DNA of 57,356 bases. Origin: an uncultured bacterium. GTDB taxonomy: Bacteria > Patescibacteriota > Minisyncoccia > Phycocordibacterales > PALSA-1337. Of this stretch, positions 1 through 57,356 are shown one piece after another (within the stretch, counting starts at the first letter, position 1; the number at the start of each line of letters is the position of its first letter). The DNA lies in NCBI GenBank assembly GCA_903839725.1, contig CAIMDG010000001.1:301315-358670 (forward strand). Direction: 5' to 3'. Made by a program: the position numbers and the translations under genes. The notes below the pieces were generated by a model that was not told the DNA's origin, searched no databases, and worked only from the letters and a program-made list of their open reading frames with translations.

Positions 1-1
1 A

Positions 2-367
2 TGCAAGAACATAAAAAATCCTGCACATAGTTATTATTTCTTACCTGGAGGACATGTTGAGCAAGGAGAATCACCTGAAAAAGCTCTCGAACGAGAAGTG
101 CATGAAGAAATTGGACGAGAAATTCTTGCAATCAAGAAAATAGTCGAATTTGAAAATGTATTTGAAGAAGATGGTAAAACATACGATGAATACACGTATG
201 TGTATCTCACTACATTAAAAGACTACAAAAATATAGAAGGGTTAGAGGGTCACCTTGCTTTTGAATGGATTCCGCTGAACATAGTGATGAATATTGATTT
301 CAAGCCAGAAGAAGCTAGAGCAAATATTATCAAAAGTATAGAAGAAAATATAGAATTCTGGTCATAA
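2..367 (+). CDS. Nudix hydrolase (5' truncated by window edge)
   Basis: Frame is open from base 2: YFLPGGHVEQGESPEKALEREVHEEIG is a complete Nudix box (Gx5Ex7REUxEExG). Confidence 0.9.
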   Translation, partial: CKNIKNPAHSYYFLPGGHVEQGESPEKALEREVHEEIGREILAIKKIVEFENVFEEDGKTYDEYTYVYLTTLKDYKNIEGLEGHLAFEWIPLNIVMNIDFKPEEARANIIKSIEENIEFWS

Positions 368-377
368 TACATATTCC

Positions 378-770
378 ATGACTACCCCTCAACACATAAT
401 GAACGGTTATCTCGCAATTATACTTACACCAGAGTCTCAGAAGGTACTCCTCAACAAGTTCCCTCCTTTGTATCCCAAAGTATTTGCCCATCACATCACT
501 GTCGCTTTCAAACCAACGACTGAAGTATACGATCAATACAAATCATATATTGGCTCGCTGGTAACACTCAGCGTGTACGGATATGCGCACGATGAAAAAT
601 GTGAAGCTGTCGTAGTAAAAACAGATGTATTAAAAAACACAGAAAGTCACATTACCATAAGCACTAATGGTGTTGCCCCTGTGTACAGTAAAACCCTATT
701 ACAAAAAGGCTTTACTACTATTACCGAACCCTTCACGCTCAATGCGAAATTCGAATGGATCCAGCACTAA
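378..770 (+). CDS. 2H phosphoesterase-family protein (tRNA-ligase cyclic phosphodiesterase-like)
   Basis: Two HxT motifs (HITVAF, HITIS) about 50 aa apart in a 130 aa protein. Confidence 0.7.
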   Translation: MTTPQHIMNGYLAIILTPESQKVLLNKFPPLYPKVFAHHITVAFKPTTEVYDQYKSYIGSLVTLSVYGYAHDEKCEAVVVKTDVLKNTESHITISTNGVAPVYSKTLLQKGFTTITEPFTLNAKFEWIQH

Positions 771-862
771 TGCCCTACAAAAATTGATCTATAATAACGC
801 ACCTTTTGTACCGTAGAACTCGTACTAAGACAACACCTTACAATTCATATATACTTATACCT

Positions 863-1285
863 ATGCAAAAAACTATTTCATTTTTAGAGACATATGCTGG
901 CGTCGTGCTTCGTTATGGTATGTCCGCAGTCATACTCTGGTTTAGCTTTCAACAATTCATGCACAATAGTGTGTGGACAGCCTATGTACCAGATTCCGCA
1001 GTAGCACTAACACATCTCGAGGCTTCAGCACTCGTCTTCTTGAATGCCCTATTTGAGCTTATATTCGGCTTAGCACTCGTATTCGGCTATCAGGTACGTA
1101 TAGTGGCTCTTCTTCTTGCACTTCACTTATTCGGCATCATGTGGAGTCTTGGATATGGAGAAATAGGAACACGAGACTTTGGGCTCGCAGTTGCCATTCT
1201 TGTTGTGTCCATGAATGGTCCGGACGCTCTATGTATCCAATCAAAAAAGAGACTATCTACTATCAATGCCGACAATTCACTATAA
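863..1285 (+). CDS. DoxX-family membrane protein
   Basis: VLRYGMSAVILWF, ELIFGLALVFG and RDFGL motifs; about 4 hydrophobic segments; ATG at 863. Confidence 0.75.
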   Translation: MQKTISFLETYAGVVLRYGMSAVILWFSFQQFMHNSVWTAYVPDSAVALTHLEASALVFLNALFELIFGLALVFGYQVRIVALLLALHLFGIMWSLGYGEIGTRDFGLAVAILVVSMNGPDALCIQSKKRLSTINADNSL

Positions 1286-1299
1286 ATAACATCAAATCC

Positions 1300-1914
1300 A
1301 TGCAACCAATTAATTCACTCAAAAAAATAGGAATCCTTATCGGTGCACTCACCGTTGGGGCCGTAGGTACAGTTACCTTTGTCTCTGAGAAGCAAACTCC
1401 TGCGCCTATTCTCGCAAATAATACAACCTCAACAACTTCTTTAAAAACAACCACAAAGATACCAACCACTACCGGCACACCAGCTACTACTTCGAAAAAA
1501 TCTGTGTGGAATTATTTTAGTGACGATGAAGAAGGTGACGATGAAGGTTCTTCACGTACTCCCGCTGCCCCAACGACACCTCCACCAGCAGCTACTATTC
1601 CCAAAAATTACGTTGCTATATTCAAAAATGGCACCTATACAGCCAATGGTGTCTACAATTCTCCTGGCGGCCAAGACGAAATAGCAGTTACTGTAACACT
1701 CGCCAACGATATTATTACTGACGCTACAGTTACTTCAGTTCGTGCCGATCGTACGTCACTCCGCTATCAAGATAAATTTATTGCAGGGTACAAACAATAC
1801 GTTGTTGGCCAAAATATAAACTCAGTCAATCTCACTGTTGTTTCTGGTTCATCTCTTACCCCAGAAGGTTTCAACGCTGCTCTCGCAAAGATAAAAGCTC
1901 AAGCAAAAGTATAA
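1300..1914 (+). CDS. Membrane-anchored FMN-binding (flavinylation substrate) protein
   Basis: N-terminal hydrophobic anchor, Thr/Pro linker, C-terminal NGTYTANGVY...VSGSSLT...FNAAL FMN_bind-like domain; adjacent to ApbE. Confidence 0.8.
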   Translation: MQPINSLKKIGILIGALTVGAVGTVTFVSEKQTPAPILANNTTSTTSLKTTTKIPTTTGTPATTSKKSVWNYFSDDEEGDDEGSSRTPAAPTTPPPAATIPKNYVAIFKNGTYTANGVYNSPGGQDEIAVTVTLANDIITDATVTSVRADRTSLRYQDKFIAGYKQYVVGQNINSVNLTVVSGSSLTPEGFNAALAKIKAQAKV

Positions 1915-1944
1915 TTACAGATACACGCTGACCAACTCATTTCT

Positions 1945-2814
1945 ATGGCACAATTCACATTCAAAGCCATAGGTACTTCATGGCAAATAGATATATACCA
2001 AAAACTTGATACACATCAAGAAACTAACATACTTTCGAAGATACAAAATCGAATTGACCTATTTGATGTAGCGTATTCAAGATTCAGAACTGATTCACTT
2101 GTCACTCAGATTTCGAAAGAAGCAGGTGACTTCACATTTCCCGATGATGCTCAGGAACTATTCAAAGTATATCAAGATCTATACACGCGAACTGGCGGAT
2201 TGTTCACGCCGCTCATAGGACAAGTATTGTCTGATGCGGGATACGATGCACATTATTCTTTGAAACCTCGTGAACATATATCTGTGCCTCCACCACTCGA
2301 AGACGTTCTCACGTATCACTACCCTACTCTGTCAGTACAAAAACCAGTGTTGCTTGATTTTGGGGCTGCTGGAAAAGGATATCTCATCGATCTTGTTGCA
2401 AAAGTACTAGATGAACAAGGTATTACTGCGTACTGCATCAATGCAGGTGGCGACATACTCCACAAAGGTTCAGAATCAATCCGTGTTGGTCTCGAAGATC
2501 CTCAAGATAGCAAACACATTATCGGTATTCACACACTCGGAAATGGCAGTATCTGCGGGTCCGCAGGAAATCGTCGAGCATGGGGTAGATTCAATCATAT
2601 TATAAATCCCAAAACAGGCACATCTCCGACGAATATTATTGCAGTATGGGTTATGGCTGATAGTGCACTCATTGCAGATGCGCTGACAACTTGTCTCTTC
2701 TTCGTGCCCGCAGATACTTTGCGTAAAGCGTATCACTTTGAATACGTACTTGTGAGAGATGATCGATCGGTTGAAGTGTCAAAACATTTCTCTGGAGAGA
2801 TATTTCGCGTATAA
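1945..2814 (+). CDS. apbE: FAD:protein FMN transferase
   Basis: AIGT, YSRFRTDS, LDFGAAGKGY, INAGGDI, HIINPKTG and ADALTT motifs. Confidence 0.92.
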   Translation: MAQFTFKAIGTSWQIDIYQKLDTHQETNILSKIQNRIDLFDVAYSRFRTDSLVTQISKEAGDFTFPDDAQELFKVYQDLYTRTGGLFTPLIGQVLSDAGYDAHYSLKPREHISVPPPLEDVLTYHYPTLSVQKPVLLDFGAAGKGYLIDLVAKVLDEQGITAYCINAGGDILHKGSESIRVGLEDPQDSKHIIGIHTLGNGSICGSAGNRRAWGRFNHIINPKTGTSPTNIIAVWVMADSALIADALTTCLFFVPADTLRKAYHFEYVLVRDDRSVEVSKHFSGEIFRV

Positions 2815-2821
2815 TCAAAAT

Positions 2822-4003
2822 ATGACCAAAGAAAAACTAATTATCGTCTTTACTGTACTTATTGATGTTATCGGACTCGGTATCATTATTCCGGTTATGC
2901 CGACATACGTACACTCATTCGGTGCAAGTCCGAGTGTGATAACACTTCTCTTTTCAGTATTTGCACTCTTTTCATTCTTGAGCGCACCATTACTCGGTGC
3001 ATTGTCCGACAAGATCGGACGAAGACCTATCTTACTTGTCAGTATTCTTAGTTCATCTATTGGTTGGTTCATCTTCGCTTGGGCACCTTCACTCCTCTTT
3101 TTATTCATTGGACGCATCGTAGATGGTTTGGCTGCAGGAAATTTCTCAACAGCTCAAAGTGCAATATCAGATCTTGCAAAAGACCAAAAAGAACGTACGG
3201 CAAATCTCGGACTCACCGGGGCAATATTTGGTATAGGATTCTTGCTCGGTCCACTACTCGGAGGAATCTTGAGCAAAGTGTCTCCTGCATTTCCTTTCTG
3301 GTTTGTTGGTTGCTTGGCACTAGCCAATGTTATTCTTGCTTATTTCTTCTTACCTGAAACAAATACAAACCTCCACCCAGAAAAAGAAATACACTGGAAC
3401 CCGCTCAAGCCAATTATGGAGGGATTCAAAGAAATAAAACTACGAAAGCTCTATGTCACGTGGTTTATGTTCAATGCTATCGCAGTAGGAACCAACTCCA
3501 TCTTCGCCCTGTATCTTCTTAAAGCTTTCAATTATGGTGCATACGAAAGTGGTCTCTTCTTTACTGGTGTCGGAATTGTTATTGCATTCAACCAAGGTTT
3601 TGCTTTGAAGAAATTCTGGCTCAAATATTTCACCGAAAAAAAGCTCATTATTATCATGCTTGCTTCATTTGCAATAGGATTTGCATGTATGGCATATCCG
3701 ACACTCTGGTTCTTCATTATTGGACTTGTTTTCGCCGCCTTTGGTCAATCTGTCTTACGTGTCGCAATTACCAGTGAAGTTCTCGGTGAATCTGACGAAC
3801 GTTCTCGTGGTCAAGCAACTGGAGTTCTCTCAGCTATCCAAAATAGCGCCAGTATCGTAGCTCCTCTTATTGCTGGTTATCTTTTTGAATTCAAGGATAC
3901 CCTACCCTATATGGCGGCAGGAATCATCAGTATTGCTACTATCATCTATATATCAAATAGAAAATTTGCGAAAATTTCACCGGTAACACCAGATTCTATC
4001 TAA
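2822..4003 (+). CDS. MFS transporter, TetA/DHA1-like efflux family
   Basis: Motif A GALSDKIGRRP, GRIVDG, GFLLGPLLGG; about 12 TM segments. Confidence 0.9.
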   Translation: MTKEKLIIVFTVLIDVIGLGIIIPVMPTYVHSFGASPSVITLLFSVFALFSFLSAPLLGALSDKIGRRPILLVSILSSSIGWFIFAWAPSLLFLFIGRIVDGLAAGNFSTAQSAISDLAKDQKERTANLGLTGAIFGIGFLLGPLLGGILSKVSPAFPFWFVGCLALANVILAYFFLPETNTNLHPEKEIHWNPLKPIMEGFKEIKLRKLYVTWFMFNAIAVGTNSIFALYLLKAFNYGAYESGLFFTGVGIVIAFNQGFALKKFWLKYFTEKKLIIIMLASFAIGFACMAYPTLWFFIIGLVFAAFGQSVLRVAITSEVLGESDERSRGQATGVLSAIQNSASIVAPLIAGYLFEFKDTLPYMAAGIISIATIIYISNRKFAKISPVTPDSI

Positions 4004-4929
4004 TCAAATAGATTCACAAGATACGCATCAATTGTTCTTTGATCCCAATCATAGAAATTCTGATTGGCATTATGAAGATCAGTAGCCAACTTCACTCCAA
4101 CAAATCTCCAGTGCCATGGTTCGAAGACATAATAGGAATTACTCTTTGGATATGAAAGTATAAATCCATACCTATATGCATTTGCAATTAACCAATTATA
4201 TGAAGCCGTAGCGTCAAAACCATCGAGCTGACCACCAAGACCAGATGTAATAAAATCAACTGCAGTACCTAATTGGTGTTCAGAATATCCTTGATCAGCT
4301 GAGAATGAATTTGCAGTACCTGAACCGTATATAACTTTATATTGACCCTTGAGAGCACTCTGTTCACTAAATGAGCGGTATGCGGAAAAAACAAATATCT
4401 TCACATTGGCAGCAAGTGCATCATCGAGCATGCGCTTCATATACGGCCAAACTTGAGTACTCAACTGTGGATGCTTGAGATCACTATACTTATAATCACT
4501 CGGAATTTCGACAAGTTCTGCGGGTGCATAATTTTCATTCAAGAAAAATACTTTTGAATACTTCTCAAGGAGCTGTGGATCAGTCTTGCTCAACTTTTGT
4601 AATGTATTCAATGTGCCCGACAAATTCCCCACTTGCTGCTGATAATCTCCAAGTTTGTTTTGAATATCACCAACATTTTGTTGAATATTCGTTGCAAGAT
4701 TTTTTTGTGTTTGAATTAAATTATTTTGAAAATTTTGAGATGTTGAAGCTAAGTTTGACTGGAGAGCTACGATTTGACCAGAGAGATCCTGGAAACGATG
4801 ATATCCATACCAACTTATATAGCCAATACTTATTGCAAGAATAAGAAAACCACCAATAGCGAACCAGTGTACATGGCTCAGCTTCTTCACAAATTCATGC
4901 ACCTCTTTTTTTTGTATTTTAATATCCAT
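4000..4929 (-). CDS. M15B (VanY-like) D,D-carboxypeptidase with N-terminal TM and coiled coil
   Basis: SAYRSFSEQ, SEHQLGTAVD, EPWHWRFVG motifs. Confidence 0.9.
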   Translation of the reverse strand: MDIKIQKKEVHEFVKKLSHVHWFAIGGFLILAISIGYISWYGYHRFQDLSGQIVALQSNLASTSQNFQNNLIQTQKNLATNIQQNVGDIQNKLGDYQQQVGNLSGTLNTLQKLSKTDPQLLEKYSKVFFLNENYAPAELVEIPSDYKYSDLKHPQLSTQVWPYMKRMLDDALAANVKIFVFSAYRSFSEQSALKGQYKVIYGSGTANSFSADQGYSEHQLGTAVDFITSGLGGQLDGFDATASYNWLIANAYRYGFILSYPKSNSYYVFEPWHWRFVGVKLATDLHNANQNFYDWDQRTIDAYLVNLFD

Positions 4930-4994
4930 AGTCTCATTCTACCACACTCAGATTTTGTGTATAAAGACACCTTTCTGTACAGAAAGGTGATTAA

Positions 4995-6011
4995 CTATGA
5001 GCAAATACGTATCACCGCCAATTCAAGAGGTAGAATCTCTATTTGCGCACGAGAGATCTGACCAACTGCTTCAAGTAAGACAATCAACGTACTGGGAGTA
5101 AGTCCTTTTTTTGCAGCTTCAAGTTCAATATATTTCATATCATCTTCTGACACGCGTTCACTCAAATATTTTTTTGAACTTGCAGAAAATTGGAGCAATA
5201 GAATAAAACGCATCTTTTCAAGCATTAAAGCTGAAAATACCGTCATAGAAATACCCGACTTCTCTATCTGAGCAAGAACATCAAGAGCTCCGTCGGCATT
5301 CTTGGCTATAACATGCTGAATAAATGAATTAATAAGAGTAGCTTTTGGCGCACCAGTGATAGTCTCAACTTCGGCACGACTAAGTTTCTTGTCCTTTGAT
5401 GATGAAATTACTTTTTCGAGCATGCCAAGAGCGTCACGGAATGAACCATCACCGAGAAGCGCAATGAGATCTGCTCCATCAACATCTAGTGTGTACCCTT
5501 CCTTTTTTGCAATAGAAGCAATATGGGTTCGAACGACTTCACGTGAAGGTCGTTTGAATGAAAATGTCTGACAGCGAGAAACAATCGTATCAGGAACTTT
5601 GTTGAGTTCCGTCGTCGCAAGAATAAAAATAACATGTTTTGGTGGTTCCTCGAGAGTCTTCAGGAGTGCATTCCATGCATCTTTTGACAACATATGAACT
5701 TCGTCGATGATATACACCTTATACGGTGATGAAAATGGCGACACTGAAACGTGTTCACGCAATTCACGGATATCATCAATACCACGATTTGATGCTGCAT
5801 CTATTTCGTATATATCTTCATCTGCTGTTCCAAGTGCTTTTGCAAGAATGCGTGCAATACTTGTTTTACCAGTTCCCCGACTACCAGAAAAGAGATATGC
5901 GTGAGAAATACGCTTCAATTTGATAGTTTCTTTCAAAACATCAACGATAGCTTCTTGTCCAACTACATCATTCCATGAAGCGGGTCGATATGTGCGGTAG
6001 AGTACGGTCAT
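4995..6011 (-). CDS. dnaX: DNA polymerase III subunit gamma/tau (short form)
   Basis: LYRTYRP, GSRGTGKT, EIDAASNRG, IIDEVHMLS, ALLKTLEEPP, SRC. Confidence 0.95.
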   Translation of the reverse strand: MTVLYRTYRPASWNDVVGQEAIVDVLKETIKLKRISHAYLFSGSRGTGKTSIARILAKALGTADEDIYEIDAASNRGIDDIRELREHVSVSPFSSPYKVYIIDEVHMLSKDAWNALLKTLEEPPKHVIFILATTELNKVPDTIVSRCQTFSFKRPSREVVRTHIASIAKKEGYTLDVDGADLIALLGDGSFRDALGMLEKVISSSKDKKLSRAEVETITGAPKATLINSFIQHVIAKNADGALDVLAQIEKSGISMTVFSALMLEKMRFILLLQFSASSKKYLSERVSEDDMKYIELEAAKKGLTPSTLIVLLEAVGQISRAQIEILPLELAVIRICS

Positions 6012-6052
6012 GAGGATAGTTTACAGTGAAAAATTGAAAATGAAAAGTTGTT

Positions 6053-6071
6053 GACAAGGCCTACCCTTGTC
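6053..6071. repeat. 15-mer REP-like palindrome CAAGGCCTACCCTTG (copy 1; overlaps dus stop codon)
   Basis: Identical 15-mer also at 20310-20324 and 43252-43266, reverse-complemented at 37341-37355 and 43307-43321. Confidence 0.75.
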
Positions 6072-7122
6072 GAAGCTTGAGATACGTTTTAACTATAGTT
6101 TCAACTTCTGTCACATTATTTGTCTCCATAAGTTGTGCGCGTAATTCTTTTGCATTATCCCACCCAGACACATATGCTTTAAAATGCTTCTTCATAACTG
6201 CAAAATTTTTTATATGCTTACCTGTCTTGTTCGATATGAATGTTTTACTAAACAGCTTCGTATGTCCAAGTAATACCTTCAGACGGAATTCAGGAGTTTT
6301 CTCATCAGTAGCAAAAGTACGTTTATATTTGAGATTTAATCTTTGATTTTTAAGATTCTCAAAGAACCATGGTTTGCCAAAAATACCACGACCAATCATC
6401 GCCCCATCACACCCAGATTCCAACACTTTCTTTTGTGCATCCTCGATTGATACCACATCACCATTCCCGATAATCAAAGTTTCCGGACTAATTTTATTTC
6501 TCAAAGCAACAATCTGCGGCATAATTTCCCAATGTGCCGGAACATCTGACATTTCTTTTCTAGTTCGAAGATGAACCGTGAGTACAGGAAGTCTTTGCGC
6601 CAGCAATAATTCAATCCATCCGAGATCGAGCTTATTGTATCCGATGCGCGTTTTGACTGATACAGGAATCTTTGGGGCACCAGCACGAGCAGCTTCAAGG
6701 ACTTGCAGTGCATTCAAAGGATCTTTCATACTGGCCGCTCCTCCTCCTTGTTTTTCAACAGCACGGTCAGGACAGCCCATGTTGATATCTAGACCATCAA
6801 AACCAAGCTTGGCCACCACAGCAGCAGCCTTCTTCATTGCCACAGGATGTCCTGTGAATAATTGTGCAACAACAGGACGTTCCTTTTCAGAATACACAAG
6901 ATCATGAAGAAGATTTTTTCTACCAGGTGAAATGAGTCCGTCAGCAGAAACGAATTCTGTCCACGTAACATCTGGTTTACCATATTTCGCAAACATCGCA
7001 CGGAATACAGAATCAGTCACATTTGCCATAGGAGCGAGCACAAAAAATGGCTTTGGGAGAGATTCCCAGAATGTAGTAGGCTTTGATACTGGCTTCTTTT
7101 TAGTTGGTTTCTTGGTAACCAT
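6061..7122 (-). CDS. dus: tRNA-dihydrouridine synthase
   Basis: LAPMANVTD, TEFVSA, DINMGCP, SVKTRIG, GNGDV, MIGRG. Confidence 0.93.
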   Translation of the reverse strand: MVTKKPTKKKPVSKPTTFWESLPKPFFVLAPMANVTDSVFRAMFAKYGKPDVTWTEFVSADGLISPGRKNLLHDLVYSEKERPVVAQLFTGHPVAMKKAAAVVAKLGFDGLDINMGCPDRAVEKQGGGAASMKDPLNALQVLEAARAGAPKIPVSVKTRIGYNKLDLGWIELLLAQRLPVLTVHLRTRKEMSDVPAHWEIMPQIVALRNKISPETLIIGNGDVVSIEDAQKKVLESGCDGAMIGRGIFGKPWFFENLKNQRLNLKYKRTFATDEKTPEFRLKVLLGHTKLFSKTFISNKTGKHIKNFAVMKKHFKAYVSGWDNAKELRAQLMETNNVTEVETIVKTYLKLRQG

Positions 7123-7159
7123 ATGTACCCGAATGTATCACGAAGTATGTACAAAGTAA

Positions 7160-7298
7160 AAATCAAATCACAAATATCAAGTTCCAAATAAACACCAATC
7201 CAAAAAATTCAAACCATTAATACTAACAATTTGATTGAGCAATTGAAATTTGATTATTGTAATTTATTTGGAACTTGATATTTGTAATTTGGAATTTA
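7160..7298. repeat. Inverted repeat built from degenerate ~7-nt units
   Basis: acaaatatcaagttccaaataaa (7170-7192) pairs perfectly with tttatttggaacttgatatttgt (7263-7285). Confidence 0.8.
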
Positions 7299-7303
7299 TA
7301 CAA

Positions 7304-8269
7304 CTACTTAACTTTCTCTAACAACTTGATCATGTCCGAATCTCGTGCCCCACTTCCTAAAATAATAACCGCATATATGTCCTTACTTGCACCAACGGCA
7401 AATAATTGTACCGCTGTTCTATTTGCCTCTGTCGTATATCCATTCTTGCCTCCTCTATAATTTGACCAACTCAAGAAATGTGTTGGGTTCGTAAATGTAT
7501 GAGAACGAATAGTTTTTGATTTGAGTTGTGTTATTGAAATAATCTCAGGATCACTTGTTCGTATCCATTCAAGGATAGTTGCAAGATCATTTGCAGTAGA
7601 AACATTTTGCCCATCAAGGCCAGAAGGATCCTTGAATGAAGTTCGATATGCTCCTATAGACTGTGTGAAATCATTCATGGCCTGAATAAACTTTTTTCGT
7701 ACAAAAAATTGAGCATAGGCTTCAGCGGCATCATTGGATGAAGCCATAAGTAACGGATACAACATATCCCTTGCAGTGAATGTTTCTCCGACCCTGAATC
7801 CAGCAGTATTACCATATGTCGACAACACTTCACGATTCAGAGTTATGTGTGCAGTAGGATCAATTAATTTACGTGCGACAATTGCTGTCACTAATTTTGT
7901 CACAGAAGCTATCGGTAATACTGTGTCAGTATTATATTGAACTGCCACAGTGTTTCTGGTGAGATTTTTAACTAGATATGCCAACGAAGTAATCTTTCCA
8001 TCAGCACCACGAGGAAGTGCTTGCGCCGCAGCATCGAGAATATCCTCTTCCTCAAGCGCAGTATAGCGAATTGTGCGAGTGAATCCAGAAATAGAAGTTC
8101 CATCATCCGGACTTACAAATGCCGTTTTGACCTCAGACAACGTTGTTGACGCTGTGTGTATGATGTATGGTCGAACTGCATGCCACGTGAACGATATAAG
8201 ATACGCACATATAACTCCACACACTATTGCTGCAAGTCCACCGAAAAGCGTATAGAAGAAATGCTTCAT
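7304..8269 (-). CDS. D-Ala-D-Ala carboxypeptidase (peptidase S11)
   Basis: ASVTK (SxxK), SSNDAA (SxN), KNG (KTG variant), DPSGL. Confidence 0.88.
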   Translation of the reverse strand: MKHFFYTLFGGLAAIVCGVICAYLISFTWHAVRPYIIHTASTTLSEVKTAFVSPDDGTSISGFTRTIRYTALEEEDILDAAAQALPRGADGKITSLAYLVKNLTRNTVAVQYNTDTVLPIASVTKLVTAIVARKLIDPTAHITLNREVLSTYGNTAGFRVGETFTARDMLYPLLMASSNDAAEAYAQFFVRKKFIQAMNDFTQSIGAYRTSFKDPSGLDGQNVSTANDLATILEWIRTSDPEIISITQLKSKTIRSHTFTNPTHFLSWSNYRGGKNGYTTEANRTAVQLFAVGASKDIYAVIILGSGARDSDMIKLLEKVK

Positions 8270-8270
8270 G

Positions 8271-9194
8271 CTATTTGATCAATCGATAAAATACATTTGA
8301 CCCATATCTAATATCAAGGTATTCAAAACGTGCATGTACTTTTTTTATTGCAGAGTCAGAAGACATGCGTCCCCAAAATGAAAGTAAATTACTCAATTGG
8401 ACATCAAAGGGGCGTGCATTATTGAAATATATAACCGCCATATTGTTTGTTGATGTTGTTCCTGTAGAGGGACCTTTTTGATGTATATACAATTCGTATT
8501 CCCCACCAGCTTTAATCAAAAGTGCCTGAGGATCCATTTCTGCAGATTTGATTGATTCATACAAATTTTGCAAAGACATAAACTCAGTTGTTGATGTGGC
8601 CATGTACCCGAGCCCATCAATATCAGTGGATGTTGAAAGATCCAATACATCAGGAACATAGTATCGATTATAAATCTGCCCAGACATAGATGCTGACTTT
8701 TTGAACATATATCCCGTATGGTCAGTGAGATAACAGGAATCTGAATCTGTATTCAATGTATCACCATCCCAATCAGGCAATGTAGTACAAGCAATTGCTA
8801 CTGGTACTTTATTATTTACTGAAATAATAAGAGAGTGCCACCCGTCACGACGGATCGTCACCTGTAGAATGCGTGTCGAAGTAGAAATTATTGCTGCCAC
8901 CAAAGAATCATGTGGATATATGAGTGAACTTCGATGCGAGAATAATCCCATGTATGAACCGTCGAGTGTTTGATCGGCTATAGTATGTAGTGATGAAACA
9001 GTATCTTCATCAGCGCCAAATATCTGCACTGTATCAATATGGAATACATTCGCATTGATACTTTTGACTATTCCAAATACAACAATACAAATCAGTACTA
9101 TACTCACGCCACATATCAGAAGCAAACGAGTATGACGGGTACGCGTGAATGATTTTGATTGATGGGATAATTTAGAACGTCGAGGAATATCCAT
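8271..9194 (-). CDS. FtsQ/DivIB-like cell division protein
   Basis: Basic N-terminus, single TM, POTRA-like segment, C-terminal EYLDIRYGSNVFY. Confidence 0.6.
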   Translation of the reverse strand: MDIPRRSKLSHQSKSFTRTRHTRLLLICGVSIVLICIVVFGIVKSINANVFHIDTVQIFGADEDTVSSLHTIADQTLDGSYMGLFSHRSSLIYPHDSLVAAIISTSTRILQVTIRRDGWHSLIISVNNKVPVAIACTTLPDWDGDTLNTDSDSCYLTDHTGYMFKKSASMSGQIYNRYYVPDVLDLSTSTDIDGLGYMATSTTEFMSLQNLYESIKSAEMDPQALLIKAGGEYELYIHQKGPSTGTTSTNNMAVIYFNNARPFDVQLSNLLSFWGRMSSDSAIKKVHARFEYLDIRYGSNVFYRLIK

Positions 9195-9227
9195 AAATGA
9201 AAGGTGCGAACTAAAAATCTAAACAAG

Positions 9228-10523
9228 CTACTTCACTCCTCCTATAACATCTTGTCCGAGATATTTTCTCAATACTTCTGGAACCTTGATAGTACCATCT
9301 GCTTGCTGATAATTTTCGATAAGTGATACGAGAATGCGTGGTGTTGGGATAGCTGTTGAGTTGAGTGAGTGTGCGTAACGTAGTGTACCCTCAGCATCAC
9401 GATAGCGAATATTCAAGCGACGACACTGGAAATCATGGAAATATGAAGCTGATGAAATCTCACGATATGTCTTTTCTTTTGGAACCCACAATTCTATATC
9501 GTACTTTTTGACCTGACCGAGACCAAGGTCCGCGCCACAGTTAATCACTGTGTGATATGGAATATTGAGAGATTCAATGAATTCCTCAGTGTTGCGATTG
9601 ACCTCTTCATGATATTTGACTGAAGTTTCATGATTGGCTTCACAAAGAATGAGCTGTTCAAACTTGTAGAATTCATGGACACGAATAAGGCCTTTAACGT
9701 CCTTACTGTGCGCACCAGCTTCACGACGATAACAAGGAGAAAAACCGAGATATCGTTTTGGAAGTTGTTCGAGAGACAATGTCTCATCAGCATGCATACC
9801 CATAAGTGGAACTTCCGCAGTACCGACGAGATAGTCACTATCCTGAGTTTTATAGAGATCTTCTTCTCCGTCTGGAAGATACCCAGTACCGAACATAGTA
9901 AGTTTTCTAACAATAACTGGAGGCATCACCGGAACAAATCCTTTGCCCACAATACCTGCATTGTTTTTTTCACCAAAGAAATCAAGAGCGTAATTCCAAA
10001 TAGCAAAACACAGTCTAACTCCATCGCCAGTCAAAAAATATCCTCTGAAACCATGGACCTTTGATCCGCGTTCAATGTCAACCATATTCAAAGCAGTCAT
10101 AATCTCAATATGATCTTTTGGTTCAAAACCAAAGTTTGGCTTTTCACCCCACACTTTGACTTCTTTATTGTCGGCATCACTTGCCCCATCAGGAACTGAC
10201 ATGTCAGGAACATTTGGTGCACGCAACATGAGGTTCTGCCAATCCTTCATAACATCCTTGAGAAGTGCATCTTCTTTTTCGAGCTCATTCTTGACTGTCT
10301 TCATCTCTGCAATGAGTGCCGCACGCTCTTCTGGAGTAGCTGCTTTGGTAATCTTGTCACTTGCAGCATTCTGAGCCGCACGACGTGCTTCAACACTTGC
10401 AAGAAGAGTACGACGCTTATCATCGAGTGTAATGAGTTCTTCTACATTAAAATTAACGTGCTTCTTTTGAGCCGCTGCTGCAATAATCTCCTTATTTTCC
10501 CTGATGAATTTTATATCTAGCAT
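9228..10523 (-). CDS. serS: Seryl-tRNA synthetase
   Basis: MLDIKFIREN, GTAEVPL, CYRREAG, RVHEFYKFEQ, EISSAS, HSLNSTA. Confidence 0.97.
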   Translation of the reverse strand: MLDIKFIRENKEIIAAAAQKKHVNFNVEELITLDDKRRTLLASVEARRAAQNAASDKITKAATPEERAALIAEMKTVKNELEKEDALLKDVMKDWQNLMLRAPNVPDMSVPDGASDADNKEVKVWGEKPNFGFEPKDHIEIMTALNMVDIERGSKVHGFRGYFLTGDGVRLCFAIWNYALDFFGEKNNAGIVGKGFVPVMPPVIVRKLTMFGTGYLPDGEEDLYKTQDSDYLVGTAEVPLMGMHADETLSLEQLPKRYLGFSPCYRREAGAHSKDVKGLIRVHEFYKFEQLILCEANHETSVKYHEEVNRNTEEFIESLNIPYHTVINCGADLGLGQVKKYDIELWVPKEKTYREISSASYFHDFQCRRLNIRYRDAEGTLRYAHSLNSTAIPTPRILVSLIENYQQADGTIKVPEVLRKYLGQDVIGGVK

Positions 10524-10676
10524 ATGTAGACTCTATAGTATCATTATTTCTTTAAAAATTGAACAGGAATTGATTCGCTCTATGGTACAATGCATCGTTT
10601 CGAATTTCTATCGACATACCTGCCAGTTTTGTTGTGGTTATGATCGAAACACCTATTACTTTATTAGATTACAGTG

Positions 10677-10794
10677 GCAACGAGAGGGGACGCGTACTCA
10701 TTTTCCGTACAAGTTTAGAGACGTGTACATTACACCGCGTACCCCAATGTTTACAAACTTGTACGGAAAATGAGTACGCGTCCCCTCTCGTTGC
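10677..10794. repeat. Long palindromic element family A, copy 1 (40-bp perfect arms, 38-nt spacer)
   Basis: 10677-10716 is the exact reverse complement of 10755-10794; homologue at 53127-53248. Confidence 0.92.
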
Positions 10795-10805
10795 TAAAAA
10801 CTGAC

Positions 10806-11684
10806 ATGAATACTTCAACACTTACAAAAGAAAACTACCCTTTCTTACTCACACAAATTCCAAATCTACCAAAAGAAATATATATCGCGGGTTCAATGCC
10901 AAAACTAGAACATAAATACTTGTGCGTTATTGGTTCGAGAAATTACAGCCAGTATGGAAAAGATGCTTGTATGAAACTCATTCAAGGACTAAAAGGATAT
11001 CCGATAACAATAGTCTCTGGACTTGCGATTGGTATTGATTCAATATCTCACGAAGCTGCAATCGAAGCAGGAATCAATACGATGGCTTTTCCTGGTTCAG
11101 GACTATCACTAGAAGTTTTGTATCCAGCATGTCGAAGAAGATTGGCCCAGAGAATAATTGAATCAGGAGGCACACTCCTTTCCCCGTTCAAAATGAATCA
11201 AACGGGAGCATTCTGGACCTTCCCTTTCAGAAATCGCCTGATGGCAGGAATATCTCACGCTACACTTATTATAGAAGCGCGTAGAGGCTCTGGGACACTC
11301 CTTACTGCAGAGTATGCAGCTGAATTCAATCGTGACATTCTCGCAGTACCAGGTTCAATATTCTCAGAACTATCATATGGACCTCATATGCTCATTCAAC
11401 GTGGAGCCATTCCTGTCATATCATCAAGAGATATACTCGAAGCACTTGGATTCAAAGTTCAAAAGGAAGCAACTCAACAATCATTATTGAACCTCGCAGA
11501 ATTGTCACTGACAGAGGAACAAAAAAATATTGTAAATACACTCAGACTATCACCGTGCAGTGGTTCGGACTTAATAGAAAAGTTACATCTCACATCATCT
11601 ACATTGAATATGCACATATCAGAGCTTGAATTGAAAGAAATTGTAGAAGAAAGAGATGGCCTCTATCAAATAAAAAATAGCTAA
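10806..11684 (+). CDS. dprA: DNA-processing protein DprA
   Basis: VIGSR, IVSGLAIGID, FPFRNRLMAG, EARRGSGTLLTA, AVPGSI; upstream of topA. Confidence 0.95.
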   Translation: MNTSTLTKENYPFLLTQIPNLPKEIYIAGSMPKLEHKYLCVIGSRNYSQYGKDACMKLIQGLKGYPITIVSGLAIGIDSISHEAAIEAGINTMAFPGSGLSLEVLYPACRRRLAQRIIESGGTLLSPFKMNQTGAFWTFPFRNRLMAGISHATLIIEARRGSGTLLTAEYAAEFNRDILAVPGSIFSELSYGPHMLIQRGAIPVISSRDILEALGFKVQKEATQQSLLNLAELSLTEEQKNIVNTLRLSPCSGSDLIEKLHLTSSTLNMHISELELKEIVEERDGLYQIKNS

Positions 11685-11749
11685 AATCATTCACGTTACT
11701 CATTGTATCTTTTGACCTTTACCTTTACTCCGTGTAATACTTAGCGCTA

Positions 11750-14089
11750 ATGAAACTCGTTATCGTAGAATCCCCTTCAAAATCAAAGACTATCACCAAA
11801 TATCTCGGTGAAGGATATATTGTGCGCGCATCAGTTGGCCACGTTCGTGATCTTCCAAAATCAAGTAAGAAAGCAATCGACATTGGAGCCGGATTCACAC
11901 CTCATTATGAAGTTGTTGCCAAGAAAGAAGAAGTTCTCTCTGATATCGCTGCTCAATCACGCAAAGCTGACGAAATATTACTTGCAACAGACCCGGACCG
12001 TGAAGGAGAAGCGATCGCATGGCACATAGCAGAAGTGCTCAAAGACCGTCTCGGTAAAGGGGCTATCAAAAAAATGCAACGCATCAGTTTCCACGAAATT
12101 ACCAAGGAAGCTGTACAGGAGGCTCTCAAAAATCCTCGTGAGATCGATCAAAATCTCCGCCAAGCACAAGAGGCTCGACGCGTGCTTGATCGACTTGTTG
12201 GTTATGAACTTTCTGGTCTTATCTGGAAAAAAGTTCGCTACGGTCTTTCTGCTGGACGTGTCCAATCACCCGCATTACGTATCATCGTCGAACGTGAACG
12301 AGAGATCAAGGCATTCATTCCAGAAACCTATTGGGCTTTGAGCGGTGAATGGAAAACAAAGAAAGGAGACAAACTCACTCTTACCTGCGTTGAAGAACCT
12401 CGCAACAAAGCACATGTTGATTCTATTCTCGACGCTGCACGTAACAACCCATGGCACGTTGTAGATATAGAAGAGTCTGAACAAAAGCGTTCATCAAAAG
12501 CCCCTTTCATCACTTCGACATTACAGCAGGCTGCAAGTTCACGTCTCGGATTCTCACCATCACGAACTATGGGTATTGCTCAGAAACTCTATGAAGCTGG
12601 ACACATCACCTACATGCGTACAGACTCAACAAATCTCGGCGCACAAGCTGTTGCGCAGATCGTCTCAGTTGTTACCAAAAATTATGGCAAAGAATACGTG
12701 AATGTCAGAACCTTTGCTACAAAAAGTAAAAATGCCCAAGAAGCTCACGAAGCGATCCGTCCAACCAATTTCAGCAAAGAATCAGTCGGGGCTAACGATG
12801 AGCAGAAGAAACTATATCGTCTCATCTGGGCACGTACCGTCGCCTCACAGATGACTGATGCGCGCATGGCGAAGACAAAAATTATCGCAAATATCAAAGG
12901 TCCGACTATTCCTGACTTTACCGCAGTTGGTTCACGCATCCTTTTCGATGGTTGGCTCAAAGCTGACCCTGATTCAGTTGGCGAAGAAGTTACACTGCCA
13001 CTCTGTGCAAAAGATGAACCGTTGGCACTTATCTCTATTGATTCACAAGAAAAGCAAACTCAACCACCAGCTCGATACACCGAAGCTGGACTTATCAAGG
13101 AGCTCGAGAAGCGTGGTATCGGTCGTCCTTCTACGTATGCTTCTATTTGTCGCACCATCGAAGAACGTGGCTATGTGGAAAAAGAGGGACGCTCACTCAA
13201 ACCAACCGATACCGGTGAAGTTGTTTCTTCATTCTTGGAAGAATACTTCCCTACATATATCAGTGATACATTCACTGCCGAAATGGAAAATGAACTCGAC
13301 GAAATAGCCAGTGGCGAACGCACATACTTGAAGACTCTGACAGATTTCTATTGGCCATTCCACCAAGAAGTATTGTCGAAAGATAAACTTGCAAAGGCAA
13401 CCAATCTCGGTGCTGCAGATCCAAAATTCGTATGTCCAAAATGTGGAACTACTCCTATGGAGATCAAACTCGGCAGAAATGGTAAATTCCTTTCATGCTC
13501 AAAATACCCTGATTGTGATGGAGCGCTTACGCTCGACGGCACCGAATTCAAGAAAGATGAACCTATCGGTATTGATCCGACAACCAACCTTCCTATTTTT
13601 GTCTTGAATGGTAGATTTGGTCCATATGTCCAACTCGGTGTGAAGCCACCAAAAGTGAAGAAGGTAAAGAAACCAAAAGTTAAAAAAGGGAAAGTTTCAA
13701 AGAAAAAAATCGATGCAAATACGCAAATGATCGCGAATGACGCGAATGGCATCGCAACTGAAATACCAATCGTAGAAGCAATTCCGGAAACTCCAGTTGC
13801 ACCAAAACCTCGCATGGCTTCAATTCCCCGCACTATGGATCCTTCCAAGGTTACTATTGCTGATGCCCTCAAATACTTGAGTCTTCCTCGTACGCTCGGC
13901 ACTCACCCTGTCTCTGGTAAAGACGTCGTCGCTTCAAATGGTCGTTTCGGCCCATATGTTGCTCATGATAGTAATTATCGTTCAATCAAAGCACCTGACG
14001 ATGTATATGAAATATCTCTTGCGCGAGGCCTTGAATTGTTAGCTATTGAAAAGAAACCACGAGGGTTCAAGAAAAAAACTGATAAATAA
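11750..14089 (+). CDS. topA: DNA topoisomerase I
   Basis: LVIVESPSK, ATDPDREGEAI, SAGRVQS, ITYMRTD; zinc ribbon plus C-terminal GRFGPYV repeats. Confidence 0.97.
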   Translation: MKLVIVESPSKSKTITKYLGEGYIVRASVGHVRDLPKSSKKAIDIGAGFTPHYEVVAKKEEVLSDIAAQSRKADEILLATDPDREGEAIAWHIAEVLKDRLGKGAIKKMQRISFHEITKEAVQEALKNPREIDQNLRQAQEARRVLDRLVGYELSGLIWKKVRYGLSAGRVQSPALRIIVEREREIKAFIPETYWALSGEWKTKKGDKLTLTCVEEPRNKAHVDSILDAARNNPWHVVDIEESEQKRSSKAPFITSTLQQAASSRLGFSPSRTMGIAQKLYEAGHITYMRTDSTNLGAQAVAQIVSVVTKNYGKEYVNVRTFATKSKNAQEAHEAIRPTNFSKESVGANDEQKKLYRLIWARTVASQMTDARMAKTKIIANIKGPTIPDFTAVGSRILFDGWLKADPDSVGEEVTLPLCAKDEPLALISIDSQEKQTQPPARYTEAGLIKELEKRGIGRPSTYASICRTIEERGYVEKEGRSLKPTDTGEVVSSFLEEYFPTYISDTFTAEMENELDEIASGERTYLKTLTDFYWPFHQEVLSKDKLAKATNLGAADPKFVCPKCGTTPMEIKLGRNGKFLSCSKYPDCDGALTLDGTEFKKDEPIGIDPTTNLPIFVLNGRFGPYVQLGVKPPKVKKVKKPKVKKGKVSKKKIDANTQMIANDANGIATEIPIVEAIPETPVAPKPRMASIPRTMDPSKVTIADALKYLSLPRTLGTHPVSGKDVVASNGRFGPYVAHDSNYRSIKAPDDVYEISLARGLELLAIEKKPRGFKKKTDK
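13711..13747 (+). repeat. Half-copy of palindromic family B inside topA (encodes DANTQMIANDAN)
   Basis: cgatgcaaatacgcaaatgatcgcgaatgacgcgaat closely matches an arm of the intergenic IR at 39454-39562. Confidence 0.75.
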
Positions 14090-14096
14090 CATGTGT

Positions 14097-14125
14097 TTGC
14101 ATTACAAATTAAATTATTGTAGTAT
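14097..14125 (+). promoter_or_regulatory. Putative sigma70 promoter
   Basis: TTGCAT-17 nt-TAGTAT immediately upstream of the ORF-less structured region. Confidence 0.55.
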
Positions 14126-14131
14126 CGAAAA

Positions 14132-14543
14132 TAGCGATGCTAGATCTTTGAACAAAAAAGAGTTGATTCCCCGTTACAAGGGATAAGGCTAAACCTCACC
14201 GCCTACGTGTGGGGTGTCGAGGGATATTGTACCGCCACAGGCAATATGGACATCTCTGTCGCCAATGAAGCAAGTTGTTCAAGAGGCAAACATCCTGGAA
14301 AGTTACACAGGACGTACAGATACCCTAGAGGTGAAAACGTCTAGGAAGCTACGATTGAATTGAAGGCAATTCAACTCACAGATGCATATTCGATACTCCC
14401 GTGTGAATTTGTTCTCGGCCGAGAACTTCTTCACGTTTCCACCACATGGGCAATTAAGACGCAAGTCGCAGTTCCCTCGTGGTAAGCCTAAACGAAGATC
14501 TCTTTGCTCCGAAAGTTCCCCCTACGCAAGTGGGGGGCTTTTT
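14132..14543 (+). ncRNA. Candidate large structured non-coding RNA (unclassified)
   Basis: No ORF in the track; many hairpins, some with GNRA loops; 5'/3' closing helix; flanked by promoter and intrinsic terminator. Confidence 0.6.
14513..14543 (+). terminator. Intrinsic terminator
   Basis: ccccctac-gcaa-gtgggggg followed by a T-tract. Confidence 0.75.
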
Positions 14544-14615
14544 ATTGTATATGTATAAAAATGTAATTAAAAAACAGTAGGAACGAATTCCTACTGTCGC
14601 GCACGTATGTGCACT

Positions 14616-15197
14616 TCAAACCAGCATTGTCCTCAAATCAATCTGCTTGAGAACCCCAAACATGGCACGATGAAGATCTTCGAGGGTGCCATTGTTGTTG
14701 ATATGGAAATCAGCCATCGCAATGACCTTGCTCACATTGTGAGCATACGGATCAGGATTTTCTGACTCAAGGCGTTCGAATTCGACGAACTCATCGAAAG
14801 TCACTTCATCGCCGAGACGCTTACGTGCTTTGGTCCGCTCATAGCGAACATGTTGAGGCGCATCGATTGCTACCACGACAGCTCCATGAGCTTTGAGGGC
14901 GGTAATTTCAGCCACCACACGAGGACCAGCAACGACGAGATATTCTGCTTCATTTTCTTCCAAAATATGTGGTATTGGAAATGCAGGACCAAACTTCCGC
15001 CGCAATTCCGTAGAAACTTTGTTGAGATTTGTCGGGCTCGTATCCCCGAGGTTATGTGTTGTGACATATGACCTGATGTAGTCGCCCGTAGAAACAAAAG
15101 TAAAATCACAAGCGTCTCTCAAATATTCTGCAGCAGCGTCTTTCCCAGTGAGCGGATGTCCGACGATACAGACCAATTGCAATGGTTCATGATTCAT
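14616..15197 (-). CDS. P-loop nucleotide kinase (archaeal-type dephospho-CoA kinase-like)
   Basis: GHPLTGKD Walker A, STGDYIR, R..AEI, VRYER, ADFHINNNGT. Confidence 0.7.
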   Translation of the reverse strand: MNHEPLQLVCIVGHPLTGKDAAAEYLRDACDFTFVSTGDYIRSYVTTHNLGDTSPTNLNKVSTELRRKFGPAFPIPHILEENEAEYLVVAGPRVVAEITALKAHGAVVVAIDAPQHVRYERTKARKRLGDEVTFDEFVEFERLESENPDPYAHNVSKVIAMADFHINNNGTLEDLHRAMFGVLKQIDLRTMLV

Positions 15198-15312
15198 AAA
15201 ACAATATGTGTAAGTTCAAAGTTCACCGCCAGATATGACCTTATCAAAATCACACATTCGATGCAATCGAATAGCCTTGTTGCCAAAATTATTTAGTAGA
15301 GTAGTATTTGGA

Positions 15313-15569
15313 ACAGAGCCACTTCCCCTATGCGAAACATGCGTGCACACGTGAACACTAGGCTCTTATGTGCACTTACCAACCTCCGATGGTCTGTATG
15401 AATAACCATTACATTCAGGCCGGAATAGGTCTCATCGCAGCCGTTGACCGATTGGTGAACAGAGGTGCCGTAATTAGGAGATAAGGTGCCTTGAGTATAC
15501 TACCTTGGGAGAAGTCCTGGTTTTATGCATTACAAAACAAACCCTGTCGCGGGAAGCGGCGGGTTTTTT
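15313..15569 (+). ncRNA. Candidate structured non-coding RNA (unclassified)
   Basis: TTGCCA-16-TAGTAT upstream (15280-15307), agagcc/ggctct and gtgcaca/tgtgcac pairings, terminator-like hairpin at 15539-15569, no credible ORF. Confidence 0.4.
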
Positions 15570-15580
15570 ATTTTTGTAAA

Positions 15581-16597
15581 TTAGATACTAAAATTCTTCA
15601 ACGAATACAAATCTTCATTTTCCTCCTTTTTAATTTCAGCAGTACCCCGATCATCAATGGCTTCTGCTGTGTCATTCCGGCGCAGGCCGGAATCCAGAGT
15701 CACTGACGTTGTATTTTGTTCGTGATTCTGGACCCCGTCCTTCGACGGGGTGACATCCCCATTCTTACTAGCATGAATTTTCTCCAACAACATTCTCAAA
15801 TCATCCGGACTAAAGAAATCAATGGTAACTGTTCCCCCTTCTTTATTCTTTTCGATGCGCACACGTGTACCCAAAGACTCAGTGAAATTGCGTTCCATTT
15901 CCATAATAGCCGGATCCAAATATTTGCCTTTGTTACGGATGCGCTCAGTAGCAACGCGGCGAGACATAGACTCTGCTTCACGCACGGTGAGTTTCTTGGT
16001 GATGATTTCCTTGAAGAGAACAATTTGCTCTTCAGGTCTGTCGGTCAACATGAGAAGTGGTCGTGTATGACCTTCAGAGATCTTACCTTCTTCGAGAGCA
16101 GTGATCATCTCATCAGGTAATGCAAGAATACGCATTGAGTTTGAAACGTATTCACGACTCTTGCCAACCTTATCGGCAATCTGAGCTTGTTTGAGATTGA
16201 ACTCTTTTGCTAGACGTTCGAATGAACGTGCGCGATCAACAGGATTCAAATCTTCACGCTGGAGGTTTTCAATGATAGCCATCTCAAGCTTGAGTTGAGG
16301 ATTTTCTTCGCCACTGCGAATAAGTACCGGTACCTGAGATAGTCCCGCAAGCTTCGAGGCACGCAAACGACGCTCACCAGAGATGAGTTCGTATTCAACA
16401 TTCATGCCACCATCTTCACGGTAGACTTCTTTACGTGTAACTACGAGTGGTTGGAGCACACCATACATGCGGATAGACTCTGAAAGATCTTTCAAACGAG
16501 CTTGATCAAATTCACGGCGAGGCTGATAGGGGTTCGGAACTACCTTTTCGAGTTCGATCCAAAAGATAGCGTTATTCTCATATGATAATGGGTTCAT
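15581..16597 (-). CDS. parB: Chromosome partitioning protein ParB
   Basis: NPYQPR, GVLQPLVV, ISGERRLRA, IENLQREDLN, HTH region, ISEGHTR. Confidence 0.95.
   Translation of the reverse strand: MNPLSYENNAIFWIELEKVVPNPYQPRREFDQARLKDLSESIRMYGVLQPLVVTRKEVYREDGGMNVEYELISGERRLRASKLAGLSQVPVLIRSGEENPQLKLEMAIIENLQREDLNPVDRARSFERLAKEFNLKQAQIADKVGKSREYVSNSMRILALPDEMITALEEGKISEGHTRPLLMLTDRPEEQIVLFKEIITKKLTVREAESMSRRVATERIRNKGKYLDPAIMEMERNFTESLGTRVRIEKNKEGGTVTIDFFSPDDLRMLLEKIHASKNGDVTPSKDGVQNHEQNTTSVTLDSGLRRNDTAEAIDDRGTAEIKKEENEDLYSLKNFSI
15670..15755. repeat. Palindromic element family C (RPE/dRS3-like), in-frame in parB
   Basis: tgtcattccggcgcaggccggaatccag...ctggaccccgtccttcgacggggtgaca; homologues at 38099 and 52322. 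Confidence 0.85.
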
Positions 16598-16657
16598 AGC
16601 TACAATTATAATACGAGATTGATTTTAACCAAAATTCTAGTACACTAGTGTCTAGTT

Positions 16658-16739
16658 GCCGGGATGGCGGAATTGGTAGACGCACACGACTCAAAATCGT
16701 GCGGAGTAATCCATGGGAGTTCGATTCTCCCTCCCGGCA
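16658..16739 (+). tRNA. tRNA-Leu(CAA)
   Basis: gccggga/tcccggc acceptor stem, anticodon loop ctCAAaa, long variable arm, GTTCGA T-loop; CCA not encoded. Confidence 0.95.
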
Positions 16740-16770
16740 CAACAAAAGCTAGCTTGTCACTGAACTCTAA

Positions 16771-16919
16771 GCCGGGAAGCGACTCGCCTGCGCGAGTCGC
16801 GTGGGAGAATCGAAAAGGCTGAGTATATGGCGCGGAGCGAAGCGAGCACCATACGAAGCCTGTACTGGTCATGTAAGGACCGATTCTTTTTTGTTGAGAA
16901 AATTATCCGGGACCGATTC
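16771..16919 (+). repeat. tRNA-linked structured element (after tRNA-Leu CAA)
   Basis: gccggga + hairpin + gggagaatcgaa is the reverse complement of the tRNA 3' half, followed by GC-rich hairpins ending in gattct. Confidence 0.7.
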
Positions 16920-16974
16920 ACCGCCAAAATTAAAACCGCCCATTGAGGACGGTTTGAACTAACGAATATTTCGA

Positions 16975-17472
16975 CTACTCAGCGCGAGTTACGCGAAACA
17001 ATTTTCGGTATTTCTGAATCCGAAATGATACGGTCGCCGTGCGATCTACGACGAATTCCGCAAACGTGGGATATACACGGGCATAGGAAAGAATTTCCTG
17101 GAGCGAAATAACCCGGAGCGTGGCCACAGAAAATTCACCACGTTTTGTCTGATATATCTCCACAACTTTCTGCAACATATGCTGCGGCGTAAACAAAACA
17201 ATTTCTTGATTAGTGCTACCTTTAGGCATCAATCGACGCCACTCGAACAGCACATATTCAGACGAACGAACCGAAGAAGGAAAACGGATGCCTGCATGAT
17301 CCTTGGAAAGATATTCGAATAAACTTTCGTGATCTGCAGCGTAATTAAGCGCCACCTGTCCTTGTCGAAACAGGCACTGATGAATGTGAGTAAGTGCGGC
17401 TTTAACAACTGCGTCAGGACTCAAAGGACTGCTCTTGGTAATAGGTTTCATAATATAGTGATCTGCAAACAA
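16975..17472 (-). CDS. Hypothetical protein
   Basis: 165 aa ORF filling the gap; true start may be the ATG at 17451. Confidence 0.55.
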   Translation of the reverse strand: MFADHYIMKPITKSSPLSPDAVVKAALTHIHQCLFRQGQVALNYAADHESLFEYLSKDHAGIRFPSSVRSSEYVLFEWRRLMPKGSTNQEIVLFTPQHMLQKVVEIYQTKRGEFSVATLRVISLQEILSYARVYPTFAEFVVDRTATVSFRIQKYRKLFRVTRAE

Positions 17473-17531
17473 AATACCCCAAAACTTCCATTTTGTACAG
17501 GGTCTATGCTAGTATGCCCATACTGAAGGCC

Positions 17532-18458
17532 ATGAATACAAAAACTCCCCTACCGAAAATTCTCATCGTATGCGGCCCTACTGCTGTCGGTAAAAGTGAC
17601 TTGGCCGTTGAACTTGCCCTCACATTCAACGGAGAAATCGTCTCCGCTGATTCTCGCCAAGTGTATATCGGCTTGAATATTGGAACAGGCAAAATCACTT
17701 TGCCTGAAATGAAAGGCGTACCTCATCATCTCATCGACATCACTGACCCTAAAAAACGATTCTCAGTAGCTGAATATGTTACGCAGGCCGAAGTTGTCAT
17801 TCAAGATATGTTGAAGCGTGGCAAACTACCGATCATCTGCGGTGGTACTGGTTTTTATATTCAAGCACTTGTTGATGGTGCACTTTTTCCTGAAGTTCCA
17901 CCGAATGAAACATTGCGTGAAGAATTAGAAAGTCTCACTCTCCAAGAATTAACAAAGAGGCTCAAGCAACTCGATCCAAAACGAATCAAAACATTCAATG
18001 CAGATGACAGTAAGAATCCCCGCCGACTCATTCGCGCTATCGAGATCGCTACACAACTTGGCAGTGCTCCGAGTCTCTCCGAACTTTCAGTTGAACCAAC
18101 ATATAATCCATTTTTTATTGGACTGAATGTAGATACTGATACCATCAAAGAAAAAATCCACACTCGCCTTCTCAAACGTCTTGATGCAGGAATGATACAA
18201 GAAGTAGAACAACTTCATGCACAAGATCTCAGTTATGAACGTATGGACGAACTTGGTCTTGAATATAGATATGTAGCACGACTGTTGCAAAAGCAACTAA
18301 CTATGGAAGAAATGATAGTACGTCTCAATATGGAAATTTGGCATTATGCAAAACGACAGATGACGTGGTTCAAAAGGAATAAAAGAATACAGTGGTTTGC
18401 ACCGACTGATACGGAAAAAATTATTGAAAAGGCAGGATCATTTCTCTCAAAAAACTAA
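17532..18458 (+). CDS. miaA: tRNA dimethylallyltransferase
   Basis: GPTAVGKS, SADSRQVY, GTGK, PHHLID, GGTGFY, YAKRQMTWF. Confidence 0.96.
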   Translation: MNTKTPLPKILIVCGPTAVGKSDLAVELALTFNGEIVSADSRQVYIGLNIGTGKITLPEMKGVPHHLIDITDPKKRFSVAEYVTQAEVVIQDMLKRGKLPIICGGTGFYIQALVDGALFPEVPPNETLREELESLTLQELTKRLKQLDPKRIKTFNADDSKNPRRLIRAIEIATQLGSAPSLSELSVEPTYNPFFIGLNVDTDTIKEKIHTRLLKRLDAGMIQEVEQLHAQDLSYERMDELGLEYRYVARLLQKQLTMEEMIVRLNMEIWHYAKRQMTWFKRNKRIQWFAPTDTEKIIEKAGSFLSKN

Positions 18459-18515
18459 TAATATAAAAAGGCAACCCGTTCCAATGGAACGGGTGTTGAG
18501 TTTGCGTAGTTGCGC

Positions 18516-18788
18516 TTAGGCAACTTGGGCGGCGACGGCGAATCGAGGTGGAAAATCCAACTCTTCGAGACGGGCTTCATTGGCCCACTCGACAAATTCA
18601 CTGGCTCGCTCCGGACTGTGGCAGATAGTCACCGACTGTCCGGAGTTCGTAAGAACATGGCATTCTTGCCCAGGCTTTGTTCCTACGGACCAAGGAAACG
18701 ACTGAGTGATGCCGAACATCAAACGGTCGATGTAATTTCCGAACACACCCGTAGGTGCTTCGAACTTTTTCGCATGTGTAATGTGCAT
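18516..18788 (-). CDS. Hypothetical protein
   Basis: 90 aa ORF, TGCTATAAT 8 nt upstream of ATG, hairpin downstream (18471-18498). Confidence 0.5.
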   Translation of the reverse strand: MHITHAKKFEAPTGVFGNYIDRLMFGITQSFPWSVGTKPGQECHVLTNSGQSVTICHSPERASEFVEWANEARLEELDFPPRFAVAAQVA

Positions 18789-18863
18789 ATGGCAGTATTA
18801 TAGCACATATATGCATAAAAAGCAATATCTACTATAACCATGTAAAATATGGTTTATAAAGTA

Positions 18864-18892
18864 ATACCCCGTCGCTCGGAAGCGACGGGGTA
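18864..18892. terminator. Hairpin/terminator downstream of aroD
   Basis: taccccgtcgct-cgga-agcgacggggta perfect stem. Confidence 0.6.
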
Positions 18893-18910
18893 ATAACGAG
18901 GTGCGAATTT

Positions 18911-19627
18911 TCAGCGACGGGCTAGCTTGAGAATGTCCCGAATTTCAGAGACATGCCACTGCCCTTCTACGACGGCGCCACCGAGGTGACCATATACCAA
19001 CGGTGAGCCGCTCATACCAGCAAGAATACGGGAAACCTTGCCAAATTCTTTTCCAACAGCCATCGGTGCAATCTTCATCGGAAAATACTTTTTCTCAAGA
19101 CGATCGACACACATCATGAATTGATAGAATTGTGCCTGACTGTCTGGAAGTAAAACGGTCTTGAAGACATCGCCGCCGACTTGATGACAAATCTTTGCGG
19201 CCTGTTCAGTAAGTTCCGGAGACCATAAACCTTTTTTAAGCACATGTTGAGACATGATAACTCCAATACCCAATCTCTGGGCACGACGAATTATTCCCAG
19301 TAAATCCGTAACTGACGCTGTTTCCACGTCAACGAACGTTGCGAGACGCATATATTGTCCATACAATGCGGCACGACGACTAACACTCCATTCAAGTTCC
19401 CTCCCATCTTCTCGTGGATCGCGAACGGTAAGAATAATCGGTTTGTGAAGGGACTTCAATCTCGGCTCAATACTGGTGCTCTGATAATGATCGACACGCC
19501 ATTCATAGAAATCAGCGAATTGCGAATTGAGGCGTGAATACATCATGGCCGTTTTAATATTTTGCCACGAGGCAATAACTCCGACGATATTGGTTTCACT
19601 AATCAAGTGTTGTATGTGAGGATTCAT
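18911..19627 (-). CDS. aroD: Type I 3-dehydroquinate dehydratase
   Basis: EWRVDH, ILTVRDPREDG, FVDVE, MSQH, DVFK (Schiff-base Lys), PMAVG, SRI, GQ. Confidence 0.8.
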   Translation of the reverse strand: MNPHIQHLISETNIVGVIASWQNIKTAMMYSRLNSQFADFYEWRVDHYQSTSIEPRLKSLHKPIILTVRDPREDGRELEWSVSRRAALYGQYMRLATFVDVETASVTDLLGIIRRAQRLGIGVIMSQHVLKKGLWSPELTEQAAKICHQVGGDVFKTVLLPDSQAQFYQFMMCVDRLEKKYFPMKIAPMAVGKEFGKVSRILAGMSGSPLVYGHLGGAVVEGQWHVSEIRDILKLARR

Positions 19628-19741
19628 AGGCTATTTCAATTGTTCTGTTTCTATGAAACCATATAGCAAATATTTTGTACAGATGTATACAAAAAAGCTG
19701 AGCACAGCTGCCCAGCTTCGATTCAAACCGATGAATAATTG

Positions 19742-20239
19742 TTACTTCGAAAACAAAAATGTTTCTTCGAGTGCTCGACGTGTTTTAGCGTCACCGAAGT
19801 CGATAAGAACGACACAACCGTCGATGTAGGCGTATTGGTGTTCCATATTGCTTCGAAAATCTCGACGTAATCTTTCCGGAACGGCAGAGAATGGATCCTC
19901 GCGTCGGAGCTCTTCCAAAGTAACTGGATGACCTGCTGCTTGCCAAATGATTCCACACTTCAGAGATTGTTTGAAGATCTCTCCGACACGCCAATCTCTC
20001 GTCTGTTGCCAATATTCGTATTCGTTACGATTAGCCACTAAGCCGATTGAAATATAATTCCAAAGACATTGCGGAAACGAACCATAACGCTCACGGAATT
20101 TGGCATGCTTCCTTTGTGCTTGAAATGGCAATACGATCAATCTTCCCAATAGGCGCAAAATTCTGAAACGAGCTATTTTAATAGCTGAATGCTTGGTCAA
20201 AATGACAATTCGAGTTCCACCAGACAAAATAAGTCTCAT
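19742..20239 (-). CDS. Hypothetical protein, possible minimal kinase-like fold
   Basis: SGGTRIV...AIKIA...NRNEYEYW...LIDFG pattern; AGAGGA upstream of the ATG at 20239. Confidence 0.5.
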   Translation of the reverse strand: MRLILSGGTRIVILTKHSAIKIARFRILRLLGRLIVLPFQAQRKHAKFRERYGSFPQCLWNYISIGLVANRNEYEYWQQTRDWRVGEIFKQSLKCGIIWQAAGHPVTLEELRREDPFSAVPERLRRDFRSNMEHQYAYIDGCVVLIDFGDAKTRRALEETFLFSK

Positions 20240-20347
20240 AGATATCCTCTTTGGTTTTTTGTTCTGGAGCACATACTGCCACAAATAAACTCATATTTCA
20301 AATACCCGCCAAGGCCTACCCTTGTCGAGGTCAGACCTTGTTCAATC

Positions 20348-21490
20348 CTATTTCTTCTTTATATATTTCTTACCTTTCAACTTTTCTGGCAAATAGCTGT
20401 CTGTATCATACTTCTTGTAATCTTTGCCATATCCAATTTCTTTCATCAACTTTGTCGGAGCATTGCGTATTTTGAGTGGTATAGGAAGATTGCCAGTAGC
20501 TCGCACGTCATTCAAGGCCTCCTGATATCCATCATATGCAGACCGATCTTTTGGGGCTAATGCGAGATATGCTGTACCGTGAGCGAGGTTAATTCCTGCT
20601 TCAGGTAAACCAATTGTTTCCACTGCGCGGAATACTTCATTGGCAACGACGAGAGCCGTCGGTTGTGCCAAACCAATATCTTCTGAAGCAAATATCACCA
20701 TACGTCGTGCAATGAACTTTGGGTCTTCACCACCTTCGATCATGCGGGCTAAATAATATATCGCTGCATCGGCATCACTCGCACGCATACTTTTGATATA
20801 TGCTGATATAGTATCGTAATGTTCCTCACCTTTTTTATCAAAACGAATAAACGTGTGCTCAAACGTACTCTTCAAATTTTTCATTGTTGCAGAACCGTAC
20901 AGTCGCTTACAATTTTCAATCGCTGTAATAGCCATGCGCGCATCGCCGTTCGCCATGTTAGCGAGCCATTCGATCGCATCTTTGGAGACTTTGATCTTTG
21001 TACGTTTGATGATTGCACCGAGCTCCGTTTCATTCAAGCTCTTCAAAATAAAAACTCTGCAACGTGACAAGAGTGCAGGAATAACTTCGAAGCTTGGATT
21101 TTCTGTTGTTGCACCAATGAGCGTCAAACGACCACTCTCTACGTATGGCAAAAGAAAATCTTGTTGCGCTTTGTTGAAGCGATGAATCTCGTCCAAGAAT
21201 AGAACCTTCGGTCGCTTGTCGAGAAGTGTGTCTGGTTCATCGACAATTTTGCGAATGTCGTCTTTACCTGCGGAGACAGCTGAAAGTTCATAGAGTCGAG
21301 CATCGAGTGCCTGAGAATAGATACGAGCCAATGTCGTCTTACCCGTGCCTGGTGGCCCCCAGAGAATGAATGAGAAGAGATGTTTGCCTTCTATAGCGGT
21401 GCGCAATGGTTTCCCTGCTCCAACCAAAGATTCCTGACCGACAAAGTCTTTGAGAGTTGTAGGTCTTATTTTATTTGCTAGTGGTTCCAT
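20348..21490 (-). CDS. rarA: Replication-associated recombination protein A (RarA/MgsA)
   Basis: [49 protein letters not shown]. Confidence 0.95.
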
Positions 21491-21497
21491 TAAATTC

Positions 21498-22028
21498 CTA
21501 TATCTTATACCCCCACCCCGGTTGCCACTTAAAATGTGTCGCAACCAGCGTTTCCAAAGGAACCCCATTGATCACATGCTCAATACCATACTGCGTCGCA
21601 CGATGACCGATCACCATGACCCTTTTTCCTTCATAGTTCTTTTTCAATTCATCCAAGAATGACTTCATTCGTGCCGTCGTCTGGACATAACTTTCACCAT
21701 TCGGGAAATGCTCATTGATACGCAATGGCTTCTGATCGTCAACAACTGCTGATGGGCTCTGAGTAAAATCGCCATAATTACATTCACGGAGTCGAGCGTC
21801 TTTTATTATTGGAAACTTGTCACCAAATGCAATATCAGCACTCATATATGCTCGCTGAAGATCTGAACAGAAAATTGCATCGAAGTGATCATTCTTGTAA
21901 CGTTCACCAATTTCTTTGGATTGCTTCACACCAAGTGGTGAAAGTGCGACATCATTCCAGCCAGACGAAAGATGAGCTTCATTATCGAAAGTAGTTCCGT
22001 GAGCTTCAAAAATAAGGGTGATGGACAT
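21498..22028 (-). CDS. Histidine phosphatase family protein
   Basis: HGTT..N, LSPLG..Q, SDLQRA, LRECNYG, GES, VIGH. Confidence 0.85.
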   Translation of the reverse strand: MSITLIFEAHGTTFDNEAHLSSGWNDVALSPLGVKQSKEIGERYKNDHFDAIFCSDLQRAYMSADIAFGDKFPIIKDARLRECNYGDFTQSPSAVVDDQKPLRINEHFPNGESYVQTTARMKSFLDELKKNYEGKRVMVIGHRATQYGIEHVINGVPLETLVATHFKWQPGWGYKI

Positions 22029-22063
22029 ACTTTAATCGTACTCTTCTTGTACTATTTGTCTAT

Positions 22064-22230
22064 TTGACAAAATTTTAAAGTACGCTACCATTTAATTCAC
22101 AATGAATACACGATTCATGATAAACAATAAGCATCATACGGCTCATATTTCCAGAGCTGGTCTTTGCTATTGTTAATTTCTCCATATCACAATATCAACA
22201 ACGAGCTCTTGAAAGGGCTCGTTTTGTTTT
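22064..22230 (+). promoter_or_regulatory. Promoter, His-containing leader peptide and attenuator
   Basis: TTGACA(22064)..TACCAT; leader 22102-22176 MNTRFMINNKHHTAHISRAGLCYC; terminator acgagctct-tgaa-agggctcgt-TTTT. Confidence 0.7.
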
Positions 22231-22275
22231 ACCTACGTACAACAAAAAGTTCATTAACAACCACATAAAAAACCT

Positions 22276-22674
22276 ATGAAAAGAAACGTACTCATGCCGA
22301 ACTTTGCTAAGCGAAACGGCCTTGTGACAATTATTGCACAAGATAAAAACACCCGAGAAATCCTCATGGTTGCCTTCACGGACGAAATAGGCTTTCTTGA
22401 AACAATGGCTACTGGCGAAGCAGTTTATTACTCAACTTCACGCGGTAAACGTTGGAGGAAAGGTGAAGAAAGTGGCAACATTCAAAAAGTAAGCCAGGTT
22501 CTCATCGACTGTGATGGTGATGCTGTCATCTACATGGTTGAGCAGATTGGTGAAGGCGCATGCCACACTAGTAAACGAAGCTGCTTCTACCGTTCCGTGC
22601 TTCGTCCTACAACGAAGATGAAGGGTCGTTTAGAAATACGAGTAATATCTGTCACTCGGAACATTCAGGTGTGA
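22276..22674 (+). CDS. hisI: Phosphoribosyl-AMP cyclohydrolase
   Basis: IAQD, LMVAF, YYSTSR, WRKGEESG, DCDGDA, ACHTSKRSCF. Confidence 0.92.
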   Translation: MKRNVLMPNFAKRNGLVTIIAQDKNTREILMVAFTDEIGFLETMATGEAVYYSTSRGKRWRKGEESGNIQKVSQVLIDCDGDAVIYMVEQIGEGACHTSKRSCFYRSVLRPTTKMKGRLEIRVISVTRNIQV

Positions 22675-22690
22675 CGGTAAAAATTCACAC

Positions 22691-22722
22691 AATCACTAGG
22701 TGCTTAGGCATCTAGTGATTTC
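22691..22722 (+). terminator. Terminator hairpin after hisI
   Basis: aatcactaggtgc-ttag-gcatctagtgattt. Confidence 0.65.
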
Positions 22723-22742
22723 TATATACCTAACTTTTAATG

Positions 22743-22813
22743 CGCGAGATCGAGGAATCGAACCTCGGACAGCGGTTTTGGAGACCGCAGTTATGCCACT
22801 TAACTAATCTCGC
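22743..22813 (-). tRNA. tRNA-Trp(CCA)
   Basis: Reverse strand gcgagat...gcggt ctCCAaa accgc...ggttcgattcc...atctcgc. Confidence 0.93.
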
Positions 22814-22831
22814 GAATTTCCTCTCCCAAGG

Positions 22832-22959
22832 AAATTCGGATCGAAGATTTCTTTCGGCGTATGCCGAAAGAAATCTGAGACCAGAATTTCACGTCCCTGA
22901 ATTCGGATCGAGTATCCCTTGTTGCGTAAGCTACAAGAAATCTGAGACCAGAATTTCAC
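22832..22959. repeat. Two tandem ~60-nt hairpin units upstream of tRNA-Trp
   Basis: aattcggatcga...aagaaatctgagaccagaatttcac occurs twice with different internal hairpins. Confidence 0.75.
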
Positions 22960-23051
22960 CTTTACTATCCTACCTTCTTTTTTGACTATACGCAAAACAA
23001 TTGACGGTACTATCAATCGTGCTACTCTAAACCAAGAAAAAGGACTTACAT

Positions 23052-23390
23052 ATGCACAAAATCCTATTGATCATATTATTCGTCGCATACTTCGGCATGA
23101 TCATTGCATTTGCAATCATACGCAAGCGGGCAGCAGAAAAATCTATCAAAATATTTCGCGCAGAAGATTGGAACGACTACTGTGGAAAGGAATGGCGAGA
23201 CTTTTCATGTTGGCTTCATGATCACCCCTTTGGAGCTATTACGAGCGAGGAACGTGAAGAACGTAACAATCTTGTTTACTATCTTCAAGGATCATATCTC
23301 CTCTACTGCCAATCAAAAAAGATCAATTACTTTACTGACCCATACGCACTGTGGCTTGATCAACAAATCGAGGACTGGTCAATGTCATAA
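23052..23390 (+). CDS. Hypothetical membrane-anchored protein
   Basis: N-terminal TM; AAGGA upstream; bidirectional hairpin downstream (23418-23452). Confidence 0.6.
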   Translation: MHKILLIILFVAYFGMIIAFAIIRKRAAEKSIKIFRAEDWNDYCGKEWRDFSCWLHDHPFGAITSEEREERNNLVYYLQGSYLLYCQSKKINYFTDPYALWLDQQIEDWSMS

Positions 23391-23453
23391 TTTCGACCAA
23401 TACACGAGAGCATACAAAAAACTGGAGCACCTTACGATGCTCCAGTCTTTTTA

Positions 23454-23609
23454 TTATTTCTTTGCTTCTTTGAAGACTACGTGTTTGCGGAGTTTCTTGC
23501 TGAATTTCTTGAGCTCAATCTTGCGCTCAACCAGCTTTTTATTCTTGCGAGTCCAATAGGTCTCACCTGTCTGTTTATTCTTGATTTGTATGAGTTTATC
23601 TTGTGACAT
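23454..23609 (-). CDS. rpmG: 50S ribosomal protein L33 (non-zinc form)
   Basis: MSQDKLIQIK...TYWTRKNKK...IELKKFSKKLRKHVVFKEAKK. Confidence 0.93.
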   Translation of the reverse strand: MSQDKLIQIKNKQTGETYWTRKNKKLVERKIELKKFSKKLRKHVVFKEAKK

Positions 23610-23741
23610 ATGCGTAAAATGATGTTGGACAACTATATCGTATCTTGAATGAAAAAGCAAACTTCATCAAGAAGTATCTTTTTGGGTATAAAAATAGGCC
23701 GCAGAAAGCTTGCGCTCGCTGCGGCCCTGAATCAATACGGT

Positions 23742-24863
23742 TCAACCCTTTTCCCCAACGCCAGCGGACCCGACGGGAACGCTGTTGTTGTAATACCACC
23801 AAGGATAGATTTGTCCCGGACCCAGTTGAGGCCACGTGAAGTCTATGTGGTATATGCCCGGAGCTAATTCAACTCCGAGAGAATTCACGCCCTGTGGCAT
23901 GACGTAAGGGACAACTGGCAGGTCCATTCCGCTTTGTAAGAGCTTAATGGTGAACCCGTTGGCATTTTCGCCTTCAGTCGTTTTGGCACTGAAGTTGACG
24001 ATCATCGTATTCGTCACCGTGACTTCCACCAATGGCGATGTGCCGATGTGGTTGTTGCTTGGCACATTCGTCAGTGCCACATTCGGGGGTTGAAGCACCA
24101 TGAGGAGGTTATTCCACGACGGTGTAATCCCTGTTTTGACACTGGTCGACACGATAGCCACACCACCTTTGTCTTCTTCCAACGTAAAGGCGGCGTCGTA
24201 GGAATTTGTCTGATTTCCATACTGGTCGAATTGGCCGTAGGTAACGACCATTTCTCCATGTTGACCATTGTATTGCGTCAGGTGGAGAATCGTGCCGATA
24301 TGGGTGTCATTATTCCAGTTCACCTGCAGATACAGATTCTGCAAAAGATTTCCGTTGGCATCACGCAAATTAAGGCGCGCACCAACAGCATTCTTTTCTG
24401 CAATCGGCTCATAGTAGCCGATCCAATTCTGCAAGTTAGTCGAGGCGTATGCCGGCACCTGCCAGACACCATTCGACTGAACGAGATAGAATCCCGTGCC
24501 AGCCCAGAAGAGCTGATAGCCCTCGACCGAGTCATACGAGATGTTTACGTTGACCCAATCGTTGGAAGGGCGTGCCACGAGAAACGAGAAGGGATTAGTC
24601 ACCACCATGGCAACCAAATCACTTTGCTTCGGAACCCCGTTGGGGTTATACGACATATACCAGTAGGTCTTCGACCCGTTGGTATTGAGCAAGGACGACG
24701 AACTCAGTTGTCCATACACGTGCCGCACCAACTGCAAGTTGTGAGAGACGGCCGCTGCCAAACTGTCAATTGGCAACGACTTGGATTGCGCCGAGACCGT
24801 GAAGGCCGAGGCGATGCAAACCGCGACGGCGATAACCATCGAGATGATTGTTTTAGTTTTCAT
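23742..24863 (-). CDS. Secreted hypothetical protein (GC-rich gene)
   Basis: Signal peptide ending VSAQ, Asn/Tyr/Val-rich beta-type mature region. Confidence 0.75.
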   Translation of the reverse strand: MKTKTIISMVIAVAVCIASAFTVSAQSKSLPIDSLAAAVSHNLQLVRHVYGQLSSSSLLNTNGSKTYWYMSYNPNGVPKQSDLVAMVVTNPFSFLVARPSNDWVNVNISYDSVEGYQLFWAGTGFYLVQSNGVWQVPAYASTNLQNWIGYYEPIAEKNAVGARLNLRDANGNLLQNLYLQVNWNNDTHIGTILHLTQYNGQHGEMVVTYGQFDQYGNQTNSYDAAFTLEEDKGGVAIVSTSVKTGITPSWNNLLMVLQPPNVALTNVPSNNHIGTSPLVEVTVTNTMIVNFSAKTTEGENANGFTIKLLQSGMDLPVVPYVMPQGVNSLGVELAPGIYHIDFTWPQLGPGQIYPWWYYNNSVPVGSAGVGEKG

Positions 24864-24904
24864 ATAGTCTTTTTTGTGTATTCGGTGTGTTTGTTTTTGT
24901 TGTT

Positions 24905-25270
24905 TTATTTTTGCTGAGAATTTTTCAGGAACTCGTTATGCATGGCCAAAGCCCTCTGCGCATCTTCCGGTGAAGGAAGCTGCTGACTGAAGGATGGCTT
25001 CAGTTGGAGTTGGACCAAACCATTTGAAGTCGGCGACGTTTCCGCCGGCCACTTCACGCCAACCTGAGGAGTAACCTCGGGCGACGACTGCTGCGCGACC
25101 TGCTTGGTCGAAGCAACACTCGCGGCAGGAATGGCACCTTCGTATTTTGGCGACCAGATGGCCGCAAATACGAGGAGCAAAACAATTGTAGGAATGAAAA
25201 TGATCGCGAACACGACCATGGGCCGTGCCGAATTATTTTCCGGCAATTTGAATGGATTTGAGTTATTCAT
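24905..25270 (-). CDS. Hypothetical single-pass membrane protein (GC-rich gene)
   Basis: One TM then Pro/Gln/Ser-rich tail; co-oriented with the 23742-24863 gene. Confidence 0.65.
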   Translation of the reverse strand: MNNSNPFKLPENNSARPMVVFAIIFIPTIVLLLVFAAIWSPKYEGAIPAASVASTKQVAQQSSPEVTPQVGVKWPAETSPTSNGLVQLQLKPSFSQQLPSPEDAQRALAMHNEFLKNSQQK

Positions 25271-25438
25271 GATTTTGTAACGGAGAATTCATTCATTGCA
25301 ATCACACGTCTTACGCACAAGCGAAAAGACTAGTTGAACCGTATGTGGCTTGCAAGGAACGAAATATGGTAGCAAGATAGCACTTATTTACCATAGTGTC
25401 AAGTATGCCAAGACTGTTCAAAAGAGTACAATTGACCC

Positions 25439-26590
25439 ATGAGAAACCTCATTACCTGGCTGTCAAAGCGTCGTTTTCCCTATGAACCGCTTATTACGGT
25501 AGAGATTTCTAAAAGTGCCCTATTGCACAATCTGAACGAATTCCGTACACGTGCTCCACATGGAATAGTGGCTCCTGTTCTCAAAAGTAATGCATACGGT
25601 CATGGCCTCATGGAAATAGCTCATATTTTGAAGGATGAAAAAAATATTCCTTTTTGTATCGTTGATTCTTACTTTGAAGCAGTTGCATTGCGTGCGCGTG
25701 GATTCAAGATTCCCCTTCTCGTCATCGGCTATACACGACCAGATACGATCCAACGAACTCGTCTCCCTCATACCGTATTCACTATTACCAGTTTGGATAC
25801 GCTTCGCAACATAGAAGATGTTGAACGTAATATCCGTATTCACCTCAAAATTGATACAGGCATGCATCGTCAAGGCATCACACTTGATGAAATAGATACG
25901 GCAATAACAATGATTGCTTCCAATCCACTCATCAGACTTGAAGGTGTCTGCTCACATCTTTCAGATGCTGACAATACTGATCCTTCATGGACCGAAGGAC
26001 AGATTCGCGCATGGAATACTGCTATCAAAAAATTGAAAGCTGCATTCCCCCTCATCAAGTACACACATCTCTCTGCTACAGATGGTCATCGTTTTTCAAA
26101 AGATATAGACGCAAATGTCTCACGTCTTGGAATTGGTTTGTATGGACTAGTTGATGGTTTATCATTCAATCCCCCACTTAGTCTCAAGCCGGCTCTCGAA
26201 GTAAAAACAATTATTACCAGTATCAAAAAAATTCACACCAACGATACTGTTGGTTATGGCAATACATTCAAAGCAGAAAAAAATATTACGATTGCTACAA
26301 TTCCTGCAGGCTACTTTGAGGGTATTGATCGTAGACTTTCCAATAAAGGTGCATTACTCCTTGGGCATTCAGAGGTTGCTTGCCCCATTGTTGGTAGAGT
26401 AAGTATGAATATCACCAGTATCGATGTTTCTCATGACCCTACAGTAACTATTGGTAAACCGGTAACTATCATTAGCAATGACAATTCAAAACCAAATTCC
26501 ATTCAAGCAATTGCAAAATTGTGTGACACTATCACCTATGATATAGCGGTGCACATTGCCCCATCACTCAAAAGAGTTGTGGTTCAATAA
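25439..26590 (+). CDS. alr: Alanine racemase
   Basis: VLKSNAYGHG, HLKIDTGMHRQG, RLGIGLYG, VGYG, GRVSMN. Confidence 0.95.
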   Translation: MRNLITWLSKRRFPYEPLITVEISKSALLHNLNEFRTRAPHGIVAPVLKSNAYGHGLMEIAHILKDEKNIPFCIVDSYFEAVALRARGFKIPLLVIGYTRPDTIQRTRLPHTVFTITSLDTLRNIEDVERNIRIHLKIDTGMHRQGITLDEIDTAITMIASNPLIRLEGVCSHLSDADNTDPSWTEGQIRAWNTAIKKLKAAFPLIKYTHLSATDGHRFSKDIDANVSRLGIGLYGLVDGLSFNPPLSLKPALEVKTIITSIKKIHTNDTVGYGNTFKAEKNITIATIPAGYFEGIDRRLSNKGALLLGHSEVACPIVGRVSMNITSIDVSHDPTVTIGKPVTIISNDNSKPNSIQAIAKLCDTITYDIAVHIAPSLKRVVVQ

Positions 26591-26616
26591 TGTCATACAC
26601 CTTCGCCGGTATGACA
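26591..26616. repeat. Collapsed remnant of palindromic family C
   Basis: tgtcatac...cttcgccggtatgaca retains both termini of the family C element. Confidence 0.6.
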
Positions 26617-26618
26617 AA

Positions 26619-27923
26619 CTAAATTATCTTCTTTAGTTCTTCTCTCACTACCTTTCTATCATCCCATGGAATAGAACCTGTATTGGTTATCATCGATTGT
26701 TCAGCGCCTTTGCAACAAATGAGTACAATATCACCAGCTTTCGCTAAAGAAAGAGCCTTGTTAATTCCTGCCCGACGGTCTTCAATCACAAATACATCTG
26801 TATTACGAATTTTTCCAAATTTTTCAGCGACAACTGCAATAGACTCAACAATCTCTGTCGGATCGTCATCGTATGGATCAACATTACTTACTACCACATA
26901 GTCCGCCATTTTCCCTGCAAGCTCGCCCATAATAGGACGCTTGGCCTTGTCGCGACCTCCTCCTTCAGCACCCAAAAGAATTATCGTCTTTGCCCCTGGC
27001 TTCTTCATAGCATTCGCAGTCTTCAGAACACCCGTGATACTTTGCTTTTCGTGAGCATAGTCAACAATAACTGTGAATGGTTGACCTTCTGCAATAACCT
27101 CCATACGACCCGGAATGAGTTTGAGATCATTCAAGCCTTTTCTGATGAGATCGTCAGATATATTCATGAGACGACCAATAGCGATTGCAGGAAGAGCGTT
27201 GTATACATTGAAACCACCAAGAATAGAAAGTGTGAATGGTTTGCCTGCAAGATTGAATGTAACACCATCATGAGTCTCTTGAATTGAATCAGCCATAACA
27301 TCAGCCAGTGAATTCACACCAAATGTTATTTTCTTGTCCGCTTTAAAATTCAAATAATATGGAGCGTGTTCACTATCAGTATTTGCGATAATTACTGAAT
27401 CAATTTTCTTACCATCAATAACTTTATGATGTTTCGCAAGTGAAGCAAATAATTTTCCTTTTGCTATTTTATATTTTTCAAAACTTCCCCCATGTGATGG
27501 TAAATGTTCTGGCGTTAGATTGGTGAACACTGCAATATCATATACAACTCCAATATGACGTGATTGCTTCATGCCTTCAGACGTTGTCTCAACGAGGCAC
27601 ACCTTGCAGCCTGCTGTAACCATATCAGCCATTATTTTCTGAATGAGAGCTCGTCCTGGCATCGTCATGTGATATGGATTGAGCGTCTCCACATCGCCTA
27701 TACGAATATTGGCTGTCGTAATGATTCCCGTTTTGATACCACCAGCCATAAGCACTGACCAGATGAAATTGATCACCGATGTTTTGCCTTTTGTACCAGT
27801 CACACCGATCACAATCATTTTCTTTGAAGGAAAACCGTATTTGATAGCACCGCGGAGAGCGATACTATAATGACGAAGTGAATGCCACCACTGAGGTACT
27901 AATTTTTTTATGCGATGTTTCAT
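26619..27923 (-). CDS. murE: UDP-MurNAc-tripeptide ligase MurE
   Basis: GVTGTKGKTS, MTMP, ETTSEG, FTNLTPEHL, PGRME, VDYAH, GGRDKAKRPIMG. Confidence 0.9.
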   Translation of the reverse strand: MKHRIKKLVPQWWHSLRHYSIALRGAIKYGFPSKKMIVIGVTGTKGKTSVINFIWSVLMAGGIKTGIITTANIRIGDVETLNPYHMTMPGRALIQKIMADMVTAGCKVCLVETTSEGMKQSRHIGVVYDIAVFTNLTPEHLPSHGGSFEKYKIAKGKLFASLAKHHKVIDGKKIDSVIIANTDSEHAPYYLNFKADKKITFGVNSLADVMADSIQETHDGVTFNLAGKPFTLSILGGFNVYNALPAIAIGRLMNISDDLIRKGLNDLKLIPGRMEVIAEGQPFTVIVDYAHEKQSITGVLKTANAMKKPGAKTIILLGAEGGGRDKAKRPIMGELAGKMADYVVVSNVDPYDDDPTEIVESIAVVAEKFGKIRNTDVFVIEDRRAGINKALSLAKAGDIVLICCKGAEQSMITNTGSIPWDDRKVVREELKKII

Positions 27924-27931
27924 ATTGGTGT

Positions 27932-28963
27932 TTATTTCCCGGTAATTTTCTTTACCAATTTTCGAAGATTATACATATGATACCAAAATGGTTGAATAAC
28001 CACATCATAGAAATCCGCATGCTTCACTTCATAGCCACCAAACTTTTGCTTGAATATAGTCAGACCCTCCCAACCTTTGTACATATTTCCGACTGGCGCA
28101 ACACCACCAAAATTGTATGAAACACAACCAATACTTTTTGCCTGAACGATGGCTTTCCATTGTGCGGCATATGTTGGCATACGGTTGCGTTCTTCGGTAC
28201 TCGAACCTCCAAAGACATAGTTTGCGATACCACCAGAAATGATCACGAGATCAATCGCTAATATTTTGCCTTCAAATGAGGCTACTGACAGATATGAACC
28301 TGTGAGCTTGGGGAGGTCTGCAAAAATAAGTTGATAATATGCTTTGTCATGCAAATGGAAACCATTACGCTGTGCTGTTTCCGCCATCAATGTGTAAAAA
28401 GGCTCGAAGTATGTTTCAAAATTGTTTGTAATAATTTCAGAAATAATACCCTTACGATCTGCGAGACGTACTGAATAACGCGTTTTCTCGTGCATCGCTT
28501 TCATGATGTCATCTTCTGTTTGTTTCAAATCAAGAAACCATTCGAAGCGAGGTTGGAAATATGCTGAGTGATAGGTATACAATGGAGCTGATCTGAAATA
28601 CGGTTGTAATGCATCTGCCGAAACAGCAGGAGTAATATCCAAACGTGCAAATACTGCATTATGTTCTTGGGCAATACGTTCTATCTCGACCTTGAATCGA
28701 GTGAGAAATTCGGCGGATGTATCAGTACACACCGGACCATATGGAATATACAGATAGTTTTTACCATGAATGAGTGAGTACACTATTACCTGAAAATATG
28801 CGACGACAGTATCATTGTATTCAGCAACATATCTTTCGACACTACGACCAAGTTGCTTTTGCCAGTTTCCATAAAATGCTTGCTGGGTAAAAGGTATACC
28901 TGCATGAAGGATATTTGGGTCAAAAGCTTCACTTTCACCAAGTTTTCTGAAGAGATATGACAT
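27932..28963 (-). CDS. FemABX-family peptidoglycan bridge aminoacyltransferase
   Basis: FTQ..YGNWQ, YIPYGPV, KTRYSVRLA, YVFGGS, YNFGGV, FKQKFGG. Confidence 0.9.
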   Translation of the reverse strand: MSYLFRKLGESEAFDPNILHAGIPFTQQAFYGNWQKQLGRSVERYVAEYNDTVVAYFQVIVYSLIHGKNYLYIPYGPVCTDTSAEFLTRFKVEIERIAQEHNAVFARLDITPAVSADALQPYFRSAPLYTYHSAYFQPRFEWFLDLKQTEDDIMKAMHEKTRYSVRLADRKGIISEIITNNFETYFEPFYTLMAETAQRNGFHLHDKAYYQLIFADLPKLTGSYLSVASFEGKILAIDLVIISGGIANYVFGGSSTEERNRMPTYAAQWKAIVQAKSIGCVSYNFGGVAPVGNMYKGWEGLTIFKQKFGGYEVKHADFYDVVIQPFWYHMYNLRKLVKKITGK

Positions 28964-29007
28964 GGATGTATCGTAGCATTTTATTGGAGTACGGACAAAA
29001 ATATATA

Positions 29008-29179
29008 GAAGGATTTGCCCTCGTCCTCACTCGCTACCCGCTCATTCGTCCTGGGCACCGGCTCACGGTTCCTCGTTGCTACTCGGAACATCGTTCGCCG
29101 TTCAAATCCTTCACGCGAGGCGAGCAGTCGCCTCGCTCCCGTGCACCAATAAAAAATCCGCATCATGCGGATTTTTTAT
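29008..29179 (-). repeat. tRNA-linked structured element (after tRNA-Tyr)
   Basis: Minus strand tggtgcacggg + hairpin + gaaggatttgaac is antisense to the tRNA 3' end; core is homologous to 39923-40039. Confidence 0.8.
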
Positions 29180-29266
29180 TGGTGCACGGGGAAGGATTTG
29201 AACCTTCGTAGACCATAGGTCGATGGATTTACAGTCCATTGCAATTGACCGCTCTGCCACCCGTGC
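29180..29266 (-). tRNA. tRNA-Tyr(GTA)
   Basis: gcacggg/cccgtgc acceptor, atgga ctGTAaa tccat, long variable arm, encoded CCA. Confidence 0.95.
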
Positions 29267-29490
29267 TTGAGGATGGATTCTGGAATTATGATTTCGCCAA
29301 CCTCTCACGATGTTCTCGCGAACGCCTTTGTGAGCCAAATCCCAGAATCCGGGGTGGTCCCCTATCCCACAAAAATGTGAGGTGTTATGAGAATATCACG
29401 GCTAGAGAGATAATTCAAACAACCTCATACCCTTACATAGATAATTGACTTTAGACATTCCAGGTGTAGGATATTCTTAGAGGAGGCCAT

Positions 29491-29937
29491 ATGTCTAAAT
29501 ATTGGAACATAGCGGTGTTAAACGCATTGCAGAATGCCAGAAGAAGAAAAAATTGGAGAAAATTACGTCGGTTTAAAAACCTCATTGGTGCAACCATTGA
29601 GCTTCAAATCTACAATTCCGAGGATAAAAGCAACTATATCCGCGGAATTATCAAAAGCGTCTCTTGGCGCGCGGGTAAGCCAGAAAGTTTTCAACTTCGT
29701 CAACAAAAGCTATTCCACGGCGGGCGCAGAGGTCCTTTCAAATGGACCAAAACAAATCTCGTGCCATTCAAGCTACTATTTGATCCCAAGCAAATTGGAA
29801 TTCCGTGGATCAGTTTCGAAGATTCACATTTTGTTTTCTCCACTCGCATCGTAACCGAATATGGAAGATGCGGCATGCGTGTTTACATCTATCCTTCAAC
29901 GAAGAAGAACAAAGTGCCCAAACGCCCAAATTTTTGA
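29491..29937 (+). CDS. Hypothetical basic protein
   Basis: GAGGAGG SD upstream; terminator hairpin 29960-29980. Confidence 0.6.
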   Translation: MSKYWNIAVLNALQNARRRKNWRKLRRFKNLIGATIELQIYNSEDKSNYIRGIIKSVSWRAGKPESFQLRQQKLFHGGRRGPFKWTKTNLVPFKLLFDPKQIGIPWISFEDSHFVFSTRIVTEYGRCGMRVYIYPSTKKNKVPKRPNF

Positions 29938-30005
29938 AAGTATTAGCCGCAACATAACGCCCGCAGACGCAGTCTGCGGGTATTTTCTTTGAACGAGGAG
30001 AAATA

Positions 30006-32699
30006 TTATTTCTGCCCCACCATATCTGGAATCACTACAGGACTTTGGCCTTTTCTTTTCTTTTTACCTTCAGTTTTTTTGACGTCGAATGAAAACTTCT
30101 CATTCTTGTAATCTACAGATATACCACCACCTTTAATAACTTCTTGAGAAATAAGAAGGTTGGCAACTGGTGTAAGGATTTTATTCTGGATCAAACGCTT
30201 GAGTGGACGTGCACCGTACTGAGGATTGTACCCTTCTTTTGAAAGGTATTCATAAACTGCAGACGTAACTGAAAGTTCAATGCCCTTGTCTGCAAGACGC
30301 TTCACAACCTGTTCAACTTGAATCTTCACAATATCCGCAATTGCTTCAGGTGTGAGAATATCAAAGATGATGATATCATCGATGCGATTCAAGAATTCTG
30401 GACGGAAATATTCCTTGAGAGATGAATTGATCTTATTCTTAGCCTCCTCATAGTTTGCCTTATCATTATTTTCAGCAGCTTTAGCGAAACCAAGTTTCTC
30501 CATACGCTCAATGTGTTGAGCACCAATATTCGAAGTCATAATAATGACTGAGTTTCGGAAATTCACGGTACGTCCTTTCGAATCCGTGAGACGGCCATTG
30601 TCGAGCACTTGAAGGAGTATGTTAAATACCTCTGGATGAGCTTTTTCGATCTCATCAAGCAAAATAACAGAATATGGACGATGACGAACGATCTCGGTAA
30701 GTCCTCCACTTTCATCATGACCAACATATCCCGGAGGAGCACCGATCAACTTGGAAACTGAATGCTTCTCCATGAATTCAGACATGTCGATACGTACCAA
30801 TGCTTTTTCATCATTGAATAAGAATTCAGCAAGACCCTTGGTGAGTTCTGTTTTACCAACACCAGTAGGTCCCAAGAATATGAACGAACCAATAGGACGA
30901 TTTGGATCGGCAATACCAGCACGTGAACGACGTATCGTATCTGCAATCTTGGTTACTGCTTGATCCTGACCAACGATACGCTTCTTGAGCTCTTCTTCCA
31001 TACGAGTGAGCTTGATTGCTTCTGATTCGAGCATGCGTGAGACAGGTATACCAGTCCAACGTCCGACAACTGCTGCAATATCTTCAGCATTGATCTCTTC
31101 CTTCAAGATACGACGTGATGACTGAAGTTTCTTCAAGCGCTTACTCTTTTGTTCCAATTCTTTTTGAAGTTCAGGAATCTTGCCATAACGTATTTCCGCT
31201 GCCTTGGTGAGATCGGCGCGAGATTCTGCGGCTTCAGCTTCGATGCGTAGTGACTCGAGCTCTTTCTTGATAGATTTGATACTCGTAATAGTCTCTTTCT
31301 CATTTTTCCACTTGAGTTCGAGTTCTGATGTTCCCTCTTTCAAATCGGCAATTTCACTTTCTATTTTTGCCATGCGAGCTTTTGATTCTTTGCTTGTTTC
31401 TTTTTTCAACGCTTCACGCTCTATTTCGAGACGCATAATTTTGCGTCGTGTTTCCTCGAGCTCTGGAGGCATATTTTCGAGAGACAAACGGAGTGATGAG
31501 GCTGCTTCATCAATAAGATCAACCACTTTATCAGGCAAGAATCGATCGGTGATATAACGACTTGAAAGACTCACTGCTGCAACGATAGCATCATCAGTGA
31601 TGTGAACACCGTGGAATAATTCGTATTTTTCTTTGAGGCCACGGAGAATAGCAACTGCATCTTCTTGTGATGGTTCATTCACGAAAATAGGCTGGAAGCG
31701 ACGTGTGAGAGCGGCATCCTTCTCAATATGCTTTTGATATTCCTTGAGCGTTGTAGCACCGATAGCACGAAGCTCACCGCGTGCTAGAGCCGGTTTCAAC
31801 ATATTTGAGGCGTCCATAGAACCTTCAGAAGCACCAGCACCAACGATAGTGTGCATTTCATCAATAAACAAAATAATCTTGCCATCTGACTTCTCGACTT
31901 CTTTCAAAATATTTTTGAGGCGCTCTTCGAATTCACCGCGATACTTTGTACCAGCAATAAGTGAACCAAGGTCGAGTGACACAAGTTCCTTATCTTTCAA
32001 TGATTCAGGCACATCACCTTGCGACATGCGCAATGCCAATCCTTCAACGATAGCGGTCTTACCAACACCAGACTCACCTATCAATATAGGGTTATTCTTG
32101 GTGCGACGTGACAAGATCTGAATGATACGCATGATTTCTGCGTCACGACCAATCACTGGATCAAGTTTGTTTTCCTTTGCAAGTTTGGTGAGTGAACGAG
32201 CATATTTGAAAAGTGTACGAAGCTTTTTTGGTTCACCATCTTTCAAATGAGGATTTACTTTGATTTCCTCTACGATCTTGATAACTGAATCACGATCTAT
32301 TTTGAAACGTCCGAGAATGTCGCGAGCGAGTGATGGTACATCAAAAATAGACAAGAAAAGATGTTCTGTTGAAATAAATTCATCTTTCATTTTTGTTGCA
32401 ACATGTAATGAATTGTCGAGTGTCTGTGCCAAATCTGGAGTGAGATATATCTGATATGAAGGTGAAAGTACATTTGAACCTTCAGGTGCTTCGATACTTT
32501 CGAGCACTACGTCGGTAAGCATCGGTGTATCGATCTCCATACGATCGAGAATAGAAGTAACCATACTCTCTTCTTGTAAAATAAGAGCGCATAAGAGGTG
32601 AACTGGATTGACGTGATTTTGACCACGCTCAATAGCGAGTTCATGGGCTCTTTTCAAGGCTTCTCGGGATTTTGTGGTTAGTTTGCTGAGTGGAGGCAT
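30006..32699 (-). CDS. clpB: ATP-dependent chaperone ClpB
   Basis: Clp N-domain, two AAA+ modules ([16 protein letters not shown]), long coiled-coil M domain, GARPL. Confidence 0.92.
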
Positions 32700-32741
32700 A
32701 AAAATATCATAATACTAAATATACATATAGTCAATTCACAG

Positions 32742-32868
32742 AAGTAGACCCTACAACATTGCCCGACGAAACATCGGTGACGAACGTATATAAGTGCCTG
32801 AAGCATAGTATTAAAAGACGAAATCCCGCTGGGAATTGTTTCGTCGGGCAATGTTGTAGGGACTACTT
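32742..32868. repeat. Long inverted repeat (about 32-bp arms)
   Basis: aagtagaccctacaacattgcccgacgaaaca ... tgtttcgtcgggcaatgttgtagggactactt. Confidence 0.85.
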
Positions 32869-32908
32869 TTACTGTTTGTAATTACTAGCAAATGACATAC
32901 TCTCTCAA

Positions 32909-33697
32909 TTAAATATCTGCTGGTACAGCAGCCTTCAGTATAGTTACTGGATAGAATTGAGCATCACCTGTTGATGATCCGAGCGAAAGATACATACCGA
33001 CAACTTCCCCACTTGGATCAAATAGTGGGCTACCAGGAATAACCTTGTTCTTTTCTATGTTTGTTCCGATAGTAGCAGAGAGTGCGCTTACTGGAGTTGA
33101 AGTTGCAGGAATTATAGACAGAGTAACAATACCTTGTGACACTGTTTGAACAGGATTCATCGAAAGTGACAAAATTGTTTGCCCAAGCTTCACGTCCGAA
33201 CTAAATGTGATTGGAAGAAATGAAAATAGCGCAGGATTTGAAGTTTCAGGTCTCAAGAAAATAACACCATTTTGCGGTTGTCTTGAGATGACAGCGAACA
33301 TAATTTGGGTTCCATCAGGCATAGTTCCGAGTACTTCATCTCCAATCTTCAATAGTAATGAGGCATCAGTCATAAGTGTTCCATTTTTTGTAACAGTGAG
33401 GCCTAGACCAATGGTTGTATTAGGACTAAATTTTTGAGCCAATGGAATAACACTTGAAGAAACAGAACCAACAGCATTCGCAATCTGATCCTCAAATTTG
33501 ATGGCAACTGTACCAAAATTTGCTGATGGTGAACCGGCAACTTGAATAGTTTTTTCAATAACTTGATTGATCGTTTGTACGACCCCCTGCGGAGCCTGAC
33601 TCATGAGAGAGACAGTAAAAATACCTGTTGCAAGTGATGTGACAAAAGAAACAAGGAGTGCAAGAAGGATAAGTTGTTGTTTTGAAAGATGATCCAT
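32909..33697 (-). CDS. Membrane-anchored trypsin/HtrA-like protein with degenerate active site
   Basis: N-terminal TM, GLGLTVTKNGTLMTD, LGQTI, PGSPLFDPSGEVVGM. Confidence 0.65.
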   Translation of the reverse strand: MDHLSKQQLILLALLVSFVTSLATGIFTVSLMSQAPQGVVQTINQVIEKTIQVAGSPSANFGTVAIKFEDQIANAVGSVSSSVIPLAQKFSPNTTIGLGLTVTKNGTLMTDASLLLKIGDEVLGTMPDGTQIMFAVISRQPQNGVIFLRPETSNPALFSFLPITFSSDVKLGQTILSLSMNPVQTVSQGIVTLSIIPATSTPVSALSATIGTNIEKNKVIPGSPLFDPSGEVVGMYLSLGSSTGDAQFYPVTILKAAVPADI

Positions 33698-33767
33698 GGA
33701 ATAAGTTTACAGTTAAATGTTAGAAATGAAAAGGATAATGTGATATCGTATTACAAGACAACATCAT

Positions 33768-33935
33768 ATGAAAACACCATTAGTAAAAATATTCTGGGCT
33801 GCTGGTAAATTAAACCCACAAAGAATCGCAGTGAGAAAAAGAATACTCAAAGCACTTCGTGCTGAACAACGAGCGATACGATCGACCTCACACTCAATTT
33901 TCAACTTACCAATCAAACATGTTTTGGCTACGTGA
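33768..33935 (+). CDS. Small basic hypothetical protein (55 aa)
   Basis: ORF MKTPLVKIFWAAG...HVLAT followed by terminator aacggatga-tatt-tcatccgttttt. Confidence 0.45.
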   Translation: MKTPLVKIFWAAGKLNPQRIAVRKRILKALRAEQRAIRSTSHSIFNLPIKHVLAT

Positions 33936-34011
33936 TACCAATCACACTATTGAACGGATGATATTTCATCCGTTTTTCATTTATAACTGCGACTGTCAAA
34001 TCTATACAAGA

Positions 34012-34971
34012 CTAAAACTCTGACAATCTCGATTGGGTCCCCTGTAAAATTGATAGAAATTTCTGTTTGTTATTATTTGTATCAGGCAACGCTGAAACTT
34101 CTTGAATAGCTGATTCGAGAGCTTGTAAAGCATTATTTCTGGCAATGTCATATAACTCACGAGCTTTTGGATTGTCAAAAACAGTCTTCAATGTATCAAT
34201 GACCAAATCCCACTTTTCTCTCAGATATCCAGGGGTTGCATCGGTGTGCCATCGTAAGATAAAGCCTTTCCCAGTAAAAGGTCTATGTAATTGAAGTGCT
34301 TCAACTTTACGATATTCACGTAAATACCCTTTTCTCGCATACGAAAGATATGTCTCGAGTATCGTAACAGCTTCTGGCAATACCTCTGTACCTTCATTAA
34401 AGTGAAATAGTCTCTTATATTCATCAATTATCGTAGAAACACTACCCATAAATTCTAATAAACGATCATCATTAGAATCATCCAAATCATAACTATTAAA
34501 TTGGTTGGTAAGCACTACTATAATTTCCCTTAATCCTTCCTTCTGACTTTCCGTAATTGTCTCAGGGTCAAGTGCTTTCAAGTACGCAACAAATCGTGGA
34601 CCATCTTTGAGATTTAATCTCATTTCTGAACCTGTGTGATCTTCCCCACTTCCTACGAGCACCCAATTTGCATCTATTGGTTGAAATTCTAAACCAATAG
34701 TATCGAGTAATGCGCTCGATTGTGTTTTCATATCACTAAACGTCAGCAACTGCTCAGCCGCTTGATCATTCGTAGCACTTGTTTCTGTATCTGAATTAGA
34801 TGTATGAGATTCTTCATTTTGCTGAGATTTCAATGAAGATAGAATTATACGTGCCAATGTTTTACCCATGCCAAATTGTTCATTATAATTTTTCAAAAGT
34901 GATACAACTTCAGAAGTATCAATCCCCGTTAAGTTTATCAGCTCTTGTTTATATATTTTTTCTGAATCCAT
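34012..34971 (-). CDS. Hypothetical acidic protein
   Basis: 319 aa ORF directly downstream of smc. Confidence 0.65.
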   Translation of the reverse strand: MDSEKIYKQELINLTGIDTSEVVSLLKNYNEQFGMGKTLARIILSSLKSQQNEESHTSNSDTETSATNDQAAEQLLTFSDMKTQSSALLDTIGLEFQPIDANWVLVGSGEDHTGSEMRLNLKDGPRFVAYLKALDPETITESQKEGLREIIVVLTNQFNSYDLDDSNDDRLLEFMGSVSTIIDEYKRLFHFNEGTEVLPEAVTILETYLSYARKGYLREYRKVEALQLHRPFTGKGFILRWHTDATPGYLREKWDLVIDTLKTVFDNPKARELYDIARNNALQALESAIQEVSALPDTNNNKQKFLSILQGTQSRLSEF

Positions 34972-34975
34972 AGTA

Positions 34976-37258
34976 TTATTTCGCTACTCTTACCGCTTCA
35001 TCAAATTGAATAGAAAGTAGCTTTGACGCACCATCAGATCCCATTGTCACACCATAGAGGACTCCGGCACGTGACATCGTTTCGCGATTGTGAGTAATGA
35101 GGATGAGCTGAGAATGAGCAGCCAAACTTTCGATCATGTCACCATACTTCTTTGAGTTTGCTTCATCGAGTGCCGCATCAGTTTCATCGAGAATAATAAA
35201 TGGTGGTGGATTGACTTGAGAAATTGCAAAAAGAAGTGCGATAGAGGTAAGTGCACGTTCGCCACCAGATAGCATCATCAATCCTTTTACTTTTTTACGA
35301 GGAAGACTTACATTCACGTCGAGCCCTTCAGGGGTTTGTTCTTGTGATTCATTTGCGTCATTCGCGCCCATTCGCGTATTGGCATCGAATTCTCCTGACA
35401 ATGCATCACCAAGATCCTCGAGATCAGACTTCTTTTTACGCTTTACCTCTCTAACTACAGTAAGTTCGGCAGTTCCTCCACCAAACATAAGTGCAAAGAA
35501 TTTTTTGAATTCCGTATTAATCTTCAAAATACCAGTCTTGAATTCAACATCAATACGAACATCAAGATCAGCGATAAGTTGCTTGAGCTCGGTTTTTGCT
35601 TTTTCCAAATCTTCAAGTTCACGTGCCAAGAATGTGTCACGTTCTTCTGTCTCTCTAAATTCTTTCATAACTTCAGACCCACCCAAACCTCCAGAATCTT
35701 CAAGGCGAATCTTTATCTTTTCAATCTGATGACGACGATCTTCTTGAGCTGCTCGAGGCTCAGTCTCGACATGCCCACTCATCTTTTCATACGTTACTGC
35801 ATCACGACCGAGGGTAATTCCTGCTTCACCCAATTCCCTCTTAAGCAATTCTTCATCACGAATAACAATATCTAGTTTTGCACTGAGGTCAGAGATGACG
35901 TGACGCACTTCATTTTGTCGTGCAATAACACGAAATACTTCTTTTTCTGCATCACGATTTGTATCTTTTTCTTTTTCAATAGCTTGCTTGAGTTCATTGT
36001 ACTCACGAGATATATGAGATTCTGTTTCAGATATCTGTTTGAGTTTTGATTCAAGACCATGACGTTGACTCTCAAGAGCATGAATTTCATGTTCAGACTC
36101 AGCGATCAGGGCGGAGTCAGTGATAGAGCGATGTCGTGTCACAAAACTCTTTAGAGTAGCCACAACTTCACTGAACAATTTCTTGGCATCCTCAATAGAC
36201 TTGAATGATTCAATACTACTGATAACTTCCTCAACATCTTTCAAATAGACTGTTTTAAATTCATCCTTCTTTTGTTTCTCTTTTTCTTTTTCGATAGTAC
36301 GCTTGTTTGCAGAAATCTCACCTTCGAGACGACCGAGTTCGCGCATGATGGTATCTTTTTCTGAACGTGCTGTTGCCAACTTGTGTTCAAGCGCAATAAC
36401 TTCATCACTCTTCTTATCTTTATTCTTTGACGCAGTCAGTATTTCTTTTGCTTGAATGAGGAGATGATCCAGTTCAGCCAATTCTTTTTTGGGTCCCGTT
36501 AATTCATGGCTATATGTTTCTTTATTGGTCTGCACATACCATTCTTCACGAGCAAAATACTGCTTGTACAGTGTAGTAAGTTCACGACGTAGTTCTTCAG
36601 CCTTTTCGATCTTCTCAACTTGTTTCTTCAAGAAACGAATATGCGGAGCGATCTCACGTCGAAGTGATGCGACGCGTTCCATGTTTTCTTCAGTCTTCTC
36701 GAGCTTACGAATACTCTCCAGCTTTTTCCATTGATATATTTTGAGACCGAGTGCATCTTCGATCATTTCGCGACGCTCACGAATAGATGCTGACAAAATA
36801 CGATCTGCTTCACCTTGGGAAATGATGTGATGACCAGTTGCGCCAATATGAGCTGTTGCGAGAAGTTCAGTAATGTCTTTCAAGCGCACGGCAGTTCCAT
36901 TCAAGAGATATTCATTTGTATTGTCGCGATGCACGACACGCTCGAGTGTCACTTCATCAAAATCAATTCCTGCAAAAATACGACGAGTATTGTCGAATAC
37001 CAGTTTTGCTGATGCACGGTTTGCTCGACTGCTACCAGTCGATGCGTCACCGCCACCATTCCAGATCATATCTTCACCACGCTTTCCACGAAGTGACTTG
37101 ATGGATTGTTCTCCGAGCACAAAACGAAATGCTTCTGCGGTGTTGGACTTTCCAGAACCATTCGGACCAACGATGCCCGTAATCGGTGAATTAAAATGAA
37201 GCGTCGCTTTCTTGGCGAACGATTTGAAACCGGTAAGCTCGAGGCTCTTCAAATACAT
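34976..37258 (-). CDS. smc: SMC-family chromosome segregation ATPase (short, 760 aa)
   Basis: GFKSFA, GPNGSGKSN, ISQG Q-loop, LSGGER, ILDETDAALD, ITHN. Confidence 0.92.
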   Translation of the reverse strand: MYLKSLELTGFKSFAKKATLHFNSPITGIVGPNGSGKSNTAEAFRFVLGEQSIKSLRGKRGEDMIWNGGGDASTGSSRANRASAKLVFDNTRRIFAGIDFDEVTLERVVHRDNTNEYLLNGTAVRLKDITELLATAHIGATGHHIISQGEADRILSASIRERREMIEDALGLKIYQWKKLESIRKLEKTEENMERVASLRREIAPHIRFLKKQVEKIEKAEELRRELTTLYKQYFAREEWYVQTNKETYSHELTGPKKELAELDHLLIQAKEILTASKNKDKKSDEVIALEHKLATARSEKDTIMRELGRLEGEISANKRTIEKEKEKQKKDEFKTVYLKDVEEVISSIESFKSIEDAKKLFSEVVATLKSFVTRHRSITDSALIAESEHEIHALESQRHGLESKLKQISETESHISREYNELKQAIEKEKDTNRDAEKEVFRVIARQNEVRHVISDLSAKLDIVIRDEELLKRELGEAGITLGRDAVTYEKMSGHVETEPRAAQEDRRHQIEKIKIRLEDSGGLGGSEVMKEFRETEERDTFLARELEDLEKAKTELKQLIADLDVRIDVEFKTGILKINTEFKKFFALMFGGGTAELTVVREVKRKKKSDLEDLGDALSGEFDANTRMGANDANESQEQTPEGLDVNVSLPRKKVKGLMMLSGGERALTSIALLFAISQVNPPPFIILDETDAALDEANSKKYGDMIESLAAHSQLILITHNRETMSRAGVLYGVTMGSDGASKLLSIQFDEAVRVAK
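35351..35387 (-). repeat. Half-copy of palindromic family B inside smc (encodes DANTRMGANDAN)
   Basis: Reverse complement cgatgccaatacgcgaatgggcgcgaatgacgcaaat matches the topA copy and the 39454 IR arm. Confidence 0.75.
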
Positions 37259-37276
37259 GGGGATATTATAGCAATA

Positions 37277-37333
37277 AAACCCGAAATCCTGAATCCTCAT
37301 TTCAGCAGAAAGAGAATTCAGGATTTCGGGTTT
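37277..37333. repeat. Inverted repeat between rnc and smc
   Basis: aaacccgaaatcctgaat ... attcaggatttcgggttt. Confidence 0.75.
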
Positions 37334-37365
37334 CAAACAACAAGGGTAGGCCTTGTCGTACTACC

Positions 37366-38064
37366 CTACCACTTTTTGACTTCAAGCGCCTTCTCAGCAG
37401 CTTTTTGCTCTGCTTCTTGCTTCGAAGGACCACTACCAGTTGCAACCTGTACATCACCCAGAAATACGCCGAGCGTGAACTGTTTGTCATGATCAGGGCC
37501 CACTTCCTTCAAGGTCTTATAACTTGGAGTCACACCAACCTTTTCCTGAGCCTTCTCTTGGAAACGACTCTTGGCATCCAACCATAGTTTCTTCTTAACG
37601 ATTTCTTCGATATCAATCACATTCAGTATGTGCTCTGAAATAAAATTCGCTGCAATACTATACCCTTGATCCATGTACACAGCACCGATGACCGCTTCGA
37701 CGGCATTGGCGAGAAGAACTGAACGTGCACGTCCAACGTCCTTTGCTTCACCTTTCGAAAAGAGCATGTACTCATTTAGATTCATGCGTTCTGCAACTCG
37801 TGCGAGACTCACCGCATTTACAATAGCTGAACGAAAGGCGGTAAGTTCACCTTCTGCTTTCTTGGGGTATTTGCGGAATAGAAAACTGGTAACTACCAAT
37901 TCGAGCACTGCATCTCCGAGGAATTCGAGACGTTCATTATGTTCCATTCCAGAACCACGATTCTCATTCAAATATGAACGATGTGTGCATGCCATACGCA
38001 AAAGTGAGATGTCATTGAAGCTGACACCGATATGTTCTGCCATTGATTCAAAATCTATTTTCAT
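37366..38064 (-). CDS. rnc: Ribonuclease III
   Basis: THRSY, NERLEFLGDAVL, EAVIGAVY, C-terminal dsRBD. Confidence 0.97.
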   Translation of the reverse strand: MKIDFESMAEHIGVSFNDISLLRMACTHRSYLNENRGSGMEHNERLEFLGDAVLELVVTSFLFRKYPKKAEGELTAFRSAIVNAVSLARVAERMNLNEYMLFSKGEAKDVGRARSVLLANAVEAVIGAVYMDQGYSIAANFISEHILNVIDIEEIVKKKLWLDAKSRFQEKAQEKVGVTPSYKTLKEVGPDHDKQFTLGVFLGDVQVATGSGPSKQEAEQKAAEKALEVKKW

Positions 38065-38098
38065 GATGGTTATTATTCTATCGTAAGTTTTCTTTGTT

Positions 38099-38185
38099 TG
38101 TCATACCGGCGAAGGCCGGTATCCAGAAGCACATATTTTAAATTACTTTAAGTGACTCTGGATGCCGTCCTTCGACGGCATGACA
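38099..38185. repeat. Palindromic element family C, intergenic copy
   Basis: tgtcataccggcgaaggccggtatccag...ctggatgccgtccttcgacggcatgaca. Confidence 0.88.
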
Positions 38186-38187
38186 CA

Positions 38188-39093
38188 CTATTTCTTCTCT
38201 TCATGTAATATCGTCACCGCCTTTGTTACAATCGGCAAAATATCATTGTAAAAATTGAGTTCGAGAATATCTCCAAGCTTGAACCACTTCGCATCATCGA
38301 GACCAGGCTTATCAGCGAGTGTGAGATCCCCAAACTTTGCTTCAGCCATATAATAGTGAACCTGTTTGCGAATCTTACCGAGTTCTGGGTCGTTGGCAAT
38401 ATATTCATTCTGTCCAAGATCAGCTTTAATCTTCACGTCCAGACCAATCTCCTCTTTAACCTTATTCACAGTACCTTGCTCTGGCTCTACTCCTTCAGGA
38501 ATTTTTCCCTTGGAAAGAGTCCAGTGACCAAAAACGTCATGCACAAAAGCGAGAAGTATCTCTTCACCATTGTATGCATATACAACTGCTCCACCGAGAT
38601 GCTGAATGAGCATTTGTTCATAGGGAACATCAACTTTCTTTTTCTTGGCAGGAACAGCGTCTTTGCCTGGCTCACCGAGCTCCTTGTAGACTGCACCGAG
38701 CACACCGTTTACGAAGCGACCTGACGTATCTCCGCCAAATGTTTTCGCAAGTTCGATTGATTCATTGATAGCAACTTTTGCAGGAACTTCGGCACGATCA
38801 GCAAAAAGCAATTCATAGAGACCGAGACGGAGAACGTTGCGGTCAACAGGAGAAATTTTGTCGAGAGGCCATTCTGGTGCAGCTTTGACGATGATCTGAT
38901 CAATGTCTTCGCGCTTAGCCAAAATACCCTTGAGTAACGTTTCTATGAATGAAACATCACCAAGTCCTGGAGCAAACTCTTTGGCATTACGAACCACGAT
39001 AGCAGACACTTCTGCATCACTATGCTCGCCACGAAAATCCCATTCAAAAAGAGATTGAAGGACGACGGAACGAGATAAGTGTCTATTTGCCAT
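38188..39093 (-). CDS. nusB: Transcription antitermination factor NusB fused to a Nudix-like domain
   Basis: RHLSR, VDRNVLRLG, AINESIELAK, FVNGVL; C-terminal WTLSKGK...KEEIGL. Confidence 0.92.
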   Translation of the reverse strand: MANRHLSRSVVLQSLFEWDFRGEHSDAEVSAIVVRNAKEFAPGLGDVSFIETLLKGILAKREDIDQIIVKAAPEWPLDKISPVDRNVLRLGLYELLFADRAEVPAKVAINESIELAKTFGGDTSGRFVNGVLGAVYKELGEPGKDAVPAKKKKVDVPYEQMLIQHLGGAVVYAYNGEEILLAFVHDVFGHWTLSKGKIPEGVEPEQGTVNKVKEEIGLDVKIKADLGQNEYIANDPELGKIRKQVHYYMAEAKFGDLTLADKPGLDDAKWFKLGDILELNFYNDILPIVTKAVTILHEEKK

Positions 39094-39201
39094 AATGTAG
39101 TTAAAGAACGTTTGAGTTAAGAACTAAAGTTAATTTCCAATTTCCAAGCACCAATTTCCAAAAGTATCACCTTCTAGATATTGCGAATTAAAAACTGACA
39201 A

Positions 39202-39411
39202 CTATTTTGCTGTTTTCTTCACAGCCTTTACTGCCTTTGCAGTAATATCAAGGATTTTGCGACCATTGTAGGTTCCGCAATTCATACATACAGCGTGACT
39301 ACGGTGAGCCGCGCCACATTGCTGGCACTTCGAAGTACGCATCGCATCAAGAGCGTGGTGTGAGCGTCTGTTATTTCGGTGCGACTTAGTCGCGCGCATT
39401 CGATTTACCAT
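39202..39411 (-). CDS. rpmF: 50S ribosomal protein L32
   Basis: RRSHHAL, CQQCG...HAVCMNCGTYNGR. Confidence 0.93.
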   Translation of the reverse strand: MVNRMRATKSHRNNRRSHHALDAMRTSKCQQCGAAHRSHAVCMNCGTYNGRKILDITAKAVKAVKKTAK

Positions 39412-39453
39412 AAATAAGAGTATTACACATTCTGATAATTCTTGCAAGAAACA

Positions 39454-39562
39454 GCGATGCAAATACGCAAATACATGCGAATGATGCGAATACGTCGCAC
39501 CCAATTCTAGACGCTGGTGTGTTTATTCGCGTCATTCGCATGCATTTGCGTATTTGCATCGC
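39454..39562. repeat. Palindromic element family B, full intergenic copy (39-bp arms, 2 mismatches)
   Basis: gcgatgcaaatacgcaaatacatgcgaatgatgcgaata ... tattcgcgtcattcgcatgcatttgcgtatttgcatcgc. Confidence 0.88.
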
Positions 39563-39636
39563 AACTTTATAAATATAACAATACACATATTGTTAAAATC
39601 ACAAAAGTCTGGTACATTGCTAGACGTTAGAAACGC

Positions 39637-39709
39637 GCGCCCATAGCTCAGCTGGTAGAGCAGATCCCTCTTAAGGATAAGGTCGTAGGTTCGATCCCTA
39701 CTGGGCGCA
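39637..39709 (+). tRNA. tRNA-Lys(CTT)
   Basis: gcgccca/tgggcgc acceptor, loop ctCTTaa, GTTCGA T-loop. Confidence 0.93.
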
Positions 39710-39712
39710 CTA

Positions 39713-39795
39713 GAGTTACAAGTGCAAAGTTGAAAGTTACAAGTTATACTCATTGTGTGTGTAATTTTGAACTTTTGACTTTGCACTTTTAACTT
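39713..39795. repeat. Heptamer-unit inverted repeat between tRNAs
   Basis: agttaca agtgcaa agttgaa agttaca ... ttgaact tttgact ttgcact tttaact. Confidence 0.7.
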
Positions 39796-39799
39796 ACTT

Positions 39800-39881
39800 G
39801 CGGGGGTGGCGAAATTGGTAGACGCACGTGCCTTAGGAGCACGCGGAGTAATCCTTGGAGGTTCAAGTCCTCTCCCCCGCA
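39800..39881 (+). tRNA. tRNA-Leu(TAG)
   Basis: gcggggg/cccccgc acceptor, cgtgc ctTAGga gcacg, long variable arm. Confidence 0.95.
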
Positions 39882-39900
39882 CAAACTGCAAATAACCACT

Positions 39901-40039
39901 AGTCTTGCGAAGCAAGACGTTCAGGACTTGAACGGCGGAGCTATATTGCGTCGAGCACGACGCAATAGCGAGCCGGTGGCCAGCCCGAACGAGGCGGGTA
40001 GCCGAGTGAGAGGCGAGGCCAAGTCCTCTCCCCCGCACA
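39901..40039 (+). repeat. tRNA-linked structured element (after tRNA-Leu TAG) ending in a direct repeat of the tRNA 3' end
   Basis: Hairpin + aggacttgaac (antisense T-arm) + conserved core + caagtcctctcccccgcaca (same as 39864-39883). Confidence 0.8.
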
Positions 40040-40047
40040 CATTTTAA

Positions 40048-40944
40048 TTATATTGCTCTCAAAACCCACACCTTAGATGAATCAATCAAACCGTCTATCA
40101 TTTTCTTTTTTTGAGGATCAATCTTAGACGAATCTTTGAGCACAGAAAGTTCGCTCACAAGATCTTTTTGACTATATTCCACAATTTCAAAACCGAGTCT
40201 TTTGAAGAAATTTTCTACTTCCTCTGAAGAACCAATACTATTTGATCTGAAATCTCTTTGGGTGAGACTATTGATTTTCTGTACAACAGCCCCCATTTCT
40301 GGGTATGCGATTACAATATCTCGTATCCTGCTTGAATTCGCCAAATCTGGAGTGATCCACACACCTCCTTTTTCTTTTAAAACAGAATACATATTCTTTG
40401 CAGCAATTTCTTTTTCTGCAACCGTAAGATACTGAAACAATCCTTCATTGATTATACACACTGGACCATCAGGAAATGTTCCGACTATCTTCTCAACCTC
40501 GGGGCCATCCAGAACATTCAATGAGTGAAAATCGAGGTGCCTATTATTCATATCCACCTGCAATTCTTGTACCAACAATTTCTTTTCAGCGAGCATATCT
40601 GGCAAATCGGTCTCAATATAATGAATATTCTTATCCTCTGTCATTATAATTCCCCGTGGCAAAATACCAGCGGCCAATTCGAGTATATTGGTTACACCTT
40701 TGTTCAAAGCCTCTCGCTGCACCAATTCTGAAAGTGACTTATACCTAAGTTCGAGCATCGCTCCCATCCACCATTCAATCATCTCAGAACCAAAAATTTC
40801 TTTGGTCACCGTGTCGGACTCGGTCAACTCAGAAATCTGAGCAGAATATGGTATATCACTCTTTGCACGCATATACGCTACAAGTTTTGCTGTTGGACTC
40901 ACTAGATGATGCGCACCCTCGATTGTATGTATTTGTTTTTCCAT
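40048..40944 (-). CDS. Class I SAM-dependent methyltransferase (LCM-like)
   Basis: SPTAKLVAY, ILELAAG, YIETDLP, INEGLFQYL, WITPD. Confidence 0.8.
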   Translation of the reverse strand: MEKQIHTIEGAHHLVSPTAKLVAYMRAKSDIPYSAQISELTESDTVTKEIFGSEMIEWWMGAMLELRYKSLSELVQREALNKGVTNILELAAGILPRGIIMTEDKNIHYIETDLPDMLAEKKLLVQELQVDMNNRHLDFHSLNVLDGPEVEKIVGTFPDGPVCIINEGLFQYLTVAEKEIAAKNMYSVLKEKGGVWITPDLANSSRIRDIVIAYPEMGAVVQKINSLTQRDFRSNSIGSSEEVENFFKRLGFEIVEYSQKDLVSELSVLKDSSKIDPQKKKMIDGLIDSSKVWVLRAI

Positions 40945-41061
40945 AAATTGAGTATACCACAAGGTTTTTTAGTAACACATAATATATGAGATACACAAAC
41001 TTCCAGAGAACGGCTCAAAACCTCACTATCTCGGCTATATTCATACTCATACATACTACTA

Positions 41062-41091
41062 TTGACAATGACCAGTCATTCATGCTATAAT
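41062..41091 (+). promoter_or_regulatory. Sigma70 promoter with internal palindromic operator
   Basis: TTGACA-18-TATAAT (extended -10 TG); AATGAC-ca-GTCATT at 41067-41080. Confidence 0.65.
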
Positions 41092-41213
41092 TGACACAGG
41101 TACGAAAAGTTAGGGTTCAATTCGAAAGGACCTTGAAAAATAAATACCGTTGAACTCGCGCCTCTCTGGTGCGTAGCTCAAGCTAATCAAAAAACAAAAA
41201 CGGTTCAAATCCC

Positions 41214-43184
41214 GTGGTCGCACCGAGTGTGGCCGAAATGAGAAAGACCAAGCTAGTGAAAAAACCAACTCCGATACTGAGCAACAAGCTCAAAGTGAAA
41301 TGCCCTGATGCTGCCAGCTTCACCATCGTGGTGATGGCCAAAGAAGACACCAAGCCGGCGGTCCAGGTGACTCAGACCAAGACTATCCCGATCCCCGTCC
41401 CGGGGGCCGAGATGTCGGTGAATCTTTTCACCGACCTTGTCTGGAACACACCCCCCCGGGCAGAAGCGGGTATCACCTATGTGGCCAACGTAATCGCCCT
41501 CGGCACCTGTGCCGCGGAAGAAAGCGCAATGGCTGCACGGGAATTCGCGGTGACCGGCAAGGACGTGGCGAAGTGGAAGAAGGCGACTTCTCCCGCTCCC
41601 GCTGATGCTCCCAAGTTGCCCCCGGCGGATACGTCCGCTCCGACGGCGACCGAAAAGGCCGACAAAAAGGCGGATGAAAAACCCGCCCCGACCCCGGCTC
41701 CGGCCTCTGGCTCCCCCGCTCCGACTCCTGCTCCCGCCACGAAGGTTTACAAGTTCCCGGTGACCTACTGGGACCTGAAGAACCGGATGGGCAAGACGAT
41801 GAAAAATCGCCTGAAGGAGCTACAAGATTCCGGTAACACGGAATTCTGGGTGGAGTCCGAAGAGTTGGTGTTCGCGTTCCATGCGTTGACGGCAGACAAG
41901 AAGATGCCGTCGGTGGAGGAAGTGAAGGAGATCCGCGAGAAGGTTGAAAACCTCATCACGCGGATGCACGTGAAGTGCGAAGAAATTCGCGCTATCAAAC
42001 GTGCTGAGAATACGGTGGCGGCCCTCAAGGTCCCGACGATTCAAAACCTCCCTCCGGCTCCTGCGCCCGTGACCATTCCTGCCGAGAAGTTGGCGGCGAA
42101 TGACACGGATGCAAATGCGAATGCGGGCAAGAAGGCGACCGGCGCGAATACGCCGGCTCCGGCTCCCAAAGCACCGGCTCCGACGGCGGCCCAAAAACCC
42201 GCTCCGGCCCCGGCTCCCGCACCCGTGAAAAACCACAACACCCCCGCCGCGAATACGACCACGACCGTCAAGGTCGAGCCGATCGAGGTGGTGGTGAAAG
42301 TGGTCATGCCGACCCCGCCCCCGGCTCCCCTGCCCCCGACGCCTCCGACTCCTCCGGCACCCCCGGCGGATACGAGTGCTCCGGCCAAGACGCCCCCGTC
42401 CGATGAAAAGAAGATGACGTGGGTCGACTGGCTGATCTGGGGTCTCATCATTGCGGCACTCATCAGTGCCGGCATTTGGTGGGCTTGCAGCACGAAGAAG
42501 TCGGCGACCCCGGTTGCGAAGGCCACGGTGGCTAACGCGACGACGGGCATCACGACCAACGTGATCACGGTCAACAACACGAACGGCAATACCAGCGTTC
42601 AGGTTGTGAAGACCACCGACGACAAAAGCCCCATCAGTGTAAGCGGGGCGATCAGCGTCGGCAACGGCAATACGGGATCGGTGATCGGTGTGCAGAACAA
42701 CAACCAGACCTACAACTACTACTACGGCGATAAAAAGTCGGAAAAGGTGGTTGGTCGTGGCGCCGTGAATAACGACGCTATCGATAAGGACAAGGACGAA
42801 CAGACGGGTAGTGCGGAGAAGGTTCTTCGCATTCCCAGCTGGAAGCCCTGGCCGAAGGTTGACTGCTCGCTCCTCGTTGTTGTGCCCCGCCCCGAGGTCG
42901 TGAACGGCGAGGTCAGCAAGACGGTTTACCTCGAAGACGGTCAGACGGCGGTGTTGGACACCCCCTATGGCTGCCATTACGAGGTCAAGGAGATGCGCTC
43001 CTTGAACGCGCTCGAAGGGATTGACGAGTTCTGCCACGCATATGTGGCTGGACTTCAATATCCGGAAGCAGTGAAAGCGCGTGACCGCCAAGCTGGCAAA
43101 ACGCCGGTGTGGCAACTGTGGCTCACCCCCAAGAATGGGAAGGCCATGGCGCTCCACATCAAGTTGATCCGCGATCATGATTGA
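41214..43184 (+). CDS. Pro/Ala/Thr-rich single-pass membrane protein (GC-rich gene)
   Basis: PAPA repeats, TM WLIWGLIIAALISAGIWW, Asn/Val-rich stalk; start could be the ATG at 41238. Confidence 0.75.
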   Translation: MVAPSVAEMRKTKLVKKPTPILSNKLKVKCPDAASFTIVVMAKEDTKPAVQVTQTKTIPIPVPGAEMSVNLFTDLVWNTPPRAEAGITYVANVIALGTCAAEESAMAAREFAVTGKDVAKWKKATSPAPADAPKLPPADTSAPTATEKADKKADEKPAPTPAPASGSPAPTPAPATKVYKFPVTYWDLKNRMGKTMKNRLKELQDSGNTEFWVESEELVFAFHALTADKKMPSVEEVKEIREKVENLITRMHVKCEEIRAIKRAENTVAALKVPTIQNLPPAPAPVTIPAEKLAANDTDANANAGKKATGANTPAPAPKAPAPTAAQKPAPAPAPAPVKNHNTPAANTTTTVKVEPIEVVVKVVMPTPPPAPLPPTPPTPPAPPADTSAPAKTPPSDEKKMTWVDWLIWGLIIAALISAGIWWACSTKKSATPVAKATVANATTGITTNVITVNNTNGNTSVQVVKTTDDKSPISVSGAISVGNGNTGSVIGVQNNNQTYNYYYGDKKSEKVVGRGAVNNDAIDKDKDEQTGSAEKVLRIPSWKPWPKVDCSLLVVVPRPEVVNGEVSKTVYLEDGQTAVLDTPYGCHYEVKEMRSLNALEGIDEFCHAYVAGLQYPEAVKARDRQAGKTPVWQLWLTPKNGKAMALHIKLIRDHD

Positions 43185-43199
43185 TCACTGTTAGAATCG

Positions 43200-43241
43200 C
43201 CCGCCCCCACCTTGTAGCAATACTTGGTAGGGGCGGTTTTT
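43200..43241 (+). terminator. Intrinsic terminator
   Basis: ccgcccc...ggggcgg followed by a T-tract. Confidence 0.65.
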
Positions 43242-43461
43242 ATTTCCAAAACAAGGCCTACCCTTGAAACTCCTAAAATGGCTTATTTATTATATAAAAA
43301 GCAAAACAAGGGTAGGCCTTGCATACCTTGACTTTACATATGAAATATGCTATTATTATATCCAAGGACACATCCGATTGGATGAGCGTTCTCTGACAAT
43401 TTAAACAACAAGAAACCCGTGACTTTCCTGTAAGGGAAGTCACTAACTGAAAGGATACAGT

Positions 43462-44517
43462 ATGAAAATGCTCGAACTCCTCCAAGCAGCCATAACTTGG
43501 CCGCGGAGAACATTGATGAACTGGCGCAAGCCGGACGGGTGGACAGCGTTATCTGTCCTGGTGCAGGTGATAGGCGTGGCGCTTTGCGCTTTTGTCTATT
43601 TTGTCCTGATAGGGGAAATCCCCTTCCTGAAATCCTTGAGTGGATTCTGGACGAGCTTGGTCATCATTGACCTCTCGATCGTAACCTGGGCATATATCAT
43701 GTGGTATACCCCATGGTATTCCTGGTGGTTCGTTGAGAACAAACCAGGACGTGCATCCGTCGGCAGAAGTAAACGTGCTGATGGAAAGACCATTGGTGCT
43801 GACGGCAGTCCAAAAGGACTCTATGCCTTTCGTGCGGCATGGCAAGGCAAGTTGCCTTGGGTCCAACCCTTCATCGGGTTCAATACGACAGCAGTCATCA
43901 TTATTGATAAGCTGAAAAGCAATAGCCCTCTGAAGATTATTTGCCAGAATAGTGCTGGCAACAATCAACAAACGGGCTGCAAACTCCACTACAAGTTCAA
44001 TCTTTCTCCGATGCTCGACCGGTTGTGCCATTTGGCACTCATGGACGAGGAACGGATTATTGAGGACTTCGATAGTAACACTGCACAGGAAACAATTCAC
44101 TGGTGCAGAGACAAAAGCGAAGATGTTCTCTTCGCGGGGATCGGTAAAGATGGAGCCCTACAAAAATTCATCGCGAATATGTATGGGGGTGATGGGGTTG
44201 CGTCAGATTTTGAAAAAGATCGCGCGACTGAAATCAAATGCCTCATGTTCACCGAAATTGATCAGGACGACACGACGAAGAAAGTTCGTCGTGCAGGAAC
44301 AACATTCGGCGCCGTGGCTGATGGCATCAAGACTCTGACAGGGGCGTTCCCTGCCACAGTATTGGAAAAGCTTGATCCAAACATGATCCTATACATGTCA
44401 GGTCAGACCGTCAGTGAGGTCGGCGGTGAACCCATATTCATATTCGGCGGCGGCGACACCACAACGGCTCTCCTTGAAGCCGCAACCAAACGCAAGGGGA
44501 AAGGAGGAAAAAAGTAA
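43462..44517 (+). CDS. Hypothetical membrane protein (possibly SPFH/band-7-like)
   Basis: Two N-terminal TMs plus soluble domain; AAGGA upstream; family guess is weak. Confidence 0.6.
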   Translation: MKMLELLQAAITWPRRTLMNWRKPDGWTALSVLVQVIGVALCAFVYFVLIGEIPFLKSLSGFWTSLVIIDLSIVTWAYIMWYTPWYSWWFVENKPGRASVGRSKRADGKTIGADGSPKGLYAFRAAWQGKLPWVQPFIGFNTTAVIIIDKLKSNSPLKIICQNSAGNNQQTGCKLHYKFNLSPMLDRLCHLALMDEERIIEDFDSNTAQETIHWCRDKSEDVLFAGIGKDGALQKFIANMYGGDGVASDFEKDRATEIKCLMFTEIDQDDTTKKVRRAGTTFGAVADGIKTLTGAFPATVLEKLDPNMILYMSGQTVSEVGGEPIFIFGGGDTTTALLEAATKRKGKGGKK

Positions 44518-44676
44518 ATGAAAACATTCAAATGTCTGGTGAGCGAAGCTACGGTGTGCCTTGAAGCGAAATCAATCGCAAACAAGGAGCGCTTGAAAGC
44601 GACGCTCGCAATTCTCGGTGCAGCAAATGTGGTTTCGATTGCCATCTGGTTGCTGATGAGGCACCTCGGCAGTTAA
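44518..44676 (+). CDS. Small membrane protein (52 aa)
   Basis: Starts right after the upstream stop; C-terminal hydrophobic stretch; hairpin follows (44692-44722). Confidence 0.5.
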   Translation: MKTFKCLVSEATVCLEAKSIANKERLKATLAILGAANVVSIAIWLLMRHLGS

Positions 44677-44748
44677 GCCCCATGAATGCACAAACCCCGC
44701 GACGTCTAACGTTGCGGGGTTTAATTCATGTCTGAAATTGTGTGTGAA

Positions 44749-45033
44749 CTAGAGACTACCTACGGTATTTGAGATGAGTCGGATGAATCCCCAAGCAGAG
44801 ACCATAATGAATAGACCGATAATACCTCCAATCATTGCCTTCTTGCCGTTTGAACGTGTCTCAGAATCAGAATCACCTCGTATCAACTGGAATGCACCGA
44901 AAACAAATACCAGTACAGCAACTCCGAATAGTACTCCAATGATAGGATTGATGACATTCTGAATTACTGGATCAATAGCAGCACCAAATGCTTCAGAATC
45001 AGCTGCATGCACTATAGGAATAAGACCAGACAT
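44749..45033 (-). CDS. VirB2/TrbC-like pilin
   Basis: Two hydrophobic helices, GKKAMIGGIIGLFIMVSAWG. Confidence 0.75.
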   Translation of the reverse strand: MSGLIPIVHAADSEAFGAAIDPVIQNVINPIIGVLFGVAVLVFVFGAFQLIRGDSDSETRSNGKKAMIGGIIGLFIMVSAWGFIRLISNTVGSL

Positions 45034-45041
45034 TTTTATTA

Positions 45042-45425
45042 TTAGTTCGATGTTCCCGCATTATCAACTGTTGATAGGTCAGGAATTTGTGGAATTTCTG
45101 TCTTGTCGATACTATCAGTTGTTGTAAATGTATTTCTCAAGATATTTACGAGACCCCAGATCGAGAGGATAACGAACAAACCAACGATACCCCAGAGGAT
45201 AGCATTGCCAATAGGCTTACGATCATCACTGTCAGCCTTGACGATATAACGAACGACGTTGTATATAATCCAGATAACCGCAAAAGCAACGAGAAGTTGA
45301 GTAAGGGTATTACCAATACCAACCAATTTTGCTACGAGTGTATCAGCGTCAGTAATTTGACCTGCAGTTTGAGCTAAAGCAAACGAAGGCGCGAGGGTTG
45401 TGAGCACTGCTATAAATTTTTTCAT
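45042..45425 (-). CDS. VirB2/TrbC-like pilin
   Basis: Signal peptide ending ALAQ, ILWGIVGLFVILSIWGLV. Confidence 0.78.
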   Translation of the reverse strand: MKKFIAVLTTLAPSFALAQTAGQITDADTLVAKLVGIGNTLTQLLVAFAVIWIIYNVVRYIVKADSDDRKPIGNAILWGIVGLFVILSIWGLVNILRNTFTTTDSIDKTEIPQIPDLSTVDNAGTSN

Positions 45426-45513
45426 ATATAAATAAATTATTAATCAGACTAATTATTACCCTACTATTATATCACCAAAACGAAATGCAACGAACTTATA
45501 CTGTGGATTACGC

Positions 45514-45897
45514 TTAGTCAGCAGTATTGTATCCACTTCCCCCACTCGATGGTAATATTTCACTAAAACTTGACCATGAAGGTGCTGTCGTATCACCTTC
45601 ACCGAAGAAGGTATTTTTTAAGATGTTAACAATACCCCACACTGACAATATGACGAAAAAACCTATGATACTGTACATTACGTACGGTGCAGCTTCCTTA
45701 TGATCATTCTCCTTCACAAAATATTTAATGATATTCCAGACAAAGATAACCAATGCAACACCCATAAGTATGAAGAGGGCTTGATTCAAATATCCAGCAA
45801 TACTAACTGCAAGATCACTCAGTGTTTGGCTTGATGCAAAAGCAAATGTCGGGATACTAGACGTGATGAATGCTCCTGTGTAAATACTTTTTTTCAT
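45514..45897 (-). CDS. VirB2/TrbC-like pilin
   Basis: Signal ending AFA, VMYSIIGFFVILSVWGIV. Confidence 0.78.
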   Translation of the reverse strand: MKKSIYTGAFITSSIPTFAFASSQTLSDLAVSIAGYLNQALFILMGVALVIFVWNIIKYFVKENDHKEAAPYVMYSIIGFFVILSVWGIVNILKNTFFGEGDTTAPSWSSFSEILPSSGGSGYNTAD

Positions 45898-45918
45898 ATG
45901 TAATATATTAATTGTTAA

Positions 45919-46323
45919 TTACCTCACATCCCCACCCTGAATCGCATTAAGTGTATCTTGATTGACCACTCCGGTTGCGGCTAATGTATTTATAATAATA
46001 TTGATCATGATTTGCGCACCAACCACTATCGCAACACCAATCATAATATATGCAAGCCAGGTCTTGAGCTCTTTCAAGCGATCTGGCTTCCCTTGAGCAA
46101 GGACAAATTGGAAACCAACCCAGATAAATGCGAGTACTGCGAGAATAATAACAAAATAACTAAATATCTCAACAAACTTCTGGATGAGTCCAGAAATAGA
46201 ATCAACAGCAAGAGGATTTTGCAAACCTTCAGCGTACACATATACACTTGGAATACTTATTACAAAAGATGCCATTGTGCATATCTTGAGAAGTGAAGCA
46301 TTCATTTTTTTATGTATATTCAT
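45919..46323 (-). CDS. VirB2/TrbC-like pilin
   Basis: LQNPL, IWVGFQFVLAQG...IMIGVAIVVGA. Confidence 0.78.
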   Translation of the reverse strand: MNIHKKMNASLLKICTMASFVISIPSVYVYAEGLQNPLAVDSISGLIQKFVEIFSYFVIILAVLAFIWVGFQFVLAQGKPDRLKELKTWLAYIMIGVAIVVGAQIMINIIINTLAATGVVNQDTLNAIQGGDVR

Positions 46324-46336
46324 ATGTATTCAATAT

Positions 46337-46804
46337 TTAATTATTTAGTAATGTTTTGAATCCTTCATTTGAACCCAACCAACTCAGGAGCTGATAGACA
46401 ATGAACCACGCTGACAACATGATAATAAATCCCCAAAATATCTTTGGAAAAATATCGTATGCTTTCTTGCGATTTTCTTGTGTACCAGAAATGAATAAGT
46501 AGCCCATCCACATAAAACCAGCGATGGCCACAAATACACCGACAGTTATCATTGCTGTAATAAGGTGCTGAACCAATCCAATGAGTGTTTGAAAATTACA
46601 GACAACATAGTTACCATCGTCAGCTGTCCCCGCAGGAAGAGCTGGACCATCACAGACGGCGAGTTTATAACCGGGTTCAGTTGGATTGTCTTGAGCTGAC
46701 ACAAACGACGTATTGAGAGCGATACCAGCAACTACAGCGAGCAGGACATATACCACGAACCTCATAGATGAATGCTGCAACAATGCTTGTGTGTAGTGTT
46801 TCAT
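46337..46804 (-). CDS. VirB2/TrbC-like pilin with Cys pair
   Basis: LAVC...VCNFQTL, WMGYLFISG...KKA...IFWGFIIMLSAWFIV. Confidence 0.78.
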   Translation of the reverse strand: MKHYTQALLQHSSMRFVVYVLLAVVAGIALNTSFVSAQDNPTEPGYKLAVCDGPALPAGTADDGNYVVCNFQTLIGLVQHLITAMITVGVFVAIAGFMWMGYLFISGTQENRKKAYDIFPKIFWGFIIMLSAWFIVYQLLSWLGSNEGFKTLLNN

Positions 46805-46807
46805 AAA

Positions 46808-48103
46808 TTAAAATGTCTTACGTAGCATAATATCATATTGAGACTTTGTATCCTTAATCGTTTGGAATATAGTCTTTCCGCCACTTGTAAACGAATTAAT
46901 CATATCACCGAACAACTGTTCTGATCGTGAAGGATCTATATCTAACCACGTCTTCGAAATCAAAGCTGACTGATTGAATATTGAGAGATACTGATCTGAC
47001 GACCCTTGAGCTAGCACATCACGTCGAGGACTTGCTGCATACAATGTTTGAGCGAGCTTTTTCATATACTGAGGATCAGTAAGAATTGTAACAGCTTTGA
47101 GTGCAGAACTTACATTCGGTGAAGATCGCACAAGTGAAAATCCGAGTAGTTGACCATATGTTGCCTTCACTCCACCAGAACGTGCTTGTGGCAAAGAAGC
47201 GACATCAAAATTCAAATTTGGATTCTTTTCGCGAATATTTTTTAATTCAGATGCAAATCCAAAATAGGTTGCTACTGTTCCTGCTAAGAATGCTTTCTTC
47301 GAATCTGCCATACTGCGATTCCAAGAATAATTGACATTGGATGGATCAACAAATTGTGAGAAAAATTGGATTGCCGGTACTGGACTTGTCTTGTCATCAG
47401 CATTCAAAGTACTTTGAATAACCCCTCGACTATCTGCCTGAGTAATAGGATTTCCTACTTGCATCAATAATGAAGCGAATATTTCTCGAGCATTAGTAAC
47501 ATTGTTGAAATCTCCGAGCGCAACTGCTGATTTACGAATTGTTCCATTTTGGTCCTTAATCGTTAATTTTTTATTGAGAGCAGTAAACTCATCCCAAAAA
47601 CGAGGATAGGTTGCAACACCTGCAGCGTCAAATACGTCGCGATTCCAATACATAACGAGTGGATCGACAGTGAATGGAATGGCCCAAACGCCCTTTGTGG
47701 ATAGGTAAATATTGGCTTCTTGTATGTATGTGTCGACAAATGTGCGTTGAGATATAGTTTGGTATGAGATTGGCATAATCTTATCTTCATGAGGCAACAT
47801 TCTGTCTGCAGAAATGAGAATAGCGTCAGGTCCAGTTCCTCGTGCTAATGCTGATATGAAATCTTGCGAGAAATTCGATGGTTTTTCTTCGACATACTTA
47901 ATAACCAACGGATCACTCAATGTGCCATTAATTTGAACAACATATTTATTGAATGTATCTGAAGGAAATGTTCCCCAAATTGTAATAGGTGGAAGTTTGT
48001 TGGGATGTGCAGCACCCTTGTACATAGCAAAAGCAATAACGCCAGCAATAATAGCAACTACGAAAATGACAAGTGTTATTAATTGGAATTTACTTATATT
48101 CAT
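46808..48103 (-). CDS. Extracellular solute-binding protein (sugar-binding family 1-like), TM-anchored
   Basis: ITIWG, GTGPD, AIPFTVDPLVMYWNRDVF, FLAG..A.YFG. Confidence 0.85.
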   Translation of the reverse strand: MNISKFQLITLVIFVVAIIAGVIAFAMYKGAAHPNKLPPITIWGTFPSDTFNKYVVQINGTLSDPLVIKYVEEKPSNFSQDFISALARGTGPDAILISADRMLPHEDKIMPISYQTISQRTFVDTYIQEANIYLSTKGVWAIPFTVDPLVMYWNRDVFDAAGVATYPRFWDEFTALNKKLTIKDQNGTIRKSAVALGDFNNVTNAREIFASLLMQVGNPITQADSRGVIQSTLNADDKTSPVPAIQFFSQFVDPSNVNYSWNRSMADSKKAFLAGTVATYFGFASELKNIREKNPNLNFDVASLPQARSGGVKATYGQLLGFSLVRSSPNVSSALKAVTILTDPQYMKKLAQTLYAASPRRDVLAQGSSDQYLSIFNQSALISKTWLDIDPSRSEQLFGDMINSFTSGGKTIFQTIKDTKSQYDIMLRKTF

Positions 48104-48104
48104 A

Positions 48105-48623
48105 TTATTGTTTTATAAAAACCAACCCATAATGATGATCACCGGCATTAAATGTAGTATCCAATTTGAATCCTGACTTCTCAAATAAAGTTTGTGCCTT
48201 TATTGATGGAAAAAAATTCTTTGGTCCAAGAACACTGATCTCTGTCCAATCAATGACAAGCAACTTACCTCCTGGTTTCAAAAGACGTTTTACTTCCAAA
48301 GCAAATTCATCAGGTTTTTCTATTTGAAATAAGATATTTGAAGCAATAATACGATCAGCGATAGATTCACGGAGTTTTGTACCACCAATCTTCTCGACAT
48401 TACCCCATACAATCTCAATATTATGTAATCCTTGATGGGCACCCATTGAACGGAGACGTTCGAGTAGATCTTTCTGTACATCAACGGCATATACACGACC
48501 ACTAGCACCAACACGCTTTGCGGCTTCTAAGGTATAGAATCCTGATCCAGCTCCTAGGTCAACTACTTTCTGGCCATCTTCGAGGCCAAATCTTGCAAGA
48601 TTCGATGCGGGGTCTGAGAACAT
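48105..48623 (-). CDS. Class I SAM-dependent methyltransferase
   Basis: VVDLGAGSG, VYAVDVQ, LLKPGGKLLVIDW. Confidence 0.9.
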   Translation of the reverse strand: MFSDPASNLARFGLEDGQKVVDLGAGSGFYTLEAAKRVGASGRVYAVDVQKDLLERLRSMGAHQGLHNIEIVWGNVEKIGGTKLRESIADRIIASNILFQIEKPDEFALEVKRLLKPGGKLLVIDWTEISVLGPKNFFPSIKAQTLFEKSGFKLDTTFNAGDHHYGLVFIKQ

Positions 48624-48854
48624 GAGTATATTATACCAGAGTCAACGAAATATATGGCTAGAATATGGGGACAAACTTACAAACAAATCAAACTTACTGA
48701 TACAACAATAAATATTGACATATAATACATTCTATGATTATATAATTGTATCACTCGTTAAATGGGTGAACCTTTAAATACTCTGCTCGGGTATTATGCA
48801 CCATGTTCATGGTACGCATCCAATGATGGTTGAGGTAATTCTGAAAGGAATAAT

Positions 48855-49274
48855 ATGAGCACATTGAAAGATCGCGAATACACACTGAATGTGGCGCGGC
48901 AGTTCCTTCAAAGCACGTCAAATAACCCTTTACTGAGCAGGGGCCGGTTTGATGAAATATGTCGTAAAAGTGGAAGGGATGCATCCTCTTTTCACGGATA
49001 CTTCGCCTGCGCTGCATGTGATTTCCTGCAAAAATTTCAAGGAGATAAACTTCAGAAAATTTTATGTGCAGCACCTCATCCTGAAGAAGCTCCTACCTAC
49101 CCATTAAAAGGCCCTATGAAGACCGCAATCCGATCTCTTGAGCCGTCGAAGGATTGGCTATTAAATGGTGACGGTGAAATGATTCTCAGAAAGCTGGCAG
49201 CGGTTACTTTAGTCGCGGCAGCTTATGATCTCTGTTACATCAAACACCATCAAAATAATACTCGTCCATCATAA
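48855..49274 (+). CDS. Hypothetical protein
   Basis: AAGGA SD, own TTGACA promoter (48715), bidirectional hairpin 49300-49340. Confidence 0.55.
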   Translation: MSTLKDREYTLNVARQFLQSTSNNPLLSRGRFDEICRKSGRDASSFHGYFACAACDFLQKFQGDKLQKILCAAPHPEEAPTYPLKGPMKTAIRSLEPSKDWLLNGDGEMILRKLAAVTLVAAAYDLCYIKHHQNNTRPS

Positions 49275-49356
49275 AATGGAACTTTACGACCCTTACATGA
49301 AAAGACCCTCACACGGAACTTCTTATGCGAGGGTCTTTTTATATGTATGAAAATTT

Positions 49357-51843
49357 TTACAAACAAATCAAACTCGCCAGTGAATCCCCTTCGCGGAGTT
49401 TCATGACACGAACACCTTGGGTAGCACGACTGAGAGTAGGAATTTCTTTGATATCAACACGGATAACCTGACTCTTCTTTGACATAGCTACAATCTCTTC
49501 ATCGTCATCAGTCACTACCTTTGCAGCCATCAGTGGACCAGTCTTTGCAGTTACATTCATCGTCAATATACCTGACCCTCCACGATTTTGAATCTTATAC
49601 TCAGAAAGGTCAGTCTTTTTACCATAGCCATTTGCACCCATAACGAACAATGCGGGATTCTTTGCAGACTTGGAAACAACGTCAGCGGATATAACTTCAT
49701 CACCTTTGCCGAGTTTGACTACACGGACGCCGGCGGCATTTCTGCCCATTTCACGAACATCACCTTCCTCGAAGTGAATAGACTGACCTTCCTTGGTAGC
49801 AATCATGATCTCATCATTCTTGGAAACAAATGAGGCTGACATGAGTTCGTCACCGTCATCGAGAGTAATAGCAATCAAGCCAGAACGACGAACATCCTTG
49901 AAATGTGAAGCAGAAGACTTCTTGCCAGTACCGCCCTTGGTAACCATCACCAACGAAAGATTGTCTGCGGCTTTCTTGTCCTTTGGCATCGGCAAAATAG
50001 AGGTGATACGTTCACCTTCTGCAAGTGAAAGGAAATTCATCACAGACTTGCCACGAGTTGCACGTTTACCTTCAGGAATATCGTACATCTTGATCTGATA
50101 GGCTTTACCCTTGTCAGTGAAGAATAGGATATCGTTGTGAGTTGTAGCAAAAATGAGGTGTGAGATAAAATCCTCTTCTTTGGTATCAAGGTCAACTACT
50201 CCAACACCACCGCGCTTCTGTTTGCGGTATTCATCAGGATTGGTGCGCTTGATATAGCCACCCTTGGTGAGAACCAAAACCGACTCTTCATCAGCGATGA
50301 GATCTTCAGGATTGAACTCTTTGACACCATGTTTGACGATCTTGGTGCGGCGCTCATCACCATATCGTGCTTTAATATCGGTGAGTTCAGTCTTGATCAT
50401 GGCGCGGACTTTCTTTTCACTGCCAAGAATACCCTTCAATTCCTCAATAAGTGCCTGGACCTGAGCTAACTCATCGAGCACTTTCTTGCGTTCGAGGCCA
50501 GCCAAACGAACAAGTTTCATTTCGAGAATAGCTGCTGCTTGACGATCAGTGAACTTGAACTTCTTCATGAGGCCAGCGTGAGCTTCGGTACCGTCCTTGG
50601 ATGCACGAATCAACGTAATAATGGCGTCAATGTGATCAAGGGCCTTCTTCAAACCGAGCAATATATGCTCGCGTTCTTCGGCTTTATCGAGGTCAAACTG
50701 GGTACGACGGCGGATAACTTCAATACGGTGAATAATAAATTCTTCGAGAATAGATTTGAGTGACAATGTTTGTGGTACACCACGAACAAGAGCCACCGTA
50801 TTCATATGGAAACTTTCTTCGAGCTGAGTATGTTTGTAGAGCAAGTTAAGGACCTTCTCTGGATATGAACCTTGTTTCAAATCGAGCACAATGCGCATCT
50901 CTTTGTCTGATTCATCACGAAGACCTTTGACACCTTCGATGATCTTTTCACGGACAAGATCGGCCATGCGAATGATAAGTTCTGACTTATTCACGCGATA
51001 TGGAATCGAACTAATGATGATCTGATACTGACCCTTCTTATCTTCAATAATCTCAGCTTCACCACGAACAACCATACCACCACGACCAGTTGCATAGGCA
51101 TGTTGAATGTCTTTTTCACCATACAAAATAGCGCCAGTTGGGAAATCGGGGCCTTTGACGAACTGGAACAAATCTTCTGTTGTGGCATCTTTGTTATCGA
51201 TCAAGTGCATCGTCGCATCGACAACCTCACCGAGGTTATGAGGAGCGATGTTGGTCGCCATACCGACAGCAATACCGAGTGTGCCATTCAAAAGTAGGTT
51301 TGGGACAGCAGTAGGAAGCACTGAAGGTTCTTTGCGTGTACCGTCGTAGTTCGGGTGAAAATCAACAGTGTTCTTATCGATATCACGGAGAAGTTCTGCG
51401 GCCACACGAGACATCTTTGCTTCGGTATAACGCATAGCAGCAGGTGAGTCACCATCGACAGTACCGAAGTTTCCTTGACCTTGAATGAGTGGGTAACGCA
51501 TCGTAAAATCTTGCGCCATTTTGACCATGGAATCATACACCGCAACATCACCGTGTGGATGGAATCCTCCGAGCACATCTCCCACTACCACTGCAGACTT
51601 ACGAAATTTTGCCTGGAATGTGAGACCCTTTTCTTGCATCGCAAATAGAATACGACGGTGCACCGGCTTCAAACCATCACGAACATCAGGAAGTGCACGA
51701 TCAGTGATAACCGACATGGCATAGTCAAGAAATGACTCACGCATTTCGGTGCTGATATTTCGCGCGACGATCCCTGTACCTGTCCCCTCAGCTCGTTCCG
51801 TCAACTCTGTATTTTCTGGTGTATTATCTGATTTTTTGGCCAT
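49357..51843 (-). CDS. gyrA: DNA gyrase subunit A
   Basis: [28 protein letters not shown], GyrA-box QKRGGVG, C-terminal beta-pinwheel repeats. Confidence 0.97.
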
Positions 51844-51983
51844 AATAAATAAGGTTTTTTATTGAAAAATTGTCTTATAATTATAGCAAAAAATGAGCGC
51901 GAATACACCTTGACGTTGTGAATTATTCAATCTATAAAAACAAAAACAGTGGCTAAGCCACTGTTTTAAAAGTAATGAATGAA

Positions 51984-52274
51984 TTAATTCCCTGGGGATA
52001 CTTCCACCTCTGCATATCTCACCTTTCTGGTACCAAATATCATATCTTTAATATCAACAAACAAACCTCCAACACCCGCAACGAGAGATTGACCTGGGGT
52101 GTTTATCTTTGTAAGTGACACAGAATCTGGAGATGAGACAATCGAAGTCGTGAATGAAGCAAGCCAGAAAGCAAATATAACTGCAGTAAAACCAAATGAG
52201 GACCAGAAAGCGATACGACGTCGAACATGTTCGGGCTTTGCACGAAGTTGTTGTATGTATGCTTGGATAGTCAT
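51984..52274 (-). CDS. Small hypothetical membrane protein
   Basis: LRAKPEHVRRRIAF followed by one TM. Confidence 0.65.
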   Translation of the reverse strand: MTIQAYIQQLRAKPEHVRRRIAFWSSFGFTAVIFAFWLASFTTSIVSSPDSVSLTKINTPGQSLVAGVGGLFVDIKDMIFGTRKVRYAEVEVSPGN

Positions 52275-52321
52275 AAGTATCTATAGTTTACAATGTCAGA
52301 CAATTTGTTACAAGTCTCTTA

Positions 52322-52444
52322 TGTCATACCGGCGAAGGCCGGTATCCAGAAGCATATACTTTGGTTGCATGACTAATATTCATCAACCTTACACGAGATA
52401 ATTACTTTATATGACTCTGGATGCCGACCTTCGTCGGCATGACA
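52322..52444. repeat. Palindromic element family C, intergenic copy
   Basis: tgtcataccggcgaaggccggtatccagaagca...tgactctggatgccgaccttcgtcggcatgaca. Confidence 0.88.
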
Positions 52445-52449
52445 AAAAT

Positions 52450-53082
52450 CTACTCTTTTTCTAACACCATCACATCAGCATTCTTCCCTTCCAAATCCTT
52501 CTTTTTGAGTGTGAACTTTGTTTCTGGCTTTGGATTCTCACCAGCTTCCTTCAAGAAAGCTTTGAGGGCGTCCTTGCTACCAATATCTCCATAGTGAATA
52601 GGGATAATAATCTTTGGTCCAATTGAAACAGCAAGTTTATAGGCCTGTGACACATTCAAGACACCTTCACCTCCAACTGGAACAAAAAGGATATCCACAC
52701 CATCAATACCTTCATCGGCATCTTTCGGGAGTTCAGTTTGATTCAAGGCGCCCAAAAAACAAATGTTCATACCTTCGAGCGTAACTGAATATATGGTATT
52801 GATACGTTTCTCAGAATCATAGCCGGACTCAGACGCAAATCCTTTGATGAATACACCTTTGACCTCGTACTCACCTGGTCCACTAATTGCAAATGGTTTC
52901 TTGTCACCAAATGTTACCTGATCAACACCATTGAAGTCAGGATGGTTGATACTTGAGAGAACAATATCTGCACCAAACTTGGAAGGTTTGAGACTTGAAT
53001 CTTTCGAAATAGGATTGAAAGCAAGAATAGTATCGCCAAACTGAATCTTTACGAATTCTCCGCCAAGGTAATTGATTATCAT
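52450..53082 (-). CDS. MBL-fold metallo-hydrolase-like protein (degenerate metal motif)
   Basis: MIINYLGGEFVKI, ADIVLSSINHPDFN, GPGEYEVKG, DILFVPVGG, IIPIHY; start reassigned to 53082. Confidence 0.8.
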   Translation of the reverse strand: MIINYLGGEFVKIQFGDTILAFNPISKDSSLKPSKFGADIVLSSINHPDFNGVDQVTFGDKKPFAISGPGEYEVKGVFIKGFASESGYDSEKRINTIYSVTLEGMNICFLGALNQTELPKDADEGIDGVDILFVPVGGEGVLNVSQAYKLAVSIGPKIIIPIHYGDIGSKDALKAFLKEAGENPKPETKFTLKKKDLEGKNADVMVLEKE

Positions 53083-53126
53083 GGAGATAGAATAGCAAAT
53101 AATAGAGTTTGTTTCAACGTGATTCA

Positions 53127-53248
53127 GGAAGGTGGCAGGGGTGCCGTACTCATTTTCTGTAGAAGTTTGTAAACATTGGGGTACGCTGTGTAATGTACAT
53201 GTCTCTAAACTTCTACAGAAAATGAGTACGGCACCCCTGCCACCTTCC
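53127..53248. repeat. Long palindromic element family A, copy 2 (42-bp perfect arms, 38-nt spacer)
   Basis: 53127-53168 is the exact reverse complement of 53207-53248; spacer matches copy 1 at 36/38 in the opposite orientation. Confidence 0.92.
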
Positions 53249-53333
53249 CTTACCCTGAAACAAACTCTGTAGGATGGTAATAAAAAACATCCCACCAGAC
53301 CGGAGTCTGGCGGGATTGCATTGAGTCGTAGTA

Positions 53334-53480
53334 TCACGAACGATGCAGACGAAGTCGCCTGAAACGTTTCCATACCTTGCTCAGGTTTGTTTTTGGTGAT
53401 GTTTCCCTGAATTGTTGCATCCAAGACTTGATGCTTGGAAGCGAACTATCAGCCGGCAGGTTTGGGTTATTTACGCACAT
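53334..53480 (-). CDS. Small hypothetical protein (48 aa)
   Basis: MCVNNPNLPADSS...KRFRRLRLHRS followed by terminator atcccgccagac-tccg-gtctggtgggat-gtttttt. Confidence 0.4.
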   Translation of the reverse strand: MCVNNPNLPADSSLPSIKSWMQQFRETSPKTNLSKVWKRFRRLRLHRS

Positions 53481-53714
53481 AAGATTCAACTATTTGTTAG
53501 TAAGCCTACATCTTCCTCGACAAAATGACAATAATCGGGTACATTAACTACCTAACAGCCCGAATACTCATTAAACAAAGTACTCAGCTGTTCCAGGCTA
53601 GAAATTAGAAGTCGTGCGTTAACCTGCAACTAAGTCATGTCTAGTTCATTCGGAACAAAACTGACACATTAATAATTAAAAAGCAGGGCGCTCCGCCAGC
53701 CGGCGGAATACATA

Positions 53715-54920
53715 ATGTTAAAGAAAATTAAGGATAGTTTAGTTGGTACAAAAGAAGCCGAGGTCAAGACCGACGCTGTCGCGAAGAAAGCTCCCAAGTC
53801 AGATGCAGCAACTGTTGCAAAGATGAAGGATGAAATGACCCTCACTGACGAACAGAAAGCCAGTGTTATGGGCAAATTGAGCGCTACTATGAAGAATCCT
53901 CCGATGATCGGAGATCTCGTAGAAGGCCCCGTTATCGCTATCGAAAAGTCATCAGTCTTCATTGACCTTGCACCATTCGGTACTGGTATTATCTATGGCC
54001 GTGAATTCATCACCGCACGCGATGTGATCAAGAAGATCAACGTGGGCGACGTTGTTGCTGCCAAGATCGTCGACAATGCTCATAAGGAAGGTTACTATGA
54101 ATTGTCACTCAAGGAAGCTCGTCAGGCACTCATCTGGAGTGAAGCTGAATCAGCTATCAAAGAAAAGAAAACTCTTGAATTGCTCGTCAAAGAAGCAAAC
54201 AAGGGTGGACTTCTCATTGAATGGCAAGGTATCGTCGGATTCTTGCCTGCTTCTCAGCTCAAGGCTGAGCACTACCCTCGCGTTGGCGATGGTGACAAGG
54301 ACAAGATCCTCGATGAGCTCAAGAAGCTCGTAGGAACACGCCTCGCTGTATCTATCATCACTGCAGATCCAAAAGAAGGTAAGCTTATCTTCTCAGAAAA
54401 GGGTCAAGAAACAAAAGAAAAGGAGAAGATCGTTAGTAAGTATGAAATGGGTGATACCGTTGAAGGTACTGTTACTGGCGTCGTCGACTTCGGTGTCTTC
54501 GTCAAACTCGAAGAAGGACTCGAAGGTCTCGTACACATCTCAGAGATCGATTGGGGTCTCGTCGATGATCCTCGTAACTTCGTGAAGGTTGGCCAGAAGA
54601 TCAAGGCCAAGATTATCGAAATCAAGGAAGGCAAGATTTCCCTCTCATTGAAGCAAATGAAGTCAAACCCATGGACTGAAGCTTCAAAGAAGTACAAGAA
54701 AGACCAAGCAGTTTCTGGTGTTATCATCAAATTCAACAAGCACGGTGCACTCGCTTCTATCGAAGAAGGTGTTGCTGGACTTGTTCACGTTTCAGAATTT
54801 GGCTCAGAAGAAAAGCTCCGCAAGGCGCTCGAACTTGGAAAGACCTACGATTTCAAGATCACTCTCTTCGATCCAAAGGAACAAAAAATGGCATTGGCAT
54901 ATGGTGGAGAAAAGAAATAA
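53715..54920 (+). CDS. rpsA: 30S ribosomal protein S1
   Basis: Four S1 repeats (GFLPASQL, FGVFVKL..GLEGLVHISE, GLVHVSE). Confidence 0.92.
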   Translation: MLKKIKDSLVGTKEAEVKTDAVAKKAPKSDAATVAKMKDEMTLTDEQKASVMGKLSATMKNPPMIGDLVEGPVIAIEKSSVFIDLAPFGTGIIYGREFITARDVIKKINVGDVVAAKIVDNAHKEGYYELSLKEARQALIWSEAESAIKEKKTLELLVKEANKGGLLIEWQGIVGFLPASQLKAEHYPRVGDGDKDKILDELKKLVGTRLAVSIITADPKEGKLIFSEKGQETKEKEKIVSKYEMGDTVEGTVTGVVDFGVFVKLEEGLEGLVHISEIDWGLVDDPRNFVKVGQKIKAKIIEIKEGKISLSLKQMKSNPWTEASKKYKKDQAVSGVIIKFNKHGALASIEEGVAGLVHVSEFGSEEKLRKALELGKTYDFKITLFDPKEQKMALAYGGEKK

Positions 54921-54942
54921 TTTTCACTACATTCTAGCCACA

Positions 54943-54971
54943 CAAAAACCCCTTCAAGGGGTTTTTGTTTT
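54943..54971. terminator. Bidirectional intrinsic terminator
   Basis: caaaaacccc-ttcaa-ggggtttttg between convergent genes. Confidence 0.7.
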
Positions 54972-55000
54972 GATCAGCAGAGCTACTGTTGCTATGAAGG

Positions 55001-55543
55001 TTACAACTTTGACGCAATAGTTTGAGCGAGTGTACTCAACTGCTGGTAAGTAACTGCCTGAGCAGAAGTTTGTGTAATTTGAATAAGAACATTATTTTTC
55101 TTGAAAGTAATACCATTATTTGACGTTGGGGTTTTGTCAGTATAACAAGACGCGCCTTCAGAAATAAACTTATTCTTGCAAAGTGCAGTAAGCATTGCAT
55201 TTGTATCTACAGTTGAACTAAGAACGAATAGAGCACTTCCCTTTGTAATCGATTTAACCAAAGGATTCACTGGGGGGACAATCCAGGAAATACGACAACT
55301 TGTGGCAACCTTAGTTTCAGTAGTGACTACAACACGACCCGTAAGTCCGAGAGTATTTGCTATAACAGTTGGCGTAACATATGCTCCACAATTCAAAATC
55401 TTGGTCTCTGTTGCGACCGACTTTGGTTGAACTGCAACCACTTTTTTATTTTGCACCGATAATACATATCCACCAATTACTACCATAATAATACCCGTAA
55501 CGATAAGCCATACTTTGACAGAACCTTTTTGTGAATGTTTCAT
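55001..55543 (-). CDS. Hypothetical membrane-anchored protein with prepilin-like N-terminus
   Basis: MKHSQKGSV then hydrophobic helix; four Cys in the ectodomain. Confidence 0.65.
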   Translation of the reverse strand: MKHSQKGSVKVWLIVTGIIMVVIGGYVLSVQNKKVVAVQPKSVATETKILNCGAYVTPTVIANTLGLTGRVVVTTETKVATSCRISWIVPPVNPLVKSITKGSALFVLSSTVDTNAMLTALCKNKFISEGASCYTDKTPTSNNGITFKKNNVLIQITQTSAQAVTYQQLSTLAQTIASKL

Positions 55544-55559
55544 TATGGTTTATTAGGTA

Positions 55560-57356
55560 TTAAATATTCAGAGTAGCTGTTGTAATCAATCCCTTTGGAC
55601 TCTTACAAGTAACTTTGAAGCTAAACGTTGTACCAGGGGTGACAACAAATGGTCCCCATCTTCCCAAATCAGAAGGAGCGATTGGTGCGGTGCCTGTGTA
55701 CGCAGCCCCCAAACTAGAACTTTGTTCGAAGGTTCCTGAGGCAGAATCAGCTGAACATTGATAGTACACTGTTTTGTTGGTCTGCAATCCCAATGCAGGA
55801 GAAGAAGATGAATAGAGGATCACCGCAGGAGCAGTTTGACCTTCACCTACCCATGGGTACCAAGCGAGATTCTGCCAAAGATCAGATGCATTATCGGCGC
55901 GTGGAGCTATGTAGATGGTTGAGTAACCTCTATCAACATTACCGGTACTATCTGTTAGGTGACATTCCAACTTGTATTGAGCACCCCCCCATCCAACCAG
56001 GTGTATTATTTTGTCCACCAGACCATATGTTTGGAATTGTTCCATCCGGCAACACTGCTTCCATATTCATTCCATTCAAGCCAACTGCTGTCCACGTAAT
56101 ACCATCTGTTGATCTTTTGAATGAATTAAACTTATTTTTATAAAGACTATTCAACTCATTTTCATTTCGGTTACAACCATAATATATTGATCCGTAGACT
56201 TTACCATTACCATAACTAACTATTGGGTTATTGTAGGTGTCACGAACAGGAATAAATGTAATTGCCCCTGTTGGTACACCAACCCTTGTCGGATACATAG
56301 ACAAACTTACATTGTCTCCAAAGGTACCCATTGAATTTACACATGACAATGAGAACATTGTTGCTCCAAGTAAAGGAGTTCTTGGTCCGGTACCTGGCCA
56401 TTTTACCGGTATTCCAAGTTGTGTTGTACTAACAACACTAGTTGTTGCTATCGAAGGATCATATGAAGCATTTGAACCCCATATACCGAAGAGATTGGTA
56501 CCATCTCCATTTCCTGTACATGATTGTGCGTCAGTTGATGTCCAGAAAAGTTGAGTACCATCATACATCAATGTATTAGTCGTTGATGATTTTGACCCTG
56601 ATGATTGATATCCGTATGCCGAGAACTTAATTGTTGGGGTACAAATTATAGGTCCAGTAGCTGCTGCGGTCGAGAATGTTGGGGAGTCGCCCGAAGCATA
56701 ATATGCGAATACTTTGTAAGAATATTCTGTGGCATATGATGCACCAGTGAATGTGTATGAGAGATCTGGTGTTTCAGCTAATTTCGTATACGTACCGGTA
56801 CCATAATCAGTGAAGACTTTATACCCAATTGCTCCTGTCACTGCACTCCATGACAATCTCACACTGTTAGTACTACATGCTCCCATTATAGCCGCAAAGT
56901 TTGCTGGAGGAAGACATAGTTCTGATGAAGTCGCGAATTGCTGAGTACTTGTCGAAGAATCACCTGAGGCATTCGAAGCTATTACGGTATAGGCATACTG
57001 AGTCGATCCTGACAGGCCAATATCTGTAAATACAAGTGAACTTACTGTTGAAACAATACTACCGTTTCTGTATATCTTATAACTCGTTGCTGTAGGAACA
57101 GCTGACCATGAAATAATAACTCTGCCTCCACAAATAGTATCAGTTGTAGCAACAATTACTGGAGCAACAGGGGCACATGAATGAGATGACGTAGCCGACG
57201 CAGCTGCACTCGCAACAGAATCTCCAGCTGCATTCGATGCTGCTACTGTATAGGTGTAATTTGTTGACACTGTCAATCCGGTATCAGTATATGAAATAGA
57301 AGTTGTTGTAGTAGCGAGTGTGCCATTTCTGTATATCTTGTAACTCGTAGCTATAG
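55560..57356 (-). pseudogene. Large fibronectin type III repeat surface protein, frameshifted at a G7 tract (5' end beyond window)
   Basis: Repeats SYKIYRNG..YTDTGL..YTYTVAASN; ORF 55948-57356 and ORF ending at 55560 join if the C-tract at 55984-55990 is shortened by one base. Confidence 0.75.

Follow-up and report, generated by a model that had tools for sequence, protein, structure and literature searches.

Little DNA is spare in the tiny genomes of CPR/Patescibacteria, and a 526-nt interval that lacks any long open reading frame (ORF) in one such genome raises the question of what it encodes. We examined this interval within a 57,356-nt stretch of DNA from an uncultured bacterium (GCA_903839725.1 CAIMDG010000001.1:301315-358670; this whole stretch is hereafter called the window). 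The host genome spans 839 kb in 3 contigs at ~41% G+C and is designated G000; all G-numbers denote genomes of one CPR genus (n = 93). An initial annotation had proposed that the interval holds an unannotated stand-alone large RNA, and that proposal stands: the RNA belongs to no Rfam family, has a conserved fold, no conserved ORF and transcription signals of its own, and lies in an unrelated neighbourhood in one genome (G085). Comparison of its sequence with those of its homologues indicates that the locus very probably holds a genuine gene for a structured RNA of a new family, one that is conserved and transcribed independently.

Locus and transcription signals

The interval separates topA (11750-14089, + strand), whose product carries Pfam Topoisom_bac, Toprim and other domains, from a converging gene for a 193-aa AAA_17 protein (14616-15197, − strand). 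As the initial annotation had stated, it contains no ORF of 60 aa or more (the longest are 58 aa on the + strand, at 14382-14558, and 53 aa on the − strand, at 14303-14464), and the RNA region is present as one copy in its own genome. A TTGCAT-17-TAGTAT promoter and an intrinsic terminator had also been claimed, and the promoter-like hexamers and the terminator are both present:

14097-14102, + strand: −35-like hexamer TTGCAT, read directly from the sequence and without a listing in a consensus promoter scan
14120-14125, + strand: −10-like hexamer TAGTAT, after a 17-nt spacer
14132-14545, + strand: predicted RNA of ~414 nt, its ends inferred from the promoter and the terminator U run
14518-14545, + strand: intrinsic terminator with an 8-bp stem (6 G-C pairs), a GCAA loop and a U run, the stem-loop at 14518-14537 being listed by a terminator scan

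The match of the two hexamers to the sigma-70 consensus is weak (7/12 by hand count). However, all five homologous copies (described below) share one geometry, in which 16-17 nt separate a −35-like from a −10-like hexamer and the first paired base comes after 7 further nt, and the support for the promoter call comes from this conservation. The −35-like hexamers of the homologues are TTGCAA (G063), TTGACA (G085), TTGCAA (G028) and TTGCCC (G026), and the −10-like hexamers are TAAGAT, TATACT, TTATAT and TATAGT. Terminators follow all four complete copies (the window's own, G085, G028 and G026), the one remaining copy being cut at its 3' end. The terminator scan also found a second hairpin at 14573-14598, which serves the AAA_17 gene on the opposite strand. 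At the end of topA, 10 nt (14056-14065) are perfectly complementary to the 3' strand of H9, a helix of the RNA described below.

Homologues and their distribution

Copies of the RNA were found in 5 of the 93 genomes of the genus (G000, G063, G085, G028 and G026). BLASTn of the RNA against 60 relatives gave no matches, whereas the genome's own RNase P RNA, used as a control, matched 54 of the 60; this control result marks BLAST as too blunt for a fast-evolving RNA, and the disparity (0/60 versus 54/60) implied either rarity or an evolutionary rate well above that of a housekeeping RNA, both of which proved true. Extended to all 92 other genomes of the genus, BLAST recovered collinear matches in G063 and G085 and missed G028 and G026; its matches in G111 and G113 fall in apparent coding sequence. 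A covariance model of the 3' domain (R1; E ≤ 0.1) matched 4 of the 93 genomes, three of them strongly (G000, G063 and G085) and one weakly (G111; 20.8 bits, E = 0.045, treated as chance). The G028 copy, which is split over two overlapping contigs, was recovered through synteny with topA and an nhmmer profile of three sequences (E = 2.7e-4), and the G026 copy through a two-block pattern built on an invariant helix (P2). That pattern is nonspecific by itself, a reversed control giving 10 matches in the 93 genomes, but all five forward matches also carry the other conserved blocks. Pairwise identity among the G000, G063 and G085 RNAs is 52-56%.

Beyond the genus, R1 matched none of 150 other genomes of the order and the pattern none of 400 (223 genera), and on five sister genomes R1 reached only 17.5 and 14.3 bits, the better of the two in apparent coding sequence. 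Across genome contigs, a first, loose pattern returned at least 120 matches, made up of chance hits across all phyla together with actinobacterial 23S rRNA, and two stricter patterns each returned the same sequence as G063 plus 2 chance matches; a pattern scan of metagenomes yielded a single locus, with an RNA matching that of G085. Viral contigs gave 0 and 17 pattern matches, of which R1, run without filters at E ≤ 1, confirmed 0 of the 17, and BLAST of phage and plasmid collections found nothing similar. Because exact patterns would miss variants like those of G028 and G026, absence outside the genus is to be read as 'not found'. The initial annotation had suggested CPR genomes in general as the place to look for homologues; instead, the RNA is rare and dispensable, occurring in these few genomes of a single genus.

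A conserved multi-helix fold

Comparison of the copies gave the following features:

P0 14133-14137 and P1 14142-14150, + strand: 5' strands of the closing helices, pairing with 14504-14508 and 14493-14501, respectively
14168-14183, + strand: hairpin H1 (UCCC/GGGA), with C-G replaced by U-A in G085 and longer in G028 and G026
14186-14190, + strand: 5' strand of P2 (AGGCU), followed by AAAC; pairs with AGCCU at 14485-14489 and is invariant in 5/5 copies
14193-14215, + strand: hairpin H2, variable in length (in G000, G063 and G085 it takes up 17 to 47 nt, flanked by two fixed blocks)
14213-14224, + strand: conserved junction block GGUGUCGAGGGA, nearly invariant in G063 and G085
14221-14229, + strand: 5' strand of P3 (GGGA + UAUUG), pairing with 14391-14400 (CGAUA-C-UCCC) with a one-base bulge
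14230-14390, + strand: central domain inside P3, comprising H3, P4, a variable arm, H6 and H7
14243-14259 with 14378-14390, + strand: P4, within the central domain
14324-14345, + strand: H6, with a GNRA-like loop that is kept while the stem is almost wholly different between genomes
14355-14374, + strand: H7, with loop AAGG, likewise kept on a stem almost wholly different between genomes
14403-14434, + strand: H8, with a self-complementary GGCC loop (14417-14420) on a covarying stem
14441-14483, + strand: H9, whose base (ACCAC/GUGGU) covaries (GUCAC/GUGAU, AUCAG/CUGAU)
14485-14489, 14493-14501 and 14504-14508, + strand: 3' strands of P2, P1 and P0, then a tail, CCGAA, to 14513

Judged from these sequences, an intricate multi-helix architecture is kept across the copies despite their low identity. 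P2 opens onto a junction of H2, P3, H8 and H9, the conserved unpaired stretches of which are CUAAAC, present twice, and GGUGUCGAGGGA; the CUAAAC strands flanking P2 never vary, and the junction block takes the variant form GGGGUUGCGGGA in G028 and G026. Around this junction, the helices change while remaining helices: P0 and P1 have double-sided changes in G085, G028 and G026; H2 is a short hairpin with a UUCG cap in G028; and the extension of P3 differs in each genome with its complementarity kept (AAUC/GAUU, AACUGU/ACAGUU, GUG/CAC in G028 and CGUUC/GAACG in G026). The H7 stem reads GGAG/CUCC in G028 and CUGACGG/CCGUCAG in G026. The GGCC loop of H8 is present in 4/5 copies, the counterpart hairpin in G026 having not been confidently identified. 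Within the 3'-strand region (14485-14513), the stretch UGCUCCGAA recurs in G085, and independent minimum-energy folds of the G000, G085 and G063 RNAs have one shared topology.

Of 12 helices put forward in the initial annotation, those kept in relatives are agatct/agatct (P1), tccc/ggga (H1), cctcac/gtgggg (H2), cctaga/tctagg (H6), ttgaattg/caattcaa (H7), gttctc/gagaac (H8) and accac/gtggt (the base of H9). Neither ttgaacaa/ttgttcaa nor atattg/caatat is conserved, the atattg stretch pairing with 14391-14395 in P3, while tcctg/cagga and gac-GCAA-gtc are seen in the window's own sequence only. The long-range pairing aggct/agcct is a real helix, invariant in 5/5 copies, but not the pseudoknot that had been suggested, since P2 is an ordinary nested helix.

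The comparative support for this structure was quantified in two ways. RNAalifold, applied to three sequences, predicted 77 pairs, 27 of which show compensatory change. In the corresponding pair count, 91.5% of 223 cells are paired, versus 35.6-46.4% when partners are slid by 1-3 columns, with double-sided changes at 28 of the 77 pairs versus 2-7 in the slid controls, and 0 of 500 shuffles reached the observed values, figures to be read with the structure having been derived from the same alignment and with three related sequences overstating shuffle tests. In a table of 12 helices across four sequences, the register of which was set by the analyst's hand, canonical pairs fill 223 of 230 cells; of 67 positions, 24 are changed on both sides and 33 are invariant. 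P2 is silent on covariation because it is invariant in all five sequences, and most junction bases, which also never vary, neither support nor oppose pairing; five sequences in all make covariation statistics thin. The homologue search and covariation check that the initial annotation had proposed thus yielded five copies with compensatory changes in conserved helices. An RNA of several hundred nucleotides with compensatory change in multiple helices has the character of an orphan large structured noncoding RNA.

The same pair count favours the + strand, with 22 G-U cells on the + strand versus 7 on the − strand and 91.5% versus 84.8% of cells paired. Folding-energy z-scores were −4.1 (+ strand) and −3.4 (− strand); the cruder method of mononucleotide shuffles, applied to the RNA without its terminator, gave z = −2.6, and 12 random genome windows had a mean z of −1.0 (sd 2.2), with 2 of the 12 as low or lower. 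Folding energy alone is therefore not decisive, and the case rests on the comparison of homologues. No ORF is conserved between the copies: tblastx returned short, frame-switching matches, and stop-free runs do not exceed 72 codons.

Relationship to known RNA families

All 4,227 models of Rfam 15 were scanned at gathering scores over the window, as the initial annotation had recommended, and the gap was rescanned at E ≤ 10. At gathering scores, the whole window contains five tRNAs and nothing else, and the 12 Rfam matches in the gap at E ≤ 10 are all far under gathering scores and lie mostly over the terminator. Searches of the G063 and G085 copies at E ≤ 5 gave nothing relevant. The earlier statement that the RNA bears no signature of RNase P RNA, tmRNA, SRP RNA or group I/II introns agrees with the Rfam and ARAGORN searches. 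RNase P models (RF00010/RF00011) have no match in 14050-14620 at E ≤ 10, and the genome's own RNase P RNA lies elsewhere (G000:C3:65710-66033, 107.5 bits). ARAGORN found no tmRNA (RF00023) in the window, and the genome's own tmRNA is on another contig (C2:146527-146918, 99 bits). No Rfam group I or group II intron model matches the RNA region, and the unit is intergenic with its own promoter and terminator, unlike an intron inside a host gene. The 6S and rRNA models have no match in the gap even at E ≤ 10, and the OLE, ROOL, GOLLD, raiA and HEARO models have no relevant match on three copies.

SRP RNA (RF00169/RF01854) has no match in the region at E ≤ 10 nor anywhere in the genome, and across the genus (93 genomes) none is detectable; a search of the genome for the SRP protein domains Ffh and FtsY likewise found neither. 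A replacement for SRP RNA was considered and rejected, with 88 of the 93 genomes being without both this RNA and an SRP RNA. Likewise rejected was an rRNA mimic. The blocks AGGCUAAACC and GGUGUCGWGGGA are present also in actinobacterial 23S rRNA; the resemblance by nhmmer is weak (E = 0.006-0.17) and limited to the blocks that the pattern had selected, and these blocks occur nowhere else in the RNA's own genome. In the portion of the literature on CPR bacteria covered here, we found no account of an RNA of this kind. Judged by sequence and structure together, the family is new, and our statement of novelty is limited to the family.

Optional presence and history

Four of the five copies lie directly 3' of topA (G000, G063, G028 and G026), and in G026 the terminator of topA itself precedes the RNA promoter. 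In G085 the RNA gene sits ~140 kb away from topA, flanked by a DUF1761 gene and a DUF6498 gene that converges on it, and this unrelated neighbourhood makes a cis role for topA unlikely. At the site in the window, the gene and its signals form one unit:

14088-14569, no strand assigned: 482-nt cassette (promoter, RNA and terminator), missing from a close relative

That relative is represented by a contig (record 19; 1,223 nt, depth 11) from DNA run X6, which belongs to a third study. The contig aligns to 13604-14087 with 46 differences and directly continues at 14570-14810 with 12 differences; the relative is thus ~90-95% identical and skips exactly 482 nt, with the stop codon of topA and the shared terminator hairpin both kept and the RNA cassette missing. 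Gaps in cover by this run and by an RNA library, X5 (see below), count as evidence solely at this joined deletion. Runs X1 and X3 contain the whole stretch, are possibly the source of its DNA and are therefore not independent. Together with the presence of topA without the RNA in 88 of the 93 genomes of the genus, the sequence of the relative indicates that the RNA gene is optional and dispensable. Such clean absence from a near-identical relative points to a conditional gene, and carriers and non-carriers can be compared for its role. Linkage to the AAA_17 gene was examined and rejected, that gene being present in the X6 relative without the RNA and not beside the G085 copy.

In a topA tree of 28 rows, a single-gene tree from which G026 was left out (partial topA), the four carriers fall inside one subclade of 19 rows (98/99) and those other than G000 have non-carrier sisters (G063 with G031, G085 with G006/G036 and G028 with G010). 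Identity of topA among same-site carrier genomes is ~66-75%, and that of the RNA copies 52-56%; the shared site of four of the five copies and the similar divergence of topA and RNA fit old vertical descent with losses. The simplest reading of the history is that the RNA arose once, at the topA site, within one subclade of the genus and then underwent long vertical descent, repeated losses and one relocation; alternatively, homologous recombination through topA may have spread the RNA. Contigs break within or beside the RNA in G063 and G028, which would fit population-level heterogeneity.

Expression

The RNA library X5, from another study (freshwater sediment), has just 2 contigs on 13600-15100. 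They cover 14143-14282 and 14348-14497 with 95-99% identity, and none falls on the ~1,100 nt of flanks. Given that these are Logan contigs of depth 2 that carry no strand or end information, that RNA libraries may hold DNA, and that the chance of both falling on the RNA is about 8% by estimate, their position is a hint that the RNA is expressed.

Alternative explanations

Five rival explanations are taken here from the most to the least likely. First, and still improbable, is an RNA-only element that is selfish or was once mobile (for example, a non-autonomous insertion element or its remnant), the fold of which would serve its own spread or maintenance. The promoter-to-terminator cassette is precisely missing from a close relative, the copies occupy two unrelated contexts (after topA, and between the DUF1761 and DUF6498 genes in G085), the distribution is patchy among close relatives, the contigs of G063 and G028 break in or beside the RNA, and a search of 4 related genomes did not find the DUF6498 gene that adjoins the RNA in G085, all of which would suit such an element. 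Yet there is one copy per genome; it lacks terminal inverted repeats, and nothing at its ends clearly resembles a target duplication (2 nt are common to the two sides of the junction, and the sole 23-nt direct repeat is just 74% alike); the neighbours are topA and AAA_17, with no adjoining transposase, reverse transcriptase or recombinase; phage, plasmid and viral collections contain nothing similar; and 4/5 copies occupy the same site with a divergence matching old vertical descent with losses. Presence/absence polymorphism is the only mobile-like trait of a locus that otherwise lacks the marks of MITE-like or IS-derived elements. We consider it rather less likely still that the RNA is a ribozyme, self-cleaving or otherwise catalytic, with the invariant junction bases as its putative active site. 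Bacterial RNAs that are large and fold intricately have often proved catalytic, and the size of this one and its multi-helix junction with invariant unpaired nucleotides would fit, but it matches no Rfam ribozyme (group I/II introns, RNase P or small self-cleavers), no processing site or substrate is evident, and the RNA is dispensable.

The remaining three readings are very improbable, to increasing degrees. If the RNA were a structured 3' untranslated region (3'UTR) or cis element of topA, it would belong to a read-through transcript and stabilise or regulate topA mRNA, a reading that draws on the position of 4/5 copies directly after topA, the lack of a listed terminator between topA and the RNA in this window, and the 10-nt complementarity to H9 noted above; against it stand the G085 copy behind a DUF1761 gene far from topA, the topA terminator ahead of the RNA promoter in G026, the promoter-like hexamers at a fixed distance before 5/5 copies, and the 88 of 93 genomes and the X6 relative that have topA without the RNA. 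A very divergent housekeeping RNA (SRP RNA, 6S RNA, a second RNase P-like RNA or an rRNA fragment), missed by Rfam in CPR, has even less in its favour: SRP RNA is indeed undetectable in this genome and throughout the genus, and two blocks recur in actinobacterial 23S rRNA, but the SRP proteins are absent too, the models for SRP RNA, 6S RNA, RNase P RNA and rRNA gave no match at E ≤ 10, and the 23S likeness is weak and confined to the pattern-selected blocks. An RNA found in only 5 of 93 genomes and absent from a close relative is, moreover, not a housekeeping RNA. Least probable of all is a decayed protein-coding gene or small-protein gene with incidental structure. Although ORFs of 41-58 codons exist on both strands, none is conserved, the similarity switches frame, indels are not multiples of three, and substitutions are concentrated at paired positions, where they are compensatory. 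A pseudogene was rejected specifically, with tblastx against the topA-downstream regions of 26 relatives returning nothing and no frame being conserved between copies.

Proposed role

Retention of a 0.4-kb noncoding gene over deep divergence (RNA identity about 55%) in such tiny genomes implies selection. We lean towards a trans-acting folded RNA that serves as a protein-binding or self-associating scaffold and is neither a cis-regulator nor an antisense RNA. In such a model, the conserved junction (P2, H2, P3, H8 and H9) would form the functional core, and the conserved loops (the GNRA-like loop of H6, AAGG of H7 and GGCC of H8) would serve as sites of tertiary or RNA-RNA contact. A more speculative, and on balance doubtful, suggestion, prompted by the self-complementary GGCC being kept in 4/5 copies while its stem covaries, is homodimerisation through the H8 loop. 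The copies have no conserved neighbouring gene, and no partner protein, ligand or target emerges from their comparison.

To our knowledge, large, intricately folded, conserved RNAs are rare, and those with known functions are ribozymes, the cores of ribonucleoproteins or self-assembling particles. Tentatively, and with a probability only a little above that of homodimerisation, this RNA may represent a new class, an ornate RNA-only accessory gene carried as a 0.4-kb cassette, the product of which would act through its tertiary or quaternary fold as a self-assembling or catalytic RNA, long kept in some lineages of the genus and freely shed by close relatives, and part of a wider population of lineage-specific large RNAs in Patescibacteria. 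Its modest size brings in vitro transcription, chemical probing and cryo-EM within reach.

Comparison with known systems

RNase P RNA (RF00010) resembles this RNA in size, in its closing stem and multi-helix junctions, and in having conserved 5' and 3' blocks joined by a long-range helix. It differs in that the long-range helix is here nested rather than a pseudoknot, and this RNA is dispensable, has no RF00010 match at E ≤ 10 and coexists with the genome's own RNase P RNA elsewhere.

OLE, ROOL and GOLLD are larger than about 410 nt, and none of the Rfam models for these RNAs or the raiA motif RNA matches the RNA described here. In contrast to all four, its copies all come from a single CPR genus, 5 of whose 93 genomes carry it, and it is without an associated protein gene, phage or tRNA context. 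OLE, ROOL and GOLLD are reported to form homo-oligomers (PMC12286853), for which the sole hint in the sequence of this RNA is the self-complementary GGCC of H8, kept in 4/5 copies. OLE, ROOL, GOLLD and the raiA motif RNA are like it in other respects: each is a long, stand-alone and intricate RNA in which many helices covary and nucleotides of junctions and loops are conserved, and each, like the RNA described here, was discovered by comparative analysis, with functions that are emerging at most.

Signal recognition particle system

The signal recognition particle (SRP) system looks to be absent from the PALSA-1337 genome that carries the window (G000; 96.7% complete) and from its relatives. 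On the RNA side, the SRP RNA model RF00169 had no match across the genus (93 genomes), which for G000 held even with the threshold relaxed to E ≤ 10, and a second SRP RNA model, RF01854, gave zero matches in G000. On the protein side, the M domain of Ffh (PF02978) did not turn up in a set of 61 genomes, made up of 37 members of the genus (G000 among them) and 24 genomes that belong to other families in the order, and the SRP54-type GTPase domain common to Ffh and FtsY (PF00448) was not found in G000. The control genomes gave matches in the SRP searches. A literature search turned up no description of such an absence.

Repeats and complementarity around the RNA gene

Two repeat-like features lie near the predicted structured RNA gene (14132–14545, + strand), which is located 3′ of topA.

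13711–13747: 37-nt stretch of 9-nt tandem-like units (CGCAAATGA / CGCGAATGA / CGCGAATGG), within the 3′ part of topA
14107–14129 and 14565–14587: 23-nt direct repeat, copies 74% alike, close to both ends of the 482-nt cassette (promoter, RNA and terminator)

In three lake metagenome runs, the stretch inside topA was matched by many unrelated contigs, some just 37–38 nt in length, and its summed depth reached 87–185 versus ~10 on the flanks; it may be a short repeat common to many genomes, or low-complexity coding sequence. The left copy of the direct repeat covers the promoter spacer and −10 element and the right copy takes in both the deletion junction and the shared terminator's first arm; the repeat may have arisen by chance in AT-rich DNA.

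Ten nucleotides at the coding end of topA (ACCACGAGGG, 14056–14065) are a perfect complement of the 3′ strand (14474–14483) of the hairpin H9, and are similar to the 5′ strand of H9 itself. The 10 nt could compete with H9 in a transcript reading through from topA.

Among 12 randomly chosen stretches of the genome tested for folding, one that lies outside the window (G000:C1:67372–67757) folded far better than its own shuffles (z = −6.6).

The RNA gene in other carriers

An assembly break interrupts the RNA gene in two of its five carriers: in G063, the contig (L041) ends within the 3′ strand of the closing helix P1, and in G028, two contig ends (L211 and L212) share the RNA between them with a 55-nt overlap. 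In a third carrier, G085, the RNA copy (locus L176, G085:C1:100642–103752) adjoins a DUF6498 gene. The protein of this gene, used as a query, had no match in the genomes of four relatives (G006, G036, G031 and G063); the G085 site may be a variable region.

Comparison with 23S rRNA

Two blocks of the RNA at 14132–14545 recur in the 23S rRNA of Actinomycetota, in which they flank a hairpin (AGGCTAAACC, hairpin, GGTGTCGTGGGA).

L100, L128, L135, L163 and L173: Actinomycetota 23S rRNA loci with both blocks, ~270–320 nt from the 5′ end

Kinship between the two RNAs was considered and rejected: by nhmmer, the likeness to actinobacterial 23S rRNA was weak (E of 0.006–0.17), and we judged the shared blocks to be chance resemblance amplified by rRNA conservation.

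What the first reader, a model, noticed from the sequence alone, without database searches (positions are those of the whole stretch)
29008..29179. tRNA-linked structured element carrying antisense sequence matched to each host tRNA (three copies)
Seen: three different tRNAs (Leu-CAA, element 16771-16919; Tyr, 29008-29179 minus; Leu-TAG, 39901-40039) are each followed by the reverse complement of that tRNA's own T-arm: gggagaatcgaa, gaaggatttgaac and aggacttgaac respectively. In Leu-CAA and Tyr the antisense acceptor strand is also present, separated from the antisense T-arm by a GC hairpin exactly at the acceptor/T-stem junction (gccggga[hairpin]gggag; tggtgcacggg[hairpin]gaagg). A multi-hairpin core follows and ends in a sense piece of the T-arm that pairs back. 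The Tyr and Leu-TAG cores are clearly homologous (gagccggtg.ccag..cgaa.gag.cgggtagc.gagtgag...cgagg.c). The Leu-CAA core is more divergent. Inference: a fixed scaffold with a variable tRNA-specific segment suggests a tRNA-targeted non-autonomous mobile element, a guide-like RNA, or a pre-tRNA processing/regulatory switch. I know no named family matching it.
Basis: partly seen in the sequence, partly recalled or inferred. Interest (0 to 1): 0.85.

Follow-up and report, generated by a model that had tools for sequence, protein, structure and literature searches.

The report
tRNA-linked hairpin insertion element family
About a third of the tRNA genes in this tiny bacterial genome are followed by a small, highly folded DNA element that carries both a mirror-image and a second direct copy of that tRNA's own tail, and it appears to be an undescribed kind of miniature insertion element.

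Summary
In the 839-kb genome, 11 of 39 tRNA genes carry the element, including 3 of the 5 in the window.

Layout of each copy, read 3' of the intact tRNA:
- a spacer, often a terminator or a GC hairpin
- the reverse complement of the tRNA T-arm, sometimes also of the acceptor strand
- an ~85-nt core that forms a three-way junction, in two families (A and B)
- a direct repeat of the tRNA 3' end starting in the T-loop.

Supporting evidence:
- There are no copies away from tRNAs.
- There is no Rfam, phage or plasmid match.
- Core helices covary strongly: 93-96% paired, against 27-43% in slid controls.
- G-U pairs are rare, which leans towards DNA-level pairing.
- Family A or B occurs in 48 of 61 relatives, patchily, at tRNAs for 13 amino acids, sometimes in tandem.
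- The same tRNA can carry a different core in different species.
- Arms track tRNA changes between species.
- No recombinase, RAYT-like transposase, reverse transcriptase, TnpB or IS110 gene co-occurs with it.

Best reading (0.4): a non-autonomous, hairpin-forming insertion element specific for tRNA 3' ends. The mechanism is unresolved. A functional tRNA-linked RNA remains possible.

The parts
16658..16740 (+). tRNA-Leu(CAA), intact host gene of copy 1
   Evidence: ARAGORN and Rfam tRNA
16771..16777 (+). copy 1: 7 nt complementary to the acceptor 3' strand
Evidence: It is too short for the 8-nt match list.
16778..16802 (+). copy 1: GC hairpin (H module) at the acceptor/T-stem junction of the inverted arm
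   Evidence: fold. Hairpins of this type lie within 65 nt of a tRNA in 8 of 8 genome matches.
16803..16814 (+). copy 1: reverse complement of the T-arm (12 nt), 5' strand of helix P1
   Evidence: exact inverted match; alignment A2
16815..16880 (+). copy 1: family-A core (long hairpin P2 and short hairpin P3 of a three-way junction)
   Evidence: alignment, consensus fold and covariation; model R2 hit 16803-16893
16881..16892 (+). copy 1: truncated direct copy of the T-loop/T-stem (6 nt, 3' strand of P1), followed by a T-run
   Evidence: sequence; terminator-like call for the preceding hairpin plus T-run
29180..29266 (-). tRNA-Tyr(GTA), intact host gene of copy 2
29149..29179 (-). copy 2: A-tract/hairpin/T-tract spacer (bidirectional terminator shape). 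It is the centre of a long palindrome formed by the tRNA 3' end and the antisense acceptor.
   Evidence: sequence; fold; 42-nt inverted self-match at 97.6% identity
29138..29148 (-). copy 2: reverse complement of acceptor 3' strand plus CCA (11 nt)
   Evidence: exact inverted match
29113..29137 (-). copy 2: GC hairpin (H module). The same 25 nt occur at tRNA-Ser(GCT) of this genome and at tRNA-Tyr of relative G024.
29100..29112 (-). copy 2: reverse complement of the T-arm (13 nt), 5' strand of P1
29018..29099 (-). copy 2: family-B core (P2, P3 with tandem G.A loops)
   Evidence: alignment A1, consensus fold and covariation on 61 distinct copies
29008..29017 (-). copy 2: direct copy of T-loop/T-stem 3' part (10 nt), 3' strand of P1, followed by a T-rich run
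39800..39882 (+). tRNA-Leu(TAG), intact host gene of copy 3
39883..39922 (+). copy 3: spacer with a short GC hairpin (39902-39918); no antisense acceptor
   Evidence: sequence and fold
39923..39933 (+). copy 3: reverse complement of the T-arm (11 nt), 5' strand of P1
39934..40019 (+). copy 3: family-B core
   Evidence: model R1 hit 39923-40038 at 132 bits
40020..40039 (+). copy 3: 19-20-nt direct repeat of the tRNA 3' end, from the T-loop to just past the discriminator

Best explanation
The three copies belong to a family of small (about 110-190 nt), ORF-less insertion elements that sit only at the 3' end of tRNA genes in Patescibacteria.

Layout of each copy: intact tRNA; spacer or hairpin; inverted copy of the tRNA's T-arm (sometimes also of the acceptor strand); a conserved core of two hairpins; a second direct copy of the tRNA 3' end from the T-loop onward.

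Fold: the inverted copy and the second direct copy pair with each other. The whole unit folds into a T-shaped (three-way) hairpin whose closing stem has the sequence of the host tRNA gene's 3' part.

Most likely, the element acts at the DNA level. As folded single-stranded DNA (or a cruciform), it would present a double-stranded copy of its target. It would enter or leave by recombination within the repeated tRNA 3' end, with an enzyme supplied in trans or by host recombination after DNA uptake. The tRNA stays intact throughout.

A one-strand exchange between such a hairpin and the tRNA gene would give exactly the observed order: tRNA end, spacer, inverted arm, core, tRNA end.

Shown: the anatomy, tRNA specificity, structural conservation, patchy and tandem distribution, and the absence of a linked gene.
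Inferred: DNA-level action, the route of insertion, and how the arms come to match each new tRNA.
For: Location and repeats:
- All 11 full copies in the genome lie directly 3' of tRNAs on the tRNA strand, with none elsewhere.
- Of 79 distinct copies in held loci, 59 have a same-strand tRNA within 400 nt upstream. Of these 59, 53 have an inverted match of at least 8 nt, 53 a direct match of at least 8 nt and 37 a direct match of at least 15 nt. The tRNAs cover 13 amino acids.
- A direct repeat of the tRNA 3' end beginning in the T-loop is the classic footprint of insertion into a tRNA gene. Six of 11 own copies keep 18-20 identical nt.
- Tandem units occur. Truncated derivatives also occur: Arg-CCT, Phe, and a core-less Tyr locus in G061.

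Distribution:
- Family B is in 41 of 61 relatives and family A in 42 of 61. Either is in 48 and neither in 13, some of which are 100% complete.
- Family B is in 8 of 151 genomes sampled across the phylum. All 8 loci examined are tRNA-linked.

Modularity:
- tRNA-Tyr carries a B core in this genome but an A core in G024, behind the same left module.
- Within the genome, a 62-nt patch is 96.8% identical between the Leu-CAA and Gly-TCC copies and is flanked by diverged hairpins.

Arms track the tRNA:
- At Gly-CCC in four species the T-stem differs. The second direct copy always equals the species' own tRNA, and the inverted arm has 0-2 mismatches.

Structure is conserved, with few wobble pairs:
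- Family B: 93.1% paired against 33-43% in slid controls; 30 of 35 pairs have double changes.
- Family A: 96.0% paired against 27-43% in slid controls; 24 of 29 pairs have double changes.
- G-U pairs are 34 of 1899 standard pairs in B and 8 of 462 in A. They are 74 of 925 predicted pairs in this genome's tRNAs.
- Both strands fold equally well.

Other mobile elements use the repeated tRNA end as a landing site. Islands encoding a large serine recombinase lie directly after it in G031.
Against: - No enzyme was found. Large serine recombinases are present in 29 of 48 element-bearing and 9 of 13 element-free relatives. A RAYT-like Y1 transposase is in 20 of 48 and 7 of 13.
- This genome has no RC Rep, RVT_1, TnpB-type or IS110-type match. 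Its second tyrosine recombinase occurs in only 4 of 61 relatives.
- No clean filled/empty pair of one site was obtained. Flanks are not conserved at DNA level between species. A metagenome scan for the predicted empty Leu-TAG site found nothing.
- A hairpin carried over from one tRNA would not match another tRNA. Re-templating or homogenisation of the arms must therefore be assumed and is not shown.
- The inverted arm is not a pure copy of the target. It has recurrent deviations shared by copies at different tRNAs.
- Units at Gly-CCC look orthologous across species, so part of the distribution is vertical.
- The wobble-pair deficit rests on alignments fitted to the models and on an MFE-based tRNA control.
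- In several copies the native terminator follows the second tRNA-end copy. The element could therefore be co-transcribed with the tRNA and act as RNA.
Confidence: 0.4

Rival explanations
1. A functional non-coding RNA made with the tRNA. The unit would be transcribed as part of the tRNA 3' trailer and fold into a tRNA-like minihelix: an acceptor-like stem plus a T-stem-like stem, with the GC hairpin where the D and anticodon arms would be and the core in place of the T-loop. It could then be cut out by tRNA-processing enzymes. Possible roles are a decoy or regulator of tRNA maturation, a partner of tRNA-using enzymes, or a folding or termination switch in which the antisense arm can pair either with the tRNA or with the second copy.
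For: - The element always lies on the tRNA strand, 37-73 nt after the tRNA in most copies.
- In Gly-CCC, Leu-GAG and Glu-TTC of this genome a terminator follows the second tRNA-end copy, not the first.
- The second copy ends at or within about 2 nt of the mature tRNA 3' end, and includes an encoded CCA where the gene has one.
- Covariation is strong, unpaired junction and loop bases are conserved, and tandem G.A loops are present.
- G-U outnumbers A-C mismatches 34 to 17 on the tRNA strand in family B.
Against: - Wobble pairs are rare compared with the genome's tRNAs.
- In the Tyr and Ile copies, and in several relatives, a terminator-shaped hairpin separates the tRNA from the unit.
- No promoter-like site lies in the three window copies (a simple sigma-70 scan).
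- The element is absent from 13 of 61 relatives, including complete genomes, and rare across the phylum.
- Five of 11 own copies have a truncated second copy.
- Tandem and mosaic arrays look like insertion debris.
Confidence: 0.25
2. Passive scars plus a terminator. The direct repeat would be what is left of integrative islands that once sat in these tRNA genes. The structured part would be the island-borne piece that supplied a new 3' flank and terminator to the tRNA, kept because it terminates tRNA transcription. It would have no mobility of its own.
For: - tRNA 3' ends in this group are busy integration sites. In 8 of 20 large-serine-recombinase loci the recombinase reading frame overlaps a convergent tRNA 3' end.
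- Islands lie directly after units in G031 and G010.
- tRNA-Phe of this genome has a plain 23-nt repeat of its end (1 mismatch) 47 nt downstream, without any core.
- In the truncated copies (Leu-CAA, Tyr, Ile) the closing stem is followed by a T-run.
Against: - The same cores recur at tRNAs for 13 amino acids and in other classes of the phylum, with arms adapted to each tRNA.
- 18 of the 20 recombinase loci fetched carry no family-B unit and none a family-A unit.
- Element and recombinase counts are unrelated. For example, G053 has 18 units and no recombinase match, while G030 has no unit and 7 matches.
- Compensatory changes in 30 of 35 and 24 of 29 pairs show selection on the fold, beyond what a generic terminator needs.
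- A scar would not keep an inverted copy of the target.
Confidence: 0.2
3. A guide RNA. The fixed scaffold plus a roughly 20-nt tRNA-matched 3' segment would guide a nuclease or recombinase to the tRNA gene, in the manner of transposon-encoded omega RNAs or bridge RNAs.
For: The format is a conserved scaffold followed directly by about 20 nt identical to the target, whose upstream neighbour in the tRNA gene is the invariant GTTC of the T-loop.
Against: - This genome has no TnpB-type, IS110-type or reverse-transcriptase match.
- No gene is consistently adjacent to the element.
- The first 8-13 nt of the would-be guide are sequestered in helix P1.
- The core (about 85 nt) is shorter than such scaffolds. 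That size comparison is recalled, not tested.
Confidence: 0.05

Closest known systems
Genomic islands and integrative elements in tRNA genes, and their gene-less derivatives (cis-mobilisable elements bounded by attachment sites)
   Same: The tRNA stays intact and is followed by the insert, then by a displaced direct copy of the tRNA 3' end that starts in the T-loop. Tandem accretion at the regenerated site occurs.
   Different: The insert is only about 110-190 nt and has no integrase. The same scaffold occurs at tRNAs for 13 amino acids. It carries an inverted copy of the target and a conserved three-way hairpin. None of these is a feature of such islands as far as I recall. The Tycheposon preprint passages I read mention partial tRNAs but no hairpin.
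Folded single-stranded recombination sites: CTX-phage attP(+) and integron attC (recalled from the literature, not read here)
   Same: Two inverted copies of a recombination site are separated by a loop of tens of nucleotides. They fold into a hairpin that mimics the double-stranded target. After a one-strand exchange and replication, the order would be site, element body, inverted site, loop, site, which is the order seen here. Structure is conserved more than sequence.
   Different: The target here is a tRNA 3' end, not dif or attI. The element body is only a spacer. The loop is itself a conserved two-hairpin core. The stem sequence differs with each target. The attC core motifs are not present. 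No dependence on a tyrosine recombinase has been shown.
REPIN/REP elements with RAYT transposases, and other hairpin MITEs
   Same: Short, ORF-less, GC-rich palindromic elements in intergenic DNA, present in several copies and thought to move as single-stranded hairpins.
   Different: The copies lie only at tRNA 3' ends. The arms are target-specific, not element-constant. The RAYT-like gene of this genome is flanked by unrelated hairpins, and its presence does not track the element.
tRNA-like minihelices (tmRNA tRNA-like domain, viral tRNA-like ends) and T-shaped hairpin termini of parvoviruses (shape only, recalled)
   Same: An acceptor-like stem is stacked on a T-stem-like stem and ends at the tRNA 3' end. 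The three-way hairpin is about 115 nt.
   Different: No Rfam tRNA or tmRNA hit falls on the unit. The T-loop is replaced by the core. No Rep gene is present in this genome.

Membership tests
tRNA-targeting integrative element / genomic island | Intact tRNA gene plus displaced direct copy of its 3' part bounding the insert | tested here: met
   Direct repeat of at least 8 nt in 53 of 59 copies with a tRNA, and of at least 15 nt in 37 of 59. In the own genome, 10 of 39 tRNAs have a repeat of at least 10 nt, against 0 of 39 upstream.
tRNA-targeting integrative element / genomic island | Integrase or recombinase gene inside the insert | tested here: not met
   The insert is 110-190 nt without an ORF. 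Recombinase presence in relatives is unrelated to element presence.
tRNA-targeting integrative element / genomic island | Filled and empty versions of the same site | tested here: inconclusive
   The tRNA-Tyr locus lacks the unit in G068 and G033 and has it in 8 of the 10 loci read, including G000. Flanks differ, so no base-exact empty site was found. The metagenome scan for a predicted empty site gave 0 hits.
MITE / REPIN | Constant terminal inverted repeats and a cognate transposase in trans | tested here: not met
   The arms change with the tRNA. The RAYT-like gene is in 20 of 48 element-bearing and 7 of 13 element-free relatives. Its own flanking hairpins are unrelated.
Folded-ssDNA recombination site (attC / CTX attP type) | Imperfect inverted repeat with a variable centre, conserved as structure | tested here: met
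   Helix P1 plus core; 93-96% paired; double changes in 30 of 35 and 24 of 29 pairs. Both strands fold.
Folded-ssDNA recombination site (attC / CTX attP type) | Recombination by a tyrosine recombinase (IntI or Xer) on one strand | not testable with these tools
   One Xer-like gene is present in this genome.
Any described RNA family (Rfam 15) | Covariance-model match | tested here: not met
   At gathering thresholds only the five tRNAs match. Permissive scans of the B and A copies give nothing near a family threshold.
Guide RNA of a transposon nuclease or recombinase (omega RNA, bridge RNA) | Encoded next to, or in the same genome as, its protein | tested here: not met
   No PF07282, PF01548 or PF02371 match in the own genome.
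Retroelement using a tRNA primer | Reverse transcriptase present | tested here: not met
   No RVT_1 match in the own genome, which is 96.7% complete. In CCA-less genes the repeat has the gene's sequence after the discriminator, not CCA.

The most novel reading that the evidence does not exclude
The element may be a transposase-free or host-enzyme-driven mobile hairpin that re-templates its own arms from whatever tRNA gene it enters. This could happen by fold-back (snap-back) DNA synthesis or by arm-to-arm correction within the sense-antisense-sense arrangement. One conserved scaffold could then colonise any tRNA gene while leaving the tRNA intact. That would be a nucleic-acid-templated way of choosing and copying a target, unlike any described insertion mechanism. 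A variant of this reading is that the scaffold is read by an undiscovered enzyme as folded DNA or RNA, which would make it a programmable tRNA-gene-targeting system.
Probability: 0.15. Interest if true: 0.9.

Novelty: new variant of a known kind. Interest (0 to 1): 0.72.

Why it matters
Patescibacteria have tiny genomes with little spare DNA. Yet up to a third of their tRNA genes carry this conserved folded element, which no annotation pipeline or RNA family library names.

If it is mobile, it shows a way to insert next to essential single-copy tRNA genes without harming them and without an encoded enzyme. Its target-matched arms pose a clear mechanistic puzzle.

If it is an RNA, it is a new tRNA-linked RNA class in a phylum whose RNA biology is almost unexplored.

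In either case the two covariance models built here would let the element be annotated. That would help to explain contig breaks at tRNA loci and to mark integration hot spots used by recombinase-bearing islands.

Tried and rejected
- Rfam at gathering and permissive thresholds gave nothing but tRNAs.
- Pattern scans of IMG/VR gave 3 hits for the family-B pattern, all in GC-rich coding DNA without the element, and 0 hits for the family-A pattern.
- blastn of the Leu-TAG unit against the phage and plasmid collections gave no match.
- I first read the large serine recombinases as the likely mobiliser, because two G031 islands are flanked by 174-176-nt identical unit copies. I rejected this for three reasons. 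Counts do not track the element. Only 2 of the 20 recombinase loci fetched hold a family-B unit, and none holds a family-A unit. The layout is explained more simply by an island landing directly after a tRNA-end copy between resident units.
- I rejected the RAYT-like Y1 transposase for the same reasons.
- I rejected the rarer tyrosine recombinase, RC Rep, reverse transcriptase, TnpB and IS110.
- The GCGAAGC mini-hairpin motif as a DNA signature: the 7-mer is common throughout the genome, so I dropped the argument.
- Hammerhead-like and group II domain-V-like resemblances seen by eye did not fit the defining motifs (recalled) and have no Rfam support.
- Expression: no RNA holder was listed for this DNA, so expression, strand and ends could not be examined.
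- Laying contigs of four DNA runs gave no joint that skips a unit. Contigs cannot show absence of rare variants.
- Filled versus empty sites: the search of 61 same-genus genomes with the Leu-TAG locus found only the tRNAs and cores, not the flank. The metagenome scan for the predicted empty site found nothing. I did not use the second scan that was then allowed.
- Supplements of papers were not consulted.
- Papers: I saw only search listings, and passages of the Tycheposon preprint. Statements about CTX phage, integron attC, REPIN/RAYT, IS91, parvovirus termini and cis-mobilisable elements are recalled, not read here.
Full report
**What is there**

The window lies in an 839-kb, three-contig genome with 41% G+C. 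Titled records that carry the same core motif are metagenome-assembled genomes labelled Candidatus Saccharibacteria, Patescibacteria group, Ca. Taylorbacteria or Ca. Parcubacteria. The remaining hits of that scan lie in high-G+C organisms; I took them as chance matches without inspecting them.

ARAGORN finds 5 tRNAs in the window and 39 in the genome.

Each copy reads, 3' of an intact tRNA:
- a spacer of 30-70 nt. This is a terminator-shaped hairpin in Tyr, and a GC hairpin I call H in all three.
- in Leu-CAA and Tyr, the complement of the acceptor 3' strand, placed just before H.
- the reverse complement of the T-arm (11-13 nt).
- a core of about 85 nt.
- a direct copy of the tRNA 3' end beginning in the T-loop.

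In Leu-TAG it runs 19-20 nt, to just past the discriminator.

**Extent in the genome**

Eleven of 39 tRNA genes carry a full unit.
- Family A core: Glu-TTC, Ala-TGC, Leu-CAA, Ser-GCT, Gly-TCC, Ile-GAT.
- Family B core: Glu-CTC, Tyr, Leu-TAG, Leu-GAG, Gly-CCC.

Derivatives also exist.
- Arg-CCT has only H plus the inverted T-arm.
- Phe has only a 23-nt repeat of its end, with one mismatch.
- The convergent Arg-TCT/Val-TAC pair shares one H-type hairpin.

blastn of the 11 units against the genome finds no copy away from a tRNA. H-type hairpins lie within 65 nt of a tRNA in 8 of 8 matches.

Matches of at least 10 nt to the tRNA's last 26 nt:

| Match type | Own downstream 200 nt | Own upstream | tRNA vs foreign downstream |
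|---|---|---|---|
| Inverted | 11 of 39 | 0 of 39 | 35 of 1482 |
| Direct | 10 of 39 | 0 of 39 | 18 of 1482 |

**Structure**

Both families fold the same way. Helix P1 is formed by the inverted T-arm and the start of the second tRNA-end copy. P1 closes a three-way junction with a long hairpin P2 and a short hairpin P3. Both families contain tandem G.A internal loops.

| Measure | Family B (61 distinct copies) | Family A (18 copies) |
|---|---|---|
| Cells paired | 93.1% | 96.0% |
| Paired when partner is slid | 33-43% | 27-43% |
| Pairs with changes on both sides | 30 of 35 | 24 of 29 |

These alignments were fitted to the models, which leans the counts towards the structure. The seed alignments made by MAFFT already showed 20 of 35 and 16 of 29 compensated pairs.

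One-sided changes are rare.
- G-U is 34 of 1899 standard pairs in B, against 17 A-C mismatches.
- G-U is 8 of 462 standard pairs in A.
- In the same genome's tRNAs, 74 of 925 MFE-predicted pairs are G-U.

Both strands of the Tyr unit fold better than all 200 shuffles. I read the wobble deficit and this symmetry as a lean towards pairing that matters in DNA. It is a lean, not a proof.

**Distribution**

- Among 61 relatives (37 of the genus counting G000, 24 other genera of the order), B is found in 41 and A in 42.
- Either family is found in 48 and neither in 13. The 13 include genomes rated 100% complete.
- Across 151 genomes drawn from the phylum, B is found in 8, counting G000.
- All 8 loci read from the 7 other genomes are tRNA-linked. 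Seven of the 8 have a direct repeat of 18-21 nt.

Of 79 distinct copies in the loci I held:
- 59 have a same-strand tRNA within 400 nt upstream.
- Of those 59, 53 have an inverted match of at least 8 nt, 53 a direct match of at least 8 nt, and 37 a direct match of at least 15 nt.
- The tRNAs cover 13 amino acids.
- 20 have no called tRNA, and 4 of these sit at a locus edge.
- Among 12 of the remainder that I read, several follow a tRNA 3' fragment or another unit.

**Signs of turnover**

- tRNA-Tyr lacks the unit in G068 and G033.
- tRNA-Tyr has an A core in G024, G084, G014, G078, G031 and G006, with tandem units in G006.
- It has a B core in G000.
- It has a core-less remnant in G061.
- G024 and G000 share the same terminator type, antisense acceptor and an identical 25-nt H.
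- Leu-CAA has an A core here and a B core in G024.
- Within this genome a 62-nt patch is 96.8% identical between the Leu-CAA and Gly-TCC units, while H and P3 differ. This suggests exchange between units.
- Tandem units occur in several genomes.
- In three loci from other lineages the repeat continues beyond the tRNA end, through the spacer and H, before breaking off.

**Co-variation with the tRNA**

The Gly-CCC units of G000, G032, G015 and G013 share a spacer type, so they look orthologous. The T-stems of the four tRNAs differ.
- In each species the second copy equals the species' own tRNA end.
- The inverted arm follows with 0-2 mismatches.

The inverted arm is not always a pure copy. Several copies at different tRNAs, in different lineages, share the same deviation next to the junction. 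That deviation would form tandem G.A pairs instead of Watson-Crick pairs.

**Search for an enzyme**

Large serine recombinases are abundant in relatives: 38 of 61 genomes, with up to 13 matches in one genome. In 8 of 20 loci their reading frame overlaps a convergent tRNA 3' end.

Two islands in G031 are flanked by identical 174-176-nt unit copies. Both carry such a recombinase, and the one on contig C10 also an RC Rep. One island in G010 carries a helicase and a MazF-like gene and is flanked by a 175-nt repeat.

The simplest reading is that these islands landed directly after a tRNA-end copy, between resident units. The reasons are:
- Recombinase presence is 29 of 48 in element-bearing genomes and 9 of 13 in element-free genomes.
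- Only 2 of the 20 recombinase loci hold a family-B unit, and none holds a family-A unit.

Other candidates:
- A RAYT-like Y1 transposase is present in G000. It is found in 20 of 48 element-bearing and 7 of 13 element-free genomes, and it is flanked by unrelated hairpins.
- G000 has one Xer-like recombinase and one rarer tyrosine recombinase, the latter in 4 of 61 relatives.
- G000 has one serine recombinase.
- G000 has no RC Rep, RVT_1, TnpB-type or IS110-type match.

**How it most likely works**

The anatomy is sense, antisense, sense. The tRNA end and the inverted arm flank the spacer. The inverted arm and the second tRNA end flank the core.

A folded single strand of the unit would be a hairpin whose stem is a double-stranded copy of the tRNA gene's 3' part. 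Exchange of one strand between such a hairpin and the tRNA gene, followed by replication, would give exactly the observed order. This is the way recalled for CTX-phage attP(+) and integron attC.

Alternatively, the unit may spread by DNA uptake and host recombination. The conserved tRNA would serve as one homology arm and the second tRNA-end copy as the other.

Frequent loss and gain through the two direct copies would also put the second copy under selection as a working tRNA end. That would explain why it stays identical to the tRNA while the rest of the unit diverges.

None of these steps is shown. How the inverted arm comes to match a new tRNA is open. Candidates are fold-back synthesis, correction within the palindrome, or selection for P1.

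I put 0.4 on a DNA-level non-autonomous insertion element, 0.25 on a functional tRNA-linked RNA, 0.2 on passive scars with terminator function, and 0.05 on a guide RNA.

**Novelty**

- No Rfam family matches.
- No phage or plasmid record matches.
- Five full-text searches returned nothing that describes it (listings only).
- The nearest known kinds share single features only. These kinds are tRNA-targeting islands and their gene-less derivatives, folded single-stranded recombination sites, and REPINs.

I therefore class it as a new variant of a known kind, with a real chance that the mechanism is new.

**Limits**

- There are no RNA data.
- No base-exact empty site was found.
- Other core families may exist that models R1 and R2 miss.
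- Relatives are not independent samples.

Noticed in passing
window 27932-28963 (-): A FemAB-family protein (a family of aminoacyl-tRNA-dependent peptidoglycan bridge transferases) is encoded directly downstream of tRNA-Tyr and its unit (Pfam E = 1.3e-33). A homologous gene start (first ~12-30 residues read by eye) also follows tRNA-Tyr in G024 and G068, and query positions 22-685, which lie within this gene, match both genomes.
   Followed up: partly
L042 (G031:C10:8000-19500) and L044 (G031:C2:6500-17500): Islands of about 5.5-6.6 kb are each flanked by identical 174-176-nt unit copies. Both carry a large serine recombinase; the L042 island also has a rolling-circle Rep (REP_ORF2-G2P). In L044 the recombinase reading frame runs through the unit on the opposite strand, so its last 42 residues are encoded by the unit's complement.
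   Followed up: partly
relatives G017, G031, G032 and others: Large serine recombinase genes are unusually numerous for genomes of 0.7-1.0 Mb, with up to 13 matches in one genome. In 8 of 20 loci their 3' end overlaps a convergent tRNA gene's 3' end.
   Followed up: partly
L043 (G010:C5:197500-207500): A 6.3-kb island between two unit copies has 55-nt terminal inverted repeats whose outer tips resemble the acceptor end of tRNA-Glu and its complement. It encodes a helicase and a MazF-like protein, but no recombinase was found.
   Followed up: partly
G000:C2:109053-109616 (-), locus L150 1339-1905: A single RAYT-like Y1 transposase gene lies between two genes whose products begin like type IV pilin/pseudopilin prepeptides. 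It is flanked by short REP-like hairpins that are unrelated to the tRNA-linked element.
   Followed up: partly
L010 (G000:C2:301330-301550): Convergent tRNA-Arg(TCT) and tRNA-Val(TAC) share one 15-bp-stem hairpin of the H type as a common 3' flank, without any core.
   Followed up: no
window 38139-38141 and 39710-39799: Contigs of all four metagenome runs show a 37-nt replacement at 38139-38141 and a form that skips 88 nt between tRNA-Lys and tRNA-Leu(TAG). These are probably related strains or species in the same lake samples.
   Followed up: no
L133 (G001:C3:68000-78000): A tRNA-Gln(TTG) overlapped by a serine recombinase gene has an unusual T-loop (TCCGACT instead of the usual TTCGAAT type) and a T-stem changed on both strands. 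This suggests the island supplies the whole T-arm.
   Followed up: no
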